Shown in pieces: positions 1 to 64,000 of a stretch of DNA of 64,000 nucleotides. The stretch lies in the NCBI RefSeq assembly GCF_031769215.1, contig NW_026781861.1, positions 744,001-808,000 on the forward strand, given 5' to 3'. Position 1 is the first letter of the stretch; every line of letters starts with the position of its first letter. The translations under genes were made by a program, and so were the position numbers. Source of the DNA: Ylistrum balloti. Taxonomy: Eukaryota. The notes beneath the pieces are model-generated. The model searched no databases. It saw only the letters and a program-made list of their open reading frames with translations, and was not told where the DNA came from.

Positions 1-14900: not shown

Positions 14901-16470
14901 TATTTGTGCTAACAGTCTAGATCAATCTATCAGATATAATATGCACTTCATGACAAAGGACGACAAAATGCGCATGGATATCCAAATGGTAAAATCTAGA
15001 TTTTCTAATCTTAAAAATGATATCATTTTAACGATACTGATTCGGAAATGAACAATGACTATCACAAATAATCAAAAGGGATGTGTTTTAAATATAGCCA
15101 ACGTTGATAAAGTCATTCTCATATAACAGATTGAAATTCATAACCTGGTGTAAAACGGTTGCGCGTAAGTGTTGCAATATTGTAGGGAACGGCAAATAGC
15201 ATGTGATTACTGAATCAAAATATACTTCACCTTCTGGCCTCCAGGACGGAAAAGAAGATACTTATCCTCGGACATACAGAATCCAAATGTTTCGTCGAAA
15301 AGATCTGGTTGTCCACTAAGCGACAGGTAGATTGGTGTAAAATACAGCCATTTACAAACAGTTTGTGTTTGTCGATTAGCACTATATAAGGATGTAGATA
15401 CCATATAGGTCTGTGCTAGATAGTTCGCTCGCTAGCTACCTCGTCCTCTGGATGCCAGTTCCCTACTTGGGCTGCTCGTCTTCACCTAGCCACCGGCAGG
15501 CCACCACTAATAGGGTGTACCGGTATAGTTTTGGCAGTCCACCTCTAGCATAGTCAACCTACCATCTGGCAGATTTTTTTTAAGAAAAAGCATTTCTTCG
15601 TCTAAAATGCCAAGTTTATGTGTAGAAAAATTTTATATGCAAAACATCTAGCATTTATATCCACAGCGTCCCACACGAAGCAAATTAGAATCGAGAATTT
15701 GTCATGTTTTATGATTACATTAATACAACACAGCTTTCAGTTTAGGTAGCTAATTTGTCTTGGAATCTCCTTACCGTTGGAATGAGAACGTCAAGTTGTT
15801 TGGAGCAACATACCAACAAAGACGATTAGACCCCATCTCACCTGATAAACAACTAATGTTTTATAGGTTGAAATCACGATAACGACTCAGTGAAAATGAA
15901 AGTCATATTCTCTCATCATAGTATTCAGTGATCGTTGTCTTTAGTTCGTTTACCTGACAAGGAATAAGGTTAAACAAGTCAGTCTATGTATGGTACAACA
16001 GTTCATCTGATGGTTAAGATATGCTGATTAACTTGTGCATATCATTTCTCTTATTGACATTTGAATCCAAATTCATGTAGGAAAAACGGAAAATTTTTCT
16101 ACGATTGTCAAAATCACAATATTTTACAAGTCATACTGCAATGCAAATGAAAGAGATTAAAAGAAGTCTATGATGTATTTTTGGCAATAGGTCTGTTTGA
16201 TCTGAAGTCCGTTCCGCTGCAAATGTTTGTGTTTAAGGCAGAATATCTTTATCGTTTCAGATGACGCCGTCGGCATACCTTTATTTTGTTGGTCTTTGGC
16301 TATGCTAAAACTGATGTGATAGCCGTTCAGAAATACTGAACAGAAAACAATAACTTAAGTAAGAAACTTTATCCCGATGTTATCATTAGCTCTCATAACG
16401 ACAATGTCAGGGTATATGATAACTAAATTACCAAATCATGAGCCGAACAAGTGGTTTTAGATTTAACGCA

Positions 16471-16515
16471 TCAATGAAGCAGAACAAGCTTACCCTTCCG
16501 TAAAACCTGGTCTTA
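16471..16515 (+). repeat. Dispersed ~60-bp repeat, copy 3 (partial)
   Basis: tcaatgaagcagaacaagcttacccttccgtaaaacctggtctta. Confidence 0.55.
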
Positions 16516-19500
16516 TGTCCCTTGTTCTGTTACAGGAGTCCTGGAATTATTTCCATTGTTCATATTTCGCCCTAATTTTATTATATTTGGGTTATGATTA
16601 CATGAACAAGATATGTTCTTGTTTTTATGTGCCGTGTAAAATTGTACAACACAAGAGAATAGGACATTTTCATGATTTAGAGTGAGATGAAGTAAATCCA
16701 AGCCATGAATTAAATTGCATCATACTGCTGTTTCATCCTTCTAGGACTCGTATATTATTTCAATAGCCTAAAATTGGAATTGCAGCAGTCCCATAATAAG
16801 ATAAATTTCGGAATTTTCAGATAATTTTCGAAATTCTCTGGTTTCAGCAAAGGCGAGTTTGAATCTTATAGTTAAGCTGTTACCTTTTTTGTGGTAAATA
16901 GGGAAATCACAAATGTGAAATACCCTGAAGAAAATTGTCGATCAATTTTCTAATGAGACGAAAGGGAATAAATGAAAATTCGTTCAACAATTTTCAAAGT
17001 AAAATTTTCTTACTTAATTGTTAAATCATTATCGATTCATCGATTCGGCAAAAGTTACTGAATCTAACAACCTACTGAAAGAAAATATTTCGGAACCAAT
17101 TATGAGACCCCGAGCAGTTTGGTAGACGTTATATTTTATAAAATTGTGCTGCTAGAATAAAAATCAACGAATTTGTGAATGATCACATCATTTGAGAATA
17201 CTTGAAGGCAAACACATTTTCCATTAGCTATATTTACCTTTTATATTTTGTTGCTATGTTATTACAAGCAACTTGTCTATGAACAAATATAGTACATTAG
17301 TCATGTAAATAATCATGAAACCTGGCTGTCCATGAGAATAAGAAACGTGCAAAACGATACCAATTCAGTTGACCAGACTGACATCTAATGCTTTCACGAC
17401 GTTGTTTTGACATTTTTGATCTTAATGTATACAATATTTTGTAAACTGGTCCACATTGAACAGAATCGAGGGCAGTGTATAGGTTTCGTACGATATGCGT
17501 ACAGCACGTTAATCTTTTAAAGGTCAATCTTATGATGTGATATGTATGCCGAACTGATTTGATGGATTTCGTCAGTAATTCTGGTTGTTACTCATAGGGT
17601 CAATATCATGTCCCTAAAACCTAGCACCAGTATATAACATTTTATTTGTTATCAGTAATATAGATATATTAGGGTTAAGGTGGCAAAGATTCGTAGGCCA
17701 CAGTGTTTTCAGAATTATGAATTGAGTAGATGGAAAGTGTTGCTTGCATTACTGGAGCATTTGGTCTTGTTCTTCTTTAATTATTTATGTCTTGTCATAT
17801 TTATTCCAGTTTCATCGAATCGGAGTTTGAATTAGTTTTTTTTTATTTTTATTATTTTTATTTCTTTTTTTTTCAGAAAACCTTCATTTGAAAAGGAGCG
17901 TCTAATGCCTTCTGATCCGATTCTAAATATTTTTCATAATTAATTTCAAATTCATCCAGAGATGACGCGACAGCGAATACAACATTTTGATATCTACATA
18001 ACTCGCATTTGATATGTATAAGATAATTCACATTTAATGCTTTATAAATTGTAAGTTTTAAATGGAAGATGTTAGAGCTGAATATCATGTTGCAGCAATT
18101 TTTTATAACAAATTTGCCTTTAAATACAATTGTCAGATCGCACAGGGTTATACTATAAGCGATGATCGACTTCAACACAAAAGTACACGATGAAAGGTTT
18201 GGGTAGGTTATGGCTTTGTATTACTTTCATTATAACGGTTTCAATATACACCAACCACACGTACATCCTTATAAGTACATGATAAATCATCGACAGGGAC
18301 ATGATGTCCGATAAGGTAGGAAAATGTGAGATGTTCGTTTCTTTTTTGTGTGATCGTAAAATATGCGCGTTTATTTAGCATGAGGTTGTCTTGTTATGTG
18401 ATGGATAGCTTTTAGAAAAATCTACTAAAGCCATTCATAAAACGTTGATTTAATACTTTAATTATACTTTAATTCTCGTTTTCAGCTGCAAAAACACAGT
18501 GGCTTAAAGTAAACACCATATGCATGGCTTATACCTCACATCAAATGTTTTTGTTTACTTGTTTGTTTTTATTATCGGATGCTTATTCTGATGATATTCA
18601 AGGCTACATGTCCTGTTAAGATTCATAACTATAAAATACTGTTTGTTTTTATCATAAAAAGATTGTCACGTTGATTCTTTACTAGAAAATATTTTTGTTG
18701 GTAAAACATTTCGTGGTTTTCCTAAAACAAAAACTATTTAGTGGTCTCCTGACATTCTTTATGTATAGTTTTAACAAAAATCCTGTGATATTAAACAACT
18801 TTGTTAAGGTTGCAGATTCGTCGACATCTTTTTACAATGAATAATATATACCATCTAATTCAACGAATAGTAACCACCACGAAAACAAAAACAAAAATTA
18901 ACAGCATTACACCTATCAAACTATACAAAATATGTCAGACGAAGCAGAATGAATTGAATGTCATTGTCATGATGTAACCATTTGAATGAATATACCTTGT
19001 TTTCAGCAGGATTCAGTCATAATAATAAGATAATAAAGCTTAATGATTTCGTTCCTTTTTATTGTAACAATTTTTAGAATACAGAAATGTGACCTGCACA
19101 TATCATATAACGTGGATAAAGCATGTTGTAACAAAACAAAATATTATACACTATCCATATTTATAAACAACAAAACATTTCAATAATAAAAGTACATTAA
19201 AAACGTTTGCTTGCGACTGTTTGTCAATATCACAATGATCGCACAAATGCGATCTCAATATTTTTATAATCGCCTCACTAGCAATTGATAAAAATTAAAA
19301 AGCGCTGATATTTTTAATACATACACTGTTAGTCTACATATTCAATCAAATTGAAATTCTCATGTATAAAAAATATCACATCGCAATGTGCACCATTGAA
19401 ATAGCAACTCGACACACGCCGATAACTAAAGCTGAACTAAAATGTGTATTTAACCAAATTCGTTTTACCGTCGTGATATAAGGAGAAGATTTGCGACATT

Positions 19501-19707
19501 TTATTTTCTTTCAAAAAGTAATTTAAAGATTGAAATATGGATTCATTTTCAACCTGAGTACAAACAAAATAGAAGGGTAATCATCTGTTTGGCCGTATTT
19601 AAATCCTATAAACATAGAACATTAGTGAGATGTCCTGTTACAACGTCAAATTGGTCTCATGCATCGCTGGATGATTTACACTGAGACTCCTCAAATCGTA
19701 GAAGAAG

Positions 19708-19772
19708 AATAAGACCAGGTGTTCCGAAGAGTAAGCGTCTGCTGCTTCATTGACAAAACCAGCCATGTAAAT
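19708..19772 (-). repeat. Dispersed ~60-bp repeat, copy 4
   Basis: Minus strand atttacatggctggttttgtcaatgaagcagcagacgcttactcttcggaacacctggtcttatt. Confidence 0.6.
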
Positions 19773-20915
19773 TTTGGTAACTGTTTTTACATTTGAATTT
19801 GATTTTCATTTGTTCAGTTGTCTGTACACATAGATACCAGTTGTTTGACAGTGTGTGCACGGTGTGTAAAGTATAAATATTTCATAATTATGACGAATAA
19901 CATTTTCACAAATCAGTGGATTTTTAAAATGAGTTAATGAGTTTGTTTGAAAGAAATAAGAAATTGGATGTACTTCAACAAAAGAAAGCAAACTACCGTC
20001 CAGCGGTGATTGGATTGAACAATGGTAAATATGATAAGAAATATGAACGAGTAAATACACAACATCATAAATAGCCACTTTTTGTTGCCTTGTGTCGTTA
20101 TAATGTTGAAATTACAAAAAGATTGTCACAGCATCTTGTACACAGCAACACTATGACAATTTAAATCACGTTACATCACATGATCGCTCACCATTCAAAC
20201 ACGCATCCAGGTTTTACAAGTGGAATCGTGATTTTTTATGATTAAAATATATTTTGTGTGAAAGGGCAGATTTAGACAACAAATTAAAATTAATTTCAAA
20301 AAATAACAAACAAATACAAATGAGGAGACAGACGAACTGAAACGCACTATAAACTCAGCAACGTAGCAAAATAGATTTAAACATTTTATATGATAAATGT
20401 CTAGTTGATATTTCATATTTTGAAAAACTGTTTTATAACTGGCTACTTCAACGACATCGCGAATAATAACATTAGGATGATTTCACGTAAATCATTTCAA
20501 TTCTCCAATAGAATTATTCAAAAGGAATCAGAAATGATTCAATGATTATTCAAGTATTCTCAAAACTATTATAGAGTTCATTTTCATTTTCTATAACTTT
20601 AACAGGTTGAATGATATTTTAGGACGGATAAATAATAAGTAGAATTAATCACACTACTAATAACAGAACTTACTTAAACGTATCTCAAGGCGCGGCTAAT
20701 TCAACTAGCAAGACATCTGCCTTTCCATTACATTTCGGTAATTCTAAACGCGCATGTGTAGACAAATAGACAGCTATCACTTTTTATAGAATAAGATTTC
20801 ATAGTCCTAAAATAACTTTTAAATTGAAATTGAAGGTTTAATTGTATTATAATTTCGACTGCGTTCTAGTTAACAGGGATCGTGGGTCGCATACAAATTA
20901 ACGAATGCAATTATA

Positions 20916-23900
20916 TTAGTGCAAATGAGGAATATTAGTAGGTGTGTCACTGTCCATCTGTAGGCCGTGATTTCTATATCCACTAAACAACATTTTCTGT
21001 GTCAGTAGTGATGACATTTGTGCATTGTAAATTCCTGGTGTGTTCGCACGAACATTGCGTGGTGGAGGCGACGATGAAGTATTGAGCTCAGAATGGTATG
21101 GAATGTTAACCATGACAGGTGTCGGCGCTGTTGGTCCTGCTGGCATCTTGCCATTATACGCGTCCTGAAAACAGAAAAGAAAGCGTAACTTAATTATTTT
21201 TTTTTTTTTTGTCGTTAAATTTACCTCTCGGATTCCTTTCAAAATTCTTTGACACCCTCGAAAAATGTAAACAGGAAAAACCTATAATACTAAAGCAGCC
21301 TTAATAAATAGTTGACAACGACAAGAGCAATAAAAACAAAACAACCTAATAATAGAAAAGCAATACAGCACAAATAAAACTGCAATCATCACTATTCTGG
21401 ATTTTGATAATCAAAAACGGTTTAGATTTTATCAGAAGTCAGGTAAGGCATCCACTGATCAAAATTTTGTTTGTTTTCATTATGCATTCATCACAACTTA
21501 TGTATTACATAAGCCCGTATATTCCTTAAACTTACAATCTGGTTTATGAACGTTTAAATCACGCAAAGGGTGCATCAAGCAAGTAGTTATATATGATTCT
21601 AACATTTGTGAATGAGCAGCAACGTTCACAAATATTCATTGTGATAGATATCACCTCAAAGCTACTAGGGTTGCAGTACACAGTTTCTCGGTGTGGCCAT
21701 GGGTAGTGTCTTTATTCATTAGATTACCCCATTATGAAGGTTTTATTTAAGATTTAAAAATAAATCCTTGCTAAAATTGGTAATGTCATATTGAAGTGTC
21801 TACGCACCAAAACAAGCTTTACAGGAAGTGAAATGTTCATAGTGTTTACACGTGGTCATGTTGTGAAGTTGGAATTTGCTGAAATATAAGTAGTTTGTTA
21901 CCGTGACAGTGTTGTTGGTTTTAAGACCGGTGTTTCGTCTCCTCGCGTGACAGGCTAGGTATATTCCAACAGCGATAAGGATGATGAGAAGTAACCCTGC
22001 CACGCCCACAGAAACTCCAATCACCAACACATTTATCAATTCGTCTGAAACAACATACATCAGTTCTTTGAACAGTTGTCGACAACTGACATGTTTTTTT
22101 TACACAAGTAAGGTTGTGAACCATATTGAAAAGTTAAATCATGTCAAAATGAATTATGAATTAGAAACTCACTACACATTTTGACAACAGCCAGACAAAA
22201 TAGTGCCATCGCTACTATAACACAGCATCACAACACTTATTTGGCTGATAGTTAATACATGTCCGAAGTAGGCAATAATACTTGCACAAAATTAAAGTAC
22301 AAGTATATGCAAAATGTGTCAAAGTAACATTGCTGTAAGTTTTACTTACCTGTCTCCACAGCTGCTTGTGTAGTTGAAGACATCGCTGTCAGTGGAGTTG
22401 TACTAGTTGTTGTAGATGTACTGTTTGTAATTGGGCCGATGCTTGGAGTGGAAGTTGAAGTGGTAGTCGTGATAGGAGTTGTAGTTGGTGTAGTGGTTGT
22501 TGTGGTAGGAGTTGTAGCTGTAGTTGGTGTAGTGGTTGTTGTGGTACGAGTTGTAGTTGGTGTAGTGGTTATTGTGGTAGGAGTAGTAGTTGTAGTTGGT
22601 GTAGTGGTTGTTGTGGTAGGAGTTGTTGTTGTAGTTGGTGTAGTGGTTGTTGTGGTAGGAGTTGTTGTTGTGGTTGGTGTAGTGGCCGTTGTGGTAGGAG
22701 TTGTTGTTGTAGTTGGTGAAGTGGTTGTTGTGGTAGGAGTTTTAGTTGTAGTTGGTGTAGTGGTTGTTGTGGTAGGAGCTGTTGTTGTGGTTGGTGTAGT
22801 GGTTGTTGTGGTAGGAGTCGTAGTTGTAGTTGGTGTAGTGGTTGTTGTGGTTGTAGTAGTAGTTGGTGTAGTGGTTGTTGTAGTAGGAGTTGTAGTAGTA
22901 GTTGGTGTAGTGGTAGTTGGTGTAGGTGTTGTTGTAGTTGCAGTTGAAGTGGTGGTTGTTACTGAACATGAACCACAGCATATATCTAGATTGGTCTGAC
23001 TATAAAACTGACAATTTTCTGCTTTGCATTGTGGGCTCCTGTCGCCGTATTCACATCCTGAAAATATAATTTCATTTTCGTTATTTTACATGTATATATA
23101 CACGCCATTTACTATTTCATAATGTTATTAGTCATATCATCAATGATTTTACAAAAGATACACGTGTGAGCAACATATTTTGATACATATGCAGATGAGT
23201 AGAGCCAAGGAATGTACAAAACTGCAACATACGGTTGTTTCGTTTACCTAGGATTAGTCAGCGAGGTTAAGGGCCTAATTGTTAATCACGGGAGACAACT
23301 GTGGAAAAAAACAAAAGTAAATTTCGTATTTTTTTTTATATCAGATTAAGTTTTTAAAAAAAAAAAATCGGATGTATCAAATCGTGAAAAGCAGATTGTC
23401 GCAAACCTCCTCCAGCAGTGTCTCCCAACTGTTATCACAAAGTTTGTACAAAAGACACAGACGTGAATAGCACATTTAAATGTGAATAAAGAAAAGATAC
23501 AGTAGCATAAAACGAACAATAAAACATCGATTTAAATATTTTAAATCAACTTTTACAATACGGAGTACACTACACAAATGATATCATTAAAGTGTATTAC
23601 AATTGTACCTGGAATTCCGGTGTAGAGGGCGCCACATGTACTACAGCAGTAACTGTACCATCCCGTGGAGTTACAGTTGTACTTATTAAGTTGTGCAATA
23701 CTTTCGCAGGTGTGGCCCGACGACACTATTCCAGATTGATCTCCAAATGGACACATGTCTGTAATAACCAAGATTCATATAATTTTGGGAATTATATGCA
23801 AAATAGGCTTAATGAATTTAGGCAAGAAAGCAAAGGTTGGATAAAGGAGTTTTCCCAGAAATCTTTGCTTTGATTCTTGCTTTTTTTCTTTCTTTTTTTC

Positions 23901-25472
23901 ATTTTTGTTTGTTTGTTTTTGTCTGAAAAAGGCTTTTCTGATTATCTTATCTTATCAAAATGTATCCATATGTTTCATCTTTATGTAAAATCCTATATAT
24001 GTGGATGTTATAACATTTGATATAACGTGAGTTAACAAGGGGAGGCAATCCTTACATAATGCATTGAAAGCATACATGATAGGATAGGCTACTTTATCTA
24101 GAGAGGTTTGCTTTAGTTTTATCTGATTATTAGTTATCTACTTTATCTCTTCTTTGCTTACCTGATACGCTCGGTGCTGACATGTTGGATACACAGGCTC
24201 CTTCCACACACCACTGAAACACGATGAAGATGTTTTGAATAGAGGTGATAAATTATAAAGACACAGGTACTTCTTTTACGTGCCCTCCAGTATATCAATC
24301 CAGTACAGAAAATGTACTTTACATACCTTTCGAACACGTTATGTACATTAAAAGCAATGTTTCTGAATACTGACCTTGTTTTTTCCACAGGAGGTACCGT
24401 CAGCGGGAACGTGTTCAGAGCAGAAGCCGGACCCGTCTGCCAAGGAACAATACATCCTGTTACATATACTGGAGTAGTCCTGGTAGTAGAACGCCTGAAA
24501 AATACATTCTAATGAAGTCATCCAATATCAGAAGGAAAATATTTAGACTTCCTGAATAATAGTGTTAGTGTGCAACCCGAAATAATTTGATATTTAAGTA
24601 GATCAGTTCTGATTTCCCAGACTTTTAATATCAAAACCTCTAACATCTCTGACCAGTCCTAGAAAGATGAAACAGTTGAATGATGCAGAAAAATGCAGAA
24701 TAATTCATTATTTTGCTAAAATGTATATTATTTCGTTTTTTCATGGATTGATATTCCATTGTGTGTGTGGTTTTTTTTTTTTTTTTTTTTTTTGTAATTC
24801 TTTACAACGTTTTAATAAAGGTATTGCAATGAATGTATTTGTAAAAGATGGCTCTAGTATAAGATAGTAATCTGACATATCCGAAACAACAATATCATAT
24901 TCCGTCGTGAAAATATGATATTGCAAAATCCGATATTCTGGTTTTGACACAATGGCAAATTTGTAAAGGTAAAGTAAAATGAATTCGCCATAGTTTACAA
25001 ATACAAGTTCCTTTACAGCATCAAACTATTTTACTAATGTGTCCTTTCATTATAACAACATTACAATATTACATACCCTGCAAAAAAAGGAGTTCTCGCC
25101 AATTATGTGTCTACATTGTTCATCTGCATCATAGATCTGACCAGGGATAAGTTGATCGTATGGTGACAAGGCCGTAGGGTCAAAATTTGCACTCAAGGAG
25201 GTTAAGCAATTCGACCCCAACCTGAAATGTTATTTTTATCATTATTATTGCATTCTTAACGGCCAGTCAACACATTTTTTATTCAAAATTTAAATATTTT
25301 TTTTGCATCTCTTATATTTTCCAAACATTTATGCAAAGACATATTAATTACTCCCTTTCACTCATAAACATAAATACTTCTACTTGAACACTTAACATCA
25401 TCGTCATCATCATCATCCTTATTATACACATCATCATCACCACACACAACCATCACCACCACCACCACCACC

Positions 25473-25504
<32 letters not shown>

Positions 25505-28500
25505 TGTTGTTGTGAAAATAATTTTACACTAAACACATTTATACATCGCTCTGCATATGACATCATACATAATCACGTCTCTATCCGGAAAAATATGTGT
25601 CCATTATGTTGTTGTCTACTTACTCGAGCGAGGCGATAAAGGATTGAAAATCATTAACACTACATGTAGAGAACCTCCATGGATTAGATGCTGTTGATCC
25701 TAGGTGAATGACACTCGTAGCTGCCATAATATAACCATCATTAAATGAACAAGAATTTCCCTCCCCATCGTGTGATGCACCCAAACTGCAAAGAAAACGA
25801 TAGTCATCTGTCAAAGAAATACAGGAGTTATGCCTGCAAAGTAAACATTGTACTTCCTATAAAACAAACTTCACAGAAACATTATGTTCAGAATGATCTG
25901 ATTACAATATGAAAAATACGTACAGCAATTTTAGAAAACAAATGTAGAAGTTAAATGATATATTATAACCGGGTATGTTATTTGATTTGCAAATTCTCCA
26001 ACGAATTACCAACTTCACTGTAAAGCAAAAGGCAAAAATAACAACAAAACAAATAAAAAGAAAAAAGACAAATAAACGAAAAGACACGAACGATAAAGAA
26101 ACAGTGTTGATAAATAGATATACAATACCTACCTATGACCTAGTTCGTGAGCTGCGATTGTCATTATACCAAAATCAAACAAATCTTCTACCACTGATTG
26201 CTTACTGGATGAACACATCCCTTCTAAATAAGCTAGACCTGTTGATAATAGATGTACAATGTAAAAAAAGCAAACTATGCATGCAGTTGCTGACATAAAA
26301 CAAAGGATTATATTAAAGGCACGTTTATATGACACCTACTGTAAATTATTATATGATTTATATAAACTACACGATATTGGAGTTCTCAATATCTTTTTTC
26401 AATTAAGATGGTTTTACAAAGCAAAAAATCCTGTGGAATAAATCAACTAAATGATGGAAGAAATTAAGTAAATGAAGCCACCTACTTTTAAAGATTGTTT
26501 CGTCACCACTAAATGAAAAAGTAAAAAAGCACAATTCAGTAACCCCCTATCTTTAAAGAATTGTTCATTGCTGGTAACCTACCTGCTACTCCACTATCAC
26601 CGTTGTTGAAAAAGTCGTATCTGAAAAATAAATATCACTTATGATTGTATATGGTATTAACTGAAAGTGACATACATTCTCAAATCTATATCTATATCGC
26701 GGCTGTCGCGGTGAAGATAAAATTGAACATTGAGAATTGAACATCAGCTCTTTTGTTCATGTACTATTACAATCACTATAACAACATTAAAAGCACAAGA
26801 TTATATTCATGTAACTATCGATTACATTTATTACTTCCGGTACTCACTTAGTGAACAACATCGCATGATCATGACCTGGAAGACCGGAAGTACTTTGTTC
26901 CCATGTCCGGAATTTAGTCAAGACTGTATCAATATCTACAGCATAATTATTGCCGTTTGGTATTCTATCTTCCGTCCATGTTGATGTTGCTAAGCTCTGC
27001 AAGGTCGAGAAATAGCATTGAAGTAGGAACGGATTTGTTAATAATAGACGTATTTGTGAAGATTGTCGCATATAATGGTACTCGTATGTTGATCAGCAGA
27101 TGCACTGCTTCAACGGAAAGATAGAATCCAAAATTACGAAGCAGAATTATTTTTTTGTGAGAAATCCTTTACATTAATCATTTATTTTTACTTTTAAATA
27201 TTAGTCCTTTTTCCCTTAATTTTTGTTTCTAAAACGATCAAATTTAACAAGTCCTTGTACTTACGTCTGATATATATATGCCTGCAAAAACCACACTGAT
27301 GGACATCGAGGATGATACGATACTCCTATAACGAACATCAATCTAAAAATAACAAGAATGAAATTATATTGTCATCAAAGCATCAAATGTTCTGTATGCA
27401 GTTGGATAATATTGTCTGTCAGTAAGAATCTACATTATATGTATTTTAGTTTCTATTTTGTAAGGCGCTTAAATAATACTTTAAGTACGAATATTAACGA
27501 TAGCAAAATGGAAGCATTTTTTCACTCTAATCATAACTCGAGGCACGCCTTCAAAACCAATATAAACGCATGCAGGATATTCCGCCTCGTTGTCCAAGGC
27601 TGGAAGCATCGTCTTGTTTTCGCTATTATCATCGTACCTATCTGTTGTTGTCGATTATATTCGTCTAACTTATCACTCTACTTACGAAATCATACGATCA
27701 ATTAATCGGATAATTCCCCAGATATCAACATATCAACGTTTATCAACTTTTAAGTGTTAATATGGAAATTGTTTTTTTCTAATATTGAACTAATTGCAAA
27801 TAGTTTAAATGGCGTGGAATTTTCGCTGCAGTTAAACTTAAGAATTTTGCTTTTGTGTAAATAGGAAGAAATTTTCGTTTTTTTTTTTTTTTTTTTTTGT
27901 TTATGTTTTTTTTATCGTAAACTGTTCTTGCCTAGCGTGAATTACACGAGCTATTTTAACTACTTTGAAATAGTGCAGTAATAAATAGAACAAATACTTA
28001 CTGCATTAATGACAAAAGAATAAAACTGACGAACGGATGCTTTTGCCTCCTCGTCTTTCTCTGATGTCGTTGTTGCTGTGCTATCATCATACCAACTACA
28101 AAAGAAACAATATTGTGTTGAAAATATTTCTATTAAAATGCTGACTAAATTATGTTGTCACCTAATACCTGGTCGGTTACCAGAAATAAACATAATCGGT
28201 TTTCAGATGTCCTACTTTCCGCTATTTGTTGATTAAACATATGCTTACTGAGGGGGGGGGGGGGGAATCATATTTATAACCTTTAAAAATTACACACAAA
28301 TAGTATACCTTGTTGTAATACACGAAAACCTATTCATATATTCTCTGTTCATCTTGCCTGCAGAAAGGAACGTAAATATTTGAATATGTATATTTCCCGA
28401 AGCATTTTCTTCTGCTCGGTACAAATACATTGCGTACCACTGCATTCTGTAAACTTAATCTAAATCATAGATATTCCTCTTGGCACTGGTACTAGTTTTA

Positions 28501-31500
28501 AGGATACCGCTTAGTGTAAATATTGAATTTAAAATACAGCAGATATTATCGCCAAGAAACTCGATAGCATGTATCAAAATTCAACTTCAAATGATGGATC
28601 AGCAGTGTTCCTACGTCATCACGGACAAAAGGCAGAACTACAACTTAATATATAAGTGATGATTTTCGCGGTTATGATAGTTTTCACTGTTTCGCTGTAA
28701 AGTGACCTCGAAAATTAAATATTTGAACGAATAAATCCCGCGTGTATTAGATGCTCCTTTGCATGCAGGTCGCGAATTCGTCATACATTTATACATAATT
28801 CGCTCGTTTTATTAGAAAATTACAAACTGCACGATAATGCATTTTAAATCTTGTGAACGGTATTGTTTGGTACAGCAACAAAGATCCCTTTAGATACTAA
28901 CACGTATTAAATTCTGTAGAATATCATTTATTTGTGTTTCATCTTCGCATATATCACTTATTTATCGCCACTTTAAAAGAGATGAACACTACCTAGTCCC
29001 TTTTACACCTTCATCTGATGTAGTTTCTCCAAACCGACATACAAGATTCACAAATGGTTAGGTATTCAAGGCTAGATTTATCATCCATTTAACATATGAC
29101 TGAAATTTCCTCACAAAGAATGGCCATTATATATACATATCGTAAACTGGCGTTTCAGTACCTTTGATAGTGCTGACCAGTATTTGTGTGATATCTAGAT
29201 ATCTTTGTATGGTGCTCACATAATAAAGGACTAAAGGAGAGAATAAATTAGACCATGATGCCTCAGAAAATGTTTATCTTATATACATCGACATAAGTAT
29301 AAAAGCGATGAACCGTAAATTTTATAAATAAACATGTTTAAGTCAATGCAGTATAGTAATCTATATAAGCTTTAGTGCAAAGTTGGTTTAGAAAAGACGG
29401 CAAATCACATAAGTATATATGACAGATGTAAACAGGAATAGATATCTGATTAAATTTCATGATAATGCACAAAACTGCGACAAAGATGTGAGAGTAAAAA
29501 GCACTCAAAAAATGCTCTTAACTCGATCTTACATAGGTAAATAGCTAAACCAATCCTGAAATTATGCAAATATATGCGTGTGTATTCTTTATCAGCGTCA
29601 ATCCTCTTTCAAATACATTAAAACGTGTCCTTAGGTAACGAAAGAGGCACTTCCTACAAAGTGACAGCATTTATATCACGAATGACTATTTGAGTCTATT
29701 TAAACTGGTCTGTTCTTCATTACACAAGTGTGTATCAACAAATCTATCAAATTTATGCAGCAACGCATAAATGGTCATGTCTTGTATTATTACGTATTTC
29801 TTGACTGCGAACAGCATGTAATAAGATTGAACAATTAGTATATATCTAATGAAAAAAGTCAAAATGCGATCAAACCTCTCTGAACAAATCGAGTCATTTA
29901 GATTCCCTAAAACTAAAAATAAAACTTGCTTTACATATAAAGTAGTTATATTCAATTCTTTCAAGCCAAATTCATGGCATGGTTGTCCTACTTACTACTG
30001 ATAAACGGAGAAATCAGTCACTATTAACAGTTCAATCTGGTAAGCAGTTACCGCCCTTTTATCTCTAACGTAACTTCCGGTATTGTGGCCAAAACTCTGT
30101 CTCATGTGATCTACTCCAGTTCGGCCATCTGTTGTGTAAAAAGAATTAAATCAACTACATGCATATTTTATATTGCCACACAGTTGAGACACATCTCGTA
30201 GGTCGTGTCCATGGTGATATATTAGATTGTACTTATGACAACAGTGTTTATAATCTCGCACATAATTAATTATATAGATAATATGTTTGGTCTGCATACT
30301 CTCGAGACAGCTTCAGCTCATATAAAAGAGTGATATTCTTTGTTTTTGATTGCAAAAAAAAAACTTGAAACTTCTAATTTAGTTTTCTGTCAAAATATCA
30401 GAGTAAGATACGAACTCTATACATGCTTAATACTTGTGCTTGGTGTTGAAATAATATATAAAGAGTATATATTTTTGTGCTCTTTAAAACTGCGTCAGGG
30501 TAACATGAAACAGTCGGGGAAAACAGCGATTGTAACCGCAATATTAACACGTTATTGAATGACAAGGCACTTCCTTTTTAAAACATTTAATACGTTTTTT
30601 CGGCGTGAAACTTTAAAAGTGAGTTAATACCACAATGAGGATCAAATGCATATTTAGTAGAATTATCTTATCATCCGGATACTTATCTAAAGGTAGTTAA
30701 ATACGAACACACTTTTAAACCCAAACCGACAGATTGTAGACAATGAAGTGACAGTCACTCTGTCAATATATGTAAGACTAGCTTTACTGTGGCAGGAGGT
30801 ATATTGGCAATACATACACGTCGGACTCGCTTCTTTCAACAAAATGATAATTAAACTATTTTACTTGATCAGTGAATATACCATATGGGATCTGAGTAAC
30901 TATCACGTTACAACAAGACAATAAAGCCCTGCATAATCAGCTGAAACTCAATCAGTTACCTTTCAAAATGTAATCGTATTTTAAATCCATTTCTTTTGCC
31001 TTAAAAAGTTTGTATAAATTTCGACGTTCTTGGTTGAAAGATCCTGTTTGATTTGTTGCTTCGTTCCAATGTTGTGTTTGGTTTGTCTTTTCAAGGAAGT
31101 ACTCCTCATTATTCAAATGTAAAGATCCAAACTGAAAAAGACAAAAGGATTTCATTTTTTCTTGTGACAATGACAATTTCCTCTCTGTCAAGTTCTTTAC
31201 GTGACTTAAGCGTAAACTCCAGTAAATTTCTAGACAAATTAAGAGAGGACATTATATACTGTGAAATTCTTAACTTTTGTGGGAATCTTAATCCGCGAAT
31301 TTATATGCCCGTTAACTGTTAAAATAAATACAAGTAGATTGATTGAGCTATATTTATCTAGCCCCATGGAAATATATAAATTACTAAATACGTTATTGAA
31401 TTGTTTTATACATTATATATATATACAATGTATACTTACTATATTGTTTATGTGAGTGTCATTAAACTCAACCATAAAAGCTGCTCCTTTTTCAATATTC

Positions 31501-34094
31501 TGATACAAAGCTGTATTCTGTTAACAAAATTCAATAGACATTAGGGCCATGTTGATCGACATTGTGTAAAATGAATATCTTATCGATAAAACTTTGGCTA
31601 ATATATGTTTATATTCTCATATGGAAATACCTAAATCGTATTCAAATGAAAGGAAAATATTGATATGTTGCCAAAATCAAAATTGATCAAAATAGTTATT
31701 TTGGGATAGATTTCTGTCCTTTATTCATACATACTTTCTGTTGCAGTCATTATAGCTATATCATAGCACATTTTATAATGAAACTCTCCTCTTTGTTCTG
31801 CTATCACAAGTGTCCATATGGAAGCCTTCAGTCCCTTTGGTAGATTGACCCAGATTGGGACGACGGCGAGTGGAACTACCAGTACTGTATTGGAGCTATC
31901 ATTACACTACTATATTTTTATTTTGAAAATATTGTGGTAAATGACAATATGGCTGAACTGAGGTTTAATTCCCATGAAAATGTAAAATTATTATACCGCA
32001 TATTGCTTATATACACTACGATCAATTAGCAATTATATAGATATTTTAGCTCATACCCCCAGGGTACGTATAATATTTCTGCAATAGTATATAGTCGTCT
32101 GTTGATATAACAATTCAGCGTTTATTGTTAAACCTTTGCACAAGACAAAGAGATCTATAGATATACGTAAGAAAAATCTTTTGAATAATGTAGACAACAT
32201 AGACTGTATAACATGTTTTAATTGCTTCCCGGTGTCTGGTTACGTGGTGGGGCTTTGCATTACGATGTTGCTTTGTATATACTACGCGCGCCTTAAAGAT
32301 TTATTTAGTCCAATTTAAATAACCGTAATACCTTTATGAAAGTCACATTAGAACAACATTTCTGTTTTATGCAATAAATATATTCTGTCTTTCTGTAAGG
32401 TGCAATTTTCCTCATATGTAAGGGCGTTTTCACATGTGGGTTTGGTTTATAAAGTGTTTTCAATACCATTGAAAATTAAAAGTTATGCTTTTATACCCCA
32501 TTTCCATTAGTGGTAAAACTAATATCTTATTGATCGTATTTCAGACAATTTTTCTTGACGTCATGTTATATGCAAACAAAATGGCTCTGATTTCTTAAAA
32601 AAAATATCGGATAAGAAAAAGATAGGAGGAGAGCAATTAAAATCTATATTTCATTTATGTTTTAACCTATAATTGGTTGATGCACATCTGTTTTTATATT
32701 TTACATATTAAACTATTGTAATTTTACAATAAAGGAACAAATTTCGAAATTGATGATGATAACACAACAGCTTCAGTATTTGCTCAGCATGGAATAAATA
32801 TTTTAACCAGAAGCTAGAAACAAAATCAAACCTGAAGTACAGGAACGTGTTGTCTGGTTACAACACCACCACGAGTGACGTAGATAGGCGCGTTCTGGTT
32901 TACGTCATCATTTCTTGTGAGTGGTAAACTGACATCCTCGTTAAATGCAGCAAATCTAACGTCAAAGTTCGCAGGATATGAGTTTTGTTCTCCAGGAGAA
33001 CGCCGATAACGTCCATCATGTTGTATTTTGATGTCCACGAAGGCTGTTGATTATAAACAAGAATGGAGTCAGTACTTTGATAATTGATAGAATTTAGAAG
33101 AAAACACGGGCATGCAGATACTAGGAATATGAGGCCTAAAGTCCGAAACAGTAATAAAGTTTGGCTTAGTTAATCACTGAAAACGAAAAACATCATGAAT
33201 GACAGAGCAAGTTCTCAAGTTTAAGATTGTTTCGTGATCCCTGACACTGGGATCCACGTTTTTGGATTTAAACAAAACAACTCATCTGAGATTCACACAC
33301 TAATGTCTTAATATATAATGTTTTCAGTGTCAAGTCATTAAACCAGCACATAATACATCTTATATAGGTATACACTCTAGTTAGTATAGTCCCTTTATGA
33401 AACTCATGGTGACTCGCTATTACGTCCCATGCAATCTAGGAAACGATTTTTCCCCTTACTTTCAAATTATTTTTTTACGCGGATTCATGCAGTTTGCAAA
33501 CAATTTTTTCTCATACCCCTATGAAACTAAAAACAATTACATCAATGCTTAAATGAATATCCCTTCAATAGTGTTCATGTATTCGGTAATGTTTTCCATA
33601 TCGAAATTTCAAAGACTCGTTATACAGTGTCCAGACTTATTTTATAATGTTTTATTTAAATTTAAATTAAAATTCATGCCTTTTGTCATTGAGATGTTTA
33701 AGCTCGAGTTTTTTGTTCCAACTTACCAGTAATTGACAGGATACTCGAAATACAACAACAAACTTTATTAGACAATTAAATGATATTTTTATTGATAACA
33801 GACTCAAATGGACGTAGATTCTTTTACACGCTCGATATATTGTATAACGCTATCAGCTATAGTAATATCACTGATTATATCAGTATATATATAGTGTCTA
33901 TGTGGTTAACACAGTGTTCATAAAGGCGACTGGTGTTGAATCCATGTACTGTAATGTTAAATGGTAGAAAATATTAGGCAAATCTTACCTTTAAAATCAG
34001 ATTTAAACTTTCCTTGGAATTTCAGTAGATTTACACCTGTTGTTCCAGTCAATACTAATAAAACAATTATATATCGAGACGTGTGTTGTGACAT
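20916..34094 (-). CDS. Type I membrane reprolysin/M12B zinc metalloprotease (ADAMTS-like catalytic core, no TSP1 repeats) with 2 ShK-like modules and a mucin stalk; 18 coding exons, 948 aa
   Basis: Exons in transcript order, all GT-AG and phase-compatible: 34094-34037, 33043-32832, 31517-31440, 31131-30960, 30128-29996, 28095-28002, 27342-27265, 26996-26848, 26620-26583, 26238-26133, 25785-25624, 25221-25077, 24494-24375, 24213-24162, 23758-23609, 23057-22350, 22044-21902, 21164-20916. They sum to 2847 nt (948 aa + stop). Motifs: signal MSQHTSRYIIVLLVLTGTTA; furin site RDKR|AVTAYQIELLIVTD; DHAMLFT; HELGHSLGASHD (HExxHxxGxxH); Met-turn YIMAA; PGQIYDADEQC and DGTSCGKNKWCVEGAC Cys-rich region; CPFGD...CCSTC and CEYGD...CCGSC; Thr/Pro stalk; TM VLVIGVSVGVAGLLLIILIAVGIYLAC followed by HARRR. 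Confidence 0.93.
22440..22970 (-). repeat. Coding tandem repeat, ~39-nt (13-codon) unit, encoding the PTTTTTTPTTTTT mucin-like stalk
   Basis: The minus strand repeats CCT ACC ACA ACA ACC ACT ACA CCA ACT ACA ACT ACA ACT with variants, roughly ten times, inside exon 23057-22350. Confidence 0.9.
25396..25504. repeat. Compound (CAT)n/(CAC)n microsatellite in a protease intron
   Basis: Directly visible catcatcat / caccaccac runs between exons 25785-25624 and 25221-25077. Confidence 0.9.
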
Positions 34095-34400
34095 GTTGTG
34101 GCGCTCGGATATACAGTGTCTGCTTACTATAATCAATAGTCAAATTGTCAGTTGCACTGTTGTCTTCTATACCCAGCCCGTGGTTTGTAGTCTTGGTAAA
34201 TTGAATCAAGGTGTGTTCAATATGTAACACCCGGTATAAGCCTGCAAACGAGAATGTCTCCACCGGTGAGGGACGCTTATTCTTTTTATAAATATTTACC
34301 TGTCGTATACCTCAAATCATGACATAAATAGTTCCACACAATGGCACCTGTTGTTTCAGACATTTACCTCCGGAGGTGACCGAAATCTTTACTAAGGTCA

Positions 34401-34671
34401 CACGTGTCGTTGAATCAATTTACTAAACAATCAAACTAAAGTCACAGAACTGTATAATTTAACAAAATTTGCTGCTAATTTGTTCACCACAACATGGAAG
34501 ATCCAGGGACTTGTGTATTGTCAGCGTTACTTGTTCTGACACCACTCGAGATCAATCCATAAGCATGCTAATGGGAATAGCTATACTGGGAAAAGGCTTA
34601 TATATTGAAAGGTTTTCAGTTCCAGTTGAACGAGCACTTATTGTGTACTTAAAGCTCACATGATGTTTGTG

Positions 34672-34707
<36 letters not shown>

Positions 34708-34933
34708 CACTGTGTGTATAAGGTGTGTTAATGGTATTATGTATCCTCATTTCTCTGAATTATATCAAAGGTGGCTACACCACGTGACTAACTAGTTCGT
34801 TTATTAATACTATATATATATATATTAGTCTTACAAAAACGACACAATTTTGTTCGCTGATGCATGAATGACGTCACGGGTATTGAAGAATATTTCTATT
34901 TTTAACCAGGGACTCCTGTTTTACCATGAGTCA
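34401..34933 (-). promoter_or_regulatory. Putative proximal promoter of the metalloprotease (E-boxes, CRE, AP-1)
   Basis: CACGTG at 34401-34406 and 34781-34786, TGACGTCA at 34869-34876 and TGAGTCA at 34927-34933, all immediately upstream of the first exon(s). Motif matches only. Confidence 0.4.
34673..34706. repeat. (TA)n microsatellite
   Basis: Uninterrupted TA run of about 17 units. Confidence 0.95.
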
Positions 34934-35499
34934 TATGAGGATACACAGTGAACGTGTATGTTATGTTCACGGATCTGTGACTTGAAAATATCGGATTAAA
35001 GAATACAATACCGCTCGTGATTTTCGGTCAGTGTGATAAACTGGTACTCTTTGTTGTGAGTGATTCACTTCTTCAAACACTCCTATAGCCCCGACAATGT
35101 CTAAATATGGTGTTGTAAGTATGTACATATGGAACAGATTAAATCGCTTTATTAGATGAAATTTTTTCTCGGTGTGACAAAAAAGTTCGGGATATAGACC
35201 GTAACCAACAGAGATGGAAAAAAGAAATCGTTCTCCGTCATCCATAAAGCGTGAGTGTCGGCGTCATTTAAAATTCAATACTTACAGATATGTTTGTCAA
35301 ATCTACAAACTGTCATATTAATATCTGAGAATAAACAGAGCGCAACGAAATGAAAACAGGGCTGCTCTGTGGATAATTTTCTAACAAGTATAGTAGATAA
35401 CTAACGCAGAAATTTTAATTAACATATAAACGCCTTCAGAATTCATGCCATTAAAGTTTGTAGAAACATTTTTGTTTTAAGCATGCTTTATGGACATCA

Positions 35500-36250
35500 C
35501 AACCTTTCCCAGTAGGACATCAGCAGAAATTGTTTCAACTACAGGTACATGAAGACGAAAAAGATCTAGGAATGATAGTAGATAGCAATTTAAATTTCAG
35601 ACAACACATACAGACAGCAGTAAATAAAACAAACAAAATATTAGGCACAATAAGAAAAACTTATGCATACTTGGATGAATGATCATTCTGTTTACTATAT
35701 AAAGCATTAAGAAGACCAAATTTGGAGTATGGAGCTAGTATTTGGAACCCGCATAATATATAGGATATTGATTTATTAGAGAATGTACAAAGAAGAACAA
35801 CAAAACTTTTACCAGGAATGAAAGAATTAACATATGTTGAGAGAATGATAAGACTAGAATTACCATCATTAAAGTACAGACGGGACCATGGGGACATGAT
35901 TGAGGTTTTCAAGATCTTAAGAGGATTGTATGACAACGAAGGATCTGCAAATTTAATCAGCAGAGTTCAGAACAAAAGAACAAGAGGGAATTCTTACGGC
36001 CTGGAAAAAGGAAGTTTTCTTTCTCTCACAGGGTGGTAAAGAATTGGAACTCTCTACCAGATTATATAGTACAAGCGCCAACTTTGAACTAATTTGAAAA
36101 ACAGGCTTGATATATATTGGAAAAGTGCGGAGAGAACATATAACATCTTTATTCCAACCAGAAGTGACAACATTGAACCAATGGATTGTGACAAGCTTTC
36201 AGATCTGAACGTAAAGGCATAAGGGCTACGTTCAGTTACTACTTATCTAT
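35500..36250 (+). mobile_element. 5'-truncated, decayed CR1-clade LINE (C-terminal RT region + 3' UTR)
   Basis: Translates as EKDLGMIVDSNLNFRQHI...NKILGTIRKTY..*..LLYKALRRPNLEYGASIWNP..*..LLENVQRRTTKLLPGMKELTYVERMIRLELPSLKYRRDHGDMIEVFKIL...TRGNS, the typical CR1 ORF2 C-terminus, with in-frame stops. It ends in a hairpin (CTGAACGTA 36205-36213 / TACGTTCAG 36227-36235) and a short TTAC-type tail. Confidence 0.92.
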
Positions 36251-37899
36251 ACTAAGCTAATATGTAAATATCAACCATCTCTGAGGTTTTTTATTTTAAC
36301 ATCTCAGTTATTTGTTTTTCTTCATTTATTTATCTTTAAGTTTATCATTTTTTACATTCCGTTCGTATATATAGCACAATTTCAAAGATATATATACAGT
36401 TTACGAATGACAATTGCAACCATTCTTGTGAATATATACTGATCGATTCACTTACAATAAACAAGACAATAATGACGAATCATGTTAACACTGTTGATGA
36501 AATGTACAATGTATATACTATGATGATGTTGATACTTACATGTACAAGCATTTTAACGAGATGTGTACGATGCAGACATGATCATAACAAAGACATTCAT
36601 TCTTGATTTCATCTGATCTGGGTTCAGAATATTTTCATACACTTTCGGGAATTTTAAAGAGGTAGGACGAGACGTCCACATCATACAATGATAGATCTAA
36701 GTGCTATTCGATAGGAAAAGTAGAAATCCCTCTATTAAATGTTTCTGTATTTGACATTCAGTTGAAATTTGCGACTTGGTTAAAAGAAGATTTAATTATG
36801 TTGGTATGCTAGTACATTGAATACATTGTATTTCATTATATTGGACTTGCGAACACAGATTTGTTGCTTGAAAGTTAAGACCATGGTTTGATGTTGCAAC
36901 CACAAAGGAAATGGATTATAAAAAAGAACTGACAAATTGGCTGATATTTATACATTTAAGTTATAAATCTTTATGAGAAATAAATGTCAGGTTTCAAAGA
37001 ATTCGAGATTTGCTGTGTACTATGTATATATATTAGATCGAAACATTGCCACAGTAGAAAAAAAAACATCTTTTTAAAATGCTGTGGTTAATCAATTTCT
37101 AATCATTGTTCTTCTTTTCCTTAGTGTAATGACTTACTTTAAGATATAGTTACCGGTAGATGTTGTAGATTCCTTCCGATCCAAATCCTTGATCAAGAGT
37201 TTTCAGTTGTTTATCTCCATTTAGTTGTTACAGTAATAATCAATTGTTCTGTTCAAATGCATTTTCAAATTCTAGATCTCCTTGCAGTTTTATTTGTTTA
37301 ACCAAATCCTGGAGTGTCTTTATCATATGCCCCTGACCAAATAAGTATATTGAATGTAGTAATGTGTGACATCATATATGACATAGAGTCAGACGACATG
37401 AAATTAGTCCATGAAAGAGATGGCTATAGTTCACACCTGTCCAGTAAACCACAGGGGGTTCTCAGTTGGGGGTTTACTGGCGCGTCCTTAGAAATAACTA
37501 ATCATATCCACGCATATAATAAATTGTGATGTTCTTATACCGACGAACTGAATTGTAACACTCTGATTTTTATGATAATTTTTTATTTATTTTTTTTTTT
37601 TTTTTAGTGATTTTGAACATGGACATTTATGCAACCATGGGTTTAAATTCAAAATGAGTCCAATATGTACCGTACTATTACGGACTAGCAGAGGTGTAAC
37701 ATATATTTAGGCTACAACCAGAGACGTAAATATCACATGTGATATATACGTTTCTGGCTACAACAGATACCTATATAACCATGACTGTACGGGTCTCCCG
37801 AGTATAACAGTACAGTGTAATTTGATAAAATCACTCATCCATGACTGGCCCCATTTTACATGTGTGCTTTCGTGTCTACGACTCGGTGCGCGCTAAGGG

Positions 37900-38680
37900 G
37901 ACGTAACCCATGGTATCCCGCAGAAATAGCTGCATATGGGTCTTTAGGGATGACCACAGTCCTAGAAGGTCCTGTAACTGTTGCAACCCTAGAAATGGCA
38001 ATCATGTCCGTGATATTGTTATGAGTGACAGGCGAGTTACAGAGAGAGAGATATAGTCAGCACAGTTGGGATTTCACAGGGAAGATCACATTCCATTTTT
38101 ACGGAAGATCTTGTAATAAAAAAGTTCAGCCCGTGGTGTACCAAAGCTTCTAACAGTTGATCAGAAGCACACCAGACGGACTCTGTCGCTTGCTAATATG
38201 AACGTTTTACAAGCAGATCCTGCTTACTTTCTACAGAAGTTTGTGACTATGGATGAAACATGGGTCCATCATTTCACTCCAGAGGCCAAACAACATTCTA
38301 AACAATGGAAGCATCCTGGCTCATCCCAACCAAAAAAGGCCGGTACCATCAACTGGAATACTCATTACCTCGATTTTCTGAGATGCTGATGCTATTCTGA
38401 TGGTAGATCATCAGCGAAAGGGGCAAACAATCAATGGTACATATCATGCATTTCTTCTAAGACAGTTAAGAGAAAAAATTGAGCTCAAGCTCCGCGGAAA
38501 ACTCCGTAAAGGTATGTTGTTCCGCCAGGACAATGCCCTTGTTCACATGTCTGTCATTGCCGTGGCTACCATTAACGATTGTAGTTTTGCATTGACTGAT
38601 CATCTGCCTTATTCGCCTAATCTCGCTCCATCAGACTTTCGTTTATTTCCAAAACTGGAAAGGGCCATATTCTTTAGTTT
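37900..38680 (+). mobile_element. Decayed mariner (Tc1/mariner, DD34D-type) transposase fragment
   Basis: Motifs in broken frames: DIVMSDRRVTERE, VPKLLT, FVTMDETWVHHF..E.KQHSKQW, GQTING.YH..LL.QLRE, QDNALVH, HLPYSPNLAPSDFRLFPKL. It has frameshifts and an internal deletion, and I could not identify TIRs. Confidence 0.92.
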
Positions 38681-38789
38681 GGTTAATCTTTCGGGTTTAT
38701 ATTTTGTATTTATGCGATTCTAGTATGTGAGGGGTGGGGGGCAGGGGCTAACTCCTCGACTAGGGATGTTTGGTTTGATTAGTCTTACT

Positions 38790-38930
38790 TCGGGTTTGGT
38801 TTGGTTTTCTATGATCAGTGACGGCCTCCCTTTGTATGTTCAGTGACTGCATTTGTTCTGCCGTCGACGTTGTAGTGCTACCACACTGAAGTATACTGCC
38901 GAAGTCACTCAGCAGGACTCCTCACATGGT
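38790..38930 (-). mobile_element. Fragment of a tRNA-derived SINE with a Meta-type central domain
   Basis: The minus strand reads gtcctgctgagtgacttcggcagtatacttcagtgtggtagcactac. This resembles the copy at 61430-61510 and, from memory, the bivalve MetaSINE core. No database search was run. Confidence 0.55.
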
Positions 38931-40264
38931 TGTCTAAGGCCAAGGGGAAGCAGGGACTACTAAGACTCGGTATATATCTCGGCCAGAGTATTGACGCCCT
39001 AAGTCTTCCTCACAGATGCAACGCTCAACTGAAGTCAACTGAAGTAAGACTGTCAAGGGGAGACAATCAGAAATAATAGTGGTAGATGAAGAAGCTAAAA
39101 TTACGCCCTACCTGCACCATTGATTTGTGGATCGAATGAAACTGAAACAGGAACGCTCCGGGGTTTAGTGGTTGTACCATTAATCAAGATTTTAAATTTT
39201 TATTACTTTGCATGGCATGAGATAGACATCCCGCATTTTGTTCGGATGAGAAGCAAGTTTGAATTTTGAATTCAGCATAAACGTACTAGGATCTCTCTCG
39301 AATAAAAAATAAACAAAATAGTTGTACAGTTGATTGATACCTGGTTACATTAGCCAAACAAGACATGTTCTCCTTATCTTGTGTGAAATATTAGGGAGAA
39401 GATAATACAGTTGTAAAACAGTCCATGCAATTGTATCTTAACATTCTGCTTTAATTGAAAACTACAAAGACAGTATGGTATTGTTTTGGAATAGAAATCC
39501 CTAATTAATTCTTTTTCGAACTGTGGGTCCTATCACCTCTGAATTGAATAGAGACGTATGGAATTTTCGGACAACTTTGAAATAGATTCTGTGGGATAAT
39601 CTCTCATAGGAATGGAAGGTCCGGATCACCCCATGGAAGATGGATGAGTTGACTTGATAATTATATCTCTAACATGTAACTATTCAGAAAACGGGAGATT
39701 AAACATAGTTATCTACGCTTTGACATTTGATAATTGCCTTAAGTTTTTTTTTTTTTTTTTCGTTTTTTTTTTAACAGCTTTGAACGTATTTTAATATAGA
39801 TGTGATCAATATCTACTAGCTGGACTGATAATGCGGTATAAATCTAACGTTTCCCGACTTCATATTTATTCTTAATTTATTGCAGAAATTCAGTATAAGT
39901 GTTATATGTTCTAATGCATTCGTTACATGTGTAAGTGCGTTGGCATTGAAATTAAAATTCTTCATATGTTACCCAAACTACATATATAAACTTTTAAATA
40001 AGTGAAAACTGCTTGTCATAGTTCTATATTCTATACAACGATGTTACGATTATCTTGATATTATGGTTTCCATCAATGTTTAAAAGTCTGCTAACTTTCA
40101 ATGATATCACCAAAAGACTCTTTTCGTGGAGACGAATATAAACAAAAACACATAAAGCAGAATTTATTTACCTTACCGCGTTATGTTACCTTATGTTGTT
40201 TCTGCGTGCAGGACCTACTGGTTCTCTATAACCAGCTCAGAATTGTTCAATATTGCTGTGTAAC

Positions 40265-40266
40265 AT

Positions 40267-40341
<75 letters not shown>

Positions 40342-40344
40342 TTT
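40265..40344. repeat. (ATTT)n microsatellite upstream of GORASP
   Basis: About 20 tandem ATTT units, ~250 bp upstream of the GORASP ATG. Confidence 0.95.
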
Positions 40345-40516
40345 TGACATCTGACCAGGGTGGGAAAAAAACAATAATATTGTGATATCAGGAAAGATTT
40401 TGATGAATAGCCCACTTAAATAGATTGAACTTTGATATCTTCCGGAATAATGTCCGTGTTATTCCCTGTTCTGCAAATTACATGAACCGGAAACGTGTAC
40501 CCACAATTCTAGTAAT

Positions 40517-40523
40517 GCCACGT
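40517..40523 (-). promoter_or_regulatory. GASE-consensus element (ACGTGGC) upstream of GORASP
   Basis: Plus-strand GCCACGT equals minus-strand ACGTGGC and ends 75 nt before the ATG at 40598. It sits inside the small inverted repeat GCCAC-GTA-GTGGC. Confidence 0.45.
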
Positions 40524-40597
40524 AGTGGCCATATTGGATTAACAACCGGCATCACCTGTGGAACCAGACTGACATTCTGCCTGTTTTTAACGACAGG

Positions 40598-43500
40598 ATG
40601 GGTGGTTCATTCAGCACAGAAATTCCGGGCGGTGGAACAGAGGGCTACCATGTTCTCAGAGTAAGTGACATGAACGGACTGACTTCTGAAGTGAGAAAAT
40701 GTTGGGAAACATGACATTGTTTGACCGATCTACCTACTACTTCAAGTTGATTGGCGTTGAATACTTTGTTTACCGCATTTGAAGTGAAGAGATTTGAAGA
40801 AATAATAATGTGAAGCATTAGCTAAATCGTGTATTCATACGTGATCTCAATAGCCTAGATAATACCAGTCTATAAGAGATGTGCGTGTAAGCCAAATTCA
40901 CTATGTGTACGAATCTGGCTGAAGTTGTCCCAAGATGTCCACCTGATCCTGACGTTACACGTGTGAGCATTGCGCAGACAAGTGACCGACATCTGTGCCC
41001 TTGTTTCAACGTCAGCGCATAGTTTAAACTATATTATATGCTTAAGTAATTTATGCAAACATATGACAGCCTCGGGAAAGAAGAAACTAATTATGTTGAT
41101 AGTTCTAATGTTCGCTCGGTTTTCTTTAACGATACTCAAAATGTCATAATGATCAGCTGTTTATTTAACTGATATCTTTTTGCCGAATCTATTATATCTT
41201 TTAAAGAAAAAGAAATATTCATAGTTAGTGAAGTTTTGATAACATTTCTTTTACAATATTATATACCACAAGTTCTTTCATTTTCTATAAGAAAGATCTT
41301 GCTTGAAACTTCTTGAATGAATAGTTTAGGTAAATTGACAGAAGTCATAAACTGATGCTAGCCAAAAGATGGCAGCCATTTTCATGTTGAGGCAGATCCT
41401 CTACATTGTTGAAATTTATCACAGCAGAATGGTCAAATCTGTCATCGTAATGTTGAATGGAAATTATGATTATCTTTGTGACATATTTCAAATTACTTTC
41501 CTTTGCTTCAAGTGAGTAAAGACAGTTACAGTACTATAAGTGATATTCTCATTCTAGGGATCAAATTCAATCCTGATATCACAACTAAATGAAATCCTAT
41601 GTCACATGGTACCGTCTCCTAACTTAATTGTATACAGAATGATACATAGATCCCAATCTCTATTTGAAAGAAATGTGCTGACAAGTTAAGATGAGTCTCG
41701 CATAATGATTACTTGTTGACTTTCCACAATGTCTGTTGTTTTAAGGGTCTACTTTAGTGAACAGATACCTGCTCCATCCACAGACTGACATAACAAATTT
41801 CAGTCATGTACACTAGGAATCAATTAAACAAAAAATTGACATATAATCCACGCAGGGAGACATTTTAAGTCTTTTCCTATGCATTGACCTACATCCTGAC
41901 CTGAATCTGTCGACAACGTGACTGGAAAGAAGGCAGCTAGAGCTTCTGTGTCATCAATGGTTTAAACATTTTTGTTGAATTTTATTTATCTTGCGATCAT
42001 TACGTCAATTTTAGGCTCAAATTATTTTAGAATGGGGATAGTATACTTGTTTTTTAATATATACTGGAAATTAGATCGTTCATTTGGTTGTTTTAACACA
42101 CAACTTGTGATAAAACCACAATTCATTGTCTAATCTCCAGTATAGCATAAAAAACAAGCACACTGTTCCCTAAATAGATAATGACAAACAGTAATTGCAC
42201 ACTGTGACATCCTGTAGCAAGATGGACATTCACACATTGCTTATTTCTCTGCACAATCGAGTCCTTTAATGAAATTCTACCACTCTGACGACAGTCATTG
42301 ACTCTGATGACCCTGTAGTCGGCAATACACATATAGATCAAATCTTCGAACAACACTGAAAATCAAGCACATTTTATTGTATTTTCTTGCTCAAGGTATA
42401 CATTTTTAGTCTTCACGGATTCATTTGAGATATTTTTAGATTGTTTAGGCATTATCAGTCAATGACTTCAACAGAAAGTAAACTGATTATAGCTAAAAAA
42501 AAAAAAAGAAGATTTTTCTCAGTATCAGACCAATTTCAGATTTGAGACAGAGTTTTCCCTTTTACTAAATATTATTTCTTTTCATTTTAAGGTGCAAGAG
42601 GGCTCCCCAGGGCACAAAGCAGGATTGGAGGCATTCTTCGATTTTATTGTAGCGATAGGACACACACGGCTGGTAGGTTAATTGTATTGTGACAATATAG
42701 AACTGGTATTTCTGGCAAGTTTCTGTTATTGTATAGGTAGAACACTCATGTCTAGTAGATTTAATTCATAGCTGACATGTAATTTAATTATGCGGAGTGT
42801 TCTGAAATCAATAATTTTCTTACACAATGATAGAACTCCTCCAGGAAGTCATTAAAGTTATAAAGGATCGAGGAGAGGTAATTTGTCAACAACTAGTTGT
42901 AGCATTACCTAGCTAGTATAATAAGAATTTCATGTTATGCAGCTTGCACTTCTTATTATCGGGTAAAATTAGCTCTGCTTTCTATTCATATTTTAATTGA
43001 CATTATAAAACATTAAATAAGACATATAATTTTTACTTCATTTTATATTTTATCGTGAAGATATTAATTCCTAAAATATAATATGATATACTTTAAAGTT
43101 TGTAATCAAAGATATTTTCTCTTACAGAATCAGGATAATGATACTCTTAAAGATCTTCTGAAGGCAAACATAGAGAAACCAGTGAAAATGGCAGTTTATA
43201 GTAGTAAAACACAGTCTGTTCGTGAGGTGACCATTCTACCCAGTCATAACTGGGGTGGTCAAGGACTGCTGGGTGTAAGCATTAGGTGAGAGGTATACTC
43301 AAACTGTTCCTGTATTGGTCACTGTCTGTCTGGTAAAGATAAATCTTCATGTTGTTTTCAGTTCATTTTCTTAAATGAGATTATTAAGTTTCTAAACATA
43401 ATACATGTACTTGTGTAAATCCTAGAAGTCTCGTGATCTGATTTCTGGCAGAGGCATTAACACAGAGAATAATTTTGTTACATTTATATAGGAAACTGAT

Positions 43501-46500
43501 GGTTCACTTTACATCTAACAGACATTTGTCGGGCTACTTGGTTGATGGTCAGCATTTCAGAAATCAATTCCCAAATCTTAAAAAGTTTTCGGAAGTCAAA
43601 AACATATACTGTTGAGAATCTAATGAATGCCATTTTAATGATTCTCTTGGCTTGATATCCCATTCTTCAACTTGAAACATTTTTGACATCTTGATAATCA
43701 ATAACTGTATGAAATGAAGTGCTACCATGTTTAATTGAAAAAGACAATAGAGGGTTTTTTTTCACTGGTGTTTTGTTTGTTTCTGATTTATTGCAAAACA
43801 GCCAATTCATGCCTTATGAGACATTCTCTCAAATTTACAATATCGATGTGAATGATAAAGATTATTATTATAATGGTTATTAATGCCATACCAAGAAACT
43901 AAAGGGCAATTCTACAGAATGTTATTGTAAATGTGCTTATAAGTCAATACAATTTAATCAATTAACTTCATACACAAGTTAAAGTCACTTGATATTCTTA
44001 CCAAATTTTCTTCAGAAAAACCAATATATAGCCAAAAACAACGGCAAGAAATATTCAATATTGACATCAGTGAAGATACTTCAGGGCTCTCGCACCCCAT
44101 TTTGGGACTGGGACCCGTGGCCCTTAGAATTGGTTAAAAATAACGCTGTTTTCCTTAGAACTGGGAAAACTTGGGGGTCTAAATTGGGAAGAAAAGATGC
44201 TATTTTGCATTGGGAATGGGGCCGATATTTGGCAGATCGAGAGCCCTGTACTTTATGTATAGTGGAATAGTTATGGAACACTGATATGGAATTACCTTCT
44301 TATGAGATACTCTATACTGTGTTAATTAAAAAAATGTAGCTCCCACATTTGTTTAAAACTGAAAATATATCGACATCGTAATAAAAAGATATGGGATGTA
44401 AATATACCACTACAAAGGACAAGAAAAGATAAACAGATCCAAAGCAAATAGAATTTTATTAAAACAACTTTTTGATTAAGAGTTAAAAGATTATTGATGA
44501 ATGGGTTGCCATGTATGGTACATGTATGTCAGATATAAAAAGAATGCATCCTTATGGTACATCTTAATAAGGTAGACCTATTAATAAAATCAGTCTAATG
44601 GTTATTGAATATTGTGTTCTAGAGCATCAGTTTAGTTTAGATTTATGTGATTATGAAGAAAAGACTTAAATAAGAAAGAAATATTTAATAAAATTTTAGC
44701 CAAAGCCACTAATCGGACAACAGTGTAGATTAATCCATTATTCCAGATGTTGCAACCATGCCGAATAGAATATTACATTTTGTAAATTTAGACAATTTTT
44801 TTTTAACATAACTTTGAGGAAAGAATTGTTTGAAATTCTGTTCATAACCACATCTTACTTTTTGCAGGTTTTGTTCCTTTGAAGGGGCTAATGAAAATGT
44901 CTGGCATGTGCTGGTAAGTCAAAATATGGAGTATATCTGAATTAAGATATTCAGTTCATTGTTTGGTTTTTCAAATTTGATCAACTCTAACCACATCCAC
45001 AATAAAAATGTTGTATTGTAATATAGTAAATATAATATCAATTACAGAATACATAAGCCTTATGTCAGAGTTAGTTTCCAGTTCCTTATCAACAGTTTCT
45101 GTCTTGTGGTAGAAATCTGCATATCTTTTTCTGTGCTTTATTTTATTATTTACAAGATAAAAGCCAGTCTATGATTTCTTGAACAGAACTTAAATGTATT
45201 GCAAGCAAATACTTCTTCAGATTTAAGTTATTTACAATCCTTTTTGTTAAACTAATGTCCGAAAAGCTGAATTTCAAAATTCAACAATTCTGTGAGGTAA
45301 ACAAGTCAGGCAAGAAGGCAATTTCATCAACCATTTTGTGAAAGTTGTGTCTTAATACTTTTTGAACAGGAGGTAAAACCAAATTCTCCAGCAGACCTGG
45401 CTGGTCTCAAGTCTAACACTGATTACATCATCGGGGCTGACTCTGTGCTGCATGAGGTACAAATATGACTATTCGTTTTCTACTAGAAATAATGTACTTA
45501 ATGCAAGGTCTTTGTAAAAAGAGTTTGTAAAATGTAGAAATGTGTTGTCGCAATAAACAGGTTTTTGGACTTTTTAAATCTAATCTATTTTCCTTTTCTA
45601 ACAATTTGTTGTAACTGTTGGCAAGATTAACTTATGTAGTAAGTAAAATGTTTAATGTATCTAAGGACAGGGTATTTGCTATACTTTTCATGTATTATAC
45701 AAATATCTCAGTTTTAAATTCGTCTTAAATAATGAATATCTAGCACTTTTACATATCAAGCTGTTACAAATAATATCATTTCAATGTTTCCATGAGAAGT
45801 TTTAATGAGATACTCAACTGATGAAATATCTTTTTCAGTCCGAGGATTTGTTTACACTGATAGACTCTCATGAAGGTAAACCACTGCGTTTGTACATCTA
45901 CAACACAGAATCAGACTCGTGTCGGGAGGTCACGATCACACCTAATGGAGCTTGGGGAGGAGATGGAAGGTACATTCATAATCGTTATGTGACTTGTCTA
46001 ATATCAAAATCACAGATAATTGATCAGGTGTATAATATATAGACTGTAAAATATAAAATTCTGTATAAAAACAAAACTGTTTCTCATTCTAGACATAAAT
46101 TACTGAAAAAAATACTTCACCTATACATTGATTTTTGGGACTCAGATATCTGAATCCAGGACTTTTGATTTTCCTATTGGACTCGCTGAAATTTGGAGAA
46201 CCCACTTTTGGAAATGACTCAAAAAATTGTACAAAATTTATTGCTATATCCAGAGAGAGACTTTTGATTTTCCTATGGGACTCGCTGAAATTTGGAGAAC
46301 CCACTTTTGGAAATGACTAAAAAAATTGTACAAAATTTATTGCTATATCCAGAGAGAGAGAGATCACAGAACATTTATTTTCTGAAGCCAAATTACATTA
46401 TGATTGTATTTCTAATCTTTATTAGTACGTTTGGTGAGGATGGAAGGTAAGAATATTTCTATTGGTACAAGGAGAACAATACTTTATTAATTTGTCACAT

Positions 46501-49500
46501 TGTTGCTTGATTATCCCCAACTTTCTAGTACGCAATAAAACTACACTGTCAGATTCTGTTTGATTATTCGGATGTTTATTTAAATTTGAGAAAAAAACTT
46601 AATCCAAACCAAAAATGACGATCAGAGCTTCCAGAACAAAACTAATGGCGAAAGGTTTGGAAAACTTGATTTATCTCTCCTCCCCTGTCTTCTCTGCCAA
46701 CATGTTTTCCTGTCAGGTCCGGTATACAACAAATACTAACAATTATTTTAAACTTCACTTGTTAGTGCTTTCGTAGCATTCACCACAAATGGCTTCCCTC
46801 CCTTCCTCCCCACCCTGTAAGGTGGTGTACATCTTGGTGAGCTTTATAATCTAATGAAAATTTGCTCTAAATCCAAGGCTTTGAATAATAAACATTGTAA
46901 AATGACAGGGGTAACCTACATTGAAATAGGTTGTGTACATGTATCTCTGCTAGCCCCTTGGTGGGGTCACCCCCTAAAAAAATGATAGGTGGACAGATGT
47001 GATCCAAAATCCAAAGATTTAGACAAGGGCATTATATAATAACAGGATGGTTTCGCTTTTTCCCTGCCCTTGATAAATATATGATCTGTAAAATGTAAAG
47101 TTGAAATCATTAGTAGGTGTATGGCAAGTCAGTGTTCTAGTATGCATTTACTTTATGGTTACAATAACATTGCAATCCACTCCTACCAAATTTTTGTTAA
47201 TGACTTGATGTTTCTATATAGTGTAAAGGTCATTCTATTTCCAACTATTCCTGAGATGGAATGCACTAGATTTATAGGGAGAATTGACTGGCTTTGAATA
47301 GTATACTAAATTTATAGGCCATCTAGTATATTTACCAGTATTGTGATTAGTCAAAGATGGCTATCAACTAGAAAAAAAGTTTCCATTTGTAATTGATAAT
47401 TTCCATTTATACAGAGAAGGTTTTGATAGCACAATTTAAAACTTACATTCAGGTATGTGTGCTCACAAATCAAACTGTTTAAGTACACCCTATTTCAAAT
47501 TCACCCTTAAATGTGAAAGATAAACTTCAAATATTGATAATATTTGATTTCAAACTTAGAGTAATCTTTTATTTTCGTATTGTTGAGAAAAAGGTGAAAC
47601 AGACAGAAGATTTTCAAGAAATAATACACAACAGCAGGACCTTACAATTTTGAATATTGTTTAGGAAAATATTCATCTATCATTCATATATAATATAAGA
47701 AAACAAATTGTTTAAGTCTCGGTGAGCTAGTATATATAGAATACCTATTAGAAATGTACATTCTTGTCCTATTAAATTATGATTAGTGTATCTAATTTAT
47801 TGTAAGATATTTGCAGGACTTCTTACTGTCCTGTTGTCACAAGATTAACAGCATGAGGTGAACAGGGGTTCAGGTCACCATATTCACCATGGTGATAGAC
47901 TATAGTCACATTTAGATCGTAAATAATACAAGAAGTCCAGCATGAGGACTTATATGATGCTGTAATTTGTAGGAAGTATAGGTCAGATATTTTGTCTTTT
48001 GATACCATCTCAAAACCCCTATGAAATGTCACCATGATGTACTGTATTGCACTTGTATTTCAGAACAGTTACTTTTTTGTCTTGATTGATGTCCGAGAAA
48101 TAGATTCAATCTGAATTACAATATGTGTCCCGAAATTGAGATGGTCATGTCAGGTTTTCATTTACTGTTGTTCGAAATGAAAACGATAATAATAATGATT
48201 AAAAAAATGTTAGATTTATTTCAACCCAAACCAGCACCATGATGTGGTTGTTTATGCAGGGGAGATAACTGCCTTTGAGAGTTAGGTACAGGAAACAGGA
48301 ATTCAAATGGGTATATATATATATATAGTGTTTATCATCTTGGAGGCTAACAAGGGTCCTATTTCTAACAGACATTATTATATATTCATGGAATTTCATG
48401 TGGTGCTGTGATGTTGATGCATTTTATATACTGAAAATTTCTCAACTATTGGATTTTCCAAACTACATGTAACTGAAGAAGGTCCCTTCATTGATTAACC
48501 AAAATATAGGAGGAAGACTAGTCCTTAGATTAGTTGCATAATTCATCATTATGTGTGTTGCACACATTAAAATATTTATACTTTGCAAATTTGTCCTCAT
48601 GATTTACAACTCTAGAGAATTTCAGATCCTTCAGGTCCTGTGTTGATATCAGTATTCAGTGCTGTCCATGTTAGATACATTGATAACTAGGGCCCATTCT
48701 GACTTTGTCACATCTCGTTCATCTGTACAATCACTCCTTTCATTTGATGTCATGTTTCTCATCCTTGCTATGAATTTCCTGAAACTTCAAAATGAATGTT
48801 GATACAAGTTGAAGAACTTCAATGTGATGTTTGCTAAAGATTTTTGGCTTTTCTGTTTTAGTTGTTTACTGGAATATGTTAACATGATTTTTCATTAATT
48901 TTCTGTTTGATTTGCAGTGTAAACAAGCAAAATGCTGACCATAAGTATTCCTCTGATTTCTGTTTGGGTGTAAAAAGAAAATATTTGATTGTGAACTCTT
49001 ACACCTTTTCAGTCTGGGATGTGGTATTGGATATGGATATTTACACAGGATACCAAAGAGACAGTTCCCTTCAAATGTTTCTCCAGAGAAACTAGCAACC
49101 TCAGTTCAAACACCGCAGAAGTCTCCAGATGGATTTGCAGAGGTAAGCTGAAAGCTAAAATATCATAGATAAAGTAAAATAAATAAAAATGTTACTATGT
49201 ATCAGCACCTGTGAAATCTTGTTTTAAGACTAAATAATGAAGAAGAAATGTCTTGGTTTTTCCTTTGATATGGCTATTTGTTAATTACATCAAGGCATCT
49301 ATTGCTGCTCTGATAAAGTGATATATAAGGCGTTGAATTGTTGAAATCCTGAATTATGACCTAATATGAGTTCATAACTATTAAATGTTAAGTTTTTTCC
49401 CTTAATTCTTTATTCTTGAGTTTATTTTTGGTAACATAAAAATATTTCATGTGTTGCAGGTTTCTCTTGGTAATTCTCCGCAAGGGCTGCCTACCAGTAT

Positions 49501-52108
49501 GGCTCAAATGTCTATAAATACAGGTAAGTTTTTCATCTTGTCATTTCGGAGAAAAGGGAGGGGATCAAACCTTCTGACTTTTAAACATCATGCATGTACT
49601 GTATTTATTGGTATCATTTGCTTGAGATTTCTCTTTGTTTCTATTCATGGTAATTAAAGATTGTACAAAACTAAATGTTCAGCAATCATTTTAGTGTGAA
49701 ACAAATCTAAGTAAGTACATTATATATGCCTGTAGACATGCGTAAAAAATTCAATCCCTGTGAACACATCCAAAATTGCTGAATTCACCGACTAAAGTAT
49801 ATAAACTTAATTTGACATAATCAAATTTTAAAGCATAATCACTTTTTGACACACAGAGGCATTGAATTAAGTGTCATACACCTTAAGCACAAAAGGCACT
49901 AAAATATGATTACTGAAAAAATAGGTATATTTAAAATGTACTATTTATAGATTTGATATCGCAATCAATTCCAATATGGTAACACTGTCTTTGTCTTCCC
50001 TAAATCCCCGCAAAACTAAGGTAAAAACAAAACTGTATGATGATTTTGCAGTAATTTCCATTAATATCTGCCATTTTAATTGGATAAGGTTCCCCGACCA
50101 TACCGGTGATTCCATCTGCTATTAGTGGCGCTGGACATGGACAGCCCCTTCAACCTTCACCAATGCCAAACTTTTCTTCACCTCTCACAGGTGTCAGTTG
50201 TAAGTTTTATGTGTATGTATTGTCTGATGGTGAAAACAACCTGTCAGAGGTTGGGGCTTTACTTCCTTCATGAAGTAGAGTTGGAAATTCTCATAAAAAA
50301 AAAGTGTCTGCGGTTCTTAGAATTGATATATCTATATGAAAAATTCATCACTTCTCATTTCTAAGTCTAGTTACCTACTCCTCATCAAAACTACAAATCT
50401 GCATCATGGAAAACTGCTTCTTAGTAAGATTTCATTCAAAGTTAAAAAAAAATAACCCTTCTCTCTGATGACTGTTGAGGCCTGTAGGCTTCTTGTTTTT
50501 TTTTAGTGAAATCTTTTAGCTTTAACGGAAAGCAATATTTGTATTATAATTATATTAAATTCATCTACTGTAAAATAAAGTTGACATGATTTGACCATCA
50601 TTATTCAAATGTTCCAGTACCGGCAAGCACAATGCCCAACCTACAAGGGATGCCTAGCCTGGCAGGCATGCCCAACTTATCTTCATTACCTCCTTTGACT
50701 ATGCCGATGTCACTGCCGGGGATGCAGCCCGGGGCACTTCCAGCAATGTCATCACTACCTGTCAGCATGACTCCGTCCCTGCCAGGTAAGATTTAAGAAC
50801 ATTATACTGAAAAATTAATCTGGAAATTTTAGTTATTACCATATTTTCTGGGTTATAAACTGCACCAATACATAAGCCACAGAACCAACTTTTCACAATA
50901 TTCTTTTTTCAATTTGATCTACTCTATATATTAGCTTACATTGGAATGTAAGCATCATCCTTTTTTATGATGTGGCAGCCATTGTTTTGATCAAAGTTCA
51001 TTAATATAACAGACAACAGATGGCAATTTTTCAAGATCATCAGTGAAACATTTAATATAAGTTTGCAAACGAGTAGTACAGATAATCCTTTATTTTATTG
51101 ATGTGATTCAAAAACGTAAAATAGCAATGTCATACTCATTTGGCTTGGGAGCCCTCAAAGATTGTCTTTGCACAGTTATATAGTCTGACGTTCAAATGTT
51201 TACTTCGCAAGATCGCCATCAGTATCTGTGCTGTTAAATGTTAGTGGAGGTCTTTGCTTGACAAAATTATGATAGGCCCATATTATTTCTTGTAAGTTAC
51301 ACTAAGTCATTTTTATCACAAACAAGCATGGCAGTTCTAGAATTTGACCCATGACCTATCGATCCCAGGATGTAAACTTCATTGGTTTTTTTTGTTTGTT
51401 TTTCTTTCTGCCAATGTATTTTTTTTTTTTTTTTTTTGCACTTATAAGCTACTCTGGTATGTAAGCTGTACGCCCGACCATCGAAAAAAAAATGTGGCTT
51501 ATAACCAGGAATACAGTAATCTTAACCTAACCTAGTTCAGTACGTTTATCATATATGGTCTCTAAGCTAATGGTTTTTATCTTCAATTGGGCCAGTATAT
51601 TTATCAAAGAGAAGTGAATTTATCTGTTAACTGTTCTACTTTAGTTAGATGATTATTTGATGACTTCATAGATAAAACTTTCCGTTGACACAAGGCAACA
51701 TTTTGCACATGACATCTGTAGATTCCTTTGGTTGGTTGAGGTGAATTCCACATCAGATTGTATAATGAGTATAATGTATTATTTTATCTAGGTATGACAT
51801 CCAGTACATCAGTGCTGCCCCCTGGGATGGGTAGTGCTGCACCTCCAGGTGTTGTAATTCCTCCCATAGCTGGTCTACCAACGTCCATGCCAGCCTCCCT
51901 CCCCAACCTCCCTACAAACTTTACTATCCCCACTCAAGCAGTGGGAGATTTGCCACAGATGCCCCAGAGTGTGGCTGGCACTCTTCCTCTACAGACAGGT
52001 GCTGCGGGTGACCTGAGTACAGCTACAGCAAGCCCCTCTGCGTCAGCAGTGTCATCAGTTGTACCCCCAGTGGCGGAATCATCAGAAACGGTCAATGCTG
52101 CATCCTAG
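40598..52108 (+). CDS. GORASP2: Golgi reassembly-stacking protein (GRASP55/65 family), 11 coding exons, ~448-451 aa
   Basis: Exons: 40598-40660, 42592-42672, 43128-43285, 44868-44913, 45370-45456, 45839-45969, 49013-49142, 49460-49523, 50089-50190 (or -50199), 50618-50785, 51792-52108. All are GT-AG and in phase (1347 nt with the first donor). Sequence: [41 protein letters not shown]..., [47 protein letters not shown], then a Ser/Pro-rich tail. Gly2 is the myristoylation site. This is likely the single invertebrate GRASP, so the GORASP2 versus GORASP1 label is nominal. Confidence 0.96.
44082..44248. mobile_element. 167-bp MITE with 11-bp perfect TIRs and an apparent 5-bp TSD
   Basis: CAGGGCTCTCG (44082-44092) and CGAGAGCCCTG (44238-44248), with TACTT directly on both sides. 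Lies in GORASP intron 3. Confidence 0.8.
46160..46356. repeat. Tandem duplication, 2 x ~99 bp, in GORASP intron 6
   Basis: gacttttgattttcctat...ttgctatatccagagaga starts at 46160 and again at 46259, with only a few differences. Confidence 0.93.
46426..46446 (+). CDS. GORASP2: Candidate 21-nt in-frame alternative micro-exon of GORASP (adds STFGEDG)
   Basis: tgtatttctaatctttattag|TACGTTTGGTGAGGATGGAAG|gtaaga has a CTAAT branch-like motif, a pyrimidine tract, AG and a consensus donor. Phase is 2/2, matching the flanking exons. Confidence 0.6.
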
Positions 52109-53788
52109 TAGTGCTTTTCATCTATATCCTTGCTGATTTTTTTCTCTCTATTTGTTGTTGGAGCATATCTGTTATTAGGGAGTGTGAGAATTGATTTGTG
52201 GAATTTAAGTGAAACAATACCACTCTGCTTTAAGTCGGTCCTTCACATAAAAATAGAATACTTGTTGATGAGTAAATTGTGTGAGAGGCTGAAATCACAA
52301 ATCTGTACTGAAGATGGAGATCCCTAGATTGAGATGAATTGCACAGGACACATTTATTGTCTTGCACATTTTCCAGCATATCATTAAAATATGATATGAT
52401 TGATCACTTCATTGTAAGGTGAGTTTACGACATAAATGAGGGATTCTGAAGTGTTTGAAAATGTAAATTGTATCAGTATGAGATTTCATAAGCATTAAGA
52501 AACTTTAAAAATGGATATATGATTTTGACATATTTTCAGGAAGAAAAGTTTGAGAAAATTTAAAACTCACATTGATATATATAAACACAGGGATGGCTAG
52601 CATAAATAAAGGCAATGTTTAAAGGAGTTAAATAAATAGCCTTGATAAGTTCTTTTGAATTAATCATTAACAAATATCTTAAGGAAGAAAGAATTGACTT
52701 CAAGGTTAGATACTGAAAGTGTGTTACCAGTCTGTACTAATAAAGAGAGTTGAATGTATGTGTCTGGTAGTGAGCTGATATTATTGATAACAAGTCATAA
52801 TATTTTGCGAATATTTGCGGGATAAAGATGTGTTTTCTTAAAATGTTACAATACATAGGTACATATTTATAGGAATTATTACTCTGCGTTATCTGTATTT
52901 TGTGAAGCAGAGATGTTAAATTTTTCAGCTTTATCTAAAATATGTTTGATATTCTATCAAAATGTCCTTTCTTTTGTACAAATGTTATTTTCTAATGTAC
53001 AAACATTAAACATTATCATCATGCAAGTGCAAAAAATTAGGATGAATTTAAGTACATAAGAATGTATAATATATGTTTTGGAGTTAGAGGAATTATTAAA
53101 TGATGTTGGTCTGATATTCAGTGTTGTATAAGACACTTAACTGTGATACATTGAGCAATACATCTCTGATTATAAGAAAGATATTCTAGTTTAGGAGCAA
53201 TTCATTTATCATTTGATATATTCCACAATTTTTTCAAGATAGTTGTGAAATATGGATGTAATTCATTAATGCTTTATTCAATAAAAATAAAAAAACTTAT
53301 GGTAACAGAAAGTAAATGCTAACAAAATACAGATGCTGTAGAGTATGAGAGGGCTTTTGACAATGACCAGTATATATCTTGTATGACTTGAAAGTGTATG
53401 TTAGTATCTGCTGTAAATATTGGGTTAAATACTGATTCGGAAGATCATCTATGAAAAAGGGACATTTTTAAAGAATATAAGGCGGTTCTGTTTGTGATCT
53501 GGGTTTGTGTATATCATGAATTCTACAAGCACAATTTGATATAACTTGTATGGCGTGAAAAGAAATGTCTGTGTGTTTAAGAAGCTGAGAAGAGAAAGTA
53601 TTATTTATGTCAAGAACATTCTGAAATATTTTTCATGCATGACCATATCATTCAAGGATGAACCACTTCTGCTTTCTCCTTCATGATAAGTGTAAACATA
53701 CTCCGTATGTCAATACAATACAAACTTACTCATTGTTGTTGTTAAATCATTGCTGAAATTAACATAATAAGACCACGAGAAATAAGTG

Positions 53789-53938
53789 TGAATTGACTCG
53801 CGATCAGAACTCGGTCTGATTTGACTCACGATCAGAACTTTGTCTGAATTGACTCACGATCAGAACTTGGTCTGAATTGACTCACGATCAGAACTTGGTC
53901 TGAATTGACTCGCGATCAGAACTCGGTCTGAATTGACT
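53789..53938. repeat. 28-bp minisatellite x ~5.4 in the probable GORASP 3' UTR
   Basis: Unit tgaattgactcacgatcagaacttggtc starts at 53789, 53817, 53845, 53873, 53901 and 53929 (partial). Confidence 0.95.
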
Positions 53939-56717
53939 AATTTTTCCATGGTTTGAATTTTGATTTTGGAATATGACATTATAATGGTTTTATTAGACGT
54001 TTGATATCAGCGTAGTGTTTTCTGATCTTTTATTGAATGCATAATGTACATGCATTTCAGTGTATGTATTATACTTTGTAATGCATAAATATATAAACAA
54101 ACGAAATGGAAAAAAGTGTTATTTGATTTAAAATTTACTTAACTGGTACATTTTAAAATTCATTTCCTGCCTTTTTATATATATAAAATCTTCAAACCTT
54201 ACATGTGATTAAGTCATTAACAGATGTCCATGATAAAAGATTATGTATTTATTTATGTAAGCTGCAAGAACTGGATATGAATTTAGTTGTATATAATAAA
54301 TACCAATTATGAAGCATAAATGATATCTGTGTTTATTCCTTGAAAAAAAAAGATATATAAAATGCATAAACGGTTCATAGCAAGTGCCATTAATATCAGT
54401 TTATCCTCTTTATCCGGAAGTCTGATCTAACACATTAAATTTTTTTATGGAATTGTGCCCCAACTTCCAATGTCTTGCAGTGAAAGCACAGAAATCTGAA
54501 ATCCAGTCCATGCCAATTGTTTTAACAGTTTCACATCCATCAACATTGATATATTGCATACATTATGATGTAGTTGGTGTGTTGTAATGAAATATATTTA
54601 TATTTTGTCTGATTTCTCACTAGGTATATCATCACAGTAAGTGTATTTTTTAAACCACAGTAAAAACAAAACTTTACCTGATGACTGATAAAAGTATGGC
54701 GAATAACTCCCATGTTTATTGGTAATTTAAAAAAAAAATAAGACAGTTGTTTAGAATTCTGATAAACTCTAATTCCATTGAAATTTCACTCATAATTATA
54801 CAAGAAGTACTGCAAAACTCCAATACTTCATCAATTTTGTGACCTCATTATCAATGGCAATACTAAACCTCTTTCAAAGCATATATAGAACATTTTTCTT
54901 TTGGCCACCGATAACATGTTATCAGGTAATCAAGCGTTTGAGAGCAATTCTGAGAAACAGATTGATGAATGCTTGGCATTGGTTACAAGTGATGTATATT
55001 AAGTATGATTATACAACTGTTGATTATCAACAGGCTGTTTCAGATATGAGATCTTGTTTCTCTCCTCTCTTACTATGTCATCCTAAACTTTATTTTCCAT
55101 TCGATGTGCCTCTTGACACACGTCCTGATGAGTCAGGTTATTGGGAGGACGTTAAAATCCTTAAACACTTTTATTATCTCCAGTTACCATTTTGCGCTCA
55201 AAGCAAACAAATGCAACTTGGAAAACCGGTAGAAAACAATAAAGGTATGAAAGTATGTGTGAATTATCAATGCAATAAGCTAACAACCTGATTTTTTAAA
55301 CATTTTCAAACAAAAGATAAAAATGTGAAATAACATATCAACAGGCGTGTTAATGCGCCTCCATACCTGTTGTCAGATCAGAAACTGTAAGAACTCCAAC
55401 ATTCTTTATAAAATGCTTAGTAAACAATTCTTGATTGACATTGTTTTAGTTCTGAAGGCCAAACTGACAAAGTCAGTCATAATTAGAGATAAAAACATGC
55501 CTCTGTTACTGAAGAAATATTTCAAGCCAATCATTTAACGATTGTTGGCTGTTACAATCAGACTTCGATCGTTGTTCATTCTGTTTCTATTTCTGAAAAA
55601 AAGTAGATACATATTTTCTCATTTTCAAATAAAAGCTCCATTTTAGTTCCACTTGGTGCCTTTTTATTTTTTTCATTTTGAAATGTGACATTACTTACTT
55701 TGATCAAGATTTTACATTGCGAATGTCGATGATGGAGAATAAAATGTTATCTCTCCTGGAATGCATGGGTTTTAATCTCCTTGTATCTTTTTAAAGGTAA
55801 CTTCTTTCTTCATATTTTACCCCATTTCAATCGCTTATGGATTAAGATTCAGTTGCCGTGACGGTATTGTTTTGTTCAGTGTTTGAGATTTAGCGAGGAA
55901 TAAATTACCCATAATTCAAATGTATACTACTGATAAACCATGTGATATCGGCATTTTACCAGATATAAATATATAATTTTTGGGAACTTTTATTTACAGA
56001 AGTTAATAAAATTATTATTCAGGTTTCTACTTGAAATACGATGATAACCAATTTGAAAGTGAGGTTCATATAGTATATATCAATTATGGCAGTCGTCTAA
56101 TTATATGCTATCATATGTATCTCTTCATGCATGTAATTAAGGACCACGCCGACATATACATTCCATATACCCTGATATCCCACCACAACACAACCAGAAG
56201 TGACATCTCTTTGATATTCGCTTCCCCACCTGGCTTATCTTTGACATTACAAAGATAAGTCCAGGTTGTATATGACAGTTGATGTAAATGATTCATAAAA
56301 CCCTAGACCTTCCGGAACGTCAGGTCAGGTCTTGTAGAACTCTCGGCCATATCTCAGCTGACATGTTACCAGGTCCCACGACGTGGACGTGGTTCTACAC
56401 GGGACCCGAATATTTGGAATAGTAAATCGTCTGTGTTGTAAATGGGTTGTTTTTAACTTTATTCAATTGCTTTATATTACCTACATTACAATATGAAAAT
56501 CAAAGTTGTTAAAGATATTTTTCTTAATTAAAAAAAAGATTTTGAAATTGTTGGACCAACATTATCATTTAAGTCTATTTTCAGGGAAGCTATGTTCTTA
56601 TCAACTACTGTATGATTTCATATATACTTTGTATATAAAAAAATACTGTTGTGTTATGTATTTTTATGCTATTTACTGAAAAAACAAGTATTTACTTCTT
56701 GTCTATTCAAAAGACAT

Positions 56718-57028
56718 CTTACAGGAACAATAGAATTTAGCCCACGAACTAATTTAAACCAAACTGGGTACTATTAGTAGAACCTTGAGAGGCAAACAAG
56801 GAAATGAGTTTTAAGAATCCAAAAGGCCCCAGGGGCCTGTACTATAACTTATTTAATGTAGTGAACCACAGGTGTATACCAAGGGTCAGTTTTTGGTCCA
56901 AAAACCTATTAAATAGATAAAAACTTGTATTAATTTATACTATATTGTAATTAGCATGTTTACCTTTACATTGTGATGTCAAATATGTAACAAAAAACTG
57001 AAAGATAATTTCTATTGTTCCTGTAAGA
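56718..57028. mobile_element. Possible MITE bounded by a 19-bp inverted repeat
   Basis: TCTTACAGGAACAATAGAA (56718-56736) and TTCTATTGTTCCTGTAAGA (57010-57028). No clear TSD. Confidence 0.5.
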
Positions 57029-57652
57029 GTGCGATAAAATGTTCCTGGATGCCATATGAATAAGAGTTTGGTGATAGATTTATTTTTCCTTTCTTGTAAA
57101 AACAACCCAATCAAAACAGGACATTTACTTTATTTTATATGTCCGAAACATGAATTGGTTCTGATTTCCAACGATAACCGTTGTATATATAAGCCAATCA
57201 ACGTCAATGCTTTTGCTGAAACCACGAGGGCAGCATGCATCGACTAAATTATTTACATACGGTGTCTATTGTTATCTGATATATAAGCTGTGATGTCACA
57301 CTTTCATGCGTGTTTTCAGCATGTTGTTATTGTTAAATTCACCATTCATGTAGAGTTTAAACATATCACATATAAAAATAGTGTTATAAGGAAACCTGGA
57401 ACTTCAAATACTTTAACAAAGTACCATATATAATAATATACATACATTACATCATATATAAAACATTTAAAATGCTGAAAATGATTATATACAAACCTGA
57501 CGCTGTTGACCAGGGCCTGTTTTACGTTTTGAACCGATAATGATAAAAATATACCAACCTTATACACGAAAGATCCATTGTCACGTGGTACAAAACTTAT
57601 TTTAATATTATGATACACGAGCATAGGTAGCAACATATAATATACATATAGA

Positions 57653-57698
57653 TTTATTAAGTCATCATGCATGTAAATAAAAATTGCATATATTTATT
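57653..57698 (-). terminator. Candidate polyadenylation signals of the SRCR gene
   Basis: Minus-strand AATAAA at 57698-57693 and 57658-57653, about 70-115 nt after the predicted stop at 57769. Confidence 0.5.
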
Positions 57699-57768
57699 GC
57701 ATCAAATTTGATAATAAATAAACAAAGGCATCTTATTCAAGAGTCAATGATTAGTCATACAGACGTTC

Positions 57769-60700
57769 TCATTTATATATGTCTAAAATCACGAGAAAAA
57801 TCAATTGAACATAGGTATGTTAATATATTTTACTTTCGTAGATATCAATTTAATCTCAATATTATTACAAAGTATACTTTAAGTTCTAAATTCACTATAG
57901 ATTACAAACATAAACAAAGGCACAAAAGGGTTGTCAGGTTTACCTGATTCGTTGAAGCACAAGACACGTGGTTGATTATCACAGTAGCTAACCACACCCC
58001 AACCGTCAAAAGGACAGTCTGCCAGGTTGGCCTCGGTACCAGAACATCCTAAATTGGCCATCCATATGGGTTCATTTGGTACACCCTGCCATCCCTCCAG
58101 TACCTTTCCACTACTGGAATTTAACAATCCTAACTCATTAGCATTAAGTCCCATACCAAACAATATATATAAAGTTTGCAATTTTTGTTTTTCTTATGTT
58201 ATATATCGTTCATTAATGACACATTCGATTCTAATGATCAAATAACCATTTTTTGAATTTATGAAATTTACGGTCAAGAGGTCAAGGAGTCAAAAGATAA
58301 GTTGGGGTCAGTATTTCATGTAAATATGTATCGATACATATCAGGTAAATTTGGCAAAAAGAGAAATGGAACATTGCTTAAACGTTATATGATTTTATTA
58401 AATCTGTGGGGCTGAGATTAAAAGGCGGGGCCAAATAGGAGAAAATGGGATGGGGTCGTTTTAGAAAATCTTCTGTACACCTACAGATAGCAGAGGGTAA
58501 TATCACATTTAATTATAATTATGAACAAGTCCTTTTCTTAGAATTGATGAAATTAATGGCCTTGAGGTCAAAGGGTCAAACTGACTTTTGGGTCTTGTCT
58601 TCCCATTATTGACTTGATTCCTGAGTCATAACCTCGGGGAAGTTATGATTTCAATCCAATCACCATATAACATTGCTTGAAATCAGGGAATAAAATCAAA
58701 GGGAATGTTAGAACTGATCCAGTGTTTTGGTCCCAACCCGCGTCTGGGATTTAATTCTTCAGCCTAATCCGGACATAGTCGTGACTTTGAAATGTTTGAG
58801 ATACCACAACTATAATCATGCAGATTGGGCAGAAAGAACTGTCTTAATCCCGTGGTGGTCTTAAGAGAAGTTTCACTGTTAACGACAAATTAAATGTCTT
58901 ACATGTTCAATAAATATGTTTCACCTGTAATGAAGCATTCTGCAAGCGACTGTAGCATCACTGTCGTTAAAGGTGTTCTTTGCTGAACAAACAGTTCCCC
59001 AGTGTCCACCGTAGTATATCTCCAGTCGCCCAGCAGAACTGTTGAGTTTGTCCACTAGGCGAATATCTACTGTAGAAACTGCTCAAAGAAAACGTATGAA
59101 AGTTACCTGTCAAATAATAATGTGTGTACGGCTTTCTTCCCTTTATACAACAATTGTTGTTGTCCGATAATAGATACAAGAGGCTCTATAGCCTATCATA
59201 TTTACTCAGATATGTCAGTCTGAAAACCAAAAACAATTGTAGAAAAAATCACCGTTTAATCAAAACCGGTGCCTGTACCAAATTTCAATTTTCTTTAGGA
59301 ATTAGAAAAAAAATCCGCTATTGGATCTAGTCCCTGAATTGTCTCTCCTTCACCAAACAATGCTTCTGGCTAAATGTCCTGTGTCTCCTGAAGAAGGATT
59401 GCAAAGAAATTGCTCTTCATTATATGCACTATTTGGTTCAGAACCCATCTTTAATAGCAAATTGGTTTCCTCTCTCCGACGATGCTTCCGATCAAATCTG
59501 ATCAACACAATTTCGTTCTAACAGCAACATCGTAAAGTGATTTCTCTATTTCTACTATTGATCCTCGCCCTCCAGTCTCAAGGGTCCGATTCCGACCAAA
59601 TTTACACCAAATTCTGTCATTCTTCTATAGAAGATAAATTTCAAAGAATTTGCTACATACACCTCCATTTGGGGAGACAAGCTTTTGAGACTCTATATTT
59701 TAATTTTTGGTTATGTCACCAGATCTTTCATGAAGTTATTATAAACACAGCCCGTCATTTACTTACATAATATTGTCACCTTTTAATCTAGCTACACTGA
59801 CGGAGAGGAGTCATACTAATGTCCAGGACCTCAGGATCAGTCTTTGCTTTAACATAATATTTTCGGCATACTGAACATGGAGAGCGACTGAATTTGAGTA
59901 GTTAAGTTTAAACATACCTGTGGTGTTATAACAGAACACATTAGCAGGATAGTTTTCACAGCTGTGAACTTGACCCCATCCGTGAAATGAACAACTAGCC
60001 AAACTTTCTTCCGTACCGTTGCATTGAACTCCTTCCATCCATACAGGTTCTGTTAGATTGCCATAACGATTGGTTCGAAAGACTCGACGACCGTTACTAA
60101 ATATAATGAATATAAAGATACCGACTTTAAAATGATGATGTATTGTATCAGATTCACATTTAATGGAATCTTTGATATCTATGTATATTCGTTGTTATCA
60201 TTTGTGGTAGTTCTTCATCCTTGTAACATGCATCCCTCCATCATCCATAACTCTAGAGGTTACGCTCACCATCGCTCTCTCACTACTGGGACATGTCATT
60301 GTAAAATTGGAAAATTGAACCGTTCCACGTGCAAAACCTTGCGGATAAGACGAGAAGACTTATTTGATAATTTGATGTACATCAAGCGAATCTCGAGGTC
60401 ACATAACGGTATAATGTTTTGACTTTGAAGCTGGGTGTAACTCATTTATGATCTTCAAAAGGTCATATCAGTCTGTGATTGGTCAGTTTTTCCCTTCTCT
60501 TGAAACAAGCTATTGACCAATAAAATTAATTCGCTTATCCCTTTCAGTTTTGCCATAAAATAATCCAGAGGTGCAGAGAGCGAAAGTGATTGTAATCCCC
60601 GGAGTATCGGGGATGGCATCCTTCAGGGAGTCCATTGTTATTAGTCGGCTAATATAAACTTTTGATGCATGTTGTGCACGACATAGAAAACGACATCTAC

Positions 60701-62290
60701 CTGATAAACATGGATTTTTCAGTTGATGTGAGTTTATATTTCAGCTCAAGGATGATATGACAAGGACCAGAGCACGTCTTAGAGATTGTCATGAGTGTTA
60801 ATCGCTTACATTCCCAAAATACATTAATTAATGTGTAGTACCTGTATCCCAACATTCGACAAGTGACGTTAGCATTCTTGTTGTCCCAGTCAAAGAAGTC
60901 ACAAACGGTTCCCCAGTAACCAGCGAAGTACACTTCTACACGTCCCACATGTGGTCCTGGATCTCCCGTAAGACGGACGTCAAAATCCTTTTCTAGAAAA
61001 TTCCATAAAACATATCCGAGCATTTAAACTTGATCGCGTTTTAACGTGTTATGTGTCCATTTCAGACTTACTAAACGTACGTAATTACCGGATGGTTAGT
61101 GATATGGATATAGAGGTACGAAAGCTACAAAGGGGTGACATTTTATGACATTTACACAAGAGTGCTTGAATGCATAGTTACCGAGCAGAATGTCCATCAA
61201 CCTGCAGAGAAGAGGTGTGCGCTGTTTGTGTTACATTGATAGAAGATGAGTAAACCAATGTTGAACAGTTTATTGTTTTGTTATAGTCTACCACGTGACC
61301 CACAAATTAACATTTGTGAGAAAGACTTTGGCTTATATCCCCGGCCGACACATACCACAGCACTTTAAAATGGTTTTTACTTCCTGCTTCTCCTTTCAGC
61401 ATTGTAGTTGTGTAATGAGTGATATACCCGTTATCTGTATATTGTGACCAAATGGTGGTTTATCCTCTTGGAGATCTCCCGCAATATACTTCAGTAAGAT
61501 AGGACTGTAAAATCGGCTTCAGTTCTGCACTATCATACATCGGCTTAAACGAATATTTCGCACTCTCACAAAACACACGCACTCAACATATGCACTCACC
61601 TCGCATGCATCAAGTAGCCATATTTTAATAACCCTGGCTGTTGATAAGACGTTAAACGAAGCAAACGACACCATTTAAGCCAGGCGCCACATACACTAAA
61701 ATCTAACCACAGACAAAATATCCCATTTCATGCTTACATTTATATCATCTCGATCTTTTTATACACTTTTTATTTCAGATCAAGCAACGTGATAGTTCTC
61801 AAACGATCTGAAACAATTATCTGGATTTGAGTGTTTCAGGTTGAGTTTACGAAAATATATGAGGTCTTGTACCATTTAATAATTTGTTTTGAAAACAGAA
61901 TTTTAGATTATTTATGATGTGTCCCTAGAACAATACATCTGCAACCAACATTACAGAAGGAAAGCAATATATGAGTAATAGATAAAAAAAAAGTCGACAG
62001 GACATGGCTTATATTGGTGATTTTAAAATTCCATTTCATTCCTTTCTTAAATCTCACTTATCTGGATAAATTAATGTTAGCAGTAACATTTACATCCTAT
62101 TCTTGAACTATTACCTTTTTCTGTCGAGAAACAGATCACACCTGCAGTTCCACTCTGATTACAACTGTCGATTCCCCAACCACTGATTGAGCAATTTTCT
62201 AAATTTTGTTCCGTGCTGTCACATTCAATTTCCATCAAAGGCGAACCAAAGCCAGTACCGAAGAACGCCGTTCCTACATTCAGACCATAA
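57769..62290 (-). CDS. Scavenger-receptor cysteine-rich (group A SRCR) repeat protein, 3' portion (2.5 SRCR domains visible; 5' end not found)
   Basis: Exons 62290-62115, 60992-60842, 60096-59918, 59069-58925, 58113-57944 and a probable terminal exon 57782-57769 (DIYK*), all in phase. Motifs: VRLTGDPGPHVGRVEVYFAGYWGTVCD..W...ANVTCRMLGY / PVWMEGVQCNGTEESLASC...WG..HSC; IRLV...AGRLEIYYGGHWGTVC...ATVACRMLHY / PIWMANLGCSGTEANLADC. Each domain has six Cys and is split over two exons. Confidence 0.9.
58250..58575. repeat. Decayed interspersed repeat with internal ~285-bp periodicity (ggtcaa-rich, bivalve-type non-autonomous element)
   Basis: gaatttatgaaatttacggtcaagaggtcaaggagtcaaa (~58255) and gaattgatgaaattaatggccttgaggtcaaagggtcaaa (~58540) are related. 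The family assignment is from memory only. Confidence 0.4.
61320..61670 (+). mobile_element. Near-full-length decayed tRNA-derived SINE (MetaSINE-like)
   Basis: Degenerate B-box/head (tatatccccggccgacacataccacagcactttaaaatgg), central domain (cccgttatctgtatattgtgacc...gcaatatacttcagtaagataggactgtaaaa) and 3' tail (ccctggctgttgataagacgttaaac). Resembles bivalve MetaSINEs from memory, and the core is shared with 38790-38930. Confidence 0.65.
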
Positions 62291-62394
62291 CTGAAACCAA
62301 AATTTGAATGCTTTCAATGATAAGATGATTGCAAAACATACGGAAATGTGACGACGGCATTCACAGGAGATGGGACCAAATATTTAATTAAACT

Positions 62395-62590
62395 TATACT
62401 TAAAGTTATAGCAACAACTATTAATTACCCTGGTTGGCCAGACAGCAGACACAAGAGTGGTGTTAATGTTGGCGGAAACATGAGTACCCGGGATGAATCC
62501 CAGGAGCTGACTCCCTCCCCGACCTTTTCACGTCCATTCGGGAAATCGATTCGCAACCCACGCACCCAACATGGATCAAACAAACAAGGG
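62395..62590 (-). mobile_element. Decayed V-domain SINE (V-SINE-like)
   Basis: The minus strand has a B-box-like gaatcgatttccc followed by gggattcatcccgggtactcatgtttcc, which resembles the V-SINE core ggttttctccgggtactccggtttcc. Recognised from memory and not database-checked. Confidence 0.55.
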
Positions 62591-64000
62591 CCACTTCATA
62601 TGAAACAATGGTGAATTGTCAAATCTAAGATATAGTACGTGTAAATAAGTTTCGCGCATTCTACATTTCAATGATGTTATTTTTCGATAGCAGAATTTTA
62701 GGGATGTCAGGTTTAACATGACAGTTTGACGTATGATTAGAACAAATAACCTAACTATCACAGGAAGTGACTCCGAAACGAGTTTCGCAGGTCCATTTAG
62801 CTATCTGTGCTGTCTTGGTGACATCTGGTCATTGTCAACGTTACGTGGTAGCTCTTGTTGATGTAAAGTGTTATCGAGTGAACAACAGACACAGTCAGTC
62901 TTTCCTTCATTGGCAATACGTTAAAAACGTTCTTGTTATTGAACATTTCTGTACTGTACTTACTGAACAGGTATTTGCGCTCCGCGATAGAATTTCAAGC
63001 ATTTTAACAAAGAGTGCTACATGACAAAGAAGTTACGATAGCGTGCTGTTGTTAACTCAGTGTTACGTGGTCATTAACACAAACAAAATTTAACATTATT
63101 AATAAGTCATGATATCAAAATGTAGACATACAAAAATAATGGGACATTGTTGATGTTCATCGACGCTTTTGTGGTAAAATCATATACACTGAAATAGTGT
63201 CTAAATTTTGGAATTGTGAAACAAAAAGGACCTAAACCCTTTGTGATGAATGTCCTCCTACTTAAAGCGCTACCTTCAGGTTTACGTATAAAAACCATGG
63301 GAAAATTGTGATTTATCTGTCAATTATCCACTTTACTATTCACGTCAGATTAGCCGTCGTTAGAACACAGATAATTTTCACAACTTGAGATCAAGATGAA
63401 GATGTGTTGTGTTAGTCATTTCCGAAAAAAATACAATATGTTACTCATTTGCTTTTTTATAAATGGGACAATACATATAACGTTTATTCACGTGACGACC
63501 ACTTCAATGCTGTGGTTCGCTTCGTTTAAAATCGATCCGTAAAATACTATATGCATGAAATTACGTGTACGTCCATTCCTTGTCAATTTCCTTTAAAAGT
63601 TAAGTTGTTTGTTCCATGATGAAACTTTTCTTATTTCATTAATAAAGTGATATCTCTTTATATTACAACTTGTGATGAGTAAATGCTGTGTGTGTGTTTT
63701 TTTTTTTTTTTTTCGGGTAGAAATGCTTTGTCATTAACCATGGTAATGACCATGGGAATGTCGATATAACTGCCAAGAACAGGTCTCGATATATCGAAGG
63801 TTTTTTCTTTTCGCTTTCTTCGGACCATCGAAGTTTGACTGAAATTAAAATATGTCGCTCCTGATTCTTGTTTTTCTCGCTGAGACAAAAATAAATCTGG
63901 CGGTTCCATAATAGTCATAGTTCAAGATCTCCTATCCATGAAAATTATTCATTTAACCATATCAGGTATCAGAGTCTTTCCTTCTGAGTTCGGTATCTTG

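What the first reader, a model, noticed from the sequence alone, without database searches (positions are those of the whole stretch)
46426..46446. Hidden 21-nt micro-exon that would insert 7 aa next to the GRASP trans-tethering ligand
Seen: a 21-nt segment deep in GORASP intron 6 has a branch-like CTAAT, a pyrimidine tract, AG and a consensus AAG|gtaaga donor, in the same phase (2/2) as its neighbours. Inclusion changes [20 protein letters not shown] to [27 protein letters not shown]. Its 3' half (GAGGATGGAAG) mimics the end of exon 6 (GGAGATGGAAG), suggesting origin by partial exon duplication. Known: in mammalian GRASPs the IGYGYL strand is the internal PDZ ligand for trans-oligomerisation, and PLK1 phosphorylation of the Ser in G(E/D)GSLG just before it inhibits tethering in mitosis. 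Inference: splicing could act as a switch on Golgi stacking or tethering by lengthening this loop and adding Ser/Thr plus acidic residues. It could be tissue-specific, for example neural, as many micro-exons are.
Basis: partly seen in the sequence, partly recalled or inferred. Interest (0 to 1): 0.72.

Follow-up and report, generated by a model that had tools for sequence, protein, structure and literature searches.

The report
Conserved hidden micro-exon in scallop GRASP
A 21-base stretch in an intron of a scallop Golgi-stacking gene is very likely a real, alternatively used mini-exon: two other scallops keep it and list it as a protein variant with 7 extra amino acids beside the site that controls Golgi membrane tethering.

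Summary
Window 46426-46446 is a 21-nt, frame-preserving AG...GT segment in the 3043-nt intron between the two PDZ2 exons of the single GRASP (GORASP) gene. That gene encodes Ylistrum balloti XP_060086008.1 exactly.

Splice-like signals alone are at chance level: 7 comparable pseudo-exons lie in the same intron. Comparison with other scallops decides it.
- **RefSeq isoforms:** Pecten maximus and Argopecten irradians each have an isoform pair differing by exactly 7 aa at this junction (WGGDG-STVEEDG-SLGCG and WGGDG-STFGEEG-SLGCG). The window predicts STFGEDG.
- **Orthologous exons:** both use the same AG/GTAAGA boundaries.
- **Conservation:** in all three pairwise intron comparisons, the micro-exon with about 30 nt upstream and 45 nt downstream is by far the best match (E 4e-28 to 4e-30). 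It is as conserved as the flanking exons, and the rest of the intron barely aligns.
- **Distribution:** no other of 361 GRASP proteins has the insert. Oyster and mussel introns lack it, and Pinctada has no intron there.

The exon is unannotated in Ylistrum and I found no paper on it. AlphaFold models the insert as a low-confidence loop just before the internal PDZ-ligand strand. No RNA run was available, so the proposed tethering or phospho-switch role and any tissue specificity remain untested.

The parts
40598..52108 (+). Coding span of the single GRASP (GORASP2-like) gene, from the ATG of MGGSFS to the stop codon. It encodes XP_060086008.1 of Ylistrum balloti (P0224, 451 aa).
   Evidence: tblastn of P0224 on the window: the PDZ exons and the last exon match at 100% identity, and the remaining hits dip only where the alignment runs into intron sequence at exon ends. 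PF04495 is found only here in the genome.
45839..45969 (+). Exon 6, the PDZ2 core. It ends ...WGGDG plus AG, the first two bases of the split Ser codon.
   Evidence: It aligns to GRASP65 chain positions 145-187 (4kfv_A), 72.5 bits for that stretch.
46395..46425 (+). Conserved upstream intronic flank: probable branch point (TGAT, A at 46403; CTAAT at 46412-46416), a short pyrimidine tract and the acceptor TTATTAG.
   Evidence: Nearly invariant in three scallop genera and part of the top intron match.
46426..46446 (+). 21-nt cassette micro-exon, phase 2 to phase 2. It inserts S-TFGEDG (7 aa) between Gly188 and the Ser/Leu of SLGCG.
   Evidence: Orthologues at L002:6646-6666 and L003:11048-11068 encode the RefSeq X1 inserts STVEEDG and STFGEEG. 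Five of 7 substitutions fall at third codon positions (read).
46447..46491 (+). Donor GTAAGA and the conserved downstream intronic flank (U-rich ATATTTCTAT, then GGTA..GGAGAACAA).
   Evidence: The donor scores 10.4 bits on a crude position-weight matrix, the best in the intron.
47844..47954 (+). Second, weaker conserved intronic element. It is single-copy in the genome and carries two GCATG cores (47851 and 47940). It is a candidate splicing-regulatory element.
   Evidence: blastn E 1e-10 against Pecten and 0.019 against Argopecten; alignment; GCATG counts; single copy.
49013..49142 (+). Exon 7. It starts with T, the third base of the split Ser codon, then encodes [14 protein letters not shown]..., the internal PDZ-ligand strand.

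Best explanation
Window 46426-46446 is a genuine, evolutionarily conserved cassette micro-exon of the scallop GRASP (GORASP2-like) gene. It is unannotated in Ylistrum balloti.

**Splicing (shown by orthology, not by RNA here):** the exon is spliced 45969>46426 and 46446>49013 and is alternative. Skipping gives the universal ...[16 protein letters not shown]... form. Inclusion gives ...[23 protein letters not shown]....

**Effect on the protein (modelled):** inclusion lengthens by 7 residues the loop that leads into the PDZ2 strand carrying the internal ligand. It adds one Thr and two acidic residues. It duplicates the (D/E)-G-S context, so the Ser before LGCG keeps an acidic residue at -2. That Ser is the homologue of GRASP65 Ser189, the PLK1 site.

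**Function (inferred):** the longer, more acidic and flexible loop changes how well the PDZ2 surface projection fits the PDZ1 pocket of a partner molecule, or changes its phospho-regulation. This would tune GRASP self-tethering in the tissues that include the exon.

**Regulation (inferred):** the strongly conserved intron flanks and a conserved downstream element with GCAUG cores suggest regulated inclusion.

**Origin (inferred):** within the scallop lineage, probably from a copy of the exon 6 tail and its donor.
For: - **Isoform pairs:** RefSeq pairs differ by exactly +7 aa at this junction in Pecten maximus (462 vs 455 aa) and Argopecten irradians (463 vs 456 aa).
- **Orthologous exons:** both have a 21-nt exon with the same ...AATCTTTATTAG| and |GTAAGAA boundaries, and these encode exactly those inserts.
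- **Conservation (blastn):** the island 46395-46491 is the top intron-versus-intron match in all three species pairs (E 4e-28 to 4e-30, 81-89% identity).
- **Conservation (3-way identity):** it is 0.54-0.80 there, against 0.78-0.85 in exons 6 and 7 and 0-0.3 in the rest of the intron.
- **Coding-type constraint:** length, frame and lack of stops are kept in all three. Five of 7 substitutions are at third codon positions (read; binomial p about 0.045, my arithmetic).
- **Single copy:** the region is single-copy, not a repeat.
- **Gene identity:** GRASP family.
- **Models:** the fold is kept with the insert (TM 0.83-0.92 to GRASP55 crystal structures). With the insert, residues 188-192 have pLDDT below 50 and the following strand drops to about 70. 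Without it, the same region scores 86-93.
- **Background:** role of Ser189 and Y198 in GRASP65, PMC4726779.
- **Origin:** similarity to the exon 6 tail.
Against: - No RNA evidence could be obtained for this species. No RNA run holds the locus, and the only run is DNA of another individual.
- The Ylistrum RefSeq has only the skipping isoform.
- The relatives' X1 isoforms are automatic models whose read support I could not inspect.
- The acceptor is weak: -0.85 on my crude scale, top 11% of AGs in the intron, with a short pyrimidine tract.
- The low pLDDT of the insert is expected when only 2 of 66 aligned sequences carry it, so the models say little about function.
- Nothing here tests tethering, phosphorylation or tissue specificity.
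- The insert is absent from all non-scallop GRASPs examined, so the mammalian mechanism may not transfer.
Confidence: 0.82

Rival explanations
1. The exon is really spliced, but the +7-aa isoform does not act on GRASP self-tethering. The insert could instead alter another property: the PDZ2 binding groove for golgin or cargo C-termini (SLGC sits where the carboxylate-binding loop would be), protein stability, or a scallop-specific partner.
For: The insert sits directly before SLGC as well as before the ligand strand. Solved GRASP55 and GRASP65 structures with golgin or JAM peptides show that these PDZ grooves bind other ligands (titles). Conservation shows selection but not which function.
Against: The position coincides exactly with the Ser189 homologue, whose modification blocks tethering in GRASP65 (PMC4726779). 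No partner data exist for molluscs.
Confidence: 0.12
2. The conserved island is a non-coding element, such as an intronic enhancer, a small RNA or a splicing silencer for the flanking exons. It only looks like an exon, and the RefSeq X1 isoforms reflect rare noisy splicing or annotation transfer.
For: The intron flanks are more conserved than the 21 nt themselves. I could not see the reads behind the RefSeq models. The A. irradians annotation could in principle have borrowed protein evidence from P. maximus.
Against: The frame, the 21-nt length, the AG and the GTAAGA are all kept, and substitutions fall mainly at third positions. There is no Rfam match and no stable RNA fold (z 0.02). Highly conserved flanks are typical of regulated alternative exons (established knowledge).
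Confidence: 0.05
3. A chance pseudo-exon: a random AG..GT pair in an AT-rich intron.
For: Seven comparable frame-preserving candidates lie in the same intron. About 0.07 equally strong ones are expected per intron of this size (my arithmetic). One rival candidate, 46822-46836, is deleted in another individual.
Against: Orthologous conservation across three genera, when the rest of the intron is essentially unalignable, plus annotated isoforms.
Confidence: 0.01

Closest known systems
RefSeq isoform X1 of GORASP2-like in Pecten maximus (XP_033728855.1) and Argopecten irradians (XP_069108360.1)
   Same: Orthologous 21-nt cassette exon at the same intron position, with the same phase and splice-site sequences. 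The inserts are STVEEDG and STFGEEG against the predicted STFGEDG.
   Different: These are automatic annotations with no published description found. In Ylistrum balloti only the skipping isoform is annotated. The peptides differ at 1 to 2 of 7 residues.
PLK1 phospho-switch at Ser189 of mammalian GRASP65 (internal PDZ ligand centred on Y198)
   Same: The same structural site. The split Ser codon at the exon 6/7 junction is the homologue of Ser189, directly before [11 protein letters not shown]. Both changes add negative charge to the loop before the ligand (for background).
   Different: The mammalian switch is a reversible post-translational change in mitosis. This one is a co-transcriptional 7-aa insertion, restricted to scallops, and its effect is untested.
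Animal cassette micro-exons (3-27 nt), for example the SRRM4/nSR100-dependent neural programme
   Same: Length of 21 nt, frame-preserving, highly conserved flanking intron sequence, and a position in a surface loop of a protein-interaction domain (features known from the literature, my own knowledge; conservation shown).
   Different: No UGC motif lies in the 40 nt upstream of the acceptor (read). The exon is lineage-restricted, not ancient. Tissue specificity is unknown. The conserved downstream GCAUG cores hint at Rbfox-type control.

Membership tests
GRASP55/65 (GORASP) family | Two tandem GRASP-type PDZ-like domains (Pfam PF04495) | tested here: met
   Exons 5, 6 and 7 hit PF04495. The genome scan finds the PDZ1 exon at 43131-43283 and the PDZ2 exon at 45830-45967, and nowhere else.
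GRASP55/65 (GORASP) family | N-terminal Met-Gly (myristoylation glycine) and the conserved [11 protein letters not shown] strand | tested here: met
   [13 protein letters not shown] at 40598. [14 protein letters not shown] in exon 7.
GRASP55/65 (GORASP) family | GRASP-domain fold | tested here: met
   The AF2 model of the A. irradians orthologue matches GRASP55 structures 3rle, 4edj and 4kfw, TM 0.83-0.92, E 1e-32. Over exons 1-7 that orthologue differs from the window's protein at only three residues, apart from the insert.
Alternatively spliced cassette micro-exon (27 nt or less) | Length 3-27 nt, canonical AG/GT boundaries, frame-preserving, no stop | tested here: met
   21 nt, TTATTAG| and |GTAAGA, phase 2 to 2, peptide S-TFGEDG-S.
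Alternatively spliced cassette micro-exon (27 nt or less) | Orthologous conservation of the exon, its splice sites and the flanking intron | tested here: met
   Three scallop genera.
Alternatively spliced cassette micro-exon (27 nt or less) | Transcripts with and without the exon | tested here: inconclusive
   Both isoforms are annotated in P. maximus and A. irradians. No RNA run was available for the window's species and only the skipping form is annotated there.
SRRM4/eMIC-type neural micro-exon | UGC-containing enhancer close upstream of the 3' splice site | tested here: not met
   No TGC lies in the 40 nt before 46426 (sequence).
SRRM4/eMIC-type neural micro-exon | Neural-specific inclusion | not testable with these tools
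   No tissue RNA-seq was reachable.
Rbfox-regulated alternative exon | Conserved (U)GCAUG in the downstream intron | tested here: inconclusive
   GCATG cores at 47851 and 47940 lie in the second conserved block. Counts are 2, 7 and 5 per intron against about 1 to 1.5 expected. There is no full TGCATG in Ylistrum.

The most novel reading that the evidence does not exclude
Scallops evolved a lineage-specific splicing switch on Golgi architecture. A micro-exon born from a copy of the exon 6 tail inserts an acidic, Ser/Thr-bearing heptapeptide exactly at the GRASP Ser189-equivalent. The result is an isoform with constitutively altered, probably weakened, PDZ2-to-PDZ1 trans-tethering or changed polo-kinase control. 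Inclusion would be tissue-regulated, for example Rbfox-type control in muscle or neurons, through the conserved intron elements.
Probability: 0.25. Interest if true: 0.7.

Novelty: new member of a known kind. Interest (0 to 1): 0.52.

Why it matters
GRASP proteins tether Golgi cisternae through an internal PDZ ligand, and in mammals mitotic phosphorylation of one nearby serine controls that tethering. Here evolution placed a 7-residue alternative insert at that same serine and kept it, with its intron flanks, across scallop genera. This is a natural experiment on how loop length and charge before the ligand affect GRASP oligomerisation, and it can be tested directly with recombinant domains. 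It also corrects the Ylistrum balloti annotation, which lacks an isoform. Finally, it shows that a micro-exon predicted from raw sequence alone can be validated by comparative genomics when no RNA data are to hand.

Tried and rejected
- **RNA evidence:** The look-up of sequencing runs found no RNA run. It returned only one DNA run of another individual. Laying that run showed no variants in 46386-46513. At about 0.9% divergence this is not significant: about 0.9 differences are expected in the island.
- **Splice-site statistics:** these use my own approximate consensus matrix, not MaxEntScan. They show that the signature alone is not significant.
- **Wider similarity to exon 6:** local alignment of the flanks of exon 6 against the flanks of the micro-exon gives no extended similarity. 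25 of 291 random chunks score as well.
- **Repeat or transposon origin:** rejected. The region is single-copy.
- **RNA gene:** no Rfam hit and no stable fold.
- **More scallop species:** a word search with the exon 6 read-through ORF found no further pectinid fragments, so only three scallop genera could be compared.
- **Other isoform pairs:** oysters, mussels, Dreissena, abalone, octopus, Littorina, Babylonia, Physella and amphioxus isoforms differ elsewhere, not at this junction.
- **Literature:** no paper links GORASP to a micro-exon.
- **Joined model:** Exons were searched singly by reference, and the natural A. irradians X1 and X2 proteins served as proxies for modelling.
- **Complex prediction:** no complex-prediction job was sent. 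One job could not compare the two isoforms.
Full report
**1. The observation**

- Window 46426-46446 reads TACGTTTGGTGAGGATGGAAG. It follows ...TTTCTAATCTTTATTAG and is followed by GTAAGA.
- The upstream exon is 45839-45969 and ends ...GGAGATGGAAG|GTACAT.
- The downstream exon starts at 49013 after TTTTCAG. I place its end at 49142, with the donor GT at 49143.
- The intron is 3043 nt (45970-49012).
- Both real exons and the candidate keep phase 2. Inclusion reads AG|T ACG TTT GGT GAG GAT GGA AG|T, turning WGGDG-SLGCG into WGGDG-STFGEDG-SLGCG.

**2. The gene**

- Exon 6 and exon 7 match Pfam GRASP55_65 (PF04495) at profile positions 80-121 and 123-137. The skipping form therefore matches the family profile without a gap.
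- Exon 6 aligns to GRASP65 and GRASP55 crystal-structure chains, ending at ...AWGGEG. The split Ser codon at the junction is thus the homologue of GRASP65 Ser189.
- PF04495 occurs only at this locus in the 648-Mb genome.
- tblastn shows that the window encodes XP_060086008.1, 'Golgi reassembly-stacking protein 2-like' of the scallop Ylistrum balloti (P0224, 451 aa). Its coding exons begin at 40598, 42592, 43128, 44866, 45370, 45839 and 49013, followed by the Ser/Pro-rich C-terminal exons.

**3. Is the splice-like signature beyond chance? No.**

I used a crude position-weight scan built from approximate consensus frequencies that I know, not a trained model.
- The candidate donor scores 10.4 bits, the best in the intron. 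There are 11 donors that good on the + strand of the 64-kb window.
- The acceptor scores -0.85, which puts it in the top 11% of AGs in the intron.
- The real flanking exons have weaker sites than the candidate's donor.
- With thresholds as weak as the real exons, 7 frame-preserving, stop-free AG..GT segments of 60 nt or less lie in this intron.
- 14% of strong donors in the window have a suitable in-frame acceptor upstream.
- One rival candidate, 46822-46836, is removed by a 15-nt deletion in another individual.

An invariant TGAT 22 nt upstream fits better.

**4. Resemblance to the exon 6 tail**

- 16 of 23 nt are identical, and the 11-mer GATGGAAGGTA occurs only at these two places on either strand of the window.
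- With the shared AAG|GTA anchor fixed, 10 of the 17 upstream nt match. The mean is 4.3 over 72 such anchors in the window and fetched loci, and only 4 anchors reach 10. I take these to be the exon 6 tails and the micro-exon itself, but the script did not list them.
- The similarity does not extend into the flanks.
- At protein level, AWGGDGS and TFGEDGS align (aromatic-G-x-D-G-S).

A partial duplication is plausible. Common constraint is an alternative: both tails must supply (D/E)-G and the AG of the split Ser codon.

**5. RNA evidence**

It found only Logan contigs of a DNA run from another individual. Those contigs cover the region at about 0.9% divergence with no difference in 46386-46513. 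This fits the reading but is not significant.

**6. Protein evidence from relatives, which decides the case**

- A search with the exon 6 peptide returned 150 representative GRASP proteins and fragments. Every one that spans the junction has the canonical spacing, apart from two atypical sequences (P0037, P0109), neither with a 7-aa insert.
- Many genomic fragments read 'WGGEGR...', that is, read-through into the intron. The intron position and phase are therefore ancient.
- Word searches with full-length homologues gave named proteins. The three closest are scallops.
- The cluster look-up then showed isoform pairs differing by exactly 7 residues: Pecten maximus X1 462 aa against X2 455 aa, and Argopecten irradians X1 463 aa against X2 456 aa.
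- The alignment puts the difference exactly at the predicted site: WGGDG-STVEEDG-SLGCG and WGGDG-STFGEEG-SLGCG.
- Ylistrum has one annotated isoform, without the insert.

**7. Genomic evidence from relatives**

I fetched both orthologous loci.
- Each has a 21-nt exon in the same intron: L002:6646-6666 (TACGGTTGAAGAAGATGGCAG) and L003:11048-11068 (TACATTTGGTGAGGAGGGAAG).
- Both are preceded by AATCTTTATTAG and followed by GTAAGAA, and both encode exactly the RefSeq inserts.
- In a three-way alignment of exon 6 + intron + exon 7, identity is 0.78-0.85 in the exons and 0-0.3 over nearly all of the intron. It peaks at 0.54-0.80 at 46399-46479 (detail).
- In pairwise blastn of the introns, the island 46395-46491 is the top hit in all three pairs (E 6e-28, 4e-30 and 4e-28; 81-89% identity over 95-124 nt).
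- The next best hit is a single weaker element at 47844-47954.
- Within the 21 nt there are 7 substitutions. Five are at third codon positions, with no indel and no stop. The intron flanks are more conserved than the exon, as is usual for regulated alternative exons.
- The island is single-copy, has no Rfam match and no unusual RNA fold.

**8. Distribution**

- Of 361 fetched GRASP proteins that span the junction, 356 have the canonical spacing and only the two scallop X1 isoforms have a 7-aa insert. The other three are a 2-residue variant (P0037) and two proteins in which the motif match failed (P0109, P0341).
- Isoforms of oysters, mussels, Dreissena, abalone, octopus, Littorina, Babylonia, Physella and amphioxus differ elsewhere.
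- Pinctada imbricata has no intron at this site, because exons 6 and 7 are fused.
- The orthologous introns of Crassostrea virginica (about 382 nt) and Mytilus galloprovincialis (about 385 nt) contain nothing like the island. Their only match to it is their own exon 6 tail.

On present sampling the micro-exon is an innovation of scallops.

**9. Structure**

I did not build the joined Ylistrum isoform. The natural A. irradians isoforms served as proxies. Apart from the insert, their GRASP domain differs from the window's at three residues, all in the C-terminal part of exon 7, and the insert differs from the predicted one by D to E.
- **With the insert:** mean pLDDT is 83.7 and residues 188-192 are below 50. 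Blocks 181-210 average 66, 71 and 70. The ligand strand shrinks to residues 200-203.
- **Without the insert:** mean pLDDT is 86.5. Blocks 181-200 average 93 and 86, and the strand spans 192-197.
- **Fold:** the model with the insert still matches GRASP55 crystal structures (TM 0.83-0.92).

The insert is therefore modelled as a flexible loop extension right before [11 protein letters not shown] and does not disrupt PDZ2. The low confidence partly reflects that only 2 of 66 aligned sequences carry the insert.

**10. How it most likely works**

*Shown:* a conserved, frame-preserving 21-nt exon with conserved splice sites and flanks, listed as an alternative isoform in two relatives.

*Inferred:*
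- In GRASP65, PLK1 phosphorylation or an Asp substitution of Ser189 shifts the surface projection around Y198, so that it no longer fits the PDZ1 groove, and blocks tethering (PMC4726779).
- The insert adds 7 residues, two or three of them acidic, plus a Ser-Thr pair at exactly this position. It also recreates (D/E)-G-S-L before the ligand.
- The most likely effect is a change in the geometry or flexibility of the ligand projection, and hence in GRASP self-tethering, and/or in its kinase control.
- In all three species the Thr is followed by an acidic residue at +3, a casein-kinase-2-like context. This is my reading and is not tested.

The conserved flanks and the second conserved element, with its GCATG cores, suggest regulated inclusion, perhaps of the Rbfox type. 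The upstream flank lacks the UGC motif of SRRM4-type neural micro-exons.

**11. Comparison with what is known, and novelty**

- The kind of feature is well known: a cassette micro-exon in a surface loop of an interaction domain.
- This particular exon appears only as automatic RefSeq isoforms in two scallops.
- It is missing from the Ylistrum annotation.
- No paper in the library links GORASP to a micro-exon.

I class it as a new member of a known kind.

**12. Verdict**

| Claim | Probability |
|---|---|
| A real alternative micro-exon exists here | about 0.9 |
| It modulates tethering or phospho-control | about 0.3-0.4 |
| It arose by duplication of the exon 6 tail | about 0.5 |

Interest is moderate. 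The prediction was validated at a functionally critical site, but it is lineage-restricted and has no expression or functional data yet.

Noticed in passing
window 47844-47954: A second conserved, single-copy element deep in the same intron. It contains CAGCATGAGGTG and a second CAGCATGAGG (two GCATG cores). GCATG is over-represented in the orthologous introns of Pecten (7 against about 1 expected) and Argopecten (5 against about 0.9). It may be an Rbfox-type splicing enhancer. CAG|CATGAG|GTGAAC could formally also be a 6-nt in-frame exon, but no isoform shows it.
   Followed up: partly
window 46160-46357: A 99-nt unit duplicated in tandem (98% identical) just upstream of the micro-exon island. 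It does not align with the other two scallops' introns, and the contigs of the other individual break there.
   Followed up: partly
window 46821-46836: A 15-nt deletion polymorphism in another individual. It removes a rival in-frame pseudo-exon (46822-46836, RWCTSC).
   Followed up: partly
L004:6401-6682 (Pinctada imbricata): The pearl oyster GRASP gene has lost the intron between the exon 6 and exon 7 equivalents. Many genomic fragments in the protein search read 'WGGEGR...', that is, they run through into the intron at this same position and phase.
   Followed up: partly
exon 6 tail against micro-exon tail: window 45962-45969 and 46439-46446; L002:6406-6413 and 6659-6666: The synonymous third base of the last Gly codon co-varies between the exon 6 tail and the micro-exon tail: GGA/GGA in Ylistrum and GGC/GGC in Pecten. 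Argopecten is discordant (GGC/GGA). This could be coincidence, gene conversion, or a shared constraint on donor context.
   Followed up: no
window 35464-36036 and 38120-38386 (+ strand); L003:5823-7952: Transposon remnants upstream of the GRASP gene: open frames that look like a reverse-transcriptase and a mariner-type transposase. A PiggyBac-like DDE_Tnp_1_7 gene sits inside an intron of the Argopecten orthologue.
   Followed up: no
window 57882-60194 (- strand): Open frames with motifs that look like scavenger-receptor cysteine-rich domains (for example GCSGTEANLADCPFDGWG), downstream of the GRASP gene. They probably belong to a neighbouring gene on the opposite strand.
   Followed up: no
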